NCBI GenBank assembly: GCA_038729485.1
Contig: JAVYRX010000004.1
Coordinates: 10,183 to 74,182 of the forward strand
DNA: 64,000 bases
Reading direction: 5' to 3'
Origin: Thermoplasmatales archaeon
GTDB lineage: Archaea; Thermoplasmatota; Thermoplasmata; Thermoplasmatales; GCA-001856825
Shown here in pieces: positions 1-64,000 of this stretch (its first letter is position 1; each line of letters begins with the position of its first letter). Below the pieces are notes generated by a model. It did not search any database. It was given only the letters and a program-made list of their open reading frames with translations, and had not been told where the DNA came from. The position numbers and the translations under genes are program-made.

Positions 1-606
1 AAAAAGATAGAGAGGGAAAGCAGATTGAAGATATCTCTTGAGGGAAGATACAAATGGATTGTATTTTTGCCTACCAAGGATGGCATGGGGTCCCTGAACA
101 AATATTTCGGGTTAAAGGACGATGGAAAATTTAAGGTAAGAGGAATAGAAATGAGAAGGAGTGACTTCCCAAACATATGTAAAAAGATGCAACTTGACAT
201 CCTCAATGTATACTCTAAGGTAGAACACGTTAATGACTTTAAAAAATACTATGCAGACGTGGAGAGAATATATAACAACTATAAAGACAGAATAATCAAC
301 GGAGATATCGATGATTCGGATTTGATGATAGATGTGGTAGCCACCAGATGGCCAGAATATTACAAAGTCAACAGCATAAGGAAAAGTGCAATAGAGCGTG
401 CAAAGACCACTGCACCAGGGGACAAGATCTCTTTTTTTGTTATATCAGAGAAAAAGGGGCGCGTTGACCTCGAAAATCTAGAAAACAGATATGACAAGGA
501 GTTTTATGCAAGGAAACTTCATATGGCTTGGGATTCAATATCTTACCCCTTTTATTCCCTACCTATAATATACCAAAAGACCATGGCTGAATATGATACA
601 AATTGA
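1..606 (+). CDS. polB: Family B DNA polymerase, C-terminal fragment (5' end outside the window)
   Basis: Frame 1 is open from base 1; the TTG at 25 is only the first possible start in the ORF track. YKWIVFLPTKDG..KYFGL..GKFKVRGIEMRRSDFPNICKKMQLDIL and the C-terminal YDKEFYARKL resemble the thumb region (KKRYA..TRGLEIVRRDWS..YYIENQ) of archaeal PolB. Confidence 0.6.
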   Translation, partial: KKIERESRLKISLEGRYKWIVFLPTKDGMGSLNKYFGLKDDGKFKVRGIEMRRSDFPNICKKMQLDILNVYSKVEHVNDFKKYYADVERIYNNYKDRIINGDIDDSDLMIDVVATRWPEYYKVNSIRKSAIERAKTTAPGDKISFFVISEKKGRVDLENLENRYDKEFYARKLHMAWDSISYPFYSLPIIYQKTMAEYDTN

Positions 607-880
607 AACAATATCCGAAAATGGTAACACTTACACAGGAATAAAAATAGACTCCACTCCGGCACCAATCGTAATAATAACAGGCAGGAAAGGTTTCCTG
701 ATGTGCGGATATCTCGACATGCAGGCAGCCGACAAACTAGGCTCTGTAGCCGCATCCGCCAGCGGGATAAACTCAATAGAGGATCTCCTAAACAAGGAAA
801 TAACAAGGGTGAGCATCAAAGGGAAGGAAGCTGGAATTAGCGTCGGAATGAAAGGGAGAGATGCATTAAAATTCATTTAG
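593..880 (+). CDS. Small conserved protein, possible DUF1805 (YunC-like) family
   Basis: 95-aa ORF overlapping the polB stop by 14 nt. PIVIITGRKGFLMCGYLDM..ADKLG...GINSIEDLL resembles DUF1805 proteins as I remember them. This is a memory-based call only. Confidence 0.45.
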   Translation: MIQIETISENGNTYTGIKIDSTPAPIVIITGRKGFLMCGYLDMQAADKLGSVAASASGINSIEDLLNKEITRVSIKGKEAGISVGMKGRDALKFI

Positions 881-1302
881 TGGAGTTCGTAAACCCTCAG
901 GAATGAGCCTTTTTTCTTCGCAGCTATATCTGAAATCTCAGATACTACTATCGCAGATCCTATAGGAGATCCACTCGGGGATTCAATAATGCAGGTCGAG
1001 TCTTTCACTAGATTTCCCTTTATTTCCCTAATTCCTGCAGAATAAAGATTGGCCCCATTCTTTATTCCCTGGAAGGCTCCTTCATCAACCTTTACTCTAG
1101 GGAAATCATTTGCAAGCATTACGGCCATCGTAGGTAGCCAGTCCTTATCAAATTGAACTAGAATGGGTTTTCCTGCATCATAAATTATAGCGTGGTCATT
1201 TTCTTCTATTTCCAGTGATTTCGATTCCGTTCTAATCCCAAACTTTTCAATGATCATTTGGAACTCTCTTGTTTCCCTCTTTGAAAGAAAATGCCTTTTC
1301 AT
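877..1302 (-). CDS. PUA-domain RNA-binding protein
   Basis: 141-aa ORF. The C-terminal half (VKVDEGAFQGIKNGANLYSAGI...SPSGSPIGSAIV) has the look of a PUA domain, as in archaeal pre-PUA/PUA proteins. Confidence 0.6.
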   Translation of the reverse strand: MKRHFLSKRETREFQMIIEKFGIRTESKSLEIEENDHAIIYDAGKPILVQFDKDWLPTMAVMLANDFPRVKVDEGAFQGIKNGANLYSAGIREIKGNLVKDSTCIIESPSGSPIGSAIVVSEISDIAAKKKGSFLRVYELH

Positions 1303-1336
1303 GAAACGCTATAGTATTACCATTAAATATCGATTT

Positions 1337-2548
1337 CTATACCACTATTTCCGATCTTGACAACATTGAATCTCTTCCTTCACCGTTTCCAACAAGCACA
1401 ATTGGCACCTGGAGCTGACTTTCCACAAATTCCAAGTATCTGTCTAGATTTGTTTTGCTGCTTTCCCAAGGCTCAAAAACCTCATAGTTTATCTTATCTG
1501 GCAAGTTTGACGGGTTGAACTCGTTTATTTCTGAACCATTAGATTCGTAAGATACCCCTACCTTTATTTCTTTCATCTTTCCGAGTACGTCAACCTTTGT
1601 CAGAGCGAGATAATCTAGAGCGTTAATCCTAACGGCAGCTCTCAGCATTGGAATGTCGAGATACCCTACTCTCCTAGGCCTGCCCGTTGTTGAGCCATAT
1701 TCATTCCCCTTCTTTCTAAGTTGCTCAGCCTTATCTCCGATTATTTCGGTGGGGAAGCATCCTTCGCCAACTCTGGTGGTATAGGCCTTGGCAACTCCTA
1801 GAAATTTATTGAAATACTTGGGGGATAAACCCGTGCCAACCGTTACGCCAGGACTAGTCGTAGAGGAAGAAGTAACGTAAGGGTAAGTGCCGTAATCGAT
1901 ATCGATGAAAGTTCCGTTTGCGGTTTCAAATAGGATCCCGGTTCCTTCGTTTGCTTCTTCCTCTAAGTAGTCTCGAGTATTTGTCACGTACCTTTTGATT
2001 TTTGAAAAATCCGATAAGAGGCTATCAACATAAGCTGGTTCATAATTAATACCGTATATTTTGCTCATGAATTCCAGTCTCTTTTCTATTATATTTCTAT
2101 CAAAAAGGTCAATCATCCTAATGCCATACCTGCCAAACTTAGACTCGTAAGCAGGGCCTATCCCTTTCAGTGTCGTTCCGATTGCTCCTTTTCCGCGAAG
2201 CTGTTCAAGAATCTTGTCCCTTTCTAGGTGAAGGCTCGTGACAATGTGCGAAATGTGAGATATTCTAATGTCAAATTTGCTCCTAAATTTGCTTAGAAAC
2301 TCAATTTCTTCAACTAGTCTCCTCAAATTAACAACAACGCCGTTGGCTATCACCGAGGTTCTTGATCTCAGGAAACCTGCAGGTACCAAATGAAACTTTA
2401 TAGTGTTCCCATCTACGACAACGGTGTGGCCTGCATTCTCTCCTCCATTAAATCTTACTGTCACTTCAAATTTATTTGACAGGAAATCAATGACTTTCCC
2501 TTTACCTTCATCTCCGAATTGGCAACCTACTACAGTAAGGGTCTTCAT
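1337..2548 (-). CDS. purA: Adenylosuccinate synthetase
   Basis: Motifs QFGDEGKGK, KGIGPAYESK, YTTRVGEGCFPTE and GSTTGRPRRVG appear in the expected order; 403 aa. Confidence 0.95.
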   Translation of the reverse strand: MKTLTVVGCQFGDEGKGKVIDFLSNKFEVTVRFNGGENAGHTVVVDGNTIKFHLVPAGFLRSRTSVIANGVVVNLRRLVEEIEFLSKFRSKFDIRISHISHIVTSLHLERDKILEQLRGKGAIGTTLKGIGPAYESKFGRYGIRMIDLFDRNIIEKRLEFMSKIYGINYEPAYVDSLLSDFSKIKRYVTNTRDYLEEEANEGTGILFETANGTFIDIDYGTYPYVTSSSTTSPGVTVGTGLSPKYFNKFLGVAKAYTTRVGEGCFPTEIIGDKAEQLRKKGNEYGSTTGRPRRVGYLDIPMLRAAVRINALDYLALTKVDVLGKMKEIKVGVSYESNGSEINEFNPSNLPDKINYEVFEPWESSKTNLDRYLEFVESQLQVPIVLVGNGEGRDSMLSRSEIVV

Positions 2549-3327
2549 TCTATCGTTTTCACTATACTCTTATTAACATAATAATCTTTCACCATTTTGA
2601 AAAATTCGGTTGAATCTTCATCACCCAAATACCGCCTCGTTTCCGTCAGACTATGCGTGATGGAAATACAACAAGAATTGAGGCGTAACAGATCGACTGC
2701 GACATCGCTTGATAGAGCAGCATCAGAAATGGCTTCAATGCGATCTAGTTATATTGAACAGTTACCTTTCTATGGTGTTTGCTGCAGGACGGCACCATTC
2801 TGCCTGAATTTGTAAACATTCAATTTTTCAGAATTGTTCTTAAGTTGTGCGATCTGTGATAACATTCGTATATGATGAGAAACGTTGCTCTAATTATAAA
2901 AAGTAGGACAAACAGGATGTATCCAACGTCTCAAACCGCTCCATCAAATGGACATGCTGGATAGCTCAAATATCCCCTAAAGTTGAGTATGTAAAAGAGT
3001 ATTCCAATCCAAATAAGTATTGTTACATTTTCATCCTCCAATCTCTACTAATGAATTTCTTTGCAGTGTGAGATAGCATTACACATGGAATTACATATAC
3101 TTTTCAAATCAAAGAGGACAAACGTTATCTGAAATGCATGGACAGATTCTCATTAATGGGGATGCATTGATGCTGGAAGTACAGGAAAGTCGTAACATCT
3201 GGTTGGTAGTCACACATAAATAGATCGTCTCGGTCTTAATCCCACATCATCAGACAGGATTGAATGATCTGGAAACGTTAAATAGAAAATTCATAGATGT
3301 GAAAGCTGTTGTGCAGGTGAAGCTTTT

Positions 3328-3948
3328 ATGGGATGGGAGAAGGAAAGATTTTTGCTTGAGACAAAATTTTCCATAATGCCTCGATCTGACGATGAGAGGT
3401 CAAAACACCGCATGTTTCATGGCAATCTGAGCAGGGAAGATCCTACAAGTCTAATTGAGAAGTTCGGAATTAAGAATGGGATGAGAGTGGTAGATCTAGG
3501 CAGCGGGATAGGATTTTATACTATTCCCATTGCAAAGGCAGTTGGCCCTGGCGGGCAGGTATTCGCTCTAGATATAGACCTGGGGTCACTTCAGTCCATC
3601 AAGGATAGGACTAGGGAAGACGGCATCAGTAATGTCAGCGTAATGCGCTGCAACATAGAAATGTTACCATTCAAGGATAAAAAAATTGATGTCGTATTCC
3701 TCGCAAACGTATTTCACGACGTAGATGACAGGAACGCTCTCTTAATGGACATAAATAGAGTTTTGAAGCGTCCAGGCCTTGTGATTGATTTTGATTGGGC
3801 CGACATAATGACAGATTACGGGCCTCCCTTGTACCTCAGGATCAATGAGAATGTGGCAAGAAAAACCTTCGAGGAAGCAGGATTTAGAACCATCAGGTCT
3901 ATGCACATTCAAGATCATCATTATGCTCTGATATTTGCGCTGAGTTAA
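3328..3948 (+). CDS. Class I SAM-dependent methyltransferase
   Basis: VVDLGSGIGFYT (motif I), VFALDID (acidic motif II) and VDVVFLANVFHD. The start codon is uncertain because several in-frame Met codons lie near the N-terminus. Confidence 0.75.
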   Translation: MGWEKERFLLETKFSIMPRSDDERSKHRMFHGNLSREDPTSLIEKFGIKNGMRVVDLGSGIGFYTIPIAKAVGPGGQVFALDIDLGSLQSIKDRTREDGISNVSVMRCNIEMLPFKDKKIDVVFLANVFHDVDDRNALLMDINRVLKRPGLVIDFDWADIMTDYGPPLYLRINENVARKTFEEAGFRTIRSMHIQDHHYALIFALS

Positions 3949-4021
3949 GCATTTTTTCCTTTGCATTGAATTCGTATTTATGTGTACGTAATATTATTAC
4001 ACATCTTTTCCCTAATAGTCT

Positions 4022-4405
4022 ATGTTCTTTGTGGAAAGGGAATTCAACGGACGATTAGAAGAGCTGATTGACAGTCTTATCTTCTACCTCAAAAATGGCG
4101 GATATGTGATAGTAGCCGACATAGACATAAAAGGGATCCTAAAGAAAGCTTTGAACTTTGACTTTAAACAGTATCATATTTTCGAAATATGTAGACCTCA
4201 GGCAGCCAAAGAATTAGTGGGTGGTGACGACAGTAATGGCCTTTTTCTCCCGTGCAAAATGACTGTGTTTGAATCCAACGGGAAAATAAAGGTTAGGATT
4301 TTGCTGTCATCGATGATGGCACAGGAATTTCACTCTGAAGCCGTAGCAGGTATCAAGAAATACGAGGATGACCTGATAAGACTATTTAACTCATTCACAC
4401 CTTAA
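4022..4405 (+). CDS. DUF302-family protein
   Basis: 127 aa. The pattern YHIFEICRPQAAKEL....GLFLPCKMTVFESNGKIKV matches the DUF302 core (LPC..V.e..g) as I recall it. Confidence 0.55.
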   Translation: MFFVEREFNGRLEELIDSLIFYLKNGGYVIVADIDIKGILKKALNFDFKQYHIFEICRPQAAKELVGGDDSNGLFLPCKMTVFESNGKIKVRILLSSMMAQEFHSEAVAGIKKYEDDLIRLFNSFTP

Positions 4406-4495
4406 TAGATTGCCCATAATGTCAAAGGAAATTTAGTCTCTAATTACTCTGGAAAGCTACGTCACCATTAAATTAACCGTCTATATTTAGAAACG

Positions 4496-4849
4496 ATGGA
4501 CGCGTTCGATAGGCTCAAGGAGATCCAAGATCTGTTTAGCGACATTATTAAGCAGAAAGGCGATGTTGGTAAAGATTACTCGCAGTTGGTGGAGCATGTT
4601 TTACACAACGGCTCGATAGCGGCGAAATACAAGGAGCTAATATTCGTGGCGCTTTCCTTGGTAAAGAAATGCGAATGGTGTCTCTCGTATCATCTCAGAT
4701 TAGCCATGGAGGCCGGTGTTACGTACGAGGAGCTTATAGAAATTGCATTTATTGCGTTTCTCATGGACGGTTCTCCTTCGTTGATGGAAGCGATCAAGAT
4801 GAAAGATTTTTATTTCGATCTCAAACATTCAAATAAATCTGAAGGCTAA
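4496..4849 (+). CDS. Carboxymuconolactone decarboxylase / AhpD-like family protein
   Basis: 117 aa with the CMD-family signature around KKCEWCLSYHLRLAMEAG (CxxC..H). Confidence 0.7.
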   Translation: MDAFDRLKEIQDLFSDIIKQKGDVGKDYSQLVEHVLHNGSIAAKYKELIFVALSLVKKCEWCLSYHLRLAMEAGVTYEELIEIAFIAFLMDGSPSLMEAIKMKDFYFDLKHSNKSEG

Positions 4850-4894
4850 CTGTTTATCTAGCATATATATACCCATCTGCACTTCTAAAGAACA

Positions 4895-6421
4895 ATGACA
4901 TTCATTGATAGGATAAGAGCAATTGAAATTGCGTTTCGATTTTTTCCCCGAGCAAGGTACCTGAGGTACTATCAGAGGTACGTGGAAAGAACAGGGAATC
5001 CGCCTGATGCAGAAAAAACGCGTGTTGAAGCAAATAAACTCCGTGATGCCATGATTAAGTCTGGGCCGCTTTTCATAAAATTAGGGCAGCTTCTTTCCTC
5101 TAGGAGAGACGTTATCCCTGAGGAATACCTTCAGGCTCTAACGGATCTCCAGGACCGCGTTCCTTTGCCTAAATTTGCTCCAGTAAAAGTACTCCTGGAA
5201 CAGGAGTTGGGAAAGCTAGATAGCGTTTTTGAGACATTTGATCCTGCAGGTATATCGGGGGCAAGTTTAGGTCTAGTCTATAGGGCAAAATATAAGGGCA
5301 GAGACGTTGCCGTGAAGGTAAACCGCCCTGGCATCAGAGAGAGAATAATAAAGGATAAACCAAGAATTGAAACTTTTGTGAAACTGTTAGAAAGGTATCT
5401 CTTGAAGTCGTTTTCGCTTTCCACGTTTACGCAGGAATTTCTTGCAAGCTTGGAACTTGAATTGGACTATAAAAGAGAGGCAGAATCAATAGAAATAATA
5501 GGGGGGAAAATAGAGGAGCTTGATCTCGGAATGGAGATAGTCGTTCCAAAGGTATTCAAAGAAATATCCACCTCTAAAGTATTGGTGATGGAGTATCTTG
5601 ATTATATTAAGATAAGTGACATCGAAGAATTAAAGAAGAACGGCGCTGATCTCAAATTTCTGGCTGAAGTGATAGATAAGTTATTCCTTCGCCTTGCGCT
5701 AAGGGAAGGGAGGTTTCACGCAGATCCGCACCCAGGAAACATAGGCTGGAGAAAGGACAACAAGCTCGTCTTAATGGATTTTGGGATGACTTCAGAGCTC
5801 AGTGAGGAGCTTAGAGATAAGTTGCTCATGGGCTATTATTACCTTGCGACTTTCGATGCTAGAAACCTTCTAAAGGTGCTCGTTGACTTGGATTTAATTG
5901 ATCCAGCTGCCGACAAGATTTTCATGGAGCAGCTCTTAAGAACAGTTTTCAAGGACCTTCAGGGAAAGGAAGTAACAAGCATGGAATATAACGAGCTTAT
6001 GCATAGAGCGAACGTAATACTCTTCAGATTTCCATTTAGATTGCCTTATAATTTGGCACTATTTGCAAGGATGTCGGTGATCCTTGAAGGAGTATGTAAG
6101 GGGCTTAATCCTAATTTTCAGTTTATAAGCGTCGTTGCGGAAATAATGGATGAAGAACACGCATCAATAAAGGTCATAAAAACGAGAATTCTCGGTTTCC
6201 CAGGCAGGATTAGACGGACCATAGAAGATTTTATGAGCATTCCGGAGCTTCTTAAAAACGTAAATAGAGCTCTATATCAGAGGCACCAGAAAAACTACTC
6301 AGGGGCGATAATCTCCGGAGCACTTTTCGTAACTGGCTCTCTCCTTTTTACGAAGCTCTACCTCTCGATACCCTTCTTTGTCGTCGGAGCTATTCTCGCC
6401 TTTTTTGCCCTAAGGCATTAG
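4895..6421 (+). CDS. ABC1/UbiB (AarF) atypical kinase family protein
   Basis: ASLGLVYRAKYKGRDVAVKVNRPG (nucleotide-binding Lys), HADPHPGN (catalytic loop) and MDFGM. A C-terminal hydrophobic anchor is present. 508 aa. Confidence 0.85.
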   Translation: MTFIDRIRAIEIAFRFFPRARYLRYYQRYVERTGNPPDAEKTRVEANKLRDAMIKSGPLFIKLGQLLSSRRDVIPEEYLQALTDLQDRVPLPKFAPVKVLLEQELGKLDSVFETFDPAGISGASLGLVYRAKYKGRDVAVKVNRPGIRERIIKDKPRIETFVKLLERYLLKSFSLSTFTQEFLASLELELDYKREAESIEIIGGKIEELDLGMEIVVPKVFKEISTSKVLVMEYLDYIKISDIEELKKNGADLKFLAEVIDKLFLRLALREGRFHADPHPGNIGWRKDNKLVLMDFGMTSELSEELRDKLLMGYYYLATFDARNLLKVLVDLDLIDPAADKIFMEQLLRTVFKDLQGKEVTSMEYNELMHRANVILFRFPFRLPYNLALFARMSVILEGVCKGLNPNFQFISVVAEIMDEEHASIKVIKTRILGFPGRIRRTIEDFMSIPELLKNVNRALYQRHQKNYSGAIISGALFVTGSLLFTKLYLSIPFFVVGAILAFFALRH

Positions 6422-6783
6422 CTTATAGGAACAGTCTTAACTTCCTTGCGCTTTACTTGAATCTCCAGTACCCCATTGCTCATAGATGCTTTTACTGAAT
6501 CCGAATCAAACTCCCCAGGAATTCTGATGAATTTCGAGAACTCGTCAACCCTTTCCTCGTACAGAATCTTTCCTTTAAGCTCTTTCTTCCTTGTACCGGA
6601 TACCTTGAGACCAGTTTTTGTGCTCAGAATTTTTATGTTCTCTTTTGCAAATCCGGGAAGGTCCAGGTATATGAATACGTATTCTCCTTCCTCTGTAATG
6701 TCAACCGGCGGGTAGAAAACCTCTGATATTGTTTTTATCCTCTGTCCAGCCTTCTTTATTACGCCTTCCATTGCGATCTCCAT
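6418..6783 (-). CDS. Small heat-shock protein (Hsp20/alpha-crystallin)
   Basis: 121 aa. The alpha-crystallin domain pattern is VFIYLDLPGFAKENIKI...FIRIP..FD...VKASMSNGVLEIQVKRKE. Confidence 0.85.
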   Translation of the reverse strand: MEIAMEGVIKKAGQRIKTISEVFYPPVDITEEGEYVFIYLDLPGFAKENIKILSTKTGLKVSGTRKKELKGKILYEERVDEFSKFIRIPGEFDSDSVKASMSNGVLEIQVKRKEVKTVPIS

Positions 6784-6829
6784 AGGTAAGTAGTTTATGT
6801 AGAGATTTAAGATTTTTGTTTCTTTTTTG

Positions 6830-8164
6830 CTACATTTTCTCAGAAATTATCCCCAAAATTTCCTCTTCCCTTGACTTTATCCATTGATCGTCCAGGGAGC
6901 TTATAAATATCCTTATGGCAGGTTCCGTTCCAGACTTTCTTAGGAGTATGAAACTGTCTCCTTGTACTAATCTTAATCCGTCGATTTCGTCCGGCTTCAT
7001 ATAACTAAAATGCGTCTTCAATTTCCCCTTGATGGATTCAAAGTCCGCTCTGTTCTCAATCTTTAATCTTCTAAGTTTGTAATCAGGCATCTGACTTATC
7101 AGTTCCGAGAGCCTTTGTTCAGTATTTGAAAGCAAATCTAGAATCAGCGCAAGTGAAAGACCACCGTCACCCGAATTAAGATGTTGCGGAAGTACCACTT
7201 TTCCGTTTTCCTCGCCGCCCATGATGCCGTCATATTTTTTAAGGTAGTCGGAAATAACGGGTGTTCCAACGGGAGTCCTGATCACCTTGACTCCATGCTT
7301 TTCTGCTATTCTATCGATGAGGAAACTTGAGGCTACGGGAAACACAAGATTTCCCTTTCGAGATTCTAATATGTGATCTGCTATCAGTGCTACAAACTTG
7401 TCTCCATCGATGGGATTTCCCTTTTCGTCCAGAAAGAAAGCCCTATCTCCGTCTCCGTCATGTGCTACCGAAAGATCAAATTCTCCTGATCTTGCCGTAT
7501 TAATCATGTCCGTGAGGCTGTCAGGTGTAGGTTCCGAATTTCTCCCGGGGAACATACCGTCAAGATTGGAATTGAGACTGACGTATCTGACTCCCATCTT
7601 GTTCAGGATAAGGGGGGTGGTGAGAGAGGTGGTAGAATTTGCACAGTCCACCAGGACCCTAAATCTTCTTGACCTTACCTTGTTTGGGCTAACATTTTTC
7701 AGAATTGCTTCAACGTACGGTCTTATTGCATCGTCTCTCCTTGTTTTTCCCATGAAGTCCCAAGTCGTCCTGTAAAAACTTTCACGAGTAATGATTTCCT
7801 CAATCCTTTCCTCCTCATTTCGACCAGGGTTCGAACCATCGTAGGAGATGACTTTGAGGCCATTAAATTCAGGAGGATTATGCGAAGCTGTTACAATTAC
7901 CCCAGGTATTCTTGAAACCTTACAATAAATTTGGGCCGCAGGTGCAGGCACAATCCCTAAATCTACTACGTTCTTACCTGCATTGAGGATACCCGCCTCT
8001 ACCATATTTTTGAAAACCTCTGAGGTCGTCCTATTGTCGTAGGCAACGGCGATATCTTCATTTTCGTAATAAGTTGCCACTGCCATGCCAAATTTAAATC
8101 CCAGTTCCGGTTCAAGCGTTTCGTTTATGATTCCCCTAATGCCATTTGTTCCAAAAAGAGGCAT
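6830..8164 (-). CDS. Phosphohexomutase (phosphoglucosamine / phosphomanno / phosphoglucomutase family)
   Basis: Active-site Ser loop TASHNPPEFNGLK, Mg loop AHDGDGDR, sugar loop GGEENG and phosphate loop RKSGTEP. Substrate specificity cannot be resolved by eye. Confidence 0.9.
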   Translation of the reverse strand: MPLFGTNGIRGIINETLEPELGFKFGMAVATYYENEDIAVAYDNRTTSEVFKNMVEAGILNAGKNVVDLGIVPAPAAQIYCKVSRIPGVIVTASHNPPEFNGLKVISYDGSNPGRNEEERIEEIITRESFYRTTWDFMGKTRRDDAIRPYVEAILKNVSPNKVRSRRFRVLVDCANSTTSLTTPLILNKMGVRYVSLNSNLDGMFPGRNSEPTPDSLTDMINTARSGEFDLSVAHDGDGDRAFFLDEKGNPIDGDKFVALIADHILESRKGNLVFPVASSFLIDRIAEKHGVKVIRTPVGTPVISDYLKKYDGIMGGEENGKVVLPQHLNSGDGGLSLALILDLLSNTEQRLSELISQMPDYKLRRLKIENRADFESIKGKLKTHFSYMKPDEIDGLRLVQGDSFILLRKSGTEPAIRIFISSLDDQWIKSREEEILGIISEKM

Positions 8165-8213
8165 ATGTTGTTATTGATGCAAAATAAAAATATTTTGTGT
8201 GTTCAAGTTCTTT

Positions 8214-9278
8214 TCAAACCACTATTCTGTCCTTTCCAGTCGTGTTTTTGTTGCTAATCTCCCTTACACTCAATGTCCTGTTAGTAATATTGTAATAATC
8301 TCTGACAAGGTTTTCTGAGATCTTTTTCTGTCCAAGGGAATCAGAAAATACTATTACGGAACCCGAGTATTCGTTAACTGCGAATAAATAATCGTTTATT
8401 GAATACCTTTCGAGAAGAGATGCGACTATCCTCTGGAAATTTGACACTACGCCAAGGTTAAATCCAAGTGATTGAGAATACTTTGAGACACTCGATGCAA
8501 ATTCTTGAGAGTCGTCCTTCATCAGAGCGTTAGTTATCTTGTTTACCATTTCTTCCTCCGCTGAAAGATGGTTGTGGAAATTCAGGAATGGATATGAAAG
8601 GGACGAAGGATTCTGGCTAGCCATTCCGAGGCTCAAAAACCTATTAAAATTCTTCTTAAACGATTGATAATTTTCGTTCTCTTCTAGATAGTTTTCAGAG
8701 ATGGCCAATAGGGAGTAGGGTTCAAGCTTGAGATGTTCATTTTTAAATGTTTTACTGCGCTTGTCGTATATGAACACGTTCTCGTCCTTTCCGTTAATCC
8801 GCGTGAGCGTTTCTATGGCCGTATGAAATCCCCTTGCCATCTCCTGAACCTCTGAGCTAAGCTCAATTGCTTCAGCTGCGCTAAGATTTACGTTGTTTAC
8901 AAGTGAAAATGACTGAATGAGAACGTCAACAAAGGCGGAGTAATAGCCCATCCCCATATGAAACTTCAAATCCTCATTTGCCAAGATAGAAGGTGGGCTG
9001 GTCCATCCTCTCTGGATTGAGATATTCATCATTATCTTTATCGGATCGAACCAATCATTAGACGTCCTGGAAATTTCGTAAGGAATATTTACAACGTTTG
9101 TCCCCCTCCACCGCACCATGCTATCCGCTTTGGTTAGAGCGCTCAACGAAAGAGACACGGGAATGGAGATCGAATAATTTACGTTTGAAAATTCAGGGGA
9201 ACCAGCAATTGTGATCACCCCAGCGGCCGAAACCTTATACCCCCCCGCAAATGCATTTAGAGTTTCTGCATCAAACAC
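8214..9278 (-). CDS. Hypothetical protein (weak, degenerate GHMP-kinase-like motif)
   Basis: 354-aa ORF with a GTG start and coding-like composition; no antisense alternative. HMGMGYYSAFVDVLIQSF...LSAAEAIELSSEV loosely resembles GHMP motif II (P.GSGLGSSAA). See findings. Confidence 0.5.
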   Translation of the reverse strand: MFDAETLNAFAGGYKVSAAGVITIAGSPEFSNVNYSISIPVSLSLSALTKADSMVRWRGTNVVNIPYEISRTSNDWFDPIKIMMNISIQRGWTSPPSILANEDLKFHMGMGYYSAFVDVLIQSFSLVNNVNLSAAEAIELSSEVQEMARGFHTAIETLTRINGKDENVFIYDKRSKTFKNEHLKLEPYSLLAISENYLEENENYQSFKKNFNRFLSLGMASQNPSSLSYPFLNFHNHLSAEEEMVNKITNALMKDDSQEFASSVSKYSQSLGFNLGVVSNFQRIVASLLERYSINDYLFAVNEYSGSVIVFSDSLGQKKISENLVRDYYNITNRTLSVREISNKNTTGKDRIVV

Positions 9279-9319
9279 TCATCAGCAAATATTTTAAACA
9301 TAAAAGGTTTCTTTAGGCC

Positions 9320-9748
9320 ATGATCCTTTCCGATCAGACCATAATGGAGCTTATCAATAATCGTGCCATGTCAATTGAACCATTCAGGGAGGATAGGCTC
9401 ACTCCAAATGGTTATGACTTCTCCATAGTGGATACAGTTGTTCTCCCCCCTAATGGAGGGCTTCAGCTAGAAAGCCTAGAAACCGTATCTCTTCCAGCTT
9501 ACGTGGGAGCAATAATGCTTCTGAGATCCACGTATACAAGGAAAGGAGTCTTCGGGAGTTTCGGGTTTGTCGATGCCGGTTTCAGGGGGAAAATAAGATT
9601 CTTCGTTAAGAACCTTGGTGAAGAGCAAGTAGAAATTGTAAAGGATAAGGGCGTATTCCAAATGATCTTCATAAATCTTGACAAGGCTGCTGCAAAAACT
9701 TATGAGCTGAGGTCTGGTCACTATCAGAATCAGGGAATCAAATCATAA
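9320..9748 (+). CDS. dCTP deaminase / dUTPase superfamily protein (size suggests an archaeal Dcd-like dUTPase)
   Basis: The N-terminus MILSDQTIMELI....I.P......TPNGYDFSI and the later VDAGFRGKI are typical of the Dcd/Dut trimeric family. It is only 142 aa. Confidence 0.8.
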   Translation: MILSDQTIMELINNRAMSIEPFREDRLTPNGYDFSIVDTVVLPPNGGLQLESLETVSLPAYVGAIMLLRSTYTRKGVFGSFGFVDAGFRGKIRFFVKNLGEEQVEIVKDKGVFQMIFINLDKAAAKTYELRSGHYQNQGIKS

Positions 9749-9996
9749 TTCTGGGAATATTGATTCAAGACCTACCTCTATCAGATACGAAAAGCTTCGT
9801 ATTTTTAATTGAAAAATACCCTAATCAGTAGACGAAAGTTAGTTATGCGATTTCAGCTGAATCGACGGTCGCCATGGTGCCCCCAGATAAAGTTAAGGTT
9901 GATCTTCGGATTTCAGCATCCACGAAGAGCCAGGGCAAGGGAAACATTCTGGGGAAGAAGATTCACCGACAAAGTGAAATAAAACTTATGTTCTAG

Positions 9997-11103
9997 TTGA
10001 AGTTTTCCTCGGAAATGGAAATCCTCTGGTGGGTTATATTCTCACTTAATGTCCTTTTTGCTTCAGGAATCATGCTGACTTACCTCGGTAGAAGAACAGG
10101 GAACGGCCCCTCAGAAGATCACACATTTAAAGGGGACAAGGAGAAGGCTCTGGTTATTTTACCTATTAAGGGCGTTGACTATAAACTGGAAGAAAATCTG
10201 AGATCCTTGAAAGATCAAGAGTGGCAAAATTACGATATTATTGCAGTAGTTGACTCTGATAAGGATGAAGCCCTGCCGTTCCTGAGAAGAGAGGGAATTA
10301 ATTACATGATTTCAGGGGAAGTATGCGTAGACTGCAGTGGTAAGGTGAGGGCAATACTTTCCGCATTGACTAAACATCGGAACTACGATTTTTATGTTGT
10401 TGCTGACTCAGACATAAGAGTTGAAAGCAATTGGCTATCGAAACTTCTTGTTCAACTCCATGATCCTAAAATCGGGGTGTCTACGACATTTCCATTATTC
10501 TATCCAGAGGGAGGGTTTTGGAGCAAGTTTAAAATGTTTTGGGGATCAGTAGGGCAGTCAATGATGGAGTCAAATTTGACAAAGTTTGTCTGGGGAGGAT
10601 CTATGGCATTCAGGAAAGATTTCGTCGATGAAAGATTCATTGAGCAATTCTCTCATTCCATTTCCGATGACATAGCAGTTTTAAGAATAGCAAAGTCTAG
10701 GGGACTTGAAATCTCGTACGTTCCAGATGCAAGACCAAAGGTACATTCCAAGGACGACTTCAGAACATTCATGGAGTGGTCAAATCGCCAAACTTCATTC
10801 TCGATTTATTCAACTAGGAAGGTATTCGTTTTTGGAATGATATACTATCTAGTTTACATTTATCTCTTGCTGTCATCGATCGTTCTTGCAATATATGTGA
10901 ACTTAATTTTCATCATATTCATGTTCCCATTTTTATTTAATTCGGTCAATACCCAACGAAAATTGCCGGTTAAGATGTGGTACTTTATCATTGTAACTTT
11001 CATTTTACCTTTCATCTATTCTTGGAATCTAATACAGGGAATGTTGCGTGGTAGTGTTTCATGGCGAGGCTCCGTATATTTACTTTCTAGAAATAACCTA
11101 TAA
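9997..11103 (+). CDS. Membrane glycosyltransferase, family 2 (ceramide-glucosyltransferase-like architecture)
   Basis: N-terminal TM segment, then ILPIKGVD..ENLRSL and VADSDIRV (DxD-type), then several C-terminal TM helices. The TTG at 9997 or the ATG at 10015 is the start. Confidence 0.7.
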   Translation: MKFSSEMEILWWVIFSLNVLFASGIMLTYLGRRTGNGPSEDHTFKGDKEKALVILPIKGVDYKLEENLRSLKDQEWQNYDIIAVVDSDKDEALPFLRREGINYMISGEVCVDCSGKVRAILSALTKHRNYDFYVVADSDIRVESNWLSKLLVQLHDPKIGVSTTFPLFYPEGGFWSKFKMFWGSVGQSMMESNLTKFVWGGSMAFRKDFVDERFIEQFSHSISDDIAVLRIAKSRGLEISYVPDARPKVHSKDDFRTFMEWSNRQTSFSIYSTRKVFVFGMIYYLVYIYLLLSSIVLAIYVNLIFIIFMFPFLFNSVNTQRKLPVKMWYFIIVTFILPFIYSWNLIQGMLRGSVSWRGSVYLLSRNNL

Positions 11104-11116
11104 AAGAAGTGTTCTA

Positions 11117-11150
11117 TTCCCTAACTTGAATTTGCTTGTAAGTTAGGGAA
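11117..11150. repeat. Perfect 11-bp inverted repeat (hairpin) just after the glycosyltransferase stop
   Basis: TTCCCTAACTT (11117-11127), a 12-nt loop, then AAGTTAGGGAA (11140-11150). Confidence 0.6.
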
Positions 11151-11408
11151 ATTAGATCTTTTGGAACCACCTTTTTCATTGGAAATCAGTTATATAGGAT
11201 TATTCCAGGCTCATTCTCCGTACCTCAGGGCGCCCCTTGGATATTGAGGAAGGCGTTGAATGCCAAACCTCATAATGCGAGATGAGACAAAATTATGGAT
11301 CGCATTGAATTTCCATCAAAGAAATTTGCGGCACTTCAAATTAAGCTATCAGAATAACGTGCGTCAGCTATAAAATGGATAGAAAGATGCGTAATTTATA
11401 TTATCTGA

Positions 11409-11481
11409 TGCAGGTGCCGGGATTTGAACCCGGGCTAAAGGCTTGGAAGGCCTTTGTGCTACCAGGCTACACAACACCTGC
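11409..11481 (-). tRNA. trnW: tRNA-Trp (anticodon CCA), no intron
   Basis: The reverse complement folds as a cloverleaf. Acceptor is GCAGGTG/CACCTGC, anticodon arm is AGGCC-TTCCAAG-GCCTT (CCA at 34-36), T arm is CCGGG-TTCAAAT-CCCGG, and the discriminator is A. CCA is not encoded. Confidence 0.9.
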
Positions 11482-11682
11482 TTATTCTCCGTAATGATCG
11501 CGGCGTATTAAATTTTCTAACTGCTCTGGACTCTAATGATTATTCTATATGTGTGTTAAGATTAAATGAAATAGGATCTAAAATTCAAAATAACCCTTAG
11601 CGTGAAACGATCTTGACTTTCCCAAAGATGGTTGCGTCAAGTTTAAAGACTTGAGCTATATGAGGGGATAAAAAGTGACAGC

Positions 11683-12186
11683 ATGAGGAAAAATTGGGTC
11701 ATTGTGGGAATCGCACTTCTAATCGTAGGCGCGATCATGGTGAGCGCATCTCTCACTCAGGTTGAAAGGTCATTTCCATTTTCACAACTTAATATGACCT
11801 CAACTGGAAATGGGTACTTCATATCTCCGGCAATAAATGTAAGCCAAGAATCTGAAATTATAATATCATCATCTTCTACCTCGTACTTGATACCGTCTAA
11901 GGACATCTCACTCCTGAACTCCACCAATATAGAAAGTTATGGCATGCATCCTTATCTCACCGAGGGGAATTCTTCGGCGTTTTTAGGTGCAAGTGGTGTC
12001 TACTATGTAGCTGTTCCAGGAAATGTCACGCCAGTGGTAAGGTATGGTATTGTCAGTTCTAGCCTTGGACCCGTTGTGTTATACGGTCTATTGCTTATAG
12101 TTGGTGTAATACTGATAATAGCAGGTATAGTCATTGCGGTAATTGGCCTTTTTCTTAAGAAGAAAGCCCCTCTGAACCGCATCTAG
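11683..12186 (+). CDS. Hypothetical membrane-anchored protein
   Basis: 167 aa with an N-terminal TM helix (WVIVGIALLIVGAIMV) and a C-terminal TM helix. The Ser/Asn-rich middle carries several N-x-S/T sequons. Confidence 0.5.
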   Translation: MRKNWVIVGIALLIVGAIMVSASLTQVERSFPFSQLNMTSTGNGYFISPAINVSQESEIIISSSSTSYLIPSKDISLLNSTNIESYGMHPYLTEGNSSAFLGASGVYYVAVPGNVTPVVRYGIVSSSLGPVVLYGLLLIVGVILIIAGIVIAVIGLFLKKKAPLNRI

Positions 12187-12254
12187 AGTCGTCATGGAAG
12201 ACACAGCATTTCCCTCTTAAAAGGGTTAAATAAGAAAGAACTATCATAACTGAA

Positions 12255-14327
12255 ATGAGGGAGTCATTTACTAACGATGAAATCAGGGGTCTCTGGCGGG
12301 AGATTCTGACAGACAAGAGCGTAGAGATCTCTAGGTTGAACGAATCAGATTCAAGAGAACGAACGCTTCTAATAAAGTACGAAGAAATGGATGCGTTAAA
12401 CAGGGACTTTGCCCTTGGTTTTATCAAGTCGCCTGAAGAGTATCTGAGATTGCTGACAGACGAGCTTTATGACAATTTCCTATCTGAGAGTTTCAAGTCA
12501 AACAAAGGAAGGCGGCTCAATCTCAGGATATCCTCATCGCTGCCCGACCTTAAAAAAGAGATAAGAGAGTTGAGGAGCGCAGATTTAAATACATTTGTTC
12601 AGGTCGATGGCATCGTGAAGAGGGTTTCCGAGGTCGTTCCAACGTTAACCATGGCAGCGTTCAGGTGTTCTTATTGCAAGAACGTTGATCTATATCCTTT
12701 GACTGGGACGAAAATTCAACCCCCTGCAGTTTGTTCTCAGTGCGGGAAAGAGAAGGGGTCCACCGATTTTAAGTTCCTTCCGGAAAAGAGCGTTTACATG
12801 GATACGCAAATAATAGAAGTCCAAGAGAGGCCAGAATTACTGAGAGGAGTTGCTCAGCCTGCAAAGCTCTCAATTCATCTGCAGGATGAAACGTGTGGTA
12901 AGCTAAACCCTGGGGACCGCGTTACGATAAATGGTATACTGAAAGGGAAACAAAAATTGATCAGCGGAGCCCCTTTGAATCAATTCGATATATTTCTTGA
13001 CGCAATGTACATAGAAAAAGAATCTTCTGAATACGAGGAAGTGGACATAGGTCAAGAGGACATCGACGAAATAAGGAGATCAGCGAGCGATCCAGAGATA
13101 TATAAAAAATTGGTATCGAGCGTAGCTCCCACTATCTATGCTATGGAAATAGTCAAGGAGGCAGTAATTTTTCAACTGTTTGGAGGCGTAAGAAAAGTTT
13201 TTGAAGATGGAACTTACGTTAGGGGCGACATTCATATACTTTTGTTTGGGGACCCAGGTACCGCTAAAAGCCAGATACTCAAATACGCAATAAGCCTCTC
13301 GCCAAAATCAGTTTACACGTCCGGCAAGGGTGCTTCTGCCGCAGGTTTAACTGCTGCTGCGGTCAAGGATGAATTTTCAGAAGGAAGGTGGTCTTTAGAG
13401 GCTGGGACGCTTGTGCTCGCTGACGGTGGGTTGGCTGCGGTGGATGAGCTTGACAAGATGACCAAGGAGGACAGCAGTGCCCTTCATGAGGGAATGGAAC
13501 AGCAAACCATAACTATAAGCAAAGCGGGAATTAATGCCACTCTGATGTCACGATGTGCTTTGCTTGCTGCTGCAAATCCTAAGTTTGGAAGATACGACGA
13601 GGCTGAGCCTTTCATCAATCAGACAGATTTCCCCCCAACATTGCTATCAAGGTTCGATTTAATATTCGTTATAGTAGACAGACCTGGGAAAAATGACGTA
13701 GAAATGTCAAATTATATTCTAAAGGTTCATTCAGATGGAGAAAAGATCGCTGGTGGCATACCTATTGAAAAATCTGAATTCAAGCCGTATTTTGAAAGAG
13801 AATTCCTAAAGAAATACATTGTATATGCTAGAAGGTACTGCTTCCCCGTCCTTTCCCCTGGTGCCAAGGAAAAAATAAGCAAATTCTATGTCGAGAAGAG
13901 GTTATCTTCGAAGCCTGGTACAGTTGCGATAACTCCAAGGCAACTGGAAGCTCTGATACGACTTTCCGAGGCGTCAGCAAGGATAAGGCTGTCAGATCGT
14001 ATAACTGAGGAAGATGTGGAAAGGGGCATGAGACTAATGGAATCGTTCCTATCCCAGACCACATTGGTCAATGGAATACCAGACATAGATATCATACTGA
14101 CAGGCTATCCTTCAAGGGAAAGGAAGAATTTGCTTTCGCTTAGCGAAATCATAAGGAGGTTGCAAGATGAGAGTCACGGAAAGGACGTATCACTTTCTCG
14201 GATACTCGAAGAAGCTAGAGGAGTGGGTCTAAGCGCTGATCAGGTGGATAAAAATATCAAGCTTCTAAGAGAAAGAGGACAGCTTATTGAGCCGAGGTCA
14301 GGATACTACAGGCTTGTCAGATCTTAG
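12255..14327 (+). CDS. mcm: MCM replicative helicase
   Basis: C4 zinc motif CSYCKN...CSQCGK, Walker A GDPGTAKSQ, Walker B AAVDELDKM, arginine finger SRFDLIF, and a C-terminal winged-helix-like tail. 690 aa with no intein. Confidence 0.95.
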   Translation: MRESFTNDEIRGLWREILTDKSVEISRLNESDSRERTLLIKYEEMDALNRDFALGFIKSPEEYLRLLTDELYDNFLSESFKSNKGRRLNLRISSSLPDLKKEIRELRSADLNTFVQVDGIVKRVSEVVPTLTMAAFRCSYCKNVDLYPLTGTKIQPPAVCSQCGKEKGSTDFKFLPEKSVYMDTQIIEVQERPELLRGVAQPAKLSIHLQDETCGKLNPGDRVTINGILKGKQKLISGAPLNQFDIFLDAMYIEKESSEYEEVDIGQEDIDEIRRSASDPEIYKKLVSSVAPTIYAMEIVKEAVIFQLFGGVRKVFEDGTYVRGDIHILLFGDPGTAKSQILKYAISLSPKSVYTSGKGASAAGLTAAAVKDEFSEGRWSLEAGTLVLADGGLAAVDELDKMTKEDSSALHEGMEQQTITISKAGINATLMSRCALLAAANPKFGRYDEAEPFINQTDFPPTLLSRFDLIFVIVDRPGKNDVEMSNYILKVHSDGEKIAGGIPIEKSEFKPYFEREFLKKYIVYARRYCFPVLSPGAKEKISKFYVEKRLSSKPGTVAITPRQLEALIRLSEASARIRLSDRITEEDVERGMRLMESFLSQTTLVNGIPDIDIILTGYPSRERKNLLSLSEIIRRLQDESHGKDVSLSRILEEARGVGLSADQVDKNIKLLRERGQLIEPRSGYYRLVRS

Positions 14328-14379
14328 GTGCATCCCCTTATGGCGATCGGTATGGGTGAATAAGTTGATCTGGACCAAA

Positions 14380-14661
14380 ATGTACAGGACTCCTACAGAT
14401 ACGCTACTTGCAGCGGCAGACGAAGAGCTTGTGGGAAAGGAATACAAGGACGGAAAATTCAAGCTGAAGATATCGGAAAGCTTCTACGTTGACGTGCTAG
14501 TAAATGAAAACGTGTTTTCTGACCTCCTTAAAATGTGCACAATTGCAAATCTCGTAGGAGAAAGGTGCATTGGCATAGCAGTTGGCCTTGGACTGGTTTC
14601 CGAGGAAAACATATTGCGGATAGGAGGTGTGCCGCATGCCCAATTCTCAACCATGGAATGA
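14380..14661 (+). CDS. DUF424-family protein
   Basis: The ORF-track ORF (14287-14661) overlaps the mcm 3' end. The in-frame ATG at 14380 gives MYRTPTDTLLAAADEELVGKEYKDGKFKLKISESFY...IANLVGERCI...GGVPHAQ, which matches the archaeal DUF424 pattern as I recall it. Confidence 0.6.
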   Translation: MYRTPTDTLLAAADEELVGKEYKDGKFKLKISESFYVDVLVNENVFSDLLKMCTIANLVGERCIGIAVGLGLVSEENILRIGGVPHAQFSTME

Positions 14662-15703
14662 CCTATTCGTCAGGTTCACCCCTCAGACCATTGCAAGGGA
14701 ATATGGCGTTGAATTTGACGAAATCCGGGACTTTAACATCTTTGTCATTTCGAAGAGGAAGATAGGCCTAGGAAAACCTTTCTTTCAAGCAAATGACCGC
14801 TTCATATACCCATCTTCCTCAGAAAAGGTTAACCAGCTCCTTAGGTCCATAAAATACCCCGCAGGTGAATCATTCTGGTTTCGGGGCAGTTCCAATCATC
14901 ATTTAAGATCCCTGAAAGGGATTGAATTTCCAGAGGTAATGGCAATTATAAATATGACACCAGATTCCTTCTATCCGAAGAGCAGAATTGGGAAGGCCGA
15001 ACTTCTTGATACCCTGGAAACGCTGAAAAAGAATGGCGTTAAGATCGTGGACATAGGAGGGCAAAGTACAAGGCCAGGAAGTGAAAGAATAAGTTCACAA
15101 GAGGAAATAAAAAGGATAAGATCCGCTGTAGAAGCATCATTGAATATGCGATTCATTGTTTCCGTTGACTCATTTCAGGTCGAAGTTGTGAGGGAAAGTT
15201 TGGAAATGGGGGCAAACATGATAAATGACGTCTGTGGAATGGAGAATCCGGAGATGGGGCTTCTTTCAAAGAAATACGACGTTCCCATTGTAATAATGCA
15301 CAAGAAGGGAGATTTCAAGACTATGCAAATATCCCCGCATTACGACAACGTAGTTGAGGAAATTATTTCATTCTTCACAGGGAAGTTGGAAGAAGCCAAC
15401 AATTTGGGAATAGGCGAAAACGTAATCCTTGATCCCGGTATCGGATTCGGAAAGAACTTATCCCACAACATATCTATAATCAAGAATATCCCGGATCTAA
15501 AACTAGGCCGTCCGTTTCTCATAGGCCTCTCCAGAAAGAGTTTCATAGGTTCTATAACAGGGGAAGAAGTAGATCAAAGAGGACTATCTAGCATAATAAT
15601 GAACACAATTGCCCTGATCAATGGCGCGGACATAATAAGAGTTCACGACCCAGAAGAAAATATGAAATTAATTAAAATAATTAAAAAAATAAAAGAAGCT
15701 TAG
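14627..15703 (+). CDS. folP: Dihydropteroate synthase with an unexplained ~105-aa N-terminal extension
   Basis: The pterin-binding domain starts at MAIINMTPDSFY (aa 106), followed by VDIGGQSTRPG, INDV and DPGIGFGK. The upstream 105 codons are in frame, open, and overlap DUF424 by 35 nt. Confidence 0.85.
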   Translation: MCRMPNSQPWNDLFVRFTPQTIAREYGVEFDEIRDFNIFVISKRKIGLGKPFFQANDRFIYPSSSEKVNQLLRSIKYPAGESFWFRGSSNHHLRSLKGIEFPEVMAIINMTPDSFYPKSRIGKAELLDTLETLKKNGVKIVDIGGQSTRPGSERISSQEEIKRIRSAVEASLNMRFIVSVDSFQVEVVRESLEMGANMINDVCGMENPEMGLLSKKYDVPIVIMHKKGDFKTMQISPHYDNVVEEIISFFTGKLEEANNLGIGENVILDPGIGFGKNLSHNISIIKNIPDLKLGRPFLIGLSRKSFIGSITGEEVDQRGLSSIIMNTIALINGADIIRVHDPEENMKLIKIIKKIKEA

Positions 15704-17790
15704 ATGTGCAGAAGGTAGTGGTACATTATTATTCCAATGAAGAGAATCGAAATTGTATTAACTACCTTTACCAGTGGATTTATTGCGGGTCCGGCAGTAT
15801 CCTTTGTAGCGTCGCCTACGGTATCTCCCACTACTGCAGCCTTATGAGCTTCTGAACCTTTGCCGCCGTAGTTGCCCTGTTCGATGTATTTCTTGGCATT
15901 GTCCCAGGCGCCACCTCCTACTGTCATCATTATTGCAAGGGGAAATCCAGAAATTATTACGCCCAGAAGGAGGCCACCGACTGCAAACGGACCAAGAAGG
16001 AAACCAGTGAGTATAGGCGTAAGTACGGCTATTAAAGCAGGTACCATGAGTTGCTTGAGAGCTTCCCTAGTAACTATATCAACCGCTTTTCCGTAATCTG
16101 GTTCCTCCTCGCCTGATAGTATCTTCGGCTTGCTCTTGAATTGTGCTCTAACCTCCTCAACTATTGCGGAAGCAGCTTTTCCTACTGCGTTCATTAGGTA
16201 TGACGTGAAGAAGAACGGCAGTGATCCGCCGATAAGCAATCCTGCCACAACTATCGGGTTGTCCAGTTCAATGTTTGCAAACTGAGGGATAGAAGCTATC
16301 AGGGTTTTGAATGCAGCAAATAGTGTTAGTGCAGCGAGAGCTGCGCTCCCTATCGCGTAACCCTTGGTAACTGCTTTTGTCGTATTGCCTACAGCGTCAA
16401 GTGGATCTGTTACTTCTCTTCTCGTCTTTTCATCGAAACCAGACATTTCTGCAATTCCTCCCGCATTGTCTGTAATGGGGCCGTAGGAATCTATTGATAT
16501 TATCATCCCGGTTGCCGAAAGCATGCTTGCAGCGGCTATGGCAATTCCATATAGGCCAAGTTGAGGATTGCTGCCAAATGAATAGTACGTTATTGTAAAC
16601 GAGATCACTATTCCTGCCACGATTACTATAGCCGGGATAAAGACAGCCTGGAGGCCGTATGCAAGACCTGTTATAATGTTTGTTCCAGTGCCGCTTACGG
16701 ATGCTTTGGAGATCAATGAAACGGGCTTATACCTCTCTGAAGTATAATATTCTGTTTCATAGACGATTATTGCCATTATTATCATGCCGATTATGGCATC
16801 AAAGAATATCGCAAGGTTTCCCTTCATCAAATAGAAGTCTACGACGTAAAAGCCTATGGCAGAAAGAATCACCGTGACTGCTAAGCCCTTGTACATTGCT
16901 GTCATAATCCTCTGTTTCTCGCTCTTTTTTACAAAAAACGAGCCTATTATTGTGGCGATAATCGCCGTTCCTCCTATTGCAAGTGGAAGTATGACTGCAG
17001 CGCTCGTGATAAGCCTTGCCCCTGAGGTTGATGTATAAATCAAATATCCTAGGAGCATTGAGGCAAGTGCAGTAACTACATAGGTTTCAAAAAGATCTGC
17101 ACCCATACCTGCGCAGTCTCCAACATTATCCCCTACGTTATCGGCGATAACTGCAGGGTTTCTCGGATCATCCTCAGGAATGCCTGCCTCTATTTTACCG
17201 ACCAGATCGGCACCGACGTCTGCGCCTTTAGTGTAGATTCCACCCCCGACCCTTGCGAACAGACTGACGAGGGATGCCCCGAAGATGTATCCTATCATTT
17301 CCTCTGGGTTTTTAAACCACATGTAAAATGCAATGAGACCTAAGAGAGCCAAGGAAGCTACCATCAGTCCTGTAACTGTTCCCCCTCTGAAAGCTAGTTT
17401 AATTGCAGGATTGAGTCCTTTCTTTGCTTCCACCGCAGTTCTAACGTTTGCTCTCACTGAAATATTCATTCCTATAAGCCCAGCGACCGCTGAACCAATT
17501 GAACCAACTAGGAACCCCAATGTAAGTTTCCAGGCAGTCGAAACCCCTGAAGATAGGTAGAAGGCAATGAAAATAATTATTGCAAGAATCACCGCAAAGA
17601 TGAAAATGTTTGTGTACTGCCTTCTCATGAACGCGTTTGCTCCCTGTCTTATGGAAAGAGAAATTTTTTCAGCTTTTTCGTCAGTGACTGGAATTCTTAA
17701 GAGAAGGTAGCTTTGGATCGCTGCATAAAGGATCCCTAATAGGGCGGCCACTAGAATAAATAGTTCCCAATAGAACAGGTTTGTAGCCAT
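15700..17790 (-). CDS. hppA: Membrane-bound H+-translocating pyrophosphatase (K+-independent type by motif)
   Basis: 696 aa and polytopic. Motifs are DNVGDNVGDCAGMGADLFE, GNTTKAVTKGYAIGSA (Lys at the position that distinguishes K+-independent enzymes) and GDTVGDATKDTAGPAINPLVKV. Confidence 0.95.
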   Translation of the reverse strand: MATNLFYWELFILVAALLGILYAAIQSYLLLRIPVTDEKAEKISLSIRQGANAFMRRQYTNIFIFAVILAIIIFIAFYLSSGVSTAWKLTLGFLVGSIGSAVAGLIGMNISVRANVRTAVEAKKGLNPAIKLAFRGGTVTGLMVASLALLGLIAFYMWFKNPEEMIGYIFGASLVSLFARVGGGIYTKGADVGADLVGKIEAGIPEDDPRNPAVIADNVGDNVGDCAGMGADLFETYVVTALASMLLGYLIYTSTSGARLITSAAVILPLAIGGTAIIATIIGSFFVKKSEKQRIMTAMYKGLAVTVILSAIGFYVVDFYLMKGNLAIFFDAIIGMIIMAIIVYETEYYTSERYKPVSLISKASVSGTGTNIITGLAYGLQAVFIPAIVIVAGIVISFTITYYSFGSNPQLGLYGIAIAAASMLSATGMIISIDSYGPITDNAGGIAEMSGFDEKTRREVTDPLDAVGNTTKAVTKGYAIGSAALAALTLFAAFKTLIASIPQFANIELDNPIVVAGLLIGGSLPFFFTSYLMNAVGKAASAIVEEVRAQFKSKPKILSGEEEPDYGKAVDIVTREALKQLMVPALIAVLTPILTGFLLGPFAVGGLLLGVIISGFPLAIMMTVGGGAWDNAKKYIEQGNYGGKGSEAHKAAVVGDTVGDATKDTAGPAINPLVKVVNTISILFIGIIMYHYLLHI

Positions 17791-17902
17791 AGAATGGAAA
17801 TCTCAGAACGTTAATAATATTTTTCCCTAATGCATCACATCGATGCCTGGATTTGCAAGGTAAATTTCAGTATTATAAATTGAAAATGAGGAGCTAAATG
17901 TC

Positions 17903-18280
17903 TCAAAATGTTTGGGAGACGCGAATCTTATTTCTATCTATCTTCATACCTCTCGGAGTTACTATAAGGTACTTATTCCCAAGAGCGACTACGTCTCCTC
18001 CGTTGTCAGTTGCAGCCCGTTTCAACTCGCTAACTATTCTTCTCAGTTGAAGCTCATCCGACTGTACGGACCCGTAATCCAATATCAAGACATCTCCATT
18101 AAGAACGACCTCATTGAATTGTGGTATTTCTTCAAATTTCTGAAGTTCGCCAATCTTTACTGAAGTACCCGCACCGGGTTCATCGGAGAATTGATATTCG
18201 TTAAGGTCTATATATTTTCTCGGTTCTTTGGGCGGTCTGTCCGTTCTAATAACTGTTTTTTTCCTGAATGTCATCGGCAT
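17903..18280 (-). CDS. sepF: Archaeal SepF-like cell-division protein (DUF552)
   Basis: 125 aa. KYIDLNEY....VKIGELQKFEEI..F.EVVLNGDVLILDY......ELQLRRIVSELKRAA..NGGDVVALGNKYLIVTPRGMKIDRNKI follows the pattern of characterised archaeal SepF proteins. Confidence 0.75.
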   Translation of the reverse strand: MPMTFRKKTVIRTDRPPKEPRKYIDLNEYQFSDEPGAGTSVKIGELQKFEEIPQFNEVVLNGDVLILDYGSVQSDELQLRRIVSELKRAATDNGGDVVALGNKYLIVTPRGMKIDRNKIRVSQTF

Positions 18281-18456
18281 CTAAAGGGTCACCTACTAAC
18301 AAATAGACTACTTATTAATTAATATTTTCATATTCTTTTGGACATGGAGGCCGCTTTCTCACATTTCCCAATGATCTATTGGCTTCTACATAGCACAATC
18401 CCCTCAATGACTAAATGTTACAGAAAAATATTTTTGTAGGCAGTAATAAGGTGTTA

Positions 18457-18558
18457 CCCGGCTTAGCTCAGTTGGAAGAGCGGTGGACTGTAGAGGGAAA
18501 GCGCGTCGGCGCAACCGCCGCTATCCACAGGTCGCTGGTTCAAATCCGGCAGCCGGGA
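18457..18558 (+). tRNA. trnY: tRNA-Tyr (anticodon GTA) with a 29-nt intron at the canonical 37/38 position
   Basis: Acceptor is CCCGGCT/AGCCGGG (C1:G72, the archaeal/eukaryal Tyr identity pair). D arm is GCTC-AGTTGGAA-GAGC. The anticodon stem GTGGA/TCCAC is interrupted after CTGTAG by about 18494-18522, which contains its own CGGCG/CGCCG hairpin. T arm is GCTGG-TTCAAAT-CCGGC and the discriminator is A. Confidence 0.85.
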
Positions 18559-18908
18559 TTAAAATTCAGATTTAGGGGTTCATGTAATATTGGTTGTATA
18601 AAAGTAAACATTTTGGTTGTTCGGATCGTATTTCCAATAATTCTATAATTTTTAGGTACTGCCGCCTTTTCTTCTGAATTAGGTATTATCTTGAAGTTCT
18701 AGGCCTTGGGTTATATCAATTCCTTTTTTGTAAGAAGAATCTTGGCTGAAGAAAACAAGGCTTGCCTTTTGGTGCGTTTTAATTTAAGCTTTGCCTAATT
18801 TTTATAGGCATCCATGAAAATGATGAAATATCTTAAATGAAATTGATAGAGACCAGGATTTGTAATTTCCTGTGAAAATATTAATAACTACAAAGGCTTT
18901 AGGAGAAC

Positions 18909-19520
18909 ATGGCTTTCATAGACGATCTTGCTCTAGAGCTATTTACGCTGTCGCTTGTCGGGGTCGTATCCATATATCTGACTGGCTATGCGTACATCTA
19001 CTACAGAAAGGGAATGAAGGACGTAGAAAAAGTCATGAAACCAGGGGCCTTTATTCTCGCCATTCTCGGCTTCATTGTGACTATTATGGGAATTTACGGA
19101 GAGATGACCTGGCCTCTTCCTGGCAGTTATAACATACTTTTCTACGATCCCTACCTGTTGTTCGGAATTGTCCTCCTTGCTGTTTCCTTGTCTATTATAC
19201 TGGGACAAAAACTTCAGTTTTCAGGCATTCTGGCATTTTTCTCAGGACTGATTGCACTATACTATGGCGCCAACGCGTATCTCGACAAGATGACATCCAG
19301 CCCCATTGCTATGCTTGGTCTTTACATTTCATTCGGTCTCACGGGAGTTTTCACATATCCATCAACGCTGATTTACGACATTCTGCCTTCAAAGGACAAG
19401 GTCTCTAAACTATGGACAGTCGTTCTAATACTGTTCTGGATTGGACTCTTGATTTCAACGGTTCTTTCTGCATTGACAGCCATTGAAGCTGTTCCTCAGC
19501 ATTTGCTTTCTCCGCCCTAA
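18909..19520 (+). CDS. Polytopic integral membrane protein (possibly DUF981-like)
   Basis: 203 aa with about 6 hydrophobic helices. The family call is from memory only. Confidence 0.55.
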   Translation: MAFIDDLALELFTLSLVGVVSIYLTGYAYIYYRKGMKDVEKVMKPGAFILAILGFIVTIMGIYGEMTWPLPGSYNILFYDPYLLFGIVLLAVSLSIILGQKLQFSGILAFFSGLIALYYGANAYLDKMTSSPIAMLGLYISFGLTGVFTYPSTLIYDILPSKDKVSKLWTVVLILFWIGLLISTVLSALTAIEAVPQHLLSPP

Positions 19521-19634
19521 GATTCTTTTATTTATTTGATATTTTTTAAAATTATTGTAACTAGCATTTTAAAAATATTAGGAAAAATTATGGGTTAACA
19601 GAAACCCATAAATTTTAGACCAAGCAAAAACACC

Positions 19635-19904
19635 TCAAAATATTTTCATCGATTCGTACACCCTATGCGATGTCGGTGGATTTACATCCGACAAAAGTTT
19701 CTCCATGGCTGCTTTGCTAGGGGCTTCCCAGTTGCAAACTGCCCTATTTTGCTCGGGAATTGCGTTCACAGATTTCAAAGAAAATCCTTGGGGCAGCTTA
19801 GAGTTCCTAGCCATGTCAACTATCCCACCAACCACTTTTAGGACGGCTTCTCCGTCCTGAGGTTTCCAAGTGTGTTCAACTATTAAGTTTGTCATTTTTA
19901 CCAA
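19635..19904 (-). CDS. Small hypothetical protein (possibly DUF4242-like)
   Basis: 89-aa ORF. RAVCNWEAPSKAAMEKLLSDV resembles the C.YeAPs.eai core of DUF4242 proteins. The evidence is weak. Confidence 0.4.
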   Translation of the reverse strand: MVKMTNLIVEHTWKPQDGEAVLKVVGGIVDMARNSKLPQGFSLKSVNAIPEQNRAVCNWEAPSKAAMEKLLSDVNPPTSHRVYESMKIF

Positions 19905-19957
19905 GTCAGTATACAGTAATGTGAGAAATATATTGTACCGGTCATGATTGGTACCCT

Positions 19958-20668
19958 ATGGAAAGAATAGAATTCATTTCAAAAAACGACATGCCATTTT
20001 GTTCCCTGTCGAAAGAGTTTCCCGAAATCAAATTTTTCAGGTGGTGCAATTCGGCCGTTGACTATCTTGAATTCTATGGGAATATGGACGACATACAGGA
20101 CCTAGAAAAGGCACTGCCTACTGTTGCAAGATCCATAGGTAGCAAGGTCGTTTACAGGTCAGTATACGGGGGATCCTTGACAGTCATGTTCTCTTGCAGG
20201 TGCACTTTGGAAAACTCAACCATCAGCATGGCTGAAGAATCTGGATGTATTTGGGAGGCACCTCTAGTATACATTGAAGGAATGGAGCACATAAACGTAC
20301 TATCCATCGGAAATTCCTATTCAGAAAAATTGTTTTCAATGCTCGAGAGCATCGGTGAAGTCAAAATCGCTAAGAAAACAGTTGTCACGTCAGGCAATTT
20401 CCGCGATTCGTTCTTCATAAGGCTCTCAGATTTATTCGGGAAGATGACAGAATCTCAGATAAGGTCACTTCAGTTGGCGATTAGAGCCGGCTATTTTTCA
20501 ATACCCAGAAGGGAAGATTTAGACGGCATCTCGAAGACACTTGGAATTTCAAAATCAACAGCGGAAGAACACTTGAATAGGGCAAGGAACAAGCTTATGT
20601 CTTCGATTGAGCCATACCTCGACCTATACATCTCCACTATCGGAAATGCCAGGGAAGGCGAAATCTGA
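19958..20668 (+). CDS. HTH_10 (bacterio-opsin activator-type) DNA-binding protein
   Basis: The C-terminal LTESQIRSLQLAIRAGYFSIPRREDLDGISKTLGISKSTAEEHLNRARNKLM is a typical Bat-type HTH_10 domain. Confidence 0.65.
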   Translation: MERIEFISKNDMPFCSLSKEFPEIKFFRWCNSAVDYLEFYGNMDDIQDLEKALPTVARSIGSKVVYRSVYGGSLTVMFSCRCTLENSTISMAEESGCIWEAPLVYIEGMEHINVLSIGNSYSEKLFSMLESIGEVKIAKKTVVTSGNFRDSFFIRLSDLFGKMTESQIRSLQLAIRAGYFSIPRREDLDGISKTLGISKSTAEEHLNRARNKLMSSIEPYLDLYISTIGNAREGEI

Positions 20669-20681
20669 CTATCTAGGGAAA

Positions 20682-22139
20682 TTAGAATGACCTGTTGGTA
20701 TAATTTGGAGGTTCTGACATAAGGATAACATTGTGTGGATGACTTTCTACTATTCCAGCCTGCGTCAGCACAATGAATTTGGTGTTTTTGCGGAGTTCCT
20801 CTATGCTGGGGGAGCCCGTATAGCCCATGCCGGACTTCAGTCCTCCGATAATCTGGAACATGGTGTCCGCCACCTTTCCCTTATATGGGACGGCGCCCTC
20901 AACTCCTTCGGGGACAAATTTGTTTGCCCCAATCTTCCCGTATCTATCATTTTCGCTGCTTGTAATCGCTCCTAAAGAGCCCATGCCCCTGTACGTCTTG
21001 TACCTTCTCCCGGAGATATTTATTTCCGTTCCTGGAGCTTCGTCGGTTCCAGCCAAAAGAGAACCAAGCATTACCGTGCTGGCTCCCGCCGCTAGCGCCT
21101 TCACGACGTCTCCGGAATATCTAATGCCTCCATCAGCTATTACAGGTATTCCGTGGGCTTCAGCAACTTCAGCCGTTTCCGTGATAGCTGTTAGCTGAGG
21201 CACCCCGATTCCAGCTACTATGCGAGTAGTACATATAGAACCTGGCCCTATCCCAGTTCTGAGCCCATCAACCTCGGCCGCAATTAAATCCTCCGCTGCC
21301 TTTGCTGTTGCAATGTTTCCTGCAATCAATTCAATGTCTATCTCTTTCCTCATCCGCCGTACAGAATCTATGAGGTTCAAGTTGTGACCGTGGGCGCTAT
21401 CAACCACAATGACATCAGCCCCGGCCTTCTCCAGCATCTTAGCTCTTTCAATGTCAAATGGCCCAACCGCAGCCCCGACCAAAAGCTTGCCCTCCTCGTC
21501 CCTTGCCGCTTCTGGATACATTTCCCTTTTCATTATGTCCTTTGCAGTTATGAGGCCAACAAGATTTCCACTATCATCAACCAATGGCAGTTTTTCTATT
21601 TTCTTCTCTCTCATTATGGAGAGCGCCTCTTCCATCGTTATCACGTCCCTTCCTGTGATTACTTTTTTAGTCATTACGTCGCCAACTTTGTTACCAGATC
21701 CCTTGAGGAATCTCACGTCCCTGTTTGTGAGAATGCCTTTTAAAACCTTATTCTCAACTACTGGAAGCCCCGCTATATGCTTTTCAGTCATCAGCTTCAT
21801 TGCCTCTTCGATCGTCGTACTTGGTGAAACGGTATACAGCTCCCTGATTATCAAGGCCTCCTCTCTCTTTACCCTCTTTATCATTTCCACTTGAGCTTCC
21901 CTTTTGTTGTTTCTATGAATTATCCCAATGCCGCCGAGTCTTGCCATAGCGATGGCCATTTCTGTCTCTGTAACGGTATCCATAGGTGATGAAACCACCG
22001 GTATGTTCAACTTTATGCGTCGAGAAAGGAAAGATTCAACATTCACCTGACTGGGTTCAACCCTACTTGGCCCTGGGAGGACGAGTACATCATCATAGGT
22101 GTAGCCAATTTTTGCCTCTTCAAGTTTCGATACAAACAT
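20682..22139 (-). CDS. guaB: IMP dehydrogenase with CBS pair
   Basis: [11 protein letters not shown] catalytic Cys loop, [14 protein letters not shown] and two CBS modules in the N-terminal third. 485 aa. Confidence 0.95.
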
Positions 22140-22242
22140 AGAAAGGTAATATAAATCCTAATAAAATGTTATGTGCTCCTAGAAATAAAGCGCTTAGGAT
22201 AATAAGCCTATAAACTTTTTTATATCTTGATGAAATAAGCGT

Positions 22243-22330
22243 TTACAGGGGAGCTCGCGAAGGCGGGCTGAGAGGATCGAAAGGATCGACCCTTCTAACC
22301 TGATCCAGATAATACTGGCGGAGGGAGAAG
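22243..22330 (+). promoter_or_regulatory. TPP (THI-box) riboswitch
   Basis: ACAGGGGAGCUCGCGAAGGCGGGCUGAGAGGAUCGAAAGGAUCGACCCUUCUAACCUGAUCCAGAUAAUACUGGCGGAGGGAGAAG carries the conserved GGGG(A/U)GC, CUGAGA, ACCC and AACCUGAUC(C/U)(A/G)GAUAAU(A/G)C(U/C)(G/A)GCG.AGGGA blocks. The GGAGG Shine-Dalgarno sequence and the ATG at 22331 sit in or just after the 3' arm. Confidence 0.85.
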
Positions 22331-23425
22331 ATGAGTGAAAGTTTAGTAAAGAAAAAATTGGACTACAGAGTTTTGATTGTAGTAGGAATAGTGATCGTAG
22401 CAGGGGTTCTCGTCTACATGGAATATCCGGAGATTGTAAGTCAATATACTCCGACAATAACGATACTCACGTACCCTTCATTCTTTCAGTCTGGTGAGAA
22501 CCCTAATGCAACTCTCAAGTATATAGTAGGAAACTTCGAAAAATGGTATGACGTAAATGTGAGGATTGTTACCTCATCTGGTGACTTGTATCAGCAGGTA
22601 TTAGAGAATCACGGCAAAGGCTACGACATCGTGATCGGCCTAAACAACATAGATTCATACCTAGCAGCCAACAGTGGATTGTTCTACAAATTCAGCGTGA
22701 GTAATGAGTCCTACTTAAATAGAACGATATTCACTTTCATTCAGGGGAACGGCTTTGTCATACCGTATGAATATTCTGCACTTACTACGGACTATAATTT
22801 CTCAGGTCCAATTCCAGTGAGCATCATAAATAATTTGACTTATCAAGATCTCTACAATGCTACGATTGCGAAACAATACATAGTGGAGAATCCGATAAGC
22901 ATCAATGGGCAGGATTTTCTCCTCGGGCAGATAGCGTTCTATCAGAACATACTGGGGCAAAATTGGACAACATTCTGGAACAATTCCCCTGCCATTACGA
23001 TAACAAAAGATTGGGATTCTGGATTCAGTCAATTCGAAGAAGGTAGCGCACAGATGTTCTTCTCTTATCAGACAGATCCATCTTACAATCAATATTTCAA
23101 TTACTCAAGAATTGGCACAACTCCATTCCATTACCAGGGCAAGGATTATGCCTGGATCCAGGTATTAAGCCTAGGCATTCTAAACTCTTCTAAATATAAG
23201 AGTCTGGACATGAAATTCGTTGATTGGTTCCTAGGGAGCCAGGTACAGTCATTGATTCCACTCAATGAATGGATGTATCCTGCGAACGTGGAGGCAGTGA
23301 TACCTTCAGTTTATTCGGTGAATCCCCCAATATCTGAAATCATTCCGTTAAATTCATATTTGAACATAAGCCAGGCAGCTAAGAACTTGCCCAACTGGAT
23401 TCTGGAATGGAATAGAATTGAATAG
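22331..23425 (+). CDS. ABC transporter substrate-binding protein, thiamine/iron (TbpA/FbpA)-like, membrane anchored
   Basis: N-terminal anchor LDYRVLIVVGIVIVAGVLVY. It sits directly behind a TPP riboswitch and ahead of a double-domain permease and an ATPase, which is a ThiBPQ-like layout. Confidence 0.7.
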   Translation: MSESLVKKKLDYRVLIVVGIVIVAGVLVYMEYPEIVSQYTPTITILTYPSFFQSGENPNATLKYIVGNFEKWYDVNVRIVTSSGDLYQQVLENHGKGYDIVIGLNNIDSYLAANSGLFYKFSVSNESYLNRTIFTFIQGNGFVIPYEYSALTTDYNFSGPIPVSIINNLTYQDLYNATIAKQYIVENPISINGQDFLLGQIAFYQNILGQNWTTFWNNSPAITITKDWDSGFSQFEEGSAQMFFSYQTDPSYNQYFNYSRIGTTPFHYQGKDYAWIQVLSLGILNSSKYKSLDMKFVDWFLGSQVQSLIPLNEWMYPANVEAVIPSVYSVNPPISEIIPLNSYLNISQAAKNLPNWILEWNRIE

Positions 23426-24920
23426 AAATGCCATCTTTCCCATTGTTACATTTGTCTCCTATTCCCTTCTTGTATTAGTAATACCTCTATCCTTCCTGGT
23501 AAATTCCGCACTGCATGTGTCAATTTCCCAACTGCTGCTTTCTGCATTGGCTGATGCTACCAAGCAGTCATTCCTTCAGGCAACTGTCTCTACCCTCATA
23601 GCGCTGGCATTCGGGATACCCGTTGGTATGCTTTTGACAGTCTACAACGGCAGGGGAAAAAGAGTGATAGTTTCACTCCTTCTCGTTACCTACGTTATGC
23701 CGGGGATTGTGATGGCGCTTGGCATCATATCACTCTTTGGCTACTCCTCGAGGTTTTGGGAAATCATATACGGGAATGTTGCCTACAATTCTCCATTAAT
23801 TGCCGTACTTTCATATTCCACGGGAAGCGTGACGAACATACAGGAGGTTTATTCTGCCCAGGTTCTGGGTGCTTCCGATAAGGAAATTTTCAGGAGATTT
23901 TATCTGAGAAATCTTTCTAGAGGCGGTCTGCTTGGAGCTATAATGACGTTCATCCTTAGCTTTGAGGGTTTTAGCCTCCCGTTGATAGTAGGGGGTCCGA
24001 AATACACAACGATTGAAGTCCTGATATACGAGTTCAAAAGTATCTTTCCATCATTTGTGTCTTCCCCATTCTCAAATGCGTCATTTGCAGGTCTTGTCCA
24101 GATTTTAATTCTCTTGATACCGTTATATCTTTATGTGATTGTCAGAACGGAGACGTTGCGTGGTTCCTCCAGTCTGCAGAATCCGTTCTTGAGATACAAA
24201 TTAATTTCTCTCCTTTTACTGATAGTTTACATTTTTTTCATCTATGGCCCACTTTTCTCTATGTTTCTGAAATATCCCCCGTGGGATATAAATTTTTCAC
24301 AGATAGCCACGAGGCTGCAGGTGCCAATTTACAGCCTAATTTCAAATACGTTACTCTTTTCATTTGCGAGCACCTTCATCTCCTTTATCGTGTCAACATT
24401 TCTGGTGATATATGGGTATGGTAGATTGGCTAATCTATTTCTGCTACTTCCTTTGATATTTTCCCCCGTTACACTTGCTCTCTCCTTCTTCCTTTTTTAT
24501 GGTTCCTATTTTCCGACCAGCATCCTGGTAATAGGAATTTTTGCTGTATCTGTGATACCAATAACTTTTAGAATGCTTGGGCAGTCCATTGCCACCATAC
24601 CTGCATCAGAGCGCTCTTCTTCGATGGTACTTGGAGATGGTCCTATCTCCTCCTTTTTCAGGGTTCAGCTGCCGAGGATTAAGGTCGAGGTGTCCACAAT
24701 ACTTTCAATCGCATTCATAACAGTGATGGGTCAATTTGCGTCAATAGCTACTGTTTATACCCCTTCAACAGAGACCCTCACCATAGGAATTTACAATTTG
24801 CTCGCATTAAGGGATCTAACAGGGACGTATGGATTGACAGAGATTTTTCTGATTGTAATATTTATTTCCTCATACGTAATAAACGCATTCGGGCGGAGTG
24901 GTATTGGTGGAAAGGCTTAG
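23418..24920 (+). CDS. ABC transporter permease, duplicated (about 12-TM) ThiP/FbpB-like
   Basis: 500 aa, highly hydrophobic, made of two tandem permease halves. It overlaps the binding-protein stop by 8 nt (TTG start). Confidence 0.8.
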   Translation: MNRNAIFPIVTFVSYSLLVLVIPLSFLVNSALHVSISQLLLSALADATKQSFLQATVSTLIALAFGIPVGMLLTVYNGRGKRVIVSLLLVTYVMPGIVMALGIISLFGYSSRFWEIIYGNVAYNSPLIAVLSYSTGSVTNIQEVYSAQVLGASDKEIFRRFYLRNLSRGGLLGAIMTFILSFEGFSLPLIVGGPKYTTIEVLIYEFKSIFPSFVSSPFSNASFAGLVQILILLIPLYLYVIVRTETLRGSSSLQNPFLRYKLISLLLLIVYIFFIYGPLFSMFLKYPPWDINFSQIATRLQVPIYSLISNTLLFSFASTFISFIVSTFLVIYGYGRLANLFLLLPLIFSPVTLALSFFLFYGSYFPTSILVIGIFAVSVIPITFRMLGQSIATIPASERSSSMVLGDGPISSFFRVQLPRIKVEVSTILSIAFITVMGQFASIATVYTPSTETLTIGIYNLLALRDLTGTYGLTEIFLIVIFISSYVINAFGRSGIGGKA

Positions 24921-25830
24921 ACTAGAACACGTTTCCAAGAAAATAGATGAGATCCAGGTATTGAAAAACATATCCTTCTCCATTGACGAGGGGCAGATAA
25001 AAGTTATTTTGGGGGCCTCTGGAAGTGGAAAAACAACGATACTCAACATAATTTCCGGCATTCTAAGGCCTGATTCGGGGAAGGTTTTCAAGGACGGAAT
25101 TGACATTACGGGTTTGGATATAAACAAAAGGAGGATTGGCTTTGTATTTCAGGATCTTGGCCTTTTCTATTCAATGACTGCAGCGGAAAATATAGCTTAC
25201 GGACTCAGGATTAAGAATACAGACTATCATGAGATCAACAGGAGAGTTAAGGAGATAGCAGATATATTTTCGATACGCGAGCAGCTTGAAAGGTATCCCT
25301 CACAGCTTAGCGGAGGAGAGAAGCAACGTGTGGCATTGGCCAGGACGCTCATAACAGAACCAGATCTTCTACTCATGGACGAGCCTCTCTCTTCGCTTGA
25401 CTCATTTCACAGAAATGACATACGCTGGTACATTAAGGATATACCTTCAAGATTCAATGTTTCCATCATATACGTAACTCATGACATTGCAGACGCAGAG
25501 ATCCTTGCGGATTCAATAGCGATTCTCCATGAGGGTTCCATAATAGAGGACGGGAACAAATACGAAGTTCTCAACCGTCCAATGAACATAGAGGCGGCAA
25601 GAATACTAGGATATAACATATTTGAGAAGGAGGGTGTTCTTCACGCAATCCATCCGACTAAGGTTACCATCGGAGGTCCCATTAAATTCAAGATTTTGCA
25701 CGAAGAAAAGGGAATCTCGAATAACTATCTCCTAGATACGATCTCAGGAAGGATTTTTCTTATTACAAGCAGGATTCTTAAGGGAGACGAGGGGCTATCA
25801 TTTGACGGTTCTATGCAACTGAGGGATTGA
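24898..25830 (+). CDS. ABC transporter ATP-binding protein
   Basis: Walker A GASGSGKTT, signature LSGGEKQRVALAR, Walker B LLLMDEPLS and H-loop VTHD. It overlaps the permease 3' end (GTG start). Confidence 0.9.
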   Translation: MVLVERLRLEHVSKKIDEIQVLKNISFSIDEGQIKVILGASGSGKTTILNIISGILRPDSGKVFKDGIDITGLDINKRRIGFVFQDLGLFYSMTAAENIAYGLRIKNTDYHEINRRVKEIADIFSIREQLERYPSQLSGGEKQRVALARTLITEPDLLLMDEPLSSLDSFHRNDIRWYIKDIPSRFNVSIIYVTHDIADAEILADSIAILHEGSIIEDGNKYEVLNRPMNIEAARILGYNIFEKEGVLHAIHPTKVTIGGPIKFKILHEEKGISNNYLLDTISGRIFLITSRILKGDEGLSFDGSMQLRD

Positions 25831-25831
25831 C

Positions 25832-26470
25832 GTGAATGAAGGTAATGTCAGGCAAGCGGTGTGCGGCTGCGACGAGGCAGGAAGGGGACCGGTGATCGGA
25901 CCTATGGTCATAGCAATCGTGTGCGGGGATGAAGCTGTATTAAGGAACTTAGGTGTAAGGGATTCAAAAAAACTCTCAGAAAGCAGAAGAGAATTCCTAT
26001 ATGACAAGATTCTAAATGTTTCGCAATGGGTTGACTATAGGATAGTAACCGAGGAGGAGATAGACAGGGCAGTTTCAAATAATGGGCTGAATATTCTGGA
26101 GGCAAATATCATATCGAAGATGATAAAGCCTGGAACTGTGTGCCTGGTTGACTGCCCAGACGTCAACGAAGGAAGATTTACAGAATTATTGGTAAGATTA
26201 AGCGGAAACGTTCACGTTAGGGCCGAACACAAGGCGGACGAGAAATATCCTGCTGTATCTGCCGCATCCATTATAGCAAAGGTAGTCCGGGAACGTAAAA
26301 TTTCTGAAATAAAGAATGATTTGGGGGACTTCGGTTCAGGCTATCCTTCAGATAGGAGAACTATAGAATTCATAAAAAATTATTATGCTGAACATAGATC
26401 CCTCCCTCCCCACGTTAGAAAGTCTTGGAAGACCATTAACTTGGTAAAGCCCACTCTAGATTCATATTGA
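25832..26470 (+). CDS. rnhB: Ribonuclease HII
   Basis: GCDEAGRGPVIGPMV (catalytic DE), ADEKYPAVSAASIIAKV and GSGYPSD. 212 aa. Confidence 0.9.
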   Translation: MNEGNVRQAVCGCDEAGRGPVIGPMVIAIVCGDEAVLRNLGVRDSKKLSESRREFLYDKILNVSQWVDYRIVTEEEIDRAVSNNGLNILEANIISKMIKPGTVCLVDCPDVNEGRFTELLVRLSGNVHVRAEHKADEKYPAVSAASIIAKVVRERKISEIKNDLGDFGSGYPSDRRTIEFIKNYYAEHRSLPPHVRKSWKTINLVKPTLDSY

Positions 26471-29400
26471 AATTATTTATCCTATCATCACATAATAAGG
26501 AAGTGGGCAGGAACCTGGATCTCTATTTTCAACTTCTCAAAGAAAATGTGGACAAGGAATATGGTATAGCAACAGAGGCGAGGAAGCTTGGGAAGGACAG
26601 TCAGATGACGGTTGAAGTACCACAGGCGGAGGACCTGGCAGGAAGGGTGCAGGCACTAACTGGAATTGAATGCACTGAAATCATCAGGGAGCTGTCAGCG
26701 CGTTATGACAGGGAAAGAGTTGCCATAGAAGCTGCCTTGTCCGTATCCCAGAGGGTCGAAGGTCCAGATGACGTGAAAATAGAAAAGGGGATCAGGGTCG
26801 CGCTTGCAATTTTGACGGAAGGCATACTCGTTGCCCCTCTGGAAGGTATAACTGAAGTAAAGGTAAAAAAAAGGGATGGGGATTCGTATCTTTCGATCTA
26901 TTATTCGGGCCCTATAAGAAGTGCTGGCGGGACAGCACAAGCCCTTAGCGTATTCATCGGAGACCTCCTTAGGAGGAAGTTTGGAATAGGAAAATACATT
27001 GCTACACAGGACGAGATAGAAAGGTATAAGGAGGAGATACCTCTCTACGCCAGGGTCCAGCACCTACAATACGTTCCAAACTCAGACGAAATCCATAATG
27101 CCGTCGTTGGTTCACCAGTCTGTATAACAGGAGAAGGAACGGAAGAGGCAGAAGTTGCAGGACACAGGGATCTACCAGACATAGAAACAAACAGACTGAG
27201 GGGCGGCATGGCGCTCGTCATTGCCGAAGGTCTAATCCTCAAGGCTTCCAAGCTTAAGAAATATGTAAGCACATTCGGTCTAGAAGGATGGTCTTTCACA
27301 AGTGAAAAGAAGGAGGAAAAGGACATCGGCCCAAATTACAACTATCTTAAGGAGATGGTTGCAGGAAGGCCTGCCTTGGCTTATCCATCAACGAAAGGGG
27401 GGTTCAGGCTCAGGTATGGCAGATCTCGCAACACGGGTCTTGCCGCCGTTGCGATAAACCCCGTGACTATGAAAGTGCTAGATGACTTCATTGCGGTAGG
27501 CACGCAAATAAAGATGGAACGGCCCGGAAAGGCAGGGGCAGTTGTTGCCAATGATAGCATCGATGGCCCGACCGTCCTGCTGAAGGACGGTTCCTTGGTC
27601 TATTTATCTGACATTGATTTGTATGAAAAAAACAAGACAAGCATAGACGGGATTGTCGACCTTGGAGAAATAATGATCTCCTTCGGCGAGTTCATAGAAA
27701 ACAATAAAGTAGTTTTCCCAGGGGCATTCACAGTACCTTGGTGGGAGCAGATATGTTCAAAAAAATTGGGATTTGTACCGAGGGTAGAAAATGGGAAGGA
27801 AGCGGTAGCTGTTTCCCTTAAGTATTCGATTCCGCTGCATCCTAGATGGACCTTCCTCTGGCACGATGTTTCCGTAGAAGAGATTGAAAGGTTTTCCAAC
27901 GAGGTGTCGAGGCACGGAAGGATAGGTGATGAAGGAATGGTTCTGCCAAATGACCCCTTCATCAGGGATTTCCTGACAAAACTGCTGTGCGAATTTAAGG
28001 TATCCGGCGATGTGATAATATCTGATTATATGGGCCTTATTTATCCCCTTGGAATAGAGGCCGAAGATGGTCGTCTAAGAAGAAAAAGAAAATTTGATGG
28101 GTCAAACTCAATAGAGGCTGTTTCAAGGCAGGCCGGGTTTCCAATTTATCCTAGGGGCCCGTCCCGAATCGGGGCCAGGATGGGAAGGCCTGAAAAGGCA
28201 GAGGAAAGGGTAATGTCACCCCCTGTTCATGCGCTTTTCCCAATAGGCAACGTCCAGAAGAACAGGAGAGACCTGAAACGATACGACGAACTTACTGGAT
28301 CTGAAATGCAGGTTAGAACGTGCCCTGAATGCGGAGGCATCACGTACCTCAACGTATGCGAAAGGTGCAACTTACACACATCGCCCACTGGAAAGATCAT
28401 GAAATTTGAGGTAAACATAAGCGAGATTTTAGAAGAGAAGTCAAGAAGCATGAACGTGACACTAGGCGGCAAGGTTAACGGAGTCAGGGGATTAATATCT
28501 GGAAACAAGGTTCCGGAGCCCCTTGAAAAAGGCATACTTCGTTCTCTTCACGAAGTGTATCCCTTCAAGGACGGAACTTGCAGGTTCGACATGTCTGATC
28601 TTCCGCTAACACATTTCAAGCCGGGGGAAATCTCGATCACTGCTGATATAGCAAGAAAACTGGGATATGAAACTGATTACCTTGGGAACGAGCTCAGAGA
28701 AGATTCGCAGATAGTAGAAATGTTTCCCCAGGATCTTGTGCTGAGCGCCAAAGCTGGCGATTATCTACTGAGAGTTTCCAAATTTATAGACGACCTCCTC
28801 GTCAAATTCTACCATCTTCCTCCATACTACGGTGCATTATCACGGCAGGATCTGGTAGGCAGACTTGTGATCGGCCTTGCACCCCACACTTCCGGTGGGG
28901 TGCTCGGTAGGATAATAGGCTATTCGCAGGCCGATGTATGTTATGCGCATCCGTTCTATCACGCAGCCAAGAGGCGGAACTGCGACGGTGATGAAGACTC
29001 TGTAATGCTTCTCCTTGATGGACTTCTGAACTTTTCAAGGGATTTCCTTCCAAGCTCCAGGGGGAGTCTTATGGACGCCCCCCTTGTTCTATCGTTGAAA
29101 ATTAACCCCAACGAGATAGACAAAGAAGCTCTCAATCTAGACGTCACAGGCGCGTACGTGCCTGAGCTGCTAGAGATGACATGGAAGTTCCCCAACCCGC
29201 AAGATATAGCTAAATACGTTTTAACTGCTGGCTCTAAGGTAAAGAATGGAGAAATCTTTCCCGAATGTAAATTTTCTGACGACACCTCCTCTATAGACCT
29301 TGGTACTCTCAGATCGAGCTACAAAAGCATAGAGAGCATGGAGATGAAGCTTGTAAGGCAGCTTGAGCTCGCGAAGAGGCTATCCGCTGTGAATGCCTCA

Positions 29401-29739
29401 GACATGGCAGAAAGGATACTGAAATATCATTTTATACCAGACATAATGGGCAACCTAAATAAATTCGGCTCCCAAACATTCAGATGCACGTCCTGTAACC
29501 GCATCTACAGGCGCCCCCCCATAAACGGAAGGTGCAGAAAGTGCAATACGCCGCTCATTGGCACCGTTCACAAAGGTAACATTACCAAATATCTTGAAAA
29601 AAGCTACAGTATAACAAATGAATTCCAGGTGAGTAATTATGTTCGTCAGAGGATAAAGATAATGAGGGAATCCGTTAACTCAATTTTCAACGCAAAAACT
29701 TCTAATTTTAAGACACTGGAGGATTATGACAATTCCTAG
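26467..29739 (+). CDS. polC: DNA polymerase II (PolD) large subunit DP2
   Basis: 1090 aa. Typical DP2 blocks are YSGPIRSAGGTAQA, GGFRLRYGRSRNTGLA, GRPEKA, Zn clusters CPECGG...CERC and CTSCN...CRKC, and HPFYHAAKRRNCDGDEDS (catalytic double-psi barrel region). No intein. It overlaps the rnhB stop by 4 nt. Confidence 0.95.
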   Translation: MKLFILSSHNKEVGRNLDLYFQLLKENVDKEYGIATEARKLGKDSQMTVEVPQAEDLAGRVQALTGIECTEIIRELSARYDRERVAIEAALSVSQRVEGPDDVKIEKGIRVALAILTEGILVAPLEGITEVKVKKRDGDSYLSIYYSGPIRSAGGTAQALSVFIGDLLRRKFGIGKYIATQDEIERYKEEIPLYARVQHLQYVPNSDEIHNAVVGSPVCITGEGTEEAEVAGHRDLPDIETNRLRGGMALVIAEGLILKASKLKKYVSTFGLEGWSFTSEKKEEKDIGPNYNYLKEMVAGRPALAYPSTKGGFRLRYGRSRNTGLAAVAINPVTMKVLDDFIAVGTQIKMERPGKAGAVVANDSIDGPTVLLKDGSLVYLSDIDLYEKNKTSIDGIVDLGEIMISFGEFIENNKVVFPGAFTVPWWEQICSKKLGFVPRVENGKEAVAVSLKYSIPLHPRWTFLWHDVSVEEIERFSNEVSRHGRIGDEGMVLPNDPFIRDFLTKLLCEFKVSGDVIISDYMGLIYPLGIEAEDGRLRRKRKFDGSNSIEAVSRQAGFPIYPRGPSRIGARMGRPEKAEERVMSPPVHALFPIGNVQKNRRDLKRYDELTGSEMQVRTCPECGGITYLNVCERCNLHTSPTGKIMKFEVNISEILEEKSRSMNVTLGGKVNGVRGLISGNKVPEPLEKGILRSLHEVYPFKDGTCRFDMSDLPLTHFKPGEISITADIARKLGYETDYLGNELREDSQIVEMFPQDLVLSAKAGDYLLRVSKFIDDLLVKFYHLPPYYGALSRQDLVGRLVIGLAPHTSGGVLGRIIGYSQADVCYAHPFYHAAKRRNCDGDEDSVMLLLDGLLNFSRDFLPSSRGSLMDAPLVLSLKINPNEIDKEALNLDVTGAYVPELLEMTWKFPNPQDIAKYVLTAGSKVKNGEIFPECKFSDDTSSIDLGTLRSSYKSIESMEMKLVRQLELAKRLSAVNASDMAERILKYHFIPDIMGNLNKFGSQTFRCTSCNRIYRRPPINGRCRKCNTPLIGTVHKGNITKYLEKSYSITNEFQVSNYVRQRIKIMRESVNSIFNAKTSNFKTLEDYDNS

Positions 29740-30496
29740 GATATTCTTTGTAGGGACTGCAGGTTCCGGCAAATCCACCCTCATAGGTTCGTTTAAGGAA
29801 TGGCTTTCGGCGCTTAATTATGACGCCATTGCGGTCAACCTTGATCCCGGGGCGGAGTTCCTTCCGTACGACCCAGACATAGACATAAGGGAGTCTATTT
29901 CACTGGATGATGTAATGTCTCAGTACAATCTGGGACCCAATGGAGCACAGGTTGTTGCAGCCGATCTTATAGTAAATCAAGTAGAAGAACTGGGAGAAAG
30001 AATAGAGTCTTATGATTCTGACTATGTTCTTATAGACACCCCAGGTCAGCTAGAGCTTTTCGCTTTCAGACAATCGTCTTCAATGCTGGTTGAAAACCTG
30101 GGGGCGCATACAAGTGCGATAGTATATCTCCTGGATTCTGCACTTTTGAAGGATCCACAGTCCTATGCATCCTTGAGGTTTCTTGGTCTCAGCGTCCTAA
30201 CCAAGTTCTACATGCCATTCCTAGCAGTAGCATCTAAGTCAGACCTTCTGGAACCAAAAGAGATTGAAAACATAAAAAAGTGGGACAGAAACAAGGCGAA
30301 TCTCATTGATGACCTAAGGCGCATGTCAGCCACTGTAAACGTGCAGCTGTCAGAGGAGGTAATAAATGCAACGGAATCCCTTAATTTGTTGGGGGAGAGC
30401 ATATTTGCATCTTCGCAGACCGGTGATGGCATGGAGGACGTCTATTCGTTCCTGCAGAGCATCTTCCACGGCTCGGAAGATCTTGAGAAGAGATAG
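29726..30496 (+). CDS. GPN-loop GTPase
   Basis: P-loop GTAGSGKST, the GPN motif in LGPNGA, DTPGQLELF and ASKSDL. It overlaps the polC 3' end by 14 nt. Confidence 0.8.
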   Translation: MTIPRIFFVGTAGSGKSTLIGSFKEWLSALNYDAIAVNLDPGAEFLPYDPDIDIRESISLDDVMSQYNLGPNGAQVVAADLIVNQVEELGERIESYDSDYVLIDTPGQLELFAFRQSSSMLVENLGAHTSAIVYLLDSALLKDPQSYASLRFLGLSVLTKFYMPFLAVASKSDLLEPKEIENIKKWDRNKANLIDDLRRMSATVNVQLSEEVINATESLNLLGESIFASSQTGDGMEDVYSFLQSIFHGSEDLEKR

Positions 30497-30657
30497 TCTA
30501 TCCCGAGAATTTTTAGTCAATATCGCCCTATATCTTACCTGCAGTAATGCTTATAAATTTTGATTTTTTTTATTGGTAATGCCACCTGCATTCAAATCTT
30601 TGTTTCAGTACTTGTCTTACGTTTTTTTTCGCTGATTCTTTAGTTAGAGAAGAAAAG

Positions 30658-30665
30658 TATAAATA
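30658..30665 (+). promoter_or_regulatory. Putative TATA box of ftsZ (leaderless or near-leaderless transcript)
   Basis: GAAAAGTATAAATATT, with TATAAATA ending 17 nt before the ATG at 30683. The purine-rich run just upstream could serve as a BRE. This is a prediction only. Confidence 0.35.
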
Positions 30666-30682
30666 TTGCGTCTGACATACGT

Positions 30683-31771
30683 ATGACTATGGTAGACAAT
30701 AATTTCCAAAATCCGAGAAATTTCGTCTCACCGGACGATGAAGAACTCGCAAAAATCGTTGAATCGCTTAAGATAAACATTAGGATTGTTGGGTGCGGAG
30801 GTGCAGGGACCAACACTATCAACAGGTGCGCCAAATCCGGAATTTACGGCGCTGATCTAATAGCTATGAATACGGATGCTCCGCATTTACTTACCATTCA
30901 GGCAAACAGGAAACTTCTAGTTGGTAAGAGGACAACTGGAGGCAGAGGGGCAGGCGCCTTGCCTCAGGTAGGGGAGGAGGCCGCTAAGGAAAATTACGAT
31001 GAAATAGTTTCGTTGATAGGAAATTCAGAAATCGTATTCATAACGTCTGGAATGGGTGGAGGCACCGGAACCGGTGTTGCCCCTGTCGTCGCGGAGGTTG
31101 CAAAAAGGCAAAAATCCTTGGTCATCAGCATAGTCACGCTGCCATTCTCAGCGGAGGGAAAGGTCAGGATGGACAATGCAATATACGGCATTGAGAAGCT
31201 CAGAAAAGTATCCGACACTACGATTGTAATTCCAAATGACAAGCTATTGGAAATAGTGCCCAGGCTCCCGCTGGATCAGGCATTCAAGGTAGCGGATGAA
31301 ATATTGATGGAGTCGCTTAAGGGCTTAACGGAGATAATCACCAAGCCTGGTCTCGTGAATCTCGATTATTCTGATATACAGACCGTAATGAAGGAGGGTG
31401 GAGTTGCAATGATCGGAATCGGCGAAAGCGTCGGTGGCAAAGCGACGGTTGAAGAGGCAGTTACAGAGGCGATAACTTCCCCGCTTATTGAGGCCGATAT
31501 TTCCACGACAAAGGGAGCCCTAGTAAGAATCGTAGGCGGGGAGGATATGACAATTTCACAGGCAGAGTTGGCTGTTAGGATGATACAGGAAAGGATAAAC
31601 CCCATGGCTAGGATTGTCTGGGGAGCTTCAGTCGATCCGTCGCTTAAGGGTGAATTTAAGGTGCTTGTCGTCCTAACGGGAGTAAATTCCCCATACTTCC
31701 TCAACTCCACAAAAGGAGTCGCAATTAAAGGAGCGAGGGGACTGGACGCAGAAATAGACTCGGTGATGTAA
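30683..31771 (+). CDS. ftsZ: Cell division GTPase FtsZ
   Basis: GCGGAGTNTINR, tubulin signature GMGGGTGTG, LPFSAEGKVRMDNA, IVIPNDKL and NLDYSDI (T7 loop). 362 aa. Confidence 0.95.
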   Translation: MTMVDNNFQNPRNFVSPDDEELAKIVESLKINIRIVGCGGAGTNTINRCAKSGIYGADLIAMNTDAPHLLTIQANRKLLVGKRTTGGRGAGALPQVGEEAAKENYDEIVSLIGNSEIVFITSGMGGGTGTGVAPVVAEVAKRQKSLVISIVTLPFSAEGKVRMDNAIYGIEKLRKVSDTTIVIPNDKLLEIVPRLPLDQAFKVADEILMESLKGLTEIITKPGLVNLDYSDIQTVMKEGGVAMIGIGESVGGKATVEEAVTEAITSPLIEADISTTKGALVRIVGGEDMTISQAELAVRMIQERINPMARIVWGASVDPSLKGEFKVLVVLTGVNSPYFLNSTKGVAIKGARGLDAEIDSVM

Positions 31772-31772
31772 G

Positions 31773-32153
31773 ATGGACAAGAAAAGTTTTAGGTTGGCCT
31801 CGGGGCTTCTCGGCTTTCTGGCTTCTATTCTCTTTGTTCTATACGTATTCCAGTTGTCCCACACTGTGCTTCAGGGAATTCTGTATACTTCATTCGCGTT
31901 GCTCGCTTATGCACTTGCCTCGTATCTTGCATTGTACAATTCCCAGAACAGGTATGTCAGACTGGTGCCGTTCGTCTACCTTGGAGCAGGACTTGCAATG
32001 ATATACGCAGTTGAGATAGTAATTGGCGGGCACCGCATGTTTCTATACCTGGCTCTCACAACCGCATTGATTGCTGCGATAAGCTATCTTTATGCCGCAT
32101 ATTCTGCAGGCTACGGAAGAGCCTCATCGAAGCTCGGCGTGAAAGCACACTAA
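31773..32153 (+). CDS. Hypothetical 4-TM membrane protein
   Basis: 126 aa. It starts 1 nt after the ftsZ stop and consists of four hydrophobic helices. Confidence 0.5.
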   Translation: MDKKSFRLASGLLGFLASILFVLYVFQLSHTVLQGILYTSFALLAYALASYLALYNSQNRYVRLVPFVYLGAGLAMIYAVEIVIGGHRMFLYLALTTALIAAISYLYAAYSAGYGRASSKLGVKAH

Positions 32154-32211
32154 CTCTCTTTTATTTTTTTATTTTTGTGAGTTTTAATATACTATTTGTT
32201 AATCTCAGCAG

Positions 32212-34314
32212 GTGAAACCCAGGGCATTCGTTTTTGTTGCATTGCCATATGCCAACGGTGCGTTGCACTTAGGGCAGATTGCTGGAGCATATCTTCCATA
32301 CGATGCCTTCAGACGATTCCTGAAGCTCAGGGGGGAGGAGGTAATTTCCGCTTCCGGCAGCGATGAACACGGAACTCCCATAACGCTTCGTTCCATAAGG
32401 GAGCGAATCCCTCCTGAAGAAATAGTCTCTAGGTACCATAAGACGAACACGGACATTTTCTCGCGCATGAATATAGAGTTTGATGCGTACATTGAAACAT
32501 CCTCGGCGCTACATAAGGGTATAGTCAAGGACTTCCTGGAGAGATTAATCGAGAGGGGATTCATCTATGAGGCTGAAATGATCCAGCCATATTGCGTTAA
32601 GGAATCTATTTTCCTTGCTGACCGGTATGTTGTCGGCAAATGCCCTTACTGCGGATATGAGTTGGCGACAGGAGATCAGTGCGAAAATTGTGGTGCTACC
32701 TTGGAACCTACGGATCTTATAGATCCAGTTTGCATTTTCGATCACACCACACCGGAGTTCAGAAAAACAAAGCATCTATTTTTCAAGCTTTCGAGTCTTC
32801 AGGAGGAATTAAGAAATTATGTGGAGTCAAAGTCTTACTGGAGGCAGAACGTGATCCGCTACTCCACAAATTTCATAAAGGAGGGGCTCAAGGATCGCCC
32901 CATAACCAGAGACCTGACTTGGGGAGTGGATGTTCCGAACGTTGGTTACGAGAACAAGAAAATATACGTTTGGTTCGAGGCCCTGATTGGATACCTCACC
33001 GGGGTGGCTACTGTCTTAGGTAGTTATAAAGAGGCTGTCGATTTATGGAAGGATCCCGATGTGAAGCATTACTACTTCATGGGAAAGGACAACATAGCAT
33101 TTCACTCGATAATTTGGCCTGGAATGCTGATCGCGCACGGCGAAATGACGCTGCCGTACTACATTGCTGCAAATGAATACCTGAATTTTAAGGGGGAGAA
33201 ATTCTCAAAAAGTAGGGGTACAGGCATATCGATGCCTGAAATGCTAGAGAGGTACGACCCTGAATTCATTAGGTTTGGGGTATTCTACAATCTTCCTGAG
33301 GAGCACGACTCGGACTTTTCCTTGGAAGAGTTTCAGAACAAAGTCAATACTGAAATGATCGACAAATTCGGAAATTTCGTAAACAGGGCGCTCGTTCTGG
33401 CCTTCAAGCACGGAAGCGTTTCCTCGGATCAAATCGCTCAAAATCAGGAGGACGTGGATGCTGAGAAGAAGATAAGAAGCACGTTGGCCGATATAATAGG
33501 AAATATGGAGAACGTCAGGATACGCGAAGCGTTCAGAAAATGGTTGGACCTCGTATACTATAGCAATTCATACATCACTAGAAGAAAAACTTGGGAGGCC
33601 TGCAAGAATGCTGGCGGGGACTGCAATGCTGCCATTTATACAGGCGTCAAGCTAGTATTTGCATTAGCAGTCTCAGGCCAGATTTTCCTCCCAACTACCT
33701 CGAAGAAAATACTCTCTTGGCTCGGATATCAGGAGCCGGTTCAGCTCACTGCTGATTTGGAATTTCCGGTTGCGAGGCTTGTAACGAAGCCAGAGCGTCT
33801 TTTCGAAAAGATCAAGGATCAAAGAATAAATCTGAAGCTTGTGGTGGCTAGAGTGGAAAACGTTGAAGATCATCCGGATGCAGAGAAACTATACGTGTTA
33901 GATCTTGATCTCGGAGCAGAGAAAAGGAGAATAGTGAGCGGAATTAAAGATAGTTATGAAAAATCAAATCTAGTGGGGAAGAAAATAGTCATAGTTCATA
34001 ACCTGAAGCCTGCCGTGATACGTGGAGTGAAATCAAACGGCATGCTTCTTGCCGCAGAGGATGAGCAGGGAGTTCATCTGCTTCTGGCCCCAGATTCAGT
34101 TAAGGAAGGCGAGGAGGTAAAAATTGATGGCCTTGAGACAGACGATTCAGAGATCTCAATAGAAGAATTCAGAAAAATGGACATCAGGACAAGCGTGATC
34201 AATGGAAAGACCCTCGCCAAGATGTCTGTGGGAGATAAATCATTCATCCTCAAGGTAGGCGGCGAAGTCCTCTTCTTAGACGGCTCGCCAAGGGAGGGCA
34301 TAAAGATAAAATGA
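32212..34314 (+). CDS. metG: Methionyl-tRNA synthetase with C-terminal Trbp111/EMAPII-like tRNA-binding domain
   Basis: HIGH-type PYANGALHLGQ, Zn knuckles CPYCG...CENCG, KMSKS-type KFSKSRG, and the C-terminal HPDAEKLYVLDLDLG....IVSGI OB-fold domain. GTG start. Confidence 0.95.
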   Translation: MKPRAFVFVALPYANGALHLGQIAGAYLPYDAFRRFLKLRGEEVISASGSDEHGTPITLRSIRERIPPEEIVSRYHKTNTDIFSRMNIEFDAYIETSSALHKGIVKDFLERLIERGFIYEAEMIQPYCVKESIFLADRYVVGKCPYCGYELATGDQCENCGATLEPTDLIDPVCIFDHTTPEFRKTKHLFFKLSSLQEELRNYVESKSYWRQNVIRYSTNFIKEGLKDRPITRDLTWGVDVPNVGYENKKIYVWFEALIGYLTGVATVLGSYKEAVDLWKDPDVKHYYFMGKDNIAFHSIIWPGMLIAHGEMTLPYYIAANEYLNFKGEKFSKSRGTGISMPEMLERYDPEFIRFGVFYNLPEEHDSDFSLEEFQNKVNTEMIDKFGNFVNRALVLAFKHGSVSSDQIAQNQEDVDAEKKIRSTLADIIGNMENVRIREAFRKWLDLVYYSNSYITRRKTWEACKNAGGDCNAAIYTGVKLVFALAVSGQIFLPTTSKKILSWLGYQEPVQLTADLEFPVARLVTKPERLFEKIKDQRINLKLVVARVENVEDHPDAEKLYVLDLDLGAEKRRIVSGIKDSYEKSNLVGKKIVIVHNLKPAVIRGVKSNGMLLAAEDEQGVHLLLAPDSVKEGEEVKIDGLETDDSEISIEEFRKMDIRTSVINGKTLAKMSVGDKSFILKVGGEVLFLDGSPREGIKIK

Positions 34315-34943
34315 ACGGGGATCTTCACATACATTCAAAATATTCCGTTGATTCCAGACTCGAGCCTGATATGATCGCTAAAGTCGCGATATCAAAGCGG
34401 CTTGGTTTTATTGCAATCACAGATCATAATGCCTTTCAGAGCCACAAAATCGACGGCATTATATTCATCAAAGGAGAGGAAATATCCACAGCAGAAGGTC
34501 ATGTATTGGGGTTGTTCCTGCAGGACTACGTTAAAAAGGAGATGAGCCAGGAGGAGACAGTGGATGCCATTCACGATAGAAATGGAATTGCAGTTTCCGC
34601 ACACCCATTTCGTAGTGTTAACGGGGTGAGGAACAATTTCAAAAATATTTACGACGCAATTGAGGCTAAGAATGGCAGGTGCAGTTCAAGGTGTAACGAA
34701 GAAGCATTAAGGCTCTCAAACTCCCTTTCAAAACCATCTACGGCAGGAAGTGATGCCCATTTTTACGATGAAATTGGCAGAGTGTACATGGAAGTGAACG
34801 CAAATGATGAAGAATCGATCAGAAAGGAAATTATTTCGGGCCGCACAAAACTTTACGGTAACGACTTAGATGTAGGCGGTGCAATTTCGCTTTACTTCAA
34901 AATGGGTAAAGATTACATACTTAGGGGATTCAAAAGAATATAG
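34311..34943 (+). CDS. PHP-domain metal-dependent phosphoesterase
   Basis: GDLHIHSKYSVDS, ITDHN, HPF and GSDAH motifs. ATGA overlap with the metG stop. Confidence 0.75.
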   Translation: MNGDLHIHSKYSVDSRLEPDMIAKVAISKRLGFIAITDHNAFQSHKIDGIIFIKGEEISTAEGHVLGLFLQDYVKKEMSQEETVDAIHDRNGIAVSAHPFRSVNGVRNNFKNIYDAIEAKNGRCSSRCNEEALRLSNSLSKPSTAGSDAHFYDEIGRVYMEVNANDEESIRKEIISGRTKLYGNDLDVGGAISLYFKMGKDYILRGFKRI

Positions 34944-34946
34944 AGA

Positions 34947-35435
34947 CTATATGTATTGTAGTCTCTCTATTAGATCCTTTATTCTCTTTTTAGCCTCAGG
35001 ATCCTCCCTTACCTTGTCCTTTGATTCAACTAAAAAGTTCACTAGCGACTCCATGTTCCTAAGCGTTTCGTTGTACGACGTATTTTGAATTCCTGGCGCC
35101 ATTTTCCAAGGAAACCAGCTTTCTTCAAGCGTTTCCTTGCCTTTATTTGTTGCGGAGTAAAACTTCTTACCGTCCCTGATGTCAACATTAAGGAGTCCTT
35201 CATCAGACATCTCTTCAAGAAGCGGGTATACGTGCCCTGGTGAGGGTCTCCACCTGCCAAGAGTAATCTCCTCAAGAGAATCCATTATCATGGCCCCAGT
35301 CGACGGCTCCTTTTGCGTGATTCTCAAAATTAGGTATCTCAGGCCAAACCCCCTATGATGCCTATTCGACGGTCCCCGGCAATCCATTCCTTCATGGTGT
35401 TTCCAACCTCTATATTCGTCATTCATTTTTATCAC
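34947..35435 (-). CDS. PadR-family transcriptional regulator
   Basis: The winged-helix core is RYLILRITQKEPSTGAMIMDSLEEITLGRWRPSPGHVYPLLEEMSDEGLL. Confidence 0.85.
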   Translation of the reverse strand: MIKMNDEYRGWKHHEGMDCRGPSNRHHRGFGLRYLILRITQKEPSTGAMIMDSLEEITLGRWRPSPGHVYPLLEEMSDEGLLNVDIRDGKKFYSATNKGKETLEESWFPWKMAPGIQNTSYNETLRNMESLVNFLVESKDKVREDPEAKKRIKDLIERLQYI

Positions 35436-35442
35436 CTGTTTG

Positions 35443-35494
35443 GATATCTATTTTAGATATCTGAATTAGATATCTAATTCCGATATTTGAATTT
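35443..35494. repeat. Four tandem 13-bp repeats (GATATCTnAATTn) at the padR promoter; candidate operator array
   Basis: The units are gatatctatttta, gatatctgaatta, gatatctaattcc and gatatttgaattt, starting at 35443, 35456, 35469 and 35482. Three of them contain the palindrome GATATC. The array begins 8 nt upstream of the padR start codon. Confidence 0.7.
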
Positions 35495-36027
35495 TTTCAC
35501 ATATGATTTTGATCCAAGACTTTTTACCGATTCTGGCGAAATAATTATAATTGGATTTTCAGTTTTTAATATTGTTTAGGCCGCGCATGTGGCGTTTTTC
35601 AGGATTCATTTTAAGCATTTTTGTGAAATAACATTGTTGTTGAAGTCTCACCTCAATATTGATGGAGCCTGCCGCAAGATTAGGATCAAGTAGTAAGCAT
35701 CTGTGAAAATTCATCCTTCTACGTCTTCGGAGAAGATAGTTGGACTAATTCCTTTATTAATCACCATTGCAATTTTTTTTAAGAAGGGACTGACGGGATA
35801 ATGCATGCTCGTCGGTGTTTTTGTTGTGATTCTCTTGATAGTAAGACGATGAAAATCTTTCCTGATTTATGGATTCGACTTAACTCTTCTTGGAACTTGA
35901 TTTCTGGGGATGACTGGATATATGTTTTCTAATGCATTGCAACTGAAGAAGGAAATGCCTTTGCTGGATGCGTATACGTTATTATATTCACGATTTCAGG
36001 AATTGTTAGGGAATCTTTCAGAGCGAA

Positions 36028-37200
36028 TCATTTACGCCGGAACGTTTTCTTAAATAGAAAGTAATAAAGGGCTGGGTCTGCTAAGGTAATTAGACCAGCT
36101 ATGAACGGCGGATATGCTGAATTTAAAGAGAGTAGACTGCCTGCAAATGGAGGAGAAACGGAGGAAAACCCGGTTCTTGTCATGGACGTAGCCCCAGACG
36201 AGGTTGCTCGCTCTGCCTCATGAACTATCCCAAGAGAGAATGATTGCCTTATCGGAACGGCACCCATCTGGGTTCCCTGTCTAAGCGCATATAAAGCAGA
36301 TGTTACGATAAGGAAAGGACTGAATGCGAGCAATATGAGCGCTAACGATGAGATTAGTCTAGTCCCAACGATTGCCTTTAATTCTGTCTCCGGTCTAGTG
36401 ATTCTTGGAAGAATCAACATGGTTAAGATGACAACGATATTTGAAAGACCAAATATTACTCCTATTTGACCTGACGTAAGGCCGAATCTAATGTGGAACC
36501 AAAGGGAAAATATTGGCGATATGAAACCTGATCCGACGCCATTTGGTATAGTCGGAATAGCCAGTTTTATTATATTCCTCCATGAGATTTTGGGGAGGAA
36601 ATTCTTGCTTCTGACCTTTCTATCTTTAAGCCAAACAGATACAATTGCTCCGGCCAAACCGAGGACGCCTGAAAGATAGAAGAGCAAGTAAACATCTATA
36701 TGAACATGTTCAAACAACTCAATTAAAAAGGAACCTCCACTGGAAGCTGCTATACCGATTACTGAGGCAATGGACAGAGTCGCAGAGAATTTTTCTCGTT
36801 TGGTAAATTCCGTTATCAGCGCAGTTTGGATCGCCCCAAATGGACCCCCCGAACCTATAGGTCCTCCCCCAGAACCCGTAAAACCTCCTATGCCACTCAT
36901 CAACATTAGGATTAATGGGTTTTTCGTGCTTAAAAAAAGAAACGAAGAAACGGAAAACATTATGAATAGGCCAATCAAAGTGAACTTCCTTCCAAGCCTA
37001 TCCCCCACCATTCCTAACGAGAAGCTCATCAAGGAATTAATTAGGATGGCGCCTGTTAGAATGAGACCGATCTCAAGAAATGAGTAACCTATATAGTGAA
37101 GATATAGGCTAAGTAATACGTTTAGGAATCCATAGCTAAAGCTTAGGAGAACCCTTGCGGATATGATATTAAGCAAGCTACCTCTGCCACCGTCGTTCAT
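36028..37200 (-). CDS. MFS transporter
   Basis: 390 aa with about 12 TM helices. MVGDRLGRK is an MFS loop 2-3 motif. Confidence 0.8.
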   Translation of the reverse strand: MNDGGRGSLLNIISARVLLSFSYGFLNVLLSLYLHYIGYSFLEIGLILTGAILINSLMSFSLGMVGDRLGRKFTLIGLFIMFSVSSFLFLSTKNPLILMLMSGIGGFTGSGGGPIGSGGPFGAIQTALITEFTKREKFSATLSIASVIGIAASSGGSFLIELFEHVHIDVYLLFYLSGVLGLAGAIVSVWLKDRKVRSKNFLPKISWRNIIKLAIPTIPNGVGSGFISPIFSLWFHIRFGLTSGQIGVIFGLSNIVVILTMLILPRITRPETELKAIVGTRLISSLALILLAFSPFLIVTSALYALRQGTQMGAVPIRQSFSLGIVHEAERATSSGATSMTRTGFSSVSPPFAGSLLSLNSAYPPFIAGLITLADPALYYFLFKKTFRRK

Positions 37201-37426
37201 TTCTTTAGCACCTTGAGTTTGAATCAGATGATTATCTTTATTGTCCCAGAATGATTTTAGCTCGTAATTTTTCTATATTTTCCATAGCTAAAAATGGCCC
37301 CGATCTCTTGTTTATCCGTGATTTCATCTCTATCCTCCCCAACCAAATTAAATTTTAGCGTCTAATTTTTGGGATATTCTTACGTCTTCCGTAGAAGTGA
37401 AACGGTTAATTTGCAGGTTTACTTTG

Positions 37427-37795
37427 TCACAGATCTAGATCTTCAATACTTGGACCCAAAGTGCTAATTAAATTGTCTATGTCTTCCATTACTTTTTCAT
37501 TATAAGACCTGACTTGTACAGCGAGAAAGTGAGTTTCATCCAATGGTCTTATAATAATGCTATGTCCGGTATTCGTCTTAACATTAACCTCTGTTAGTTT
37601 CAATCCTACATTGTTTACGAGTTCTTTTGTACCTTCATAAGTGACGCTCAGTAGGGACGCTACAGATCTGCTGATAGCCTGGACATTTTTTTTCGGCGAT
37701 ATTGAGCCATAGACGCTTGACACTAGTAAAAGATTGTCCACATATGGCTTTCGTGAATATTCTTCTATAATTTTGTGAACTGGCTCCTTTTTCAT
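37427..37795 (-). CDS. Possible Roadblock/LC7 (MglB-like) domain protein
   Basis: At 122 aa, the size and alternating pattern (LLLVSSVYGSI...A.SRSVASLLS....G..L.EV.V.T..G..II.RPL..THFLAV) are compatible with Roadblock/LC7. No diagnostic motif is present. Confidence 0.4.
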   Translation of the reverse strand: MKKEPVHKIIEEYSRKPYVDNLLLVSSVYGSISPKKNVQAISRSVASLLSVTYEGTKELVNNVGLKLTEVNVKTNTGHSIIIRPLDETHFLAVQVRSYNEKVMEDIDNLISTLGPSIEDLDL

Positions 37796-37847
37796 TACAT
37801 AATACTATATTTTCTGTAAATATAAACTTTAATTAAATATAAGCATC

Positions 37848-38714
37848 TTATCTTAACTCAAGAAGATCCACCTCAACGCCCAAGAGCATGGAAACATATA
37901 TTGACGCAAACTCAGCAATTATCGCATTTTTAAGATACCCTGGTAAGGTATCGTTTCTAAAGGGATATCCCCCTTCCCGAGATTTTGCTGCCGTCTCTCC
38001 TTCCCCGGCAAAGGAAATTACTATTGCTTTCTTATTCGCAGAGTTAGTTTGATCGACTTCCCGGAAATGCACCGCAACTGAATCAACATTTGCATTTCTT
38101 TTAAGTAAATCTACGTATCTACCTGCTAAGCCTCTAGTTCTATCATCGTAGGCGAATATTATGGGGGCCTCAACTAGCTCCATCGAAAGCTTCTTCGATG
38201 CGTTATACTGTGAAATCGAGGAAGGTAATTGCGACTCTATAAAGGACTCCAGTTCTTTCGTTGGAAAATCAAGCCCATACATTGAAAGAATGCATCCGAG
38301 AATCTCAGGCATGATGAATTTCATAGGATATCCTTTCGGAAGAGACTGGTACTCCCATCCGTTCTCTCTTGCCTCCTTTTTTATAGGTCCGCCAGCTGAA
38401 AAAAGAATTCCCTTTTTATTTGAATTTCTGATTGAGGGGACGGCTTCGTTTGACAAACCGTCGTGCGAGAAAATTATATTCTGATGATCCCCTTGTTGAA
38501 CCCTGTAGTCGTTGAAGACTTCCACCGCTTCTCTCCCTAGAATGTCTTCAGCCATACGTGCTATAGAATAAAGGGGCCCCTCCGCATGAATGTGACTCTT
38601 TGCGGAAGGAATTTTTTTACAAAACATGAACCTGTTGGGAGTTTCTCTTATCCACGAAAATGGAGGGGTATCGTCTAGCTGAATAACGTACTCTTCATCC
38701 AGTAGACCAACCAT
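37848..38714 (-). CDS. SIS-fold protein related to archaeal bifunctional phosphoglucose/phosphomannose isomerases, with degenerate catalytic motifs
   Basis: PIIFAYDDRTRGLAGRYVDLLKRNANV and GILFSAGGPI...LPKGYP..F.MPEILGCILSMYGLDFP parallel the crenarchaeal PGI/PMI sequence as I remember it. The GMGGSG phosphate loop and the EAHHN region are not conserved. Confidence 0.45.
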   Translation of the reverse strand: MVGLLDEEYVIQLDDTPPFSWIRETPNRFMFCKKIPSAKSHIHAEGPLYSIARMAEDILGREAVEVFNDYRVQQGDHQNIIFSHDGLSNEAVPSIRNSNKKGILFSAGGPIKKEARENGWEYQSLPKGYPMKFIMPEILGCILSMYGLDFPTKELESFIESQLPSSISQYNASKKLSMELVEAPIIFAYDDRTRGLAGRYVDLLKRNANVDSVAVHFREVDQTNSANKKAIVISFAGEGETAAKSREGGYPFRNDTLPGYLKNAIIAEFASIYVSMLLGVEVDLLELR

Positions 38715-38788
38715 ATTAATTGGTAGTCTAATCTAAAATAATATGGTTGCGGCCAGAAACTTATATCTTTCATATCATTAAGGTTTGA

Positions 38789-39538
38789 ATGGACGTCTCC
38801 GTTCTAATAACCGTAAAAAACGACAGAAGAAACATTGCACGTCTGATGGAGTCACTCAGGTCTGTTAAGGGCAGGTTTGAAATCGTCGTGGTTGATGCGT
38901 ACTCAACGGATGGAACTTATGAATATCTTGAAGGTATTAAGGAGGAAATGGATCTTATTCTTTCCCGAAGGGAAGGGCGCCGTTCCGCAGGAAGAAATGA
39001 GTGTATTAGAATGTCTTCCGGCTCCAAATTTGTTTTTTTGGATTCGGATACTGAAGTTTCAGCAGACTGGGGAGAAAAATTAATTAAAAATAAAGATAAA
39101 GATATAGTGGCGGGTAAAATAATCCAGAAATCAGAAAAAAAATGGGCCGATCTTAACAGGGTTCCCATATACTTTGAAGGAAATGACGTAACGTTCCCGT
39201 CAAATAACCTAATGTACTCGAGAAGCGTCATAGAGAAAATTGGAATGTTTGATGAAAACTTTAACACGGCAGAGGACATAGACCTAAACATACGCGCTGT
39301 TAGGGCCGGCTTTAGCATATATTTTGAAAAAGAGCTGGTGGTCTATCATTATCCGAGGGTGTCTTTCCGTTCCCTTATGATGCAGAGTTATTATGACGGC
39401 GTCGGACGGAGGATAATAAGGAGAAAACACAATCTTAGAAGTAGCCTTAATCTTTCAAATCTTAGAAAACACCCATTCATAGAATCGGCCCGCTTACTTT
39501 CAGGGATGACAGGCTACCTGTTTGGTGATTTCAAGTGA
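38789..39538 (+). CDS. Glycosyltransferase family 2
   Basis: VSVLITVKNDRRNIARLMESL, VVVDAYSTDGT, FLDSDT (DxD) and AEDIDL. Confidence 0.8.
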   Translation: MDVSVLITVKNDRRNIARLMESLRSVKGRFEIVVVDAYSTDGTYEYLEGIKEEMDLILSRREGRRSAGRNECIRMSSGSKFVFLDSDTEVSADWGEKLIKNKDKDIVAGKIIQKSEKKWADLNRVPIYFEGNDVTFPSNNLMYSRSVIEKIGMFDENFNTAEDIDLNIRAVRAGFSIYFEKELVVYHYPRVSFRSLMMQSYYDGVGRRIIRRKHNLRSSLNLSNLRKHPFIESARLLSGMTGYLFGDFK

Positions 39539-40227
39539 TCTCTTACGTAATTCCCGCTATGAACGAGGAGGCTACAATAGGCTCTGTCATAGATTCCATC
39601 AGAAGGCTCGACAAGGATGGAGAGATCATAGTCGTAGATTCTGATTCAACTGACAGAACAGCCGAGATCGCACTCTCAAAGGGTGCAATCGTCGTAAACG
39701 AAAAAATAAAGGGGTACGGATATGCGTACAAGAAAGGCTTTTCCGTGGCCAGTGGAGATATTATATGCACCCTTGACGGAGATGGCACCTATCCTGCATT
39801 CAACATAGCCTCACTTTTGGATGCGTTGAATGGGGGTGCGGATTTCGTAAGCGGTGAAAGGCTTTCCGGTGTCACGAAAGAAGCCATGAATTCTATGCAC
39901 ATGGCAGGAAATGTAATTCTTAAATTTCTTTGTCGAGTTCTCTTCATGGTGGACATCAAGGACAGCCAGTCCGGCATGTGGCTCTTCAAGAAGGAAATAT
40001 TGCAGGATATTTTGCCTGTCGGCACTGGAATGGAATTTTCCGAGGAGATTAAGATAAGGGCTGCTGTCAAGTTCTGCTACGCTGAGGTTCCAATAAAGTA
40101 TGAAAGGAGAATGGGGGAAAAGAAACTTAAGCCATGGAAGGACGGCATTAGAAACCTGTTGTTCCTCTTCAAGCTGCGCGCAGTCTCCGGCCTTAGAACA
40201 AACAGGTTCAGATGTTCTCTATCCTAG
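39535..40227 (+). CDS. Glycosyltransferase family 2, dolichyl-phosphate sugar synthase-like
   Basis: ISYVIPAMNEEATIGSVIDSI, VVDSDSTDRTAEIA, LDGDGTYP and DSQSGMWLF. 4-nt overlap with the preceding GT2 gene. Confidence 0.85.
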   Translation: MISYVIPAMNEEATIGSVIDSIRRLDKDGEIIVVDSDSTDRTAEIALSKGAIVVNEKIKGYGYAYKKGFSVASGDIICTLDGDGTYPAFNIASLLDALNGGADFVSGERLSGVTKEAMNSMHMAGNVILKFLCRVLFMVDIKDSQSGMWLFKKEILQDILPVGTGMEFSEEIKIRAAVKFCYAEVPIKYERRMGEKKLKPWKDGIRNLLFLFKLRAVSGLRTNRFRCSLS

Positions 40228-40948
40228 GGGCTATCAAAAACGTTACCTTTCCCTTTCCGTTCAATATCGGCGCTTCCATCCTCAGGGGATAGTCATTACC
40301 TAATGAGATCGATATTTCGTCAGTGCTTTCCAGCGCCCGGAGGAACTTCGTAAGATATTCCAGCGCAAATGAACTCTTCGCGTCCGCACTGTATATATAT
40401 TCCTTCGCTTGGCTCTTCGGGACGGTCATCTCGGTGGTCTCAGAGTCTGTTTCCCCTTTGGCAAAAATTCTTACTTCATCGTTCTTCATGGAAAAAGTCA
40501 CAACTTCTGAAATGCCTTCCGCTGCCTTGATTCCTTTCAAAAGTAAGGAAAGGTCTGTCACTATTTTATCTTGCGGTTCTATAGTGGGTATCTTGGGCGT
40601 AGTAAGGGTTGATGGATCTATCATAGGTATGCTGGCAGCGAGATTGCCAACCTTCATTGAGATTCTCTTCCCATCGAATTTTATGTCTATTATCTCGTCA
40701 GGCCCGGTTAGCCGGAGAAAATTCCTCATCTTTTCTATATCCAGTCCCAGGCTGTCTTCGCCATCTATGTTAAATTCCTGGAATGCGTCTCTCTTTATTT
40801 CAAGAGAAATCATTGCAACCCTCGCTGGATCCATAACCTTAGAGGAGATGCCGTCGGGCTTAAAATCCACCCTAGCCTCTTGAACTAACGTTAATATAAG
40901 GTTAAAAAATTCCCTGATAGTTTTAGCGTCAACCTTGATTTGAAGCAT
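40208..40948 (-). CDS. pcn: PCNA sliding clamp
   Basis: MLQIKVDAKTIREFFNLILTLVQEARVDFKPDGISSKVMDPARVAMISLEI and the C-terminal MEAPI....GKVTFLIAPRIE are typical of archaeal PCNA. I prefer the ATG at 40948 over the TTG at 40957. Confidence 0.9.
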   Translation of the reverse strand: MLQIKVDAKTIREFFNLILTLVQEARVDFKPDGISSKVMDPARVAMISLEIKRDAFQEFNIDGEDSLGLDIEKMRNFLRLTGPDEIIDIKFDGKRISMKVGNLAASIPMIDPSTLTTPKIPTIEPQDKIVTDLSLLLKGIKAAEGISEVVTFSMKNDEVRIFAKGETDSETTEMTVPKSQAKEYIYSADAKSSFALEYLTKFLRALESTDEISISLGNDYPLRMEAPILNGKGKVTFLIAPRIENI

Positions 40949-41022
40949 AATTATCAAAAGTTAAAAAATTACGACCTTTTAAGCTTTTCCTTGATTAATT
41001 CATATTTTTCCGGTTAGTAGAG

Positions 41023-41181
41023 TCAGTGGCTCTCAACTATTAGCTCGGAGTAACCGCACCGTCCACATGTAAGCCTGTCCTCATGTTTTGCCAGAAACAC
41101 TCCCGGTCCGCACTTCGGACAGAACTTCCCCAGCCGGATAAGTTTTCCGTTTTCAACTTTGTACATTTCCCTTTTCTGCAT
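41023..41181 (-). CDS. rps27ae: Ribosomal protein S27ae (eS31), zinc-ribbon
   Basis: This gene is absent from the ORF track because it is under 60 aa. My manual translation gives [52 protein letters not shown] (52 aa) with a CPKC...CGRC ribbon. It lies in the conserved position after rps24e and overlaps its 3' end by 29 nt. Confidence 0.85.
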
Positions 41182-41479
41182 TTTTATCTTCACCTTTTGA
41201 TTTCAGACCGTTTCTGAAAAGTATAAAATCCGGTTCGAGCTTCATGGCATCCTCCTTTGAAGTGTAGATTTTAGCATACCCCTCCGTATAAGTCCTTCCA
41301 AATTTCGAATGTTGATCGTCTATGATCACAATCTCTGCCGGAACCTGGAGGTTCGCCGAAAGTTGTTCCTTTGCCTTTTGCCTACTCGGGGTCGGATCAC
41401 CCGGATGCACGATCCTATACCTAACCTCGCTTCTGTTTAGAAGCTTGTTTTCTCTTCTCTCAATTATCTCAATCTTCAT
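41153..41479 (-). CDS. rps24e: Ribosomal protein S24e
   Basis: [33 protein letters not shown]...[15 protein letters not shown].....EP. The Met at 41479 matches the usual N-terminus; the ORF-track start is 41488. Confidence 0.9.
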
Positions 41480-41990
41480 CTGCTTCACTCCTCATAGCTA
41501 ATATTAAATCAGTTACATTTTTCCTCAGGCTTTCACCTACCTCATATACTGCGATACCCTTATCAGGGACTCCATAAATAACTATCGCCCCTTCAGGTGC
41601 CAAAAGTATTGCAGGAATGGACGCAAGATCTTCCTCACCCTCAACTTCAATTATGGTGTTCCCCTTAGATCGTAAGGCCTCGTCAATTGAATTCCACATC
41701 TCTACAGATATACAACCTGAAGGGTTTCTGACCTTTACGTTTCTTTCCCATTTTGAGGGAAGCGGGACAATCTGTTCATTTCTCTTAGTTTTGAAATCAA
41801 CCACGGCGACCTTGGGCGTTATCCTATATTTCAATGCGGTAGAGGTGACTACGTCACCCACTGTTATCAGTACCTTTGTAAACAGGAATTCTATTTGCGA
41901 TTCCTTTGTGATCAAAACATCTGGAGCCTTTGAGAGCTGTTCTCTGTACTTTTCAGGTATTGTCAGATCCTTATCGAACTTTAATTGCAT
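41469..41990 (-). CDS. DUF359 protein (family of the archaeal GTP-dependent dephospho-CoA kinase)
   Basis: VGDVVTSTAL...TPKVAVVDFKTKR, VRNPSGCIS, and VEGEEDLASIPAILLAPEGAIVIYGVPDKG. It occupies the conserved position between spt4 and rps24e. Confidence 0.7.
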   Translation of the reverse strand: MQLKFDKDLTIPEKYREQLSKAPDVLITKESQIEFLFTKVLITVGDVVTSTALKYRITPKVAVVDFKTKRNEQIVPLPSKWERNVKVRNPSGCISVEMWNSIDEALRSKGNTIIEVEGEEDLASIPAILLAPEGAIVIYGVPDKGIAVYEVGESLRKNVTDLILAMRSEADED

Positions 41991-42156
41991 ACTCGCCCTG
42001 GGTCGTTATCCCTGCCCTCTTTGCTATTAGTGATTTCTCAGGATTTAATATGAACATATACCCCTTCCATTCAAGCACTGTTTCTCCGCCGCACTTTTCG
42101 CATTTTGAATTTTCCGTAATGCTCTTGCAATTTCTGCATGCCCTTATTTTTATCAT
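41971..42156 (-). CDS. spt4: Transcription elongation factor Spt4 (RpoE'')
   Basis: 61 aa with Zn ribbon CRNC...CEKCG, followed by W.G...ILNPEKS.IAK. Confidence 0.85.
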   Translation of the reverse strand: MIKIRACRNCKSITENSKCEKCGGETVLEWKGYMFILNPEKSLIAKRAGITTQGEYAIKVR

Positions 42157-42731
42157 TTAGCCTCACCCTTTAGCCAGGATATTTTCCCTAGGAAATTCTG
42201 CCTCATTGTGAGGCCAATCTTGCTCTCTTCGATGTTCGTATCGGAAAGCGATAAGGCAACTATTCTGGCCCTGACGTAATCCCCATTCTTGAGGTCTCTC
42301 TTCGTGTCCTTTCCGATCATCCTCTTATTGTCTTCGTCAACTTCTATCCTATCGTCCAAAACCTGACTTACGTGGAGAAGGCCTTCCACTGGGCCAAGAC
42401 TCACGAAGGCTCCAAATTTTTTCACATCTACAATATCCCCTTCCACGACCTCCTGTAGCGTGGGTTGGAAGGCAAGAACGGTAAGTTTAATGTTCTGGTA
42501 AACGCCTCCATCCCCATGAACGACTCTCCCCTCGCCCTCTAGCTTAACGTCAAGGACCAGGAGATTAATGTATCTTCTATCGTTTTGGTCCCTCACGAGA
42601 TTCCTGTCCAGCATGCCAACCTTACCTTCAACGTTGCCTATTGCCGTTGCTATCGCAGTCTTTTCGTAATCGGTTCCAAGATTTTCCGGGGGAATCCTGA
42701 CGGTATCAGTCATTTCCAATATGAAGTACAT
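42153..42731 (-). CDS. rpoE: RNA polymerase subunit Rpo7 (E')
   Basis: N-terminal MYFILEMTDTVRIPP and a C-terminal S1 domain (GDIVDVKKFGAFVSLGPVEGLLHVSQ). 4-nt overlap with spt4. Confidence 0.9.
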   Translation of the reverse strand: MYFILEMTDTVRIPPENLGTDYEKTAIATAIGNVEGKVGMLDRNLVRDQNDRRYINLLVLDVKLEGEGRVVHGDGGVYQNIKLTVLAFQPTLQEVVEGDIVDVKKFGAFVSLGPVEGLLHVSQVLDDRIEVDEDNKRMIGKDTKRDLKNGDYVRARIVALSLSDTNIEESKIGLTMRQNFLGKISWLKGEAK

Positions 42732-42820
42732 GGGCTCCTCTTATAGAGACTGGATGTGTCCTGAGTATATATCTTTTTCAAGGTTTCTCAATCTGATATA
42801 CCCTCCTTTGGATCAGCAAG

Positions 42821-44218
42821 TCATTTGTTGAGCATGTTCTCAATGGAGAAAACCTTGGCTATTTCCTCTTCCGTAAGGATTTTCTTCTGCCGCAGAAGCT
42901 CTATCAAAGGCACTTTCTTCTCTTTCGATTCCTTCACAAGTTCTGCTGTCCTTTCATAGCCTATTATTGGGTTTAGAAGAAGGGCCGTCCCTGGCGAGTT
43001 GATCAAAACGTTATAGGCCTGATCTTTGTTCACTTTTATGCCGTTAAGCGTTTTTGTCTTCACTATGTCCATTGAAACAGTTAGGACATCAAGTGCCTCC
43101 ATCAGAGCTGTATATATTACCGGAACGAAGACGTTTATTTCCATCTCCCCCTGCGTAGATGCATCGTTGACAGTTTGGGCCAGCCCCCTGACGTAAAGGG
43201 CACTCATGGTTACTGCCTCGAAGATGCTGGGATTGACTTTTCCCGGCATTATTGAGGACCCAGGCTGAACTGCTGGCAGCACTATTTCATTGAATCCTGC
43301 GATTGGGCCCGAATTCATTAGTCTGAAATCTCTCGAAATCTTGATAATTGACGCGGAAAGATTCGATAATAATGTTCCAACAAGGTTGAAATCGGAGGTA
43401 AACTGCATTACTGACATGAGATTCTCAGCGGGGACGAAATTTTCCTTGAAATGTTCATTAATTTTTTCGTATAATATCTGCCTAACTTTTACCGGGAAAT
43501 TGGCACCGGTACCTACTGCGGTACCTCCCAGGTTGAGTCTTCTGAGCCTATTCATGACAAAATCTGCCTGGACTACGAATGATCTAAGCTCATCTGCGTA
43601 CGCTTTAAATTCCCCTCCGAATGTTACTGCAGATGCATCCTGGAGGTGCGTTCTGCCTGTTTTAATGCTCATTTCGTGTTCCTTTGAGAGTTGATCCAGT
43701 TTCTCTATTACGCCGTTCAATTCATTGAGAAACTCCTTCAACGAAAACAGAAGCGTAATCCTCACCGCTGCAGGGAAAACATCGTTTGTTGATTGACCGA
43801 TGTTAATGTGGTTGTGCGGGCTAATTATGTCGTGGCTTCCTAGAGGTTTACCGAGAATTTGCAATGCTTTGTTTGCAATTACCTCGTTGACATTCATATT
43901 TGTCGATGTGCCAGCTCCAGCCTGTATATACCTCAAAGGAAAATCCTCTTCATTCTTTTCCTTTAGCAGAGCATCTGCTGCCTTTATGATGGTTTCACCG
44001 ATGTCTTTCGGGATCGTCCCAACTGACATGAACGCTCCTACGTAGGATCTTTTGATTCCAATAAGGGCATCTATTATTCTCTTGTCCATTTGCCTCTTGT
44101 ATGGAAAATTGGCTAATGCCCTGGCAGTTTCAGGGCCATAAAGTCTCCCGTCCGGGATTTCAACTTCACCTAAAGAATCTCTCTCTATTCTCGACATAAC
44201 TGTTAATCGAGATTTCAT
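42821..44218 (-). CDS. Class II fumarase / aspartate ammonia-lyase family enzyme
   Basis: Signature GSSIMPGKVNP, GAGTSTNMNVNEV and TGRTHLQDA. 465 aa. FumC and AspA cannot be told apart by eye. Confidence 0.9.
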   Translation of the reverse strand: MKSRLTVMSRIERDSLGEVEIPDGRLYGPETARALANFPYKRQMDKRIIDALIGIKRSYVGAFMSVGTIPKDIGETIIKAADALLKEKNEEDFPLRYIQAGAGTSTNMNVNEVIANKALQILGKPLGSHDIISPHNHINIGQSTNDVFPAAVRITLLFSLKEFLNELNGVIEKLDQLSKEHEMSIKTGRTHLQDASAVTFGGEFKAYADELRSFVVQADFVMNRLRRLNLGGTAVGTGANFPVKVRQILYEKINEHFKENFVPAENLMSVMQFTSDFNLVGTLLSNLSASIIKISRDFRLMNSGPIAGFNEIVLPAVQPGSSIMPGKVNPSIFEAVTMSALYVRGLAQTVNDASTQGEMEINVFVPVIYTALMEALDVLTVSMDIVKTKTLNGIKVNKDQAYNVLINSPGTALLLNPIIGYERTAELVKESKEKKVPLIELLRQKKILTEEEIAKVFSIENMLNK

Positions 44219-44245
44219 ATTTAATTAATTTCGGGGGTTGCTTTT

Positions 44246-44752
44246 CTATTTCAGGATCCTTGAAACAAGAGCATTAAGCTCCTCTCTGGAAGCCTTGTGC
44301 GATCTAGAAAACCACCATCTTTGAAACTGAGCATCATCTTCTTCTCTCCTTGGAAGAACGTGAAGGTGGAAATGATAAATGGTCTGACCGGCGGATTTGC
44401 CGGTCGAGTGAACTATGTTGATTCCATCTGCGTCCAGGTTTTTCATCAGCATCTCGCTGACTATTTTGGCTGCTTCTATAGTTCCGTCCAATGATTCCTT
44501 GTCCACGTCAGTTATATCTGAAAAATGTTTGTTGGGAACGATCAACACGTGTCCTTCGAATAATGGATGGATGTCTAGGAAGGCGGATACAACGTTATTT
44601 CTATATATGAAAGTCGCATCTTCCTTGCCTCTGATAATTCTGCAGAATACGCAGCTCTCAACGTAATATTGATCTGTCAATAGCACTATATCGCCTATGG
44701 CATAATATCTTTTTTCAATGAACTTTTTAATTTGCTTGGGGCGCAACAACAT
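44246..44752 (-). CDS. HIT-family nucleotide hydrolase/transferase (about 33-aa N-terminal extension)
   Basis: CVFCRIIRG, GHVLIVPNKH and the histidine triad HFHLHVLPR. Confidence 0.8.
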   Translation of the reverse strand: MLLRPKQIKKFIEKRYYAIGDIVLLTDQYYVESCVFCRIIRGKEDATFIYRNNVVSAFLDIHPLFEGHVLIVPNKHFSDITDVDKESLDGTIEAAKIVSEMLMKNLDADGINIVHSTGKSAGQTIYHFHLHVLPRREEDDAQFQRWWFSRSHKASREELNALVSRILK

Positions 44753-44780
44753 GCTTAAGCCAAACGATCAATGACTACTC

Positions 44781-45152
44781 ATGGATCGCTTGAATCCCCT
44801 CACAAGAGAGGAGGAATTTGTAATTCTCTATGGCGGAACCGAGAGGCCATTTACGGGCGAATATTACAATCATTTTGAAAAGGGTACTTACGTTTGCAAG
44901 AGGTGCGGACAGCCCCTTTACAGGTCAGAAAGTAAATTCGAGGCAGGATGCGGATGGCCAAGCTTCGATGACTTTATACCGGGATCAGTAAAACAGCTTT
45001 TGGACAAGGACAAAAGGAGGACTGAAATCAGATGTTCCAAATGCGATGCCCACCTTGGTCATATTTTTTACGGTGAGGGATTTACACCGAAAAACGCAAG
45101 GCACTGCGTAAACTCTATATCTCTTCGTTTTTTGCCAGATGAAATAAAATGA
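44781..45152 (+). CDS. msrB: Methionine-R-sulfoxide reductase
   Basis: CKRCG / CSKCDAHLGH zinc site, GCGWPSF and catalytic RHCVNS. Confidence 0.95.
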   Translation: MDRLNPLTREEEFVILYGGTERPFTGEYYNHFEKGTYVCKRCGQPLYRSESKFEAGCGWPSFDDFIPGSVKQLLDKDKRRTEIRCSKCDAHLGHIFYGEGFTPKNARHCVNSISLRFLPDEIK

Positions 45153-45673
45153 AGAGTATCGTATTGGGAGCTGGATGCTTCTGGTGTACTGAAGCAATTT
45201 ATTCTCAGATTCGCGGGGTCATTTCAACTACACCAGGATTCTCTGGTGGTACCGTTCCAAATCCAAGTTACCAAAGGGTCTGCGAAGGCGACACGGGACA
45301 CATAGAAGTTGTGAAGATTGATTACGATGATCGGGTCATCTCGTTGGAGCGTCTTCTTGAAATATTCTTCAATATTCACGATCCAACATCTTTGGACAGA
45401 CAGGGAGAAGACGTGGGTTATCAGTACAGGTCAGTCATATTCTACGGAAACGAATCTGATCTCGAAACTATACAAAATGCGATTGCAAAAGCTCAAAAGA
45501 ACTTCGCGAGAAAGATAGTGACAGAGATCAGAAAGCTGGATGCTTTTTATCCTGCGGAGGAGTATCACAAGGATTATTTCAAGAGGAATCCGGAGAAGGC
45601 ATACTGTCGCCTTGTAATATCTCCAAAGGTCAAAAAGGCAAAGGTGGAATTCCCGGAATTTTCTACGAGCTAA
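45149..45673 (+). CDS. msrA: Methionine-S-sulfoxide reductase
   Basis: GAGCFWCTE catalytic motif, GHIEVV and YHKDYF. ATGA overlap with msrB. Confidence 0.95.
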   Translation: MKSIVLGAGCFWCTEAIYSQIRGVISTTPGFSGGTVPNPSYQRVCEGDTGHIEVVKIDYDDRVISLERLLEIFFNIHDPTSLDRQGEDVGYQYRSVIFYGNESDLETIQNAIAKAQKNFARKIVTEIRKLDAFYPAEEYHKDYFKRNPEKAYCRLVISPKVKKAKVEFPEFSTS

Positions 45674-45681
45674 GAGGATCC

Positions 45682-46695
45682 TTATTGGGGCATTGGCTTT
45701 ACCTGTTTTCCAATCTTTCTCAATATACTTCTTTCGAATATCACCTTCATATAAAGGGCATCGTGTTCGAGCAACGGCGAAAATGATATTATGGTCATTT
45801 CATCATCAAAATCAGCAATAGCATCAGCAAATGGCTCGAACTTCAGGTTTCCCTTCTTTATTGGCGTTATCCTGTATTCGTTCTGATCTATGAATTCTAC
45901 ACCAGCAAATTCGAAATACATGGGCCTTCCTTTCCTCTTCGTATCAGAGATTATTTCTGCGAAGTCATCGTGCTCAAGAACAGGGCCGTTATTTATGGAA
46001 TAGTAATGAGCTATGTTCGTGATCGAGCTCAGCCCCTTGACTTTGCTGATTAGAAAGTCAATCTCGTCCTCCATTCCCAGTACCTCCTTCTTTCCTGAAT
46101 TCTCGATACAAAGCCTTGGCTTCAGGTTTAGCTTTCCCATAGTATCTATTATATGTTTCAGGGACGAGGCGGTCGTACTAAGGTCTTTTTTTCTCTGACC
46201 TGACGCCAAACCAAGGTGCGTTATTACATATTCAGTGTCAAGTGCGTCAGCCAAAACCGCGCCCCAGATCGTATGCTGCGTAGAGTCAAATATCATCTTT
46301 TCATCGTTGGAGAAATCTACGTAGTAGGGAGTATGCATAGATATCTTGACGTCAAGTTCTTTTGCGATATCCCTGGCAAGGGATATTTCTCTGTAATCTC
46401 TTGCCATGCTCCAGAAGAGTTCCGTACCTATGTCGTCCTCCTCTATTTCCTTATTTATTCCTACTGATGCATAATTGCCGTTTTCGTCGCTTCGCAGTAG
46501 ATCCACCAAAAGAATGTCGTCAAGGTCCTTGGGCTTCATACCAACAAAATCCCTAAGCTCCCTTTCCTGCGTGCTTATTCTAAATAGTTGGATTTCCAAA
46601 TAATTGAGGCCTAGCTGGAATGTGTTTTCGATCGCATCTTTGACCGTTCTTCCCTTAGAACCTAAAGGTATGCCTGCAATTCCAAATCTGTACAT
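45682..46695 (-). CDS. Xylose-isomerase-like TIM-barrel protein, endonuclease IV (AP endonuclease 2)-like
   Basis: LNYLEIQ, SMHTPYYVDF, VITHLG and LCIENSGKKEVLG follow the order of the metal-ligand blocks in Nfo-type enzymes. It carries an acidic insertion, and its function is not secure. Confidence 0.5.
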   Translation of the reverse strand: MYRFGIAGIPLGSKGRTVKDAIENTFQLGLNYLEIQLFRISTQERELRDFVGMKPKDLDDILLVDLLRSDENGNYASVGINKEIEEDDIGTELFWSMARDYREISLARDIAKELDVKISMHTPYYVDFSNDEKMIFDSTQHTIWGAVLADALDTEYVITHLGLASGQRKKDLSTTASSLKHIIDTMGKLNLKPRLCIENSGKKEVLGMEDEIDFLISKVKGLSSITNIAHYYSINNGPVLEHDDFAEIISDTKRKGRPMYFEFAGVEFIDQNEYRITPIKKGNLKFEPFADAIADFDDEMTIISFSPLLEHDALYMKVIFERSILRKIGKQVKPMPQ

Positions 46696-46778
46696 TCCCT
46701 TAACGTTATATAATGAAGGTAATAAAACCTTGTGAGAATATTAAGCTTCCTCATCAGTCTTCAAGATTCATGCTGCCC

Positions 46779-47204
46779 TTATTCTAAGAAAGGCCTTATG
46801 TTCTCTTTCACAAGCTGCAAGTCATCGTTGCTGACAACTTTTCTTCTCTTAGCGATCTCCTCCAGCATGTTTGAATATGTTTCGTCGTATCTAGGAATTA
46901 CATGAATGTGGAAGTGAAAGATCGTCTGTCCAGCGTGGTAGCCGTTATTCTGTATGATGTTTATTCCTAAGGGATTGAACGACTTCTGTAAGGCGACTGT
47001 GATCTTCTTTGCAACCAGCATTGCTTCCTTAACTGTTGTGTCATCCGCATCCATAATGTTTGTGAAATGCGCGTTTGAAATAACAAGAGCATGCCCCTTC
47101 CCTACGGGCCTATAATCGAGAAAAGAGGTGACTCTTTCAGTCTTATATAAAACTACGGCTTCCAGCTCTCCACCTGCTATTTTGCAAAATGGGCAATCTG
47201 TCAT
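46779..47204 (-). CDS. HIT-family protein
   Basis: CPFCKIAGG, GHALVISNAH and HFHIHVIPR. 141 aa. Confidence 0.85.
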   Translation of the reverse strand: MTDCPFCKIAGGELEAVVLYKTERVTSFLDYRPVGKGHALVISNAHFTNIMDADDTTVKEAMLVAKKITVALQKSFNPLGINIIQNNGYHAGQTIFHFHIHVIPRYDETYSNMLEEIAKRRKVVSNDDLQLVKENIRPFLE

Positions 47205-47234
47205 CTCAACTGAATGACATCTACATTAAATTCT

Positions 47235-48398
47235 TTAATTGTTTGCCTTCCTTGTCGCAAAATACAGCAACGGTATCATTGCAATTCCCATTGCTCCCAG
47301 CAACATCCAGCCTGCACGGTTGTTCACTCTGTCCGTAAGAAATGTGAAAAAATAAGGAGAGACTGATCCTATCGCAAGACTGATACCATTTACAAATGCG
47401 AGGACGAATGGAATCATCGGTTTATCGGTTATGAATCTGACTGACTCTATGTATAGAACTGTGAAACCTGAAACAAGGAAGAATCCTGCTACAGAACTGA
47501 ATATCAGCATGGAAGGAAAATTATTCGCGACTGAGATCAGTCCAAATGACAACCCGGTGATAACAAGAACAAAATAAGCGAACCAGGTTCTATGTCTTCT
47601 GCTTGAGAGTATTCTTCCCCCCACTACCCCGCCTAGAAAGCCAAGCAAGAGAAAAAGACCATCTATGAGTCCAGCCTGTGACTTAGGCAGTCTGAGGTAG
47701 TTCTCTGCGTAGAATACGAGAAACTGACCTCCAACCGTTTCAGCGAACATTGAAACTATGGTTGCGATAGGTAAAATCCAGAGGATTTTATCCTTCAGCA
47801 CGTCGAAGATCTTGCTTGCCAGCTGTCTGCCCTCAGTTCTTTCTTCCCTCACCTCTCCGAGGGCCATGGCATTTTCTATTGCCCCAGCTACAACCAGTGC
47901 GCCGCCCAAAACTAACCCAAGTCTCCAACCTATTGCTTTGTCAACGAATACCCATCCAAAAGCGCCTATCCCACCGCCAAGATTGAAAGCACCGTTGTAG
48001 AGACCTACTTGGAAGCTATATGTTTCTGGTGGCGATATCTCTTTTAATACAGTTAGGCCGGGAGAAAAAAACAGGGCAGAACCAGACCCAGCTAGGAATC
48101 TTGCAGCTGCAAGTTCAGGAAATGTCATCGACATCCCCGAAAGAATTCCCCCTATGCCCAGAATAGTTAAACCGAGAAAAGCAACCCTCTTTGCGCCAAT
48201 GCGAGCTGCCATGGCTCCACCTAAAAGCTGAAAAACTGCCAACCCCAAGTAGAAGAATGTGGTTATTATTCCTAGATCAACGACTTTAAGCCTTAAGTCG
48301 CTTGAAATGTATATCAGGCCTGGGGCTATATCGAACCAATTTAATGCGTATAGGGCTCTTGAAACAATCACAGAATATGCTTTTAATGCGTAACCCAC
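47235..48398 (-). CDS. MFS transporter
   Basis: 387 aa with about 12 TM helices. GGAMAARIGAKR is an MFS loop motif. Confidence 0.8.
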   Translation of the reverse strand: MGYALKAYSVIVSRALYALNWFDIAPGLIYISSDLRLKVVDLGIITTFFYLGLAVFQLLGGAMAARIGAKRVAFLGLTILGIGGILSGMSMTFPELAAARFLAGSGSALFFSPGLTVLKEISPPETYSFQVGLYNGAFNLGGGIGAFGWVFVDKAIGWRLGLVLGGALVVAGAIENAMALGEVREERTEGRQLASKIFDVLKDKILWILPIATIVSMFAETVGGQFLVFYAENYLRLPKSQAGLIDGLFLLLGFLGGVVGGRILSSRRHRTWFAYFVLVITGLSFGLISVANNFPSMLIFSSVAGFFLVSGFTVLYIESVRFITDKPMIPFVLAFVNGISLAIGSVSPYFFTFLTDRVNNRAGWMLLGAMGIAMIPLLYFATRKANN

Positions 48399-48981
48399 TT
48401 GTGTTCCTTTCCCGAATAATTACAATAGAAAATGTTTTGCGATTTTTCAGTTGAAGGGGGGGGCAACTGGAATAATGGTGCCATAGGAGATGAAGTGGCT
48501 GGAAAATCGTATTAATGAAAGCTCCGTACAAAATTGGATGTCCAATGAATCTCCCTGAAAGGAGAAGAGGCTGAGCATCAGTCCTCTTGATCTTGCTGGT
48601 TGGTGGGTATGCATTTTAAAAGGGGCGTTCTTTTCCCAGCATGAAAGGAGGATGGTCTCTTTGCTTCAGTTGTGATCGTTCTTGCTGAACATTACCGCAG
48701 GGAGCTCAAAAGCTTAACCATTGCCTTGATTCTGTAGACGTTTCTTATCGGATCCAAAATGCTAAAAGCTCATCAAGGCAGGATTTCCAAAATAAAACTG
48801 GCTAACCTGCTATTCATGGCGTTTTCTTAAACTTTTAAATGCTTAAACTTCTACAAGCTGTAGCTCAAGCATCTTAAATGTACATTTGCGTACATGAAAA
48901 TAATGGATTTAGATGCGCTTAAATCTTGCAGTTTATGGCAAAAATCTTTTAATTATGAAGAACTTATATATTTGATCGTAT

Positions 48982-49485
48982 ATGAAACTAATGACAGAGA
49001 AAAATTTGAATGATGCATATTGTGGGGAAAGCAAAGCGGCAATGAAATACATGATCTACTCTGACGTGGCTGAGAAGAACGGTTTTCCAAACGTTGCAAA
49101 GCTGTTCCGCGCAATCTCGTACGCCGAAACGGTACACGCTACAAATCATTACAGGAATCTCGGAATGATAAAGGGTACGAGCGACAATCTAGAGGATGCC
49201 ATAGCGGGAGAGCATTACGAGGTAACAGAGATGTATCCGGTATTTAATGAGGTTGCAAAATTCCAAAAAGAAGCAGGCGCGGAAACGTCAACAAGGTACG
49301 CGCTAGAAGCTGAAAAGATTCATGAAAGCCTCTATAAGGAAGCACTTGAAAGCGTCAACAGGAAGAATGACATTCCGTCAAAGGATATATATATCTGCCC
49401 CGTCTGCGGATACACCGTTGTCGGAAAACCACCTGAAAAGTGCCCTGTCTGTGGAACAAGCGGAGCCAAGTTCAAGAAGTTTTAA
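48982..49485 (+). CDS. rbr: Rubrerythrin
   Basis: Di-iron four-helix-bundle ligand blocks (GESKAAMKY, YAETVHATNH, GEHYE and ALEAEKIHESLY) plus a C-terminal rubredoxin CPVCGY...CPVCG. Confidence 0.9.
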   Translation: MKLMTEKNLNDAYCGESKAAMKYMIYSDVAEKNGFPNVAKLFRAISYAETVHATNHYRNLGMIKGTSDNLEDAIAGEHYEVTEMYPVFNEVAKFQKEAGAETSTRYALEAEKIHESLYKEALESVNRKNDIPSKDIYICPVCGYTVVGKPPEKCPVCGTSGAKFKKF

Positions 49486-49691
49486 CCGTTATTTTTATTC
49501 TTTAAATTTTCATCTTCGAGAATCAGCTCGTTGATGAGATCTCCAACCTTCCAGTTTATGCTTGAATCAGTTGTCATGGCCACTATTGTATCTTCGTATA
49601 CGCCAGCCTCTTTCATACATTTGAGTAGCTTCAGATACTCATCCCTTTTGAACTCATGCAGGATCATTACCTTGGTCATCCAAAACGCCAT
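49482..49691 (-). CDS. Small protein, possibly DUF3783
   Basis: 69 aa. VMILHEFKRDEYLKLLKCMKEAGV....VAMTTDSSINWKVGDLINELILE resembles DUF3783 as I recall it. Confidence 0.4.
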   Translation of the reverse strand: MAFWMTKVMILHEFKRDEYLKLLKCMKEAGVYEDTIVAMTTDSSINWKVGDLINELILEDENLKNKNNG

Positions 49692-49758
49692 TGTGAAAAT
49701 GAGCGCGTATTGATATATTTTTCATTATCGTTATCTACCAGTATAATTATACCTTTAT

Positions 49759-50406
49759 ATGGAGCGTATTAGTAAGAGGGTCTCCGAATACCTTTCGTCT
49801 AATCCTTGTGCAATAAGTGCATTGCAGTCTGGCATAGTCAATTATTCATCACTGACGAGATTTCTGATGAAGGAATTGAAAACACACAATTTCAACGCCA
49901 TTCTCGCGGCCCTTAAGAGGTATCCGGAACAGAATCCTTCACTTGAATCTTCATACAGGTTAGCGCTCAAGGAATCACGTATAGAGGCCTACTACTCGAT
50001 GAGCAATGTAACTATACGCAATTCAGTTGAAAATTTGTCTAAGGCCCTCGCAATATACAATGAAATTTTTTCGTCAGGCGGAAAAATAAGGATAGTGCAG
50101 GGAAGTCAGGGGATAGTTGTTGTAGTGGACAAGAAAAACGCGGAGTTCCTCAGATCAAAATTTCAGGAATCTGAGATACTTTCCTTCAGGGATGCACTTG
50201 GCGAACTGGTGGTCATCTCTCCGCTGATCATTGAAAATCTGAGAGGATATGTCGCATATATTTCCACTGCTTTGGCAGTTAACGGAGTTAATGTCTATCA
50301 GGTGGCAGCTTTCTATAACGACATCACTTACATCATGGACGAAAAATATATGACAACTGCAATTTCCGTTTTGTCTAAGATGACTTCTGGAGGTAATCAG
50401 GATTAG
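49759..50406 (+). CDS. Hypothetical protein with a probable C-terminal ACT-like domain
   Basis: 215 aa. LVVISPLIIENLRGYVAYISTALAVNGVNVYQVAAFYNDITYIMDEKYMTTAISVL looks like an ACT module. This is a weak call. Confidence 0.4.
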   Translation: MERISKRVSEYLSSNPCAISALQSGIVNYSSLTRFLMKELKTHNFNAILAALKRYPEQNPSLESSYRLALKESRIEAYYSMSNVTIRNSVENLSKALAIYNEIFSSGGKIRIVQGSQGIVVVVDKKNAEFLRSKFQESEILSFRDALGELVVISPLIIENLRGYVAYISTALAVNGVNVYQVAAFYNDITYIMDEKYMTTAISVLSKMTSGGNQD

Positions 50407-50863
50407 GGGCTACAATACTACATACTCCCCTTCCACAATGAACGTCTATTTCCAGATTTAGGTCCTTTTTTATCGATACAACTTCTAGTTTCTTGCCCAT
50501 GAGTTTTCCGGCTATGCATATGGTCTTACCTTTGTTCTCAAGGACGTCAACGGTTGAGAATGTTGTTACAGGAGAAAAGTAAGGGTAGGTCAGAGAAAAA
50601 AAGATGCCGGCAACAAGGTTCAGAATGACGTAAGAAAAAGGCGTCAAAGGATATAGCCTGAACGAAAAGGGTCCTATGATGGCGGTTATGATTGAAATCA
50701 AATATGTCATTATTCCTGGAGTAAGGCCTTCAACGGAAGAAACAGGCATGTTCCTGTAAATCTTCTTGTAGCTTCTCCTATATCTGCGCAGAATGAGTGC
50801 TCTCAGGAATAACACCGTAATTATAGACACAACCAAAGCGGTTATCCCTGGGAAGACGTCCAT
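50375..50863 (-). CDS. Hypothetical membrane protein
   Basis: Starting at the internal Met (MDVFPGITALVVSIITVLFL) gives a 3-4 TM protein with a soluble C-terminal tail, and a 22-nt overlap with the upstream TtuA-like gene. The longer ORF-track start (50935) is less likely. Confidence 0.45.
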   Translation of the reverse strand: MDVFPGITALVVSIITVLFLRALILRRYRRSYKKIYRNMPVSSVEGLTPGIMTYLISIITAIIGPFSFRLYPLTPFSYVILNLVAGIFFSLTYPYFSPVTTFSTVDVLENKGKTICIAGKLMGKKLEVVSIKKDLNLEIDVHCGRGVCSIVAPNPDYLQKSS

Positions 50864-51765
50864 GTTCCAATCTCCAGTTCTAACGCACAGCTTTGGCAGA
50901 TATCTCCGGGTGTCGGCGATCCACAGATTCTGCATCTCCCTAGTTTTTTTGCTTCCTTCTGAGAGAGCAGGGATTTTATTTGGTCGTACGAGTTCAGTAG
51001 GGCAAATTTAGTGCCAGGTGTCCTTTCTTCCCAGACGTCTATCGAATCCCTGAATTCATTTCTTATAGCAAAATGGGCATATGGGCATTCAGCATGGGAA
51101 AACTCAATCTTCTGAAGTATTGCATAGAGGAGGGCTTCCTTTTCAGGAATTTTTCTGAGAGGTTGAAGTCTAGGCACTAAGCCTTCCTTTACTGAAAAGT
51201 GTGGGCCCATTCTAGAAAGACGGTCCAAGTCTCCCCTGACCATGTTCATTACAAACGATTGAACGGTATCGTCTAGGTTCAGGCCCGTAACAACGTAATC
51301 CACATTTTCGTCTATCGCTCCGATATTTATCATCTTCCTCCTAAAAACACCGCAATAACTGCAGGGCAGCATTTTTCTGCCCGTGGATATTTCGTCCATT
51401 GTAATTCCGTAAAAATCGGACATCTTTACTATTATGTGCTCTACATCCAGCCTTTTGGTGAGGGATCTGGCAGCCTCTATGGTTTGCGGCCTGTACCCGT
51501 TTATTCCCTCATCGATTGTAATTGCAACGAGGCTTACGTTTTTCATCCTTCCGAAAACCCTTTTAGTCTCGAATAGAGCTACTGAACTGTCCTTCCCTCC
51601 AGACAAAGCCACTCCAATTCTCGTAGGTTTCCTTATTTTTATTTCGTTTCTGAATTCAAGGTTTACCCTCTTTTGGAAAAAACGAATGAAGTGTTTCTCG
51701 CAAAGATGAGTTCCGTTGTATCTTAGGTGGACGACTGCCGTGTTGTTGCAGAAAGAACATTGCAT
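50842..51765 (-). CDS. tRNA 2-thiolation PP-loop ATPase (TtuA/NcsA family)
   Basis: N-terminal Zn finger CSFCNN...CEKH, PP-loop SGGKDSSV, CSYCGVFRR and C-terminal CRICG...CQSC. The ATG at 51765 (MQCSFC) is the plausible start, because the 59 codons upstream in the ORF-track ORF run into the divergent trmB promoter. Confidence 0.8.
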   Translation of the reverse strand: MQCSFCNNTAVVHLRYNGTHLCEKHFIRFFQKRVNLEFRNEIKIRKPTRIGVALSGGKDSSVALFETKRVFGRMKNVSLVAITIDEGINGYRPQTIEAARSLTKRLDVEHIIVKMSDFYGITMDEISTGRKMLPCSYCGVFRRKMINIGAIDENVDYVVTGLNLDDTVQSFVMNMVRGDLDRLSRMGPHFSVKEGLVPRLQPLRKIPEKEALLYAILQKIEFSHAECPYAHFAIRNEFRDSIDVWEERTPGTKFALLNSYDQIKSLLSQKEAKKLGRCRICGSPTPGDICQSCALELEIGTWTSSQG

Positions 51766-51812
51766 AAAGCTTGTAGTGAAAAAAATTATAAAAGCCTTTA
51801 TTATTATTAGAT

Positions 51813-52517
51813 ATGGAAGATTTTGACAAAGAACTAACGGAGATATCAAAATATTTTGAGACCTTCGCAATGACAGACTATGAGCTGAGGGGGTTCCTAG
51901 CACTTGTGCTCTTGGGAGCAAGTACCCCTGACACAATAGCACTTACAGCTAAAATACCAAGAACGTCGACATACAAAGTCCTTGAAAAACTTGAGGAAAG
52001 AGGATTTATAACTTCACTGGAGGGCCGTCCTAAAGTATTCAAGGCAAAGAACGTCTATGAGATAAGGAAAACCTTCTCCAAGAATCTTGATGATCTGTTT
52101 GAAAAATTGACAGACCTCAGTGAGAAGCTTACGGAACAGGGCCTGCCACAGCTCATATACACGATATATGGGAGGGAAAAGGTGCTTGAAAAGATGAAGG
52201 AGCTGCTGAATTCAGCAGAAAAGTTTGCGGCCATATCCACGCCGAAGCTGAGGGAGCTCAGGCAGGAACTTGGAAAGGAAATTGAATCTGCCATAACCAG
52301 AAGTGTTGTCGTTTCCATAGTGGCGCCTGACAATCAAAGGGTACCACAGGGAACGAGGATATTTAGAAACAACTCCCTGATCGCTACTGACATGGTCGCC
52401 GACGGTACCAAGGCCCTAATCGCGGCACCTGATTTATCAGCCTGCGGCTATACAGACAATCCTCTCCTCGCTGACCACATAAACAGTTACATAGATATGC
52501 TGATGAACAAGAAGTGA
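51813..52517 (+). CDS. TrmB-family transcriptional regulator
   Basis: The N-terminal winged helix is LTDYELRGFLALVLLGASTPDTIALTAKIPRTSTYKVLEKLEERGFI. Confidence 0.8.
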   Translation: MEDFDKELTEISKYFETFAMTDYELRGFLALVLLGASTPDTIALTAKIPRTSTYKVLEKLEERGFITSLEGRPKVFKAKNVYEIRKTFSKNLDDLFEKLTDLSEKLTEQGLPQLIYTIYGREKVLEKMKELLNSAEKFAAISTPKLRELRQELGKEIESAITRSVVVSIVAPDNQRVPQGTRIFRNNSLIATDMVADGTKALIAAPDLSACGYTDNPLLADHINSYIDMLMNKK

Positions 52518-53098
52518 GATGCCTGACCTTGAGGATTCACGTAATCGACAACGGCGGTCAGTGGACTCACAGGGAATGGAGGGTTCTCAGAGACCTAGGT
52601 ATCGAATGCGAAATTAAGAGCAACGACTCCGAAGTTGCTGCATTGGAAGATGCTGACGGCCTCGTGCTATCTGGCGGATCTCCATCATTAGTAGAAGATG
52701 GATTCAATCTCGGCAGAACTTCAGATTATCTCGAGAAATTGAATATTCCTATTCTTGGGATTTGCGCCGGCGCACAGTTTATGGGTAGATTTTATGGGTC
52801 TAAGGTAAAGCCTGCATCTCGGCCAGAATTTGGTCCTGTTACCATAGAGGTGTTAAGTGAAGATACTATTCTAAGCGGTTTTCCGGCCTCGTTCGTGGCG
52901 TGGGAGAGCCACAACGACGAGATTGAATCAGTTCCCACTGGTTTTGTTCTTCTAGCATCATCGAAAACGTGCAAGGTACAGGCGATGTGCAATGAGACGC
53001 TTGCAAGATATGCAGTGCAGTTCCATCCCGAGGTTGAGCATACAGAGCGCGGGAGGGATTTATTCAGGAATTTTATTGGGGTATGTGCCCAGAGATGA
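52514..53098 (+). CDS. guaAA: GMP synthase subunit A (class I glutamine amidotransferase)
   Basis: ILGICAGAQ (nucleophile Cys), VQFHPEVEHT (His-Glu) and IHVIDNGGQWTHREWR are typical of archaeal split GuaA. GTG start overlapping the trmB stop. Confidence 0.85.
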   Translation: MRCLTLRIHVIDNGGQWTHREWRVLRDLGIECEIKSNDSEVAALEDADGLVLSGGSPSLVEDGFNLGRTSDYLEKLNIPILGICAGAQFMGRFYGSKVKPASRPEFGPVTIEVLSEDTILSGFPASFVAWESHNDEIESVPTGFVLLASSKTCKVQAMCNETLARYAVQFHPEVEHTERGRDLFRNFIGVCAQR

Positions 53099-53609
53099 AC
53101 TCCCTGACCTTCGACCTGAATTGTTCAAGTGATGAGTCGTTGCATATGTAGTAGTCTGCAGTAGCCAAGACGTTGCCTATACCCCAATTCAGTTCCCTCG
53201 CCTCCCTTGAATTGAACTGTTCCATGTTGTGCGGATCGTCGCCCCTTCCTCTTATCAGCAGCCTCCTGTATCTATTTTCCCTTCCTGACGCGATCCCCAC
53301 AACCAAACCTACCTCCATATCTTTCCTGAATCTCTCAATCTCTTCGGTATTTCTTATTCCCTCTATAACGACAAAATTGCTCCTTATTCTGGTGATGGTC
53401 CTCTTGGCCCAGACGTCCATCCCACTCTTTTCCCTCTCACGAGAAGCTACTTCTCCACTCTTCGATATTTCTAGGCCTTGGGACTCAGTATATTCCCTTA
53501 CAATGTCTCCCATGTTAATTACCTCAACTCCTATTTCTCTCGCAACATTGGCAAACTCATCTTTTCCGGAACCAGGCATTCCAATAACAAGGATAGCTTT
53601 AGCTTTCAC
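53073..53609 (-). CDS. P-loop nucleotide/nucleoside kinase-like protein (archaeal UPF0200 / dephospho-CoA-kinase-like)
   Basis: Walker A GMPGSGKDE in a 178-aa adenylate-kinase-like layout. Confidence 0.6.
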   Translation of the reverse strand: MKAKAILVIGMPGSGKDEFANVAREIGVEVINMGDIVREYTESQGLEISKSGEVASREREKSGMDVWAKRTITRIRSNFVVIEGIRNTEEIERFRKDMEVGLVVGIASGRENRYRRLLIRGRGDDPHNMEQFNSREARELNWGIGNVLATADYYICNDSSLEQFRSKVREFISGHIPQ

Positions 53610-53639
53610 AACACTCTATCATCCGCTAAATTTATACAT

Positions 53640-54911
53640 TTAGGAGACGGGAAGGGATTTTTGTAGCGGTTTAACGTCTTTTAATTGGGAGATAAGTTCG
53701 TCCTTCATCAGCAGATCCTTAAGGTGCTGTTGATCGTAATTAAGCATTATTGTAGTCGTCCTTCCATATCGTCCGAAGCTCATCACCTCAGAATTGAGAA
53801 GTCCTAGGCTGCTAAGCTCATTGACAATATCCGCAATTCTTCTTTGGGTGAGGTTGGAAATTCCCAACCTTTCACAGACCCTTATGTAGAGATCGTAGAG
53901 CTCGCCCGTCGTTGATTTACCGCCATTCCTAATTTCATTTATAAGCGTGGCGGAAAACAGAACAAGTTTGCTATGAAGCGGAAGCGTAGCCACAGTGTCG
54001 GCAACGACGTCCCTTTCAAGTTTGCTTTTAGCACTGTATATTATCTCCTCAGTAATTCTCTTGTCGTCGCTCATCTCAACTAGCTCTACCGCGACTTTTA
54101 GAAGGTCTATAGCCCTCCTGGCATCACCGTGCTCCTGTGCCGCAAGGGCCGCGCATACCTTAAGTGCTGAATCCTCTATCGAATCCGATATTCCCGCATA
54201 TATCACCCTGTCCTCTAGTATGTCGTATATCTGGGAAGCATTGTAAGGGTTGAATACTATGGTCTCTTCCACAAGGCGACTCTTCACCCTTGGGTCTAGA
54301 TATTCCGTGAATCTTAGGTCGTTGCTTATACCTATTAATGAAACTCTCGATTTGTCGAGTTCCTCGTTCATGCGAAGTAGCTGATAGAGCACTCCGTCGC
54401 CGTTTCTTTTTACTAGCCTGTCTACCTCGTCAAGGGAAATTATAACGATTCCGTTGAGTCCATTGATCTTTTCTAGGACCACGTTGTATAATCTGTCAAG
54501 TGGCCATCCCGTGAATGGGAGTTTCTCCTCCCAGTCATTCCTTATGCCCTCGCCCACCGCCAGGAGTACGCCGTAAGAATTATCGATTACGCCGCAGTTG
54601 ATGTCCACGATTTTGACGTTTGTCCTTATCGAAGACTCTGTTGCCTTTCTCATTTCGTTTTCAACAAATCTTACAACGCTTGTTTTGCCTACTCCGGGTT
54701 TTCCGAATATTATTGCGTTTGAGGGTCTATTTCCAGCTAGTGAGGGGGAAAGGATCCTGGCAAGCTGATCTGTTTCCTGTTCCCTGTGGGGCAGCCTTTC
54801 TGGCAGGAATCCTGGTTCGAGTGCTTTCCTCTCCCCTGTTACTATGGAGCCTGAATTCACAAATTTATCAAATATATTCCTAGATACTTTTTCCATATTT
54901 ACTAGCATCAA
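53640..54911 (-). CDS. cdc6-1: Orc1/Cdc6 replication initiator (paralog 1)
   Basis: LPHREQE, Walker A GKPGVGKTS, Walker B ISLDEVD, ISND, sensor-2 GDARRAIDLL and a C-terminal winged helix. The start may be the downstream Met (MEKVS). Confidence 0.9.
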   Translation of the reverse strand: MMLVNMEKVSRNIFDKFVNSGSIVTGERKALEPGFLPERLPHREQETDQLARILSPSLAGNRPSNAIIFGKPGVGKTSVVRFVENEMRKATESSIRTNVKIVDINCGVIDNSYGVLLAVGEGIRNDWEEKLPFTGWPLDRLYNVVLEKINGLNGIVIISLDEVDRLVKRNGDGVLYQLLRMNEELDKSRVSLIGISNDLRFTEYLDPRVKSRLVEETIVFNPYNASQIYDILEDRVIYAGISDSIEDSALKVCAALAAQEHGDARRAIDLLKVAVELVEMSDDKRITEEIIYSAKSKLERDVVADTVATLPLHSKLVLFSATLINEIRNGGKSTTGELYDLYIRVCERLGISNLTQRRIADIVNELSSLGLLNSEVMSFGRYGRTTTIMLNYDQQHLKDLLMKDELISQLKDVKPLQKSLPVS

Positions 54912-54983
54912 GATTCTTCTTAATTAAAACCGTTTCTTATCAACTATTTTACCAAAAGGATAATATATTGTCCACGCCAATGT

Positions 54984-55006
54984 ACCCCCCTTGATTTCCA
55001 CTGGAA
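54984..55006 (-). promoter_or_regulatory. Origin recognition box (ORB)-like element
   Basis: The minus strand reads TTCCAGTGGAAATCAAGGGGGGT. That is the dyad TTCCAGTGGAAA plus a downstream G-string, matching the archaeal ORB consensus as I remember it. It lies 73 nt upstream of cdc6-1, next to an AT-rich stretch. Confidence 0.6.
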
Positions 55007-55020
55007 GTTTTTCAGTTAAA

Positions 55021-56334
55021 TTACTCAACGGGCGTCTCGTTTCCACTGGAACTATAAATGTCTTCCATTCCGCTACCCCTGTTTTCTAGAGTGTCTATTA
55101 TTTTTTCAGTCTCGCCCACTAGATAAAGCGAGCCTGTAACGATCACGTCCTCCTTGCTGTTGTATGCCTCAGAAATGGCCTCAAAGGGTCTCTCCCGTAT
55201 TTCTATGTCATTGAAGAAAAGTGAGGCCTCTTTTTTGAGAATCGATGCGTCCTTCCTCCTTTCTGGCTCGTTTGGCTCGGTTATGATAATCTTCGAGGAT
55301 ACCTCTGATAGATTTTGAAGAATGTTGAAGCTGTTCTTGTCCTTCAATACTCCAAGCACTATCAGCGGATCTTTTATTCCGTAAAGCTTCACGTTGTTAG
55401 CAAGAACCCTTGTTGCCTCAGAGTTATGAGCCCCGTCTAGAATAAACAGAGGCTTTTTTCTTCTGATCTCAAATCTTCCGGGGACTCTAGTCTCGGAGAT
55501 GCCCTTCAATACGTCCTCCTTCTTTGGTGCAAAATTAATAGACTCGGCCGAAAGTATGGCAGCAATAGAGTTATTGACTTGATGCATTCCCAATGCTTTT
55601 AAGACCACGTCGTAGCCGTCGACTTCGGTCTCCAGATGAAAACTTGTGCCATTCAGGGAGTAAGATAGATTGCTAATTTTGCAATTTTCCGTCTCCTTTA
55701 TTGGTGAATTGTTTTCCTTTGCTATGTTAACTAATATTTTCTTTGCCTGATCCGGAACTTTTCCTATTACCACGGGCCGATTTTTCTTTATTATCCCACC
55801 CTTTTCTCTCGCAATGTCCTCTATGCTACCTCCCAGTCTGTCGGCGTGTTCTAACGATATGCTAGTTATCACGGACACCTCGGGCAGGACAATGTTCGTT
55901 GAGTCTAATTTGCCTCCAAGGCCTACCTCAATAGAGGCGAACTGCACACCCAACTCTCTGAAATAATCAAAAGCCATTACCGTAGTGTACTCAAAGAACG
56001 TTAGTTGAACCTCTTCCCCATAAAAATTTATTTTAGTCGGATGTTTTTCCACGAATTCACGTATAAATACTGAGGGTATCTGTTCCCCATCTACAATGAT
56101 CCTCTCGTTGAATCTCCTGAGGTGCGGAGAGGTGTATATTCCACACTTTAGCTTCCTCCGGAAGATGTTATAAATGAACGAGGTGGTGGAGCCCTTGCCG
56201 TTAGATCCGGTTATATGTGCGCTCCTGAATGATTTATGGGGATCTCCAAGCATGGCGGAAAAAGTGGCTGTGGGACCCAGGCCAAGTTTGATGCCGAATC
56301 TTGAAAGCGAAAATAGGTACTCTTCCCAATCCAT
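55021..56334 (-). CDS. folC: Folylpolyglutamate synthase / dihydrofolate synthase (Mur ligase family)
   Basis: P-loop ITGSNGKGST, EVGLGG, SLEHADRLG and LDGAHN. 437 aa. Confidence 0.85.
   Translation of the reverse strand: MDWEEYLFSLSRFGIKLGLGPTATFSAMLGDPHKSFRSAHITGSNGKGSTTSFIYNIFRRKLKCGIYTSPHLRRFNERIIVDGEQIPSVFIREFVEKHPTKINFYGEEVQLTFFEYTTVMAFDYFRELGVQFASIEVGLGGKLDSTNIVLPEVSVITSISLEHADRLGGSIEDIAREKGGIIKKNRPVVIGKVPDQAKKILVNIAKENNSPIKETENCKISNLSYSLNGTSFHLETEVDGYDVVLKALGMHQVNNSIAAILSAESINFAPKKEDVLKGISETRVPGRFEIRRKKPLFILDGAHNSEATRVLANNVKLYGIKDPLIVLGVLKDKNSFNILQNLSEVSSKIIITEPNEPERRKDASILKKEASLFFNDIEIRERPFEAISEAYNSKEDVIVTGSLYLVGETEKIIDTLENRGSGMEDIYSSSGNETPVE
55040..55051 (-). promoter_or_regulatory. 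Second exact copy of the 12-mer TTCCAGTGGAAA (mini-ORB-like)
   Basis: An identical 12-mer lies 45 bp from the first in the same orientation, inside the last codons of folC (minus strand TTCCAGTGGAAACGAGACGCCCG). Confidence 0.45.
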
Positions 56335-56388
56335 TGGGCAGTTAGATATTACTGAATAAAAAATTTATTGACAAACACATATGAGGTT

Positions 56389-57069
56389 ATGAACCATATT
56401 AGGGTAATCTTCGTAGAACCAAAGAACCCTGGAAATTTAGGTGCAATTGCAAGGATAATGAAAAACTTTGATGTGGAAGACCTAGTCATAGTCAATGCTC
56501 ATCGGATACCCAGTGAGGACATCTTCAGGTCTATGAAAGGTTACGAAGTTCTCAAGAAAGCAAAAATGGTAAGCTCCCTTTATGAAGCTTCTATTGGGCT
56601 GACATACCTGATCGGTACATCGGACGTAAAAGGCGATTCTCCAAAGACGGTCAGGAGAAAATACGTTACGCCACGGCAATTCAGAGTAATGCTTTCAAAC
56701 ATAAGTGGAAGCATAGGCATAGTGTTGGGGCGGGAAGACATAGGCTTAACAAACGAGGAACTGTCCATGTGTGATTTCTTCGTTCACATCCCTGCATCTT
56801 CAAGCTATCCGACCTTGAATGTTTCGAGCGCTGCAGCAATAATACTTTACGAACTATTCAGGGTTGAGAATAAGACTAATAAGCAATTGGCGTCTAGGGA
56901 GAATATAGATGCACTCGTATCTAAATTTAGGCAGAATCTGGAGGCCAACGGCTACCCGAAGCATCGCATAGAAAAAACAAGCTTAATATTCAAAAGAATA
57001 CTCACAAGATCTTTGTTGTCTGATTATGAACACAGAGTCCTCATGGGGGCAATCGGATGCAGGCGGTAA
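56389..57069 (+). CDS. SpoU/TrmH-class RNA 2'-O-methyltransferase (TrmJ-like)
   Basis: IRVIFVEPKNPGNLGAIARIMKNF, VLGREDIGLTNEEL and NVSSAAAIILYEL. The ATG at 56389 is preferred over the TTG at 56368. Confidence 0.75.
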   Translation: MNHIRVIFVEPKNPGNLGAIARIMKNFDVEDLVIVNAHRIPSEDIFRSMKGYEVLKKAKMVSSLYEASIGLTYLIGTSDVKGDSPKTVRRKYVTPRQFRVMLSNISGSIGIVLGREDIGLTNEELSMCDFFVHIPASSSYPTLNVSSAAAIILYELFRVENKTNKQLASRENIDALVSKFRQNLEANGYPKHRIEKTSLIFKRILTRSLLSDYEHRVLMGAIGCRR

Positions 57070-57266
57070 TTTTTTGTCGCTCCTTCTTGTTTAGGGAGAA
57101 GCGAAAGATCCAATCACTCCCCCTGATCAATTTGGCGATTTCAGCCTGAATTGAACTGGTTATATTTGCGCGGGTAGGGTTAAATCGTGATATAAAACGT
57201 TAAATGGGCTACCCTTTCTCTTGATTTTCCTTTAATTGACTATGCAAAGAGTAAGAGCCGTGATTT

Positions 57267-57797
57267 TTAGGACGATACCGAGGGATTAAAACCAAGAACA
57301 CCCTTAGACCCCGTGGCGTATCCGCCGGTGATCATTGCTGCCTCTGGAACAAGCTTGAAAATGAGTGTCTGAACGTACGAGTCTATTCTGTCCATTGCCT
57401 CCTTCCAGGATTTTTCAAGCATCGCGGAGGCAAAATTTTCATTCTCTACGACATCGCAAGAAGCCACCATCCTTTTGACGCCCCTCAGCGTGTTCTCAGC
57501 TCTGATCTTTCTCTCTTCTGATTCAGAGTTGAATGGCATTATCGCTATTAGAAATATTTTCTTTCCCTTGGTGGCGAGAGCATTGCAGACTGACGGAAGA
57601 ACTGAAGAGGAGAACTCGCCGGCGGGCGAGGTTATTATAATGACTTCTTCCTTGCTCCCAACATCCAGTTTCTCTAGAGCTTTGTCAGGAGAGGATATCG
57701 TAGAGGAATCTAATAGGGTGGCATGGGGGATATTTATTGATTTTGTTATATTTATACCTGCACCTCCTATTCCTATAATGGCTACTTTGTCTGACAT
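57267..57797 (-). CDS. Truncated FtsZ/tubulin-like protein (N-terminal GTPase domain only, degenerate signature loop)
   Basis: The 176-aa protein aligns by eye to this window's own FtsZ at three blocks. VAIIGIGGAGINITKSI aligns with IRIVGCGGAGTNTINRC. EEVIIITSPAGEFSSSVLPSV aligns with SEIVFITSGMGGGTGTGVAPVV. FLIAIMPFNSESEERKIRAENTLRGVKRMVASCDVVENENF aligns with [41 protein letters not shown]. It ends soon after the H7 equivalent, with no T7 loop or C-terminal domain. Confidence 0.6.
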   Translation of the reverse strand: MSDKVAIIGIGGAGINITKSINIPHATLLDSSTISSPDKALEKLDVGSKEEVIIITSPAGEFSSSVLPSVCNALATKGKKIFLIAIMPFNSESEERKIRAENTLRGVKRMVASCDVVENENFASAMLEKSWKEAMDRIDSYVQTLIFKLVPEAAMITGGYATGSKGVLGFNPSVSS

Positions 57798-57854
57798 ATT
57801 AATGACATTGATATGACACTACTTATATCTTTTGGTCCTTGAACGTATAACTAC

Positions 57855-58925
57855 TCACTGTATCCTACGAATCGCACTAACTTTCATTAAGAGAACCTTT
57901 GGAGGAACCTTGAAGAAATACTCATTTTCTACACCACCGCCGTAACCTCGGCCAAGTTTCTTCTTACCGATGAATCCTGAAAGCTCTAGGGAGTTGACAA
58001 ACTTGTACAGCTTAGAATCCGAAATGTCAGGCCTAAGTTTCTTGATTTCTATGCTTCTGAATGTGGGCCTCTCACCCAGTTCGTTTAAAACGTCTTCAAG
58101 CATTTCTATATCGTCCTGTTCCAGATTTGCTAACGAACTGTCCTCTAAAGGCGGAGAAAATTCCCTGTATGCTTCCAGGACTACATTTTCGTCCAAATAG
58201 GTGCCCCGGGCCTCCGCCATCAGGGATGAGCTCTTAAGCAGTTCAATTGCAGTTCTTGCGCTGCCGCTATTTTCGACAAGATAAGAAATTCTGTCAAGAG
58301 CGTCTGATGCGTAGGAGCCATCATAAAGGCCCGCCTCTGCTCTTTCTTTGATTATGCTAAGAAGCTCTTCCCTTGAATACTCCCTTAACGTTATTCTGTT
58401 GTATTTTCCGAGGCCTGAAATAGTGCTATTATCCAAAAACATTTCTGGCTCTTCTATAGTTAAAAGAACTAGATTTAGATTTGGGCCTCCAAGTTCATTG
58501 CTTCTAGAGAGGATATAAACGATCTGCGCATGAACCTTTCTTAATGAGTGTGCCTCGTCAAGTATTATCATAGACTTGTTAGGCAGCTCTTTTAGCAGAA
58601 GCTTGAAGAGATAATCCGTGGAAACATTCTGGTATTCGTATGACCTACCTGTTAGCAAGTTAAGAACGTGCGTTACGATCGACCTGTCTGTGGAATTGAC
58701 GTAACAGTTTACGTAAATCCCGTTCAATTCAGGGAGCTGCTTCACCAAATACTTTCCGAGGAGAGTCTTCCCTACGCCAGGATTCCCTCTAACGATGAAT
58801 ATTGAAGAATCGCTTAGGTGCATCAAGTTCACGATTCTTGAGACATATTGCTCTCTGCCAACAAACTTTGAGGGTATGTAGTCTTGAGAAAATACGGACT
58901 GATTAGATATGACCTTCATTTTCAT
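57855..58925 (-). CDS. cdc6-2: Orc1/Cdc6 replication initiator (paralog 2, shorter)
   Basis: YIPSKFVGREQ, Walker A GNPGVGKTL, Walker B MIILDEAH, GSARTAIELLK and a C-terminal winged helix (LYKFVNSLELSGFIGKKKLGRGYGG). 356 aa. Confidence 0.85.
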   Translation of the reverse strand: MKMKVISNQSVFSQDYIPSKFVGREQYVSRIVNLMHLSDSSIFIVRGNPGVGKTLLGKYLVKQLPELNGIYVNCYVNSTDRSIVTHVLNLLTGRSYEYQNVSTDYLFKLLLKELPNKSMIILDEAHSLRKVHAQIVYILSRSNELGGPNLNLVLLTIEEPEMFLDNSTISGLGKYNRITLREYSREELLSIIKERAEAGLYDGSYASDALDRISYLVENSGSARTAIELLKSSSLMAEARGTYLDENVVLEAYREFSPPLEDSSLANLEQDDIEMLEDVLNELGERPTFRSIEIKKLRPDISDSKLYKFVNSLELSGFIGKKKLGRGYGGGVENEYFFKVPPKVLLMKVSAIRRIQ

Positions 58926-58967
58926 ACTTCAAACAAAAATTAATTATAAAGCCTACTATGAAGGGGT

Positions 58968-59900
58968 ATGGAATTTATAACGCTAGGGAAATCTGATCTA
59001 AAGGTGTCTGTGATCGGTTTAGGAGCCTGGCAGGCTGGCGCGAAGGGCTGGGGGAAGATTGTAGATTCCGACGTAAAGGATGCAATTTTGACTTCTGTAG
59101 AACTAGGCTTAAATTTCATAGATACTGCTGAAGTTTATGGCGACGGACATTCCGAAGAGGTTATAGGGCAGGTTATAAAAGATTTCAGAGACGAAATCGT
59201 CATTGCGACAAAGGTTTCCGGTAACCACCTGAAGCCGGACCACATAGAAAGGGCGCTGGAGGGAAGCTTGAAGAGGCTGAATACTAACTATATAGATCTA
59301 TATCAGATACACTGGCCAGACATTTATACGTCGCTCAGGGACACAATGAAGACATTGGAAAGATTGGCCGCAAATGGCAAAATAAGATACATAGGCCTGT
59401 CCAACTTTAGCGTATGCCAAATAGAGGAAGCCAGGTCATATCTTTCGACGATGGACATAGTTTCAAACCAAGTCAGATACAACATAATACAGCGGGAGAT
59501 AGAGGATGAGATGCTTCCGTATCTCAACAAGGAAAAGATAAGCGTTATTGCATATTCCCCCCTGGCTCAGGGGCTGTTGACGTTCAAATATGATCACGCG
59601 TCCTTTGAGCCAACAGACGTTAGACGCAGCAATAAGCTATTTTCTGAAAGCAACATAAAAATAATTTCTTCTTTTTTGGCCGTGCTAAGGGAGATATCTA
59701 TGGAAACAGGCCATTCGGTTGTACAGATTGCGCTTAACTGGCTCATATCCAAGGGAAACATTGTCCCCATTCCAGGTGCGAAGAACAGGGATCAGGCCAC
59801 AATAAATTTACAGTCCAGTGGATGGCGTCTAGACCCGGAACAGAACAAGAGGATTGAGGAAAAATACCGGGAAATAACGGATAAGATAGACCTTTTCTGA
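58968..59900 (+). CDS. Aldo/keto reductase
   Basis: GLGAW, FIDTAEVYGDGHSEE (catalytic Asp/Tyr), ATKV (Lys), LYQIHWPD (His), IGLSNF and IPGAKN. Confidence 0.9.
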   Translation: MEFITLGKSDLKVSVIGLGAWQAGAKGWGKIVDSDVKDAILTSVELGLNFIDTAEVYGDGHSEEVIGQVIKDFRDEIVIATKVSGNHLKPDHIERALEGSLKRLNTNYIDLYQIHWPDIYTSLRDTMKTLERLAANGKIRYIGLSNFSVCQIEEARSYLSTMDIVSNQVRYNIIQREIEDEMLPYLNKEKISVIAYSPLAQGLLTFKYDHASFEPTDVRRSNKLFSESNIKIISSFLAVLREISMETGHSVVQIALNWLISKGNIVPIPGAKNRDQATINLQSSGWRLDPEQNKRIEEKYREITDKIDLF

Positions 59901-59905
59901 AAGGT

Positions 59906-60415
59906 CTAATCTTCCTCTTTTCCTATCAGCTCTATTTTTGACCCGAATAGCAGATTCTTGAACTCTGGAGAGACGTCGTATTGGCGAGTGGTGATGTTGC
60001 TCTCTATTAGCATGAGTTCAGAAAGTTCATCTGGGTAGCCTTCAGAAAATATAATCTCCCTTATTCCGGCGTTAATTATCATCTTGGAACAATCGGAACA
60101 AGGGTGAGTAGTGACGTATATGATGCTTCCATTTATTGCTGTTCCATTGTATGCGGCCTGTATTATAGCATTCTGTTCAGCATGAAGTCCCCTGCAGAGT
60201 TCTCTTCGCTCTCCCGAAGGAATTTTTAATTGCTCCCTCAGGCAGCCTATTTCGTCGCAGTGTAAGGAGCCTCTTGGGGGCCCATTATATCCTGTTGAAA
60301 TGATCCTTTTTTCCTTAACGATAACAGCACCGACCTTCCTTCTTACACAGTTGGATCTCGTCGCTGCCAAGAAAGCAATTCTCATAAAATACTCGTCCCA
60401 AGATGGTCTTTCCAT
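59906..60415 (-). CDS. Deoxycytidylate (dCMP) deaminase, ComEB-like
   Basis: WDEYFM, Zn motifs HAEQNAI and PCSDCSKMI. Confidence 0.9.
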
Positions 60416-60492
60416 TCTTGTTTAATGTAAGGCACGTAGAAAAATCTTTTCAGTTCCAAAAAGGTTAAATCGAAAATCACGTATTCATTATC

Positions 60493-60678
60493 ATGGCAAA
60501 ATATTCATTCAGGTGCGCGGATATTGGAATGAATTGTGGCTTTGAAACTAAGGCATCGACGAAGGAAGAGTTGATGCCGCTCATAGCGGAGCACGCCAAA
60601 ACAGCTCACAACATGTCCGAAATCCCACCAGACGTAATGGACAAAGTAAATAAGGCAATAAAGAAGAGTTTCTTCTGA
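60493..60678 (+). CDS. DUF1059 small protein
   Basis: 61 aa. MAKYSFRCADIGMNCGFETKASTKEELMPLIAEHAKTAHNM matches the DUF1059 pattern. Confidence 0.7.
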   Translation: MAKYSFRCADIGMNCGFETKASTKEELMPLIAEHAKTAHNMSEIPPDVMDKVNKAIKKSFF

Positions 60679-60780
60679 ACTCCCGGTAAAGATTACTCTA
60701 AGGAACGCGAATCTGTCCCGACATTCAAAGAGAAGAGAAAGGTAATAAGAGATTTGTAAGATTGATATTTGTGAGTATGT

Positions 60781-60906
60781 CTAGGTTTTTTTGCGTTTTT
60801 CCGCTTTAATGAATGCATTCTCTAGGTCTTTCCGTCTGGCTTTCTTTTCAGCTTCTTTCATTTGCTTCCTTTCCTCCTTCTTTATTTCCCTTTTCCATCC
60901 CCCCAT
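60781..60906 (-). CDS. Candidate 41-aa highly charged small protein
   Basis: My manual translation is MGGWKREIKKEERKQMKEAEKKARRKDLENAFIKAEKRKKT*. It is preceded by GAGGAGGAATAAA-ATG, a strong SD at canonical spacing. It is not in the ORF track because it is under 60 aa. Confidence 0.3.
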   Translation of the reverse strand: MGGWKREIKKEERKQMKEAEKKARRKDLENAFIKAEKRKKT

Positions 60907-61184
60907 TTTATTCCTCCTCTGTAATTTTCGTCATTTCAATCTGCAGTTTGGCTATCCTAAAGATCAGATTTTAGGTTTTCGGGCATAAATTGTCCTCCAT
61001 AATGGAATCGGAAAGAAAGATCATAGGAGAAAAATTGACAATCAAACCTGAAGAAGTCCAAAGGAATATGATAATATCCGCGCTATGCCTCGCCGTTTAT
61101 ATTGTTTTGGGCGTTCAAGAAATATATGGATGTGCATATTGCATTGCAATTCAGTCATCGTTAAGAATTCAGGTTCATTTATGA

Positions 61185-61259
61185 ATGCTCCGGCCGGGAT
61201 TTGAACCCGGGTCGTGGGATTGAGAGCCCCATATGCTTGGCCGGACTACACCACCGGAG
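61185..61259 (-). tRNA. trnE: tRNA-Glu (anticodon CTC)
   Basis: The reverse complement has acceptor GCTCCGG/CCGGAGC, anticodon arm TGGGG-CTCTCAA-TCCCA (CTC at 34-36), T arm CCGGG-TTCAAAT-CCCGG and discriminator A. No intron and no encoded CCA. Confidence 0.9.
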
Positions 61260-61431
61260 CTAGCCTTAATTCAGCATTGATATAAAATCTCTGTGAATGC
61301 CAGTATCTACATTAAAATTCATCTTGGCTTAATCGATTTTCAAGAATAGCAAGAATTGGGTCATTCCTAAGAAAGTTTGTCTAAATCCCTTTTTTACATT
61401 AAAACAATTGAAACTATAGAATTCCTTGCCG

Positions 61432-63771
61432 TCACAATATAAAACTAATCTTTCCCTTGGAAACGAAATACGCATTATTAACCGGAATGTCTTCGTATAT
61501 TCTTATACCTTTTTCCGTTATCGTAACTCTTCTTCCCTCCTCGACCAACCTGAATGTCGCTATCTTGTCGTTGCTTTCAGAGATAAATTTAACGATAGAT
61601 GACTCGTTCAGTTCGTCATCTTCAGTTTCTATCCTGAAATCATTTGTTTTTTCGGATTTTGGCTTATTCTGCCGAAATCCCACGTTACTTAGTGGTTCGG
61701 AGCGTTTGAGTTCATTGGGAACCAACCCTATTTTTCTCAAAGCGTTTCCTCTCTCCTCAGCACTCATTCCCGCCTTTATTGCCAGTGCTTTCTGAAGGAC
61801 TGACGTGATGTCGCTCGCTTTATTTATTGCTCTTTCGTCCCTTAACTCCTTTTCGGCCATTACCAGATGAAGCTCATTCTTGGCCCTGGTAAATGCAACG
61901 TAGAGTATCCTGACCTCTTCATCGGATGAAAACTTGAATTTTTCGCTTTTAGAGAATATGCCCCTGCTTGGGGAATTTATGAAATCCCTTTCTTTTTTTG
62001 GAATGGCACCAGAAAATTCGTCAACGTAGTATTTCTCTCTGTCAAGGCCTGCCTTCAGATCGTATATTACTACCACGTTAAATTCTAGTCCTTTTGCTTG
62101 ATGAATGGTCATGACCTTTAGCTTCGAGTCGTCCATCAATAGGTCGTCAATTGGGCCGCTTTCCTTTGTTTCCTGTGCATTTTTTATCCAGCTAACGAGT
62201 TCGTACGGATCGCCGCCGTATGATGTTACATGGGAAGATATTAGCTCCATTATTTTGCTCAACCTGCTTACCCTTTCCGGACCGTCTTTTTTTCCCAATA
62301 TATTAGAAACGTAGCCCTCCCTCCAGAGTATCTTGTTGATTACAAAATCTATCCTCTCAGAATACAGCATCTCTCTGTATTGGCCGAACCTGGAATTCAG
62401 CAAGGTTGAAAATTGCGATTTATTTCGGGCTAGATCTGAAACGCTCATATCAAAAAACGGGGAGAAGAGAAGAGAGGCTTGAGCAACCTGATCGCCCGGA
62501 TCTCCCAGGTACCTTATCAGGGATAAAATGTCCAATCCCTCCTGAGATTTCAGTATTGACTCACCTGATATCACCACGCATTCTATTCCCTCATTTCTAA
62601 GGAATCTCTTCAGGTTGAAGAAGTCTGAAGAAGTTCTGCTAAGGATTGCTATATTTGCTAGTTTTTCACCCTCCCTAACCTTATTTTTTACTATTTCCGC
62701 AACCGTTCTTAGTTTATCATCGGAGAAATAGATAAAGGCTCCACCATCTCTTTCGCTGAATGCTTCCATTTGCTGATAGTTCATTATTCTTGGAAAGAAG
62801 TTGTTGTAAAACGTAATCAAATTCTTGCCGCTTCTCCTGTTGGTAGGCAGCACCTGATGATTCTCTATTCTCTCAACGAGCCTCCTCTGCGCAGCTGGAT
62901 GTGCTCCCCTGAACGAATAGATGCTTTGGTTAAGGTCGCCAACAATGAAAAAGATTGTGCCATATTCTAAAAATTTCTTGAAAACTAAAACCTGGAGTTC
63001 GTCCGTGTCCTGGAATTCGTCAACTAGGATATATTTCACCTTTGATGAAATTTCATTCCCCTTTTCATTCAATATCGAAAGCGCATAAACTAAAAGGTCG
63101 TCAAAATCCATCAGGTTTTCGCTCTTTTTTACAAGTTGGTATTTCTCCACTATGCCGCTTACGATTGCAAGAAGGAGTGGAACCGCGGAAATGCGTGTCC
63201 TTGTGATGCATTCCTTCAAAATATTTGTATCGAACGAATTTCCTGAAAATCTGGTGAAAAAGGCCCCTTTGTTGCTGAGCATGTATGAGAAGTATCCTTT
63301 TCCTGTTTCTATGATGTCTACGGATTCCTTTATGATTTGCTCTATGTCCATGCCGAGATCGTCAAGGAGTTCGTCCTGACAAATTTTCAATTCACTCGGT
63401 TTCGTCGAATTTCTGAGGGAAATGAGATACTGCCTGGCAGTTTTCTCCAGAAGGTTGTGAGACTCCAGATCGTCCATAACGCGGAAATGCCAAGGAAGAC
63501 CTATGACTGACCCGTAGGATCTGAGAATTCGTGAGCAGAAATTATGTATTGTCCCGACGTTGGATTCTGGCAACTGCCTTATGAGGTCCGGCTTCCCTTC
63601 TTTGGCTGCCCTTTCCTTGAGTCTCTCAAGCATCTCCTTTGCGGCCCTTTCAGTGAATGTTATTGCGGCCACATGCTCGACCCCTTCGCTCAGCATTAGT
63701 TCGTAGCATTTGTTTATCAATGTTTCAGTTTTTCCGGATCCGGGAACGGCGGAAATGAAGCTGCTGTTCAC
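61432..63771 (-). CDS. UvrD/Rep/PcrA-type superfamily 1 helicase with an uncharacterised ~110-aa C-terminal extension
   Basis: Motif I AVPGSGKTE, Ia ITFTERAAKEM, II ILVDEFQDTD, III IVGDLNQSIYSFRGA, V VMTIHQAKGLEFNVVVI and VI LYVAFTRAKNEL. GTG start 1 nt after the upstream gene's stop. Confidence 0.9.
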   Translation of the reverse strand: MNSSFISAVPGSGKTETLINKCYELMLSEGVEHVAAITFTERAAKEMLERLKERAAKEGKPDLIRQLPESNVGTIHNFCSRILRSYGSVIGLPWHFRVMDDLESHNLLEKTARQYLISLRNSTKPSELKICQDELLDDLGMDIEQIIKESVDIIETGKGYFSYMLSNKGAFFTRFSGNSFDTNILKECITRTRISAVPLLLAIVSGIVEKYQLVKKSENLMDFDDLLVYALSILNEKGNEISSKVKYILVDEFQDTDELQVLVFKKFLEYGTIFFIVGDLNQSIYSFRGAHPAAQRRLVERIENHQVLPTNRRSGKNLITFYNNFFPRIMNYQQMEAFSERDGGAFIYFSDDKLRTVAEIVKNKVREGEKLANIAILSRTSSDFFNLKRFLRNEGIECVVISGESILKSQEGLDILSLIRYLGDPGDQVAQASLLFSPFFDMSVSDLARNKSQFSTLLNSRFGQYREMLYSERIDFVINKILWREGYVSNILGKKDGPERVSRLSKIMELISSHVTSYGGDPYELVSWIKNAQETKESGPIDDLLMDDSKLKVMTIHQAKGLEFNVVVIYDLKAGLDREKYYVDEFSGAIPKKERDFINSPSRGIFSKSEKFKFSSDEEVRILYVAFTRAKNELHLVMAEKELRDERAINKASDITSVLQKALAIKAGMSAEERGNALRKIGLVPNELKRSEPLSNVGFRQNKPKSEKTNDFRIETEDDELNESSIVKFISESNDKIATFRLVEEGRRVTITEKGIRIYEDIPVNNAYFVSKGKISFIL

Positions 63772-63772
63772 T

Positions 63773-64000
63773 CTACCACCTCCGCAGTTGAACTCTGCAT
63801 ACTGAAAGCAGGGGGCAGAAAAGCTGGTTCTCGCACTTCCATAAGCTTCCCCCTTCTTTTACAACTGGATCGCAGTCCCCTTCTAGCAGGTCATCAAGCG
63901 CAGTGTTAACAATCTTGCTGCATTTTTCTACTTGGGCAGACTCATTCGGTATCCCCTGGTAGAATCCAGCGGTTGCAAATCCCTCGGCCACGTCCCTAAA
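63773..64000 (-). CDS. C-terminal end of an upstream partner gene (possible PD-(D/E)XK / Cas4-AddB-like nuclease with Cys-rich tail); 5' end outside the window
   Basis: The frame is open to the window edge. The tail ...GDCDPVVKEGGSLWKCENQLFCPLLSVCRVQ has three closely spaced Cys plus one upstream, reminiscent of the Fe-S cluster tails of RecB-family nucleases. It is tightly coupled to the helicase gene. Confidence 0.35.
   Translation of the reverse strand, partial: FRDVAEGFATAGFYQGIPNESAQVEKCSKIVNTALDDLLEGDCDPVVKEGGSLWKCENQLFCPLLSVCRVQLRRW

Follow-up and report, generated by a model that had tools for sequence, protein, structure and literature searches.

Identification of a reduced FtsZ paralog

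All positions are given in coordinates of the window, the whole 64-kb stretch of DNA that was analyzed, with forward-strand numbering. The genes considered are the following.

57267..57797, minus strand: mini-FtsZ gene, an ORF of 176 aa homologous to the FtsZ N-terminal GTPase domain and spanning S1 to H7
57855..58925, minus strand: divergent Orc1/Cdc6 paralog, termed cdc6L, 356 aa (354 aa in the database, where the start is placed at 58919)
30683..31771, plus strand: bona fide FtsZ, 362 aa (Pfam Tubulin 160 bits, FtsZ_C 95 bits, TIGR00065 382 bits)
53640..54911, minus strand: canonical Orc1/Cdc6, 423 aa, with a Cdc6_C winged helix

The mini-FtsZ gene lies downstream of cdc6L on the same strand with a gap of 57 nt, and the two ORFs (176 and 356 aa) were located correctly by the first-pass annotation of this DNA. 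The window FtsZ is the paralog with which mini-FtsZ was compared and is also its proposed target. Its neighbors (PolD DP2, a GPN-loop GTPase, and MetRS) were not diagnostic for assignment to FtsZ1 or FtsZ2.

Alignment of the mini-FtsZ family with FtsZ by hhalign matched mini-FtsZ residues 3 to 152 to FtsZ residues 31 to 217 with a probability of 99.5%, an E value of 5e-23, and a 31-residue gap. This agrees with the initial alignment by eye over the T1 loop, the strand leading into T4, and the PF..E block up to about H7. The T1 loop GIGGAGIN (residues 9 to 16) corresponds to GCGGAGTN in the window FtsZ (residues 37 to 44). The GGGTGTG motif of the window FtsZ (G125 to G131) was found opposite AGEFSSS (A59 to S65) in mini-FtsZ, as had been proposed; the T4 signature of mini-FtsZ is SPAGEFSSS, the tubulin signature [SAG]-G-G-T-G-[SA]-G is absent, and the form SPAGxFSS is invariant across the 33 family members. 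The T2/T3 region, described initially as shortened, lacks approximately 31 residues (H2/S3/T3), with T2 partial and T3 absent. The alignment stops at H7 (mini-FtsZ residue 152, FtsZ residue 217), leaving no T7 loop and no C-terminal domain, also as originally read.

In the Pfam scan, mini-FtsZ matched Tubulin (PF00091) with an E value of 1.1e-7 and 32.8 bits, just below the 33-bit gathering cutoff, which was passed by its orthologs P0009 (38.5 bits) and P0011 (33.1 bits), and it gave no match to FtsZ_C (PF12327). The TIGR00065 score was 22 bits against an equivalog cutoff of 295.2. Tubulin/FtsZ were the only families reported by Pfam and NCBIfam, and no catalytic motifs of other enzyme families were found. 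A search of the family profile against the PDB returned FtsZ in all 49 of the top 49 matches, and a local FtsZ HMM run over the window matched only FtsZ and the mini-FtsZ ORF. The AF2 model of mini-FtsZ (pLDDT 74, pTM 0.72) exhibited the beta-alpha pattern S1/H1/S2/H3/S4/H4/S5/H5/S6/H6/H7, with T6, H6, and H7 present, and Foldseek with this model against the PDB gave FtsZ in 50 of the top 50 matches (E value of 7e-6, query TM of approximately 0.6 to 0.68). In the model, the amphipathic H7 is left exposed by the loss of the C-terminal domain, and residues from about 155 to 176 form a poorly conserved tail of low model confidence. Confidence was also low for ENFASAM in H6, although this segment is invariant. 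The homology noted at the outset was thus borne out by profile and structure searches alike, and it is nearly certain that mini-FtsZ is a true FtsZ homolog and a reduced paralog.

Conservation and selection of mini-FtsZ

The family comprises 33 distinct sequences, all from MAGs of uncultured Thermoplasmatales/Thermoplasmata, I-plasma included. The ORF was intact and began with MSD at 32 of 32 loci, covering at least 19 GTDB species, and dN/dS for unsaturated pairs was approximately 0.09 to 0.14, indicating purifying selection. Besides the MSD start, 23 residues were at least 95% conserved among the 33 sequences, all of them within T1 (G11, A13, G14, N16), T4 (S57, P58, A59, G60, F62, S63, S64, L67), T5/H5 (P88, F89, E92, S93, E95, R96, R99), and T6 (E118, N119, N121, F122). 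In the hhalign register, E92 and N119 occupy FtsZ columns that are invariant in the A3 alignment (in the window FtsZ, E158 and N185), and R96 follows E92 by four residues, the spacing found in the FtsZ PFxFEGxxR motif. In one subclade (L008, L025, L026, L035, and L036), T1 reads A[VL]GDAG and places an Asp in the phosphate loop, which speaks against a need for nucleotide binding throughout the family.

No viral or mobile relatives were found in IMG/VR, and Foldseek with mini-FtsZ against BFVD returned full-length phage FtsZ/PhuZ-like proteins only; a viral or mobile origin was therefore rejected. A literature search found no published description of a half-size FtsZ family and nothing on Iplasma together with FtsZ. 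Mini-FtsZ is with near certainty a lineage-specific, strongly reduced protein maintained by purifying selection in one Thermoplasmatales-like clade.

Stepwise loss of FtsZ domains

Outgroup lineages encode mini-FtsZ relatives of 248 to 252 aa which have two domains but no T7/H8. These long forms align into S7/H9 of FtsZ with T7/H8 deleted. In the AF2 model of a long form, the C-terminal domain was beta-alpha-beta-alpha-beta-beta, and its Foldseek match to the FtsZ core extended over approximately 300 columns (E value of 3e-11). Long and short forms have the same promoter and the same invariant motifs and differ by one whole domain. The ancestral form was, with near certainty, a two-domain FtsZ of approximately 250 aa that already lacked H2/S3/T3 and the T7 loop/H8, and it is equally near-certain that the 176-aa form in the window is a secondary truncation which lost the C-terminal domain as well and retained S1 to H7. 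This second step was not visible to the first-pass annotation. A remnant of the lost domain beyond the stop codon was looked for by tblastn of the long-form C termini against the 1 kb that follows each short-form gene and rejected, since the matches were noise (best E value of 0.03, with frames and strands scattered).

A conserved putative promoter block upstream of mini-FtsZ

Three elements were recognized in the region between the cdc6L stop codon and codon 3 of mini-FtsZ.

57792..57818, minus strand: three direct TGTCA repeats (57814-57818, 57803-57807, and 57792-57796) with exact 11-bp phasing
57820..57833, minus strand: putative BRE (cAAAA) and TATA box (tTAwATA; gatataag in the window), recognized as conserved columns
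57842..57851 (-54 to -45), minus strand: conserved element GTTATACGTT, starting 3 to 25 nt past the stop codon of the cdc6-like gene

The BRE/TATA-like block lies 23 to 36 nt 5' of the mini-FtsZ ATG, the TATA box is centered approximately 26 to 27 nt 5' of it, and no Shine-Dalgarno sequence was found 5' of the gene. Read against what is generally known of archaeal promoters, this is the geometry of a leaderless transcript, and we infer that mini-FtsZ is transcribed from a promoter of its own into a leaderless mRNA, the start site being a prediction from geometry. TATA positions were also profiled over 50 ORFs of the window, and the profile was too sparse to show that such geometry is typical of the genome.

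The TGTCA repeats occupy the stretch from the TATA box to codon 3, the third repeat falling within ATG-TCA-GAC. The array is conserved in 24 distinct loci, where codon 2 is TCA in 23 and codon 3 is GAC in all 24, indicating synonymous constraint on these two codons. TGTCA-N6-TGTCA occurs at a single place in the 64-kb window (0.06 expected), and the array was found nowhere else in approximately 270 kb of related loci. Arranged like an operator, the array overlaps the predicted transcription start and may be the site of a repressor or other regulator. The upstream element GTTATACGTT is near-invariant in the 24 loci, has its sole exact copy in the window here, and was likewise absent elsewhere in the approximately 270 kb of related loci; it is a candidate activator or regulator site. 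A wider regulon defined by the TGTCA array or by GTTATACRT was rejected, as neither had further copies in the window or in these loci. A structured RNA in or near the block was also rejected, the Rfam E-value scan of 56900-59100 having given one chance-level match.

In the 60 columns upstream of mini-FtsZ, 31 were at least 90% conserved, versus 5 to 9 of 60 for three neighboring genes in the same genomes, and the block is conserved more than the mini-FtsZ protein itself. At one locus (L015), an insertion of three genes (2.7 kb) separates cdc6L from mini-FtsZ, and the promoter block, GTTATACGTT included, stays with mini-FtsZ. The initial suggestion that mini-FtsZ is cotranscribed with cdc6L is therefore not needed, given a BRE/TATA and operator-like block of its own that is kept across this insertion. 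The promoter architecture fits a tightly regulated gene, normally repressed or gated by the cell cycle or stress.

The cdc6L gene and a likely origin nearby

The cdc6L protein belongs to the Orc1/Cdc6 family. It has an AAA+ module with Walker A (GNPGVGKT) and Walker B (DEAH, in LDEAH) motifs, together with a Cdc6 lid domain and, at the C terminus, a divergent region resembling a winged helix. The Pfam matches to AAA_22 (44 bits) and Cdc6_lid (42.7 bits) were both above their cutoffs; TIGR02928 scored 110.6 bits against a cutoff of 181.3 with an alignment spanning residues 5 to 332, and Pfam gave no match to the Cdc6_C winged helix (PF09079). The best PDB matches were 1FNN, 1W5S, and 2QBY_B, the last aligned over residues 41 to 339; the protein probably does have a winged helix, in diverged form. 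The family forms 39 clusters with 40 to 74% identity, all from MAGs with Thermoplasmat- names, and is clade restricted and fast evolving, with dN/dS of 0.02 to 0.09. Further features of this region are the following.

58941..58950, minus strand: TATA-like TTTATAATTA, putative cdc6L promoter in the divergent intergenic region between the AKR gene and cdc6L, approximately 27 nt 5' of the second cdc6L ATG (58919)
54995-55006 and 55040-55051, plus strand: two ORB-like dyads TTTCCACTGGAA adjoining canonical orc1

The canonical orc1 likely marks a replication origin, and the ORB-like pair beside it, which had been reported some 2.3 kb away from the genes of interest, is a likely oriC at approximately that distance from mini-FtsZ. 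Among 31 loci with both genes, cdc6L and mini-FtsZ were on the same strand 54 to 74 nt apart in 30. No consistent T-tract terminator followed cdc6L among the loci compared, so that read-through from cdc6L into mini-FtsZ is possible. The whole block of approximately 10 genes (dCMP deaminase, AKR, cdc6L, mini-FtsZ, SpoU, FolC, Orc1, and others) was syntenic in every locus, and because this synteny is that of one clade, the adjacency of mini-FtsZ to cdc6L carries little independent weight. The survey of orthologs upheld the adjacency and showed purifying selection on mini-FtsZ, the absence of which would have counted against the initial reading, and the idea of a replication or segregation module, for which adjacency was the sole basis, was weakened.

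Proposed function of mini-FtsZ

That the locus encodes an FtsZ paralog which is reduced, under selection, and equipped with its own promoter is a conclusion we hold with great confidence. Its function is a more tentative matter. We propose that mini-FtsZ is a tightly regulated, nonpolymerizing FtsZ-derived regulator or capper of FtsZ, a reading to which we give a probability of roughly 0.4.

In the two-domain core of FtsZ and tubulin, each GTPase site is completed by the T7 loop of the adjoining subunit, and in FtsZ the T1, T4, T5/H5, and T6 segments form both the pocket for the nucleotide and the longitudinal face termed "top." Because mini-FtsZ has neither the T7 loop nor the bottom face, it is expected to form no FtsZ-type filaments and to activate no GTPase of a neighbor; the earlier statement that it could not complete an FtsZ-type active site on a neighboring subunit follows from the missing T7 loop and C-terminal domain and from FtsZ structural biology. 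Since all of its invariant residues lie in T1, T4, T5/H5, and T6, docking through the top face was proposed. The N- and C-terminal domains of FtsZ fold independently, and FtsZ monomers add by the N-terminal domain onto the end with an exposed C-terminal domain (PMC11157280); end-capping regulators of FtsZ exist (PMC9897490). The top face of mini-FtsZ, probably nucleotide bound, may then dock on the exposed T7/C-terminal-domain end of an FtsZ subunit or filament and cap or sequester it, and mini-FtsZ would restrain Z-ring assembly at substoichiometric levels. Expression of mini-FtsZ would be controlled apart from cdc6L through the leaderless promoter, with the TGTCA array over the start site and GTTATACGTT upstream keeping the gene tightly gated.

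Three observations count against this reading. The top face is itself altered: the glycine-rich T4 signature is replaced, and T3, the loop that in FtsZ senses the gamma-phosphate and contributes to the longitudinal interface, is deleted, so that docking onto FtsZ is not assured. The subclade with an Asp in its T1 loop argues against nucleotide binding as a general requirement. In addition, the long form, which has a C-terminal domain and no T7, would behave unlike a capper made of the N domain only.

An unlikely alternative is that mini-FtsZ does not act on FtsZ and instead partners cdc6L in a replication-linked module, as an initiation partner or regulator or in origin positioning or segregation. 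The constant spacing, the missing consistent terminator, and the canonical orc1 with its ORB-like repeats 2.3 kb away would fit such a module, as would the confinement of both families to the same clade and their parallel divergence as the fastest-evolving genes of the block (74/69, 66/58, 55/47, and 40/33% identity for cdc6L/mini-FtsZ). However, common descent of the syntenic block explains both adjacency and codistribution, mini-FtsZ has its own promoter and tolerates three unrelated genes in between (L015), and a tubulin-fold partner of Orc1/Cdc6 would be without precedent; we know of none.

Similarly improbable is a neofunctionalized small-ligand binder, in which the pocket (SPAGxFSS, MPFxxESxER, and VENENF) binds a nucleotide or metabolite and the protein, having no part in FtsZ filaments or replication, serves as a sensor, scaffold, or enzyme. 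All of the invariant residues line the former nucleotide pocket, the tubulin signature was exchanged for a different and equally invariant motif, and an invariant but low-confidence ENFASAM is what might be seen in a loop ordered by a ligand or partner; in bacteria, short FtsZ-like proteins from unrelated contexts likewise lack T2/T3 and carry a GGxFG[ST] loop. The pocket loops are, however, also the longitudinal interface of FtsZ, so that their conservation does not discriminate, and the domain searches gave no enzyme motif outside Tubulin/FtsZ.

A division checkpoint in which mini-FtsZ is an FtsZ-derived end-capper analogous to SulA, with its promoter under cdc6L and thereby coupling origin replication or DNA damage status to Z-ring inhibition, seems quite doubtful. 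Even less probable is a minimal self-assembling filament or oligomer that would be built through new interfaces such as the exposed face of the amphipathic H7 and constitute a novel cytoskeletal element: FtsZl1 is a precedent for proteins without T6-H7 that have been suggested to polymerize, perhaps, by a novel mechanism (PMC2875224), but mini-FtsZ lacks the bottom interface, the T7 loop, and T3, and long and short forms that share motifs while differing by a whole domain are hard to fit into one filament lattice. A decaying pseudogene remnant or spurious ORF, which the truncation, degenerate signature, fast evolution, and disordered variable tail might suggest, is refuted by an intact frame in 32 loci and at least 19 GTDB species, dN/dS of about 0.1, 23 invariant residues, and a conserved promoter.

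Relation to known systems

Mini-FtsZ resembles FtsZ in its homologous Rossmann-type GTPase domain (S1 to H7), the T1 motif GxGGAGxN, the T5 PFxxE with the Arg that follows, the T6 Asn, and the H7 Asn/Asp. It differs in being half as long, in the deletion of H2/S3/T3, in having (P)AGxFSS for GGGTGTG, and in lacking the T7 loop, H8, the C-terminal domain, and any obvious conserved C-terminal peptide; it cannot be the catalytic "lower" partner in a protofilament. CetZ has two domains, an intact signature, and T7, and the single-domain mini-FtsZ with its altered signature and no T7 does not belong to that family. The FtsZl1 proteins are divergent members of the FtsZ superfamily without the canonical T6-H7 and FtsZ C-terminal domain, of uncertain ability to form filaments; they are long, their FtsZ-like domain being followed by an extended coiled coil and then by a C-terminal domain that is alpha-helical, and are encoded in membrane-remodeling operons (PMC2875224). 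Mini-FtsZ, with 176 aa, T6-H7 kept, T3 absent, and no added domains, is not one of them, and the paper on FtsZl1 and FtsZl2 (Makarova and Koonin, 2010) is silent on Thermoplasma and Orc1/Cdc6 (PMC2875224).

Short FtsZ-like proteins of 146 to 223 aa were also found in bacteria in a representative search (for example, P0014, P0017 to P0019, P0032, and P0038). They align continuously with the mini-FtsZ profile, and so lack T2/T3, end after H7, and have T4 remodeled to GGxF[GS][ST] with the same Phe. Unlike mini-FtsZ, they retain GG in T4 and occur in bacterial or mobile-element contexts; the contigs of P0014 and P0017 were too short for informative gene context. Their matches to the mini-FtsZ profile (1e-13 to 1e-8) were no better than those of canonical FtsZ N domains, and either common origin or convergence may explain the likeness. 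No literature on these proteins was found.

In the proposed binding of one longitudinal face of FtsZ, mini-FtsZ would be like SulA, MciZ, MipZ, and FtsZ mutants that have only the top face or a defective T7, and its tightly regulated expression would be like that of SulA under LexA. Apart from the engineered FtsZ mutants, these inhibitors are unrelated in fold to FtsZ, whereas mini-FtsZ would be a natural FtsZ-derived paralog as a putative inhibitor.

By analogy, cdc6L is a candidate regulator of the mini-FtsZ promoter. The motif of the noninitiator Orc1-2 of Sulfolobales is ANTTTC, which is unlike TGTCA or GTTATACGTT. An Orc1/Cdc6 paralog can serve as a transcription regulator (PMC6061795), and cdc6L is like Orc1-2 in being divergent and distinct from the origin-adjacent initiator and in having AAA+, lid, and winged-helix-like regions. 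This likeness is an analogy, and a regulatory role for cdc6L is pure conjecture. The promoter block of mini-FtsZ provides a defined DNA probe toward its regulator and a concrete test of whether, beyond the Sulfolobales, a noninitiator Orc1/Cdc6 paralog works as a transcription factor.

All members of the family come from one narrow clade of uncultured archaea that favor acid and heat, which limits its impact. Should capping or sequestration of FtsZ prove to be its role, mini-FtsZ would be the first division inhibitor derived from FtsZ and would join the very small number of candidates for negative control of FtsZ in archaea. The decrease in length in related genomes, from 362 aa in FtsZ through approximately 250 aa (no T3 or T7) to 176 aa (no C-terminal domain), offers a rare view of the stepwise reduction of a cytoskeletal protein, and a selected paralog that retains the nucleotide-pocket half only, with its signature exchanged, indicates that the fold is reusable as a nonpolymerizing module.

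Mini-FtsZ is a reduced FtsZ homolog

The features of the window considered here are as follows.
57267 to 57797, minus strand: mini-FtsZ gene, 176 aa
57855 to 58925, minus strand: cdc6L, 356 aa, an Orc1/Cdc6-family AAA+ protein
57792 to 57851, minus strand: conserved upstream block of the mini-FtsZ gene, also present in related loci L001 to L027 and L031 to L036
30683 to 31771: bona fide FtsZ (Pfam Tubulin, 160 bits; FtsZ_C, 95 bits; TIGR00065, 382 bits)
53640 to 54911: canonical Orc1, with Cdc6_C
54995 to 55006 and 55040 to 55051: ORB-like dyad TTTCCACTGGAA in two identical copies 45 bp apart, directly upstream of the canonical orc1

As described in the first-pass annotation, the first two ORFs lie on one strand with a 57-nt gap, and the smaller one had been read as a half-size FtsZ/tubulin homolog. 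On its own, the mini-FtsZ sequence gave a borderline match to Pfam Tubulin (E value of 1.1e-7; 32.8 bits versus a cut-off of 33) and a BLASTP E value of only 0.003 against the window FtsZ. hhalign comparison of an 11-sequence mini-family alignment with 13 diverse FtsZs returned a probability of 99.5% (E value of 5e-23; 150 columns), and the top 49 PDB matches to a 7-sequence family profile were FtsZ. The AF2 model (pLDDT 74, pTM 0.72) retrieved only FtsZ structures among the top 50 Foldseek matches, and a locally built FtsZ HMM applied to all six-frame ORFs of the window matched only the real FtsZ and the mini ORF. Taken together with the orthologs, these data put the homology beyond doubt: in both homology and fold, mini-FtsZ belongs to the FtsZ/tubulin superfamily.

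In the hhalign register, FtsZ residues 31 to 217 (S1 through H7) correspond to mini-FtsZ residues 3 to 152. The T1 loop is kept (residues 9 to 16, GIGGAGIN, versus GCGGAGTN in the window FtsZ), and a gap of ~31 residues removes FtsZ APHLLTIQANRKLLVGKRTTGGRGAGALPQVG, comprising H2, S3 and the T3 loop. SPAGEFSSS stands opposite FtsZ GMGGGTGTG, and PFNSESEER opposite PFSAEGxxR, with E92 on a column invariant in the FtsZ alignment and R96 following at the FtsZ spacing; VENE(N) stands opposite IPND, with N119 opposite the invariant FtsZ Asn. Beyond H7 there is only a variable tail of ~25 residues with low model confidence, and nothing of the FtsZ bottom face is retained. The anatomy proposed earlier was therefore correct: T1 is kept, the signature is replaced, T2/T3 is shortened, and neither T7 nor the C-terminal domain is present.

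Across 33 distinct family sequences, and leaving out the MSD start, residues conserved at 95% or more were G11, A13, G14 and N16 (T1); S57, P58, A59, G60, F62, S63, S64 and L67 (T4/H4); P88, F89, E92, S93, E95, R96 and R99 (T5/H5); and E118, N119, N121 and F122 (T6). These sit exactly in the loops that make the FtsZ nucleotide pocket and top longitudinal face. T1 reads A[VL]GDAG in one subclade, indicating that the phosphate loop is not sacrosanct in this family.

Distribution and stepwise reduction of the family

A word-indexed search gave seven mini-family clusters. When 1.84 billion representatives were searched exhaustively by HMM, only six clear ones emerged (P0002 and P0008 to P0012), followed by a jump to generic FtsZ-domain matches with E values of 1e-15 or weaker. 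Scans of GTDB species genomes and JGI metagenomes, which depend on peptide patterns, yielded 27 and 6 loci and no cultured genus with the gene. All hosts were uncultured Thermoplasmatales/Thermoplasmata/Thermoplasmatota MAGs, among them acid-mine I-plasma and one deposited as a Methanobacteriota archaeon. The ORF was intact with an MSD start in every locus, and Nei-Gojobori dN/dS was 0.09 to 0.14 for pairs with unsaturated dS (L012/13, L020/22, L001/09 and L007/24), showing that the ORF is neither restricted to this genome nor free of purifying selection.

Two length classes were found, of 175 to 183 aa and 248 to 252 aa, the latter (L006 to L008, L024 to L027 and L031 to L036) in the lineages farthest from the window as judged by neighbouring genes. 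The ~95 extra residues of the long form align with FtsZ S7/H9 after skipping a 16-residue T7/H8 segment, fold as beta-alpha-beta-alpha-beta-beta in an AF2 model (pLDDT 66), and bring the Foldseek coverage of the FtsZ core up to ~300 columns (E value of 3e-11). The likely history is therefore from FtsZ to a two-domain protein without T3 and T7, and then to the N-domain-only protein of the window lineage. No remnant of the lost C-terminal domain was detectable downstream of the short genes. The long-form genes (L006, 6001 to 6759; L007, 66 to 821; L008, 6001 to 6747; L024 to L027; L031 to L036) overlap, at their own 3' ends, the 3' end of a convergent SpoU methyltransferase gene by ~80 to 90 nt; in short-form loci this position is taken up by a spacer (for the window, 197 nt) or by inserted genes, for instance one for a PALP enzyme (L003).

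By TIGR00065, signature motif, T7 and FtsZ_C, mini-FtsZ falls outside bona fide FtsZ, and it belongs to neither CetZ nor FtsZl1. Members of FtsZl1 lack T6-H7 and are long, carrying a coiled coil plus a helical C-terminal domain (PMC2875224). Term searches within a set of FtsZ/tubulin superfamily papers found no mention of a mini-like protein.

The representative search also returned many short (146 to 223 aa) bacterial FtsZ-like proteins, which show the same T2/T3 gap, have GGGTGSG replaced by a GGxF[GS][ST] loop, and may constitute an undescribed bacterial family. Examples such as P0014, P0017 to P0019, P0028, P0032, P0033 and P0038 gave one continuous alignment to the mini profile. In a Bacteroidetes MAG (L028), a 399-aa ORF with this loop as GLGGDFGTE (4959 to 6158) looks like a tandem duplication of such a domain; a 218-aa FtsZ-like ORF (3114 to 3770) with GMGGNCGTS and a longer T2/T3 region is nearby, and large uncharacterised ORFs adjoin the pair. 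Protein P0013 (L037, 5001 to 5600; L038, 1313 to 1912) is a 199-aa N-domain-only FtsZ with GGGTGSG intact, in a mobile-element-like context (phage integrase, HTH_3 repressor, HU); two conserved unknown ORFs follow it, and a 1234-aa ORC-CDC6-like protein is encoded 4 kb away.

A conserved putative promoter/operator block precedes the mini-FtsZ gene

Conservation in the 55 nt before the mini-FtsZ ATG exceeded that of the protein. The consensus of 24 distinct sequences was GTTATACGTT-N11-cAAAA-N3-tTAwATA-N-TGTCATATyAA-TGTCATtaaTA-TGTCAGACAA. In this block, 31 of 60 upstream columns were at least 90% conserved, compared with 5 to 9 of 60 for the AKR, folC and dCMP deaminase genes of the same genomes. 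Three TGTCA pentamers at -21, -10 and +2 are exactly 11 bp apart, the third lying inside ATG-TCA-GAC. Codon 2 was TCA in 23 of 24 sequences and codon 3 was GAC in all 24, a synonymous constraint indicating that selection acts on the DNA. Neither a second TGTCA-N6-TGTCA (0.06 expected in the window) nor a further GTTATACRT was found in the window or related loci.

Archaeal promoters of leaderless mRNAs have a TATA-type box ~26 to 27 nt before the ATG, a BRE upstream, and no Shine-Dalgarno sequence. The TTAWATA box is centred ~26 to 27 nt upstream of the mini-FtsZ ATG, with a purine-rich BRE-like run before it, and no Shine-Dalgarno sequence was found upstream of that ATG, from which we infer leaderless promoter geometry; a genome-internal promoter-position profile was too sparse to aid this judgment.

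The first-pass annotation had suggested co-transcription with cdc6L. The two genes are parted in L015 by an insertion of three unrelated ones (2.7 kb; 2282 to 5000), a natural experiment in which the complete block stays attached to the mini-FtsZ gene. The insert encodes 359 aa, 230 aa (presumably SDR-like) and 217 aa (presumably HTH-like). The mini-FtsZ gene thus appears to be served by a promoter/operator of its own, evidently an important one, and need not be co-transcribed with cdc6L; since T-tracts after cdc6L are inconsistent, read-through is possible.

cdc6L and the gene neighbourhood

The upstream gene does encode an Orc1/Cdc6 paralog, as had been proposed: Walker A/B and the Cdc6 lid are present, and the closest PDB relatives are P. 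aerophilum Cdc6, A. pernix ORC2 and S. solfataricus Cdc6-3. TIGR02928 scored below threshold, and Pfam Cdc6_C gave no match. Its family (39 clusters, 40 to 74% identity) is confined to MAGs like those carrying mini-FtsZ. Two in-frame ATGs lie 6 nt apart (58925 and 58919); the public gene call (354 aa) takes the second. A TTTATAATTA box lies ~27 nt from this second ATG, which fits a leaderless start.

The order dCMP deaminase / AKR(-) / cdc6L / mini-FtsZ / SpoU(-) / FolC / Orc1 was the same in every locus, and the cdc6L-to-mini gap was 54 to 74 nt in 30 of the 31 loci carrying both. The adjacency is real and recurs in related genomes. The fastest-diverging genes of the block are mini-FtsZ and cdc6L (for example, L008 versus window identities: 33% and 40%; Orc1, 55%; AKR, 72%). 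The ORB-like motifs noted earlier correspond to the TTTCCACTGGAA pair, the second copy of which is within the folC 3' end; this pair beside orc1 is likely a replication origin. In the window, ftsZ comes after genes for the large subunit of PolD and for a GPN-loop GTPase. An ORF of 126 aa (31773 to 32153, plus strand), hydrophobic and multi-pass-membrane-like, starts 2 nt past the ftsZ stop; it has no Pfam family and may be co-transcribed with ftsZ.

Possible function of mini-FtsZ

Mini-FtsZ is a reduced paralog of FtsZ that is kept under selection, apparently with an independent, constrained promoter. We tentatively favor an FtsZ-directed regulatory role (probability of about 0.4). The protein would not polymerise like FtsZ; it would dock by its retained face, possibly nucleotide bound, on the T7/C-terminal-domain end of FtsZ and thereby cap filaments or sequester monomers. 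Such docking is plausible because each of the two FtsZ domains folds on its own and a new subunit joins by its N-terminal domain at the end that exposes the C-terminal domain (PMC11157280), and because end-capping regulators exist (PMC9897490). Against it count the missing T3 loop, which is part of the interface, the remodelled T4, the Asp in T1 of one subclade, and the two-domain relatives, which would not be simple N-domain cappers. A phased triple operator over the predicted start site would suit a product kept low until needed. Since an Orc1/Cdc6 paralog is known to serve as a transcription factor (PMC6061795), cdc6L is a candidate, though speculative, regulator of the mini-FtsZ promoter.

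A role linked to cdc6L or replication is unlikely: synteny extends over the whole block within one clade, so that adjacency says little about a functional link. We consider ligand binding in an unrelated role equally improbable, and self-assembly more doubtful still. Lack of function can be dismissed given the intact ORFs and low dN/dS. The narrow, uncultured host range limits the reach of the finding, which is of interest to specialists in the cytoskeleton and the cell cycle.
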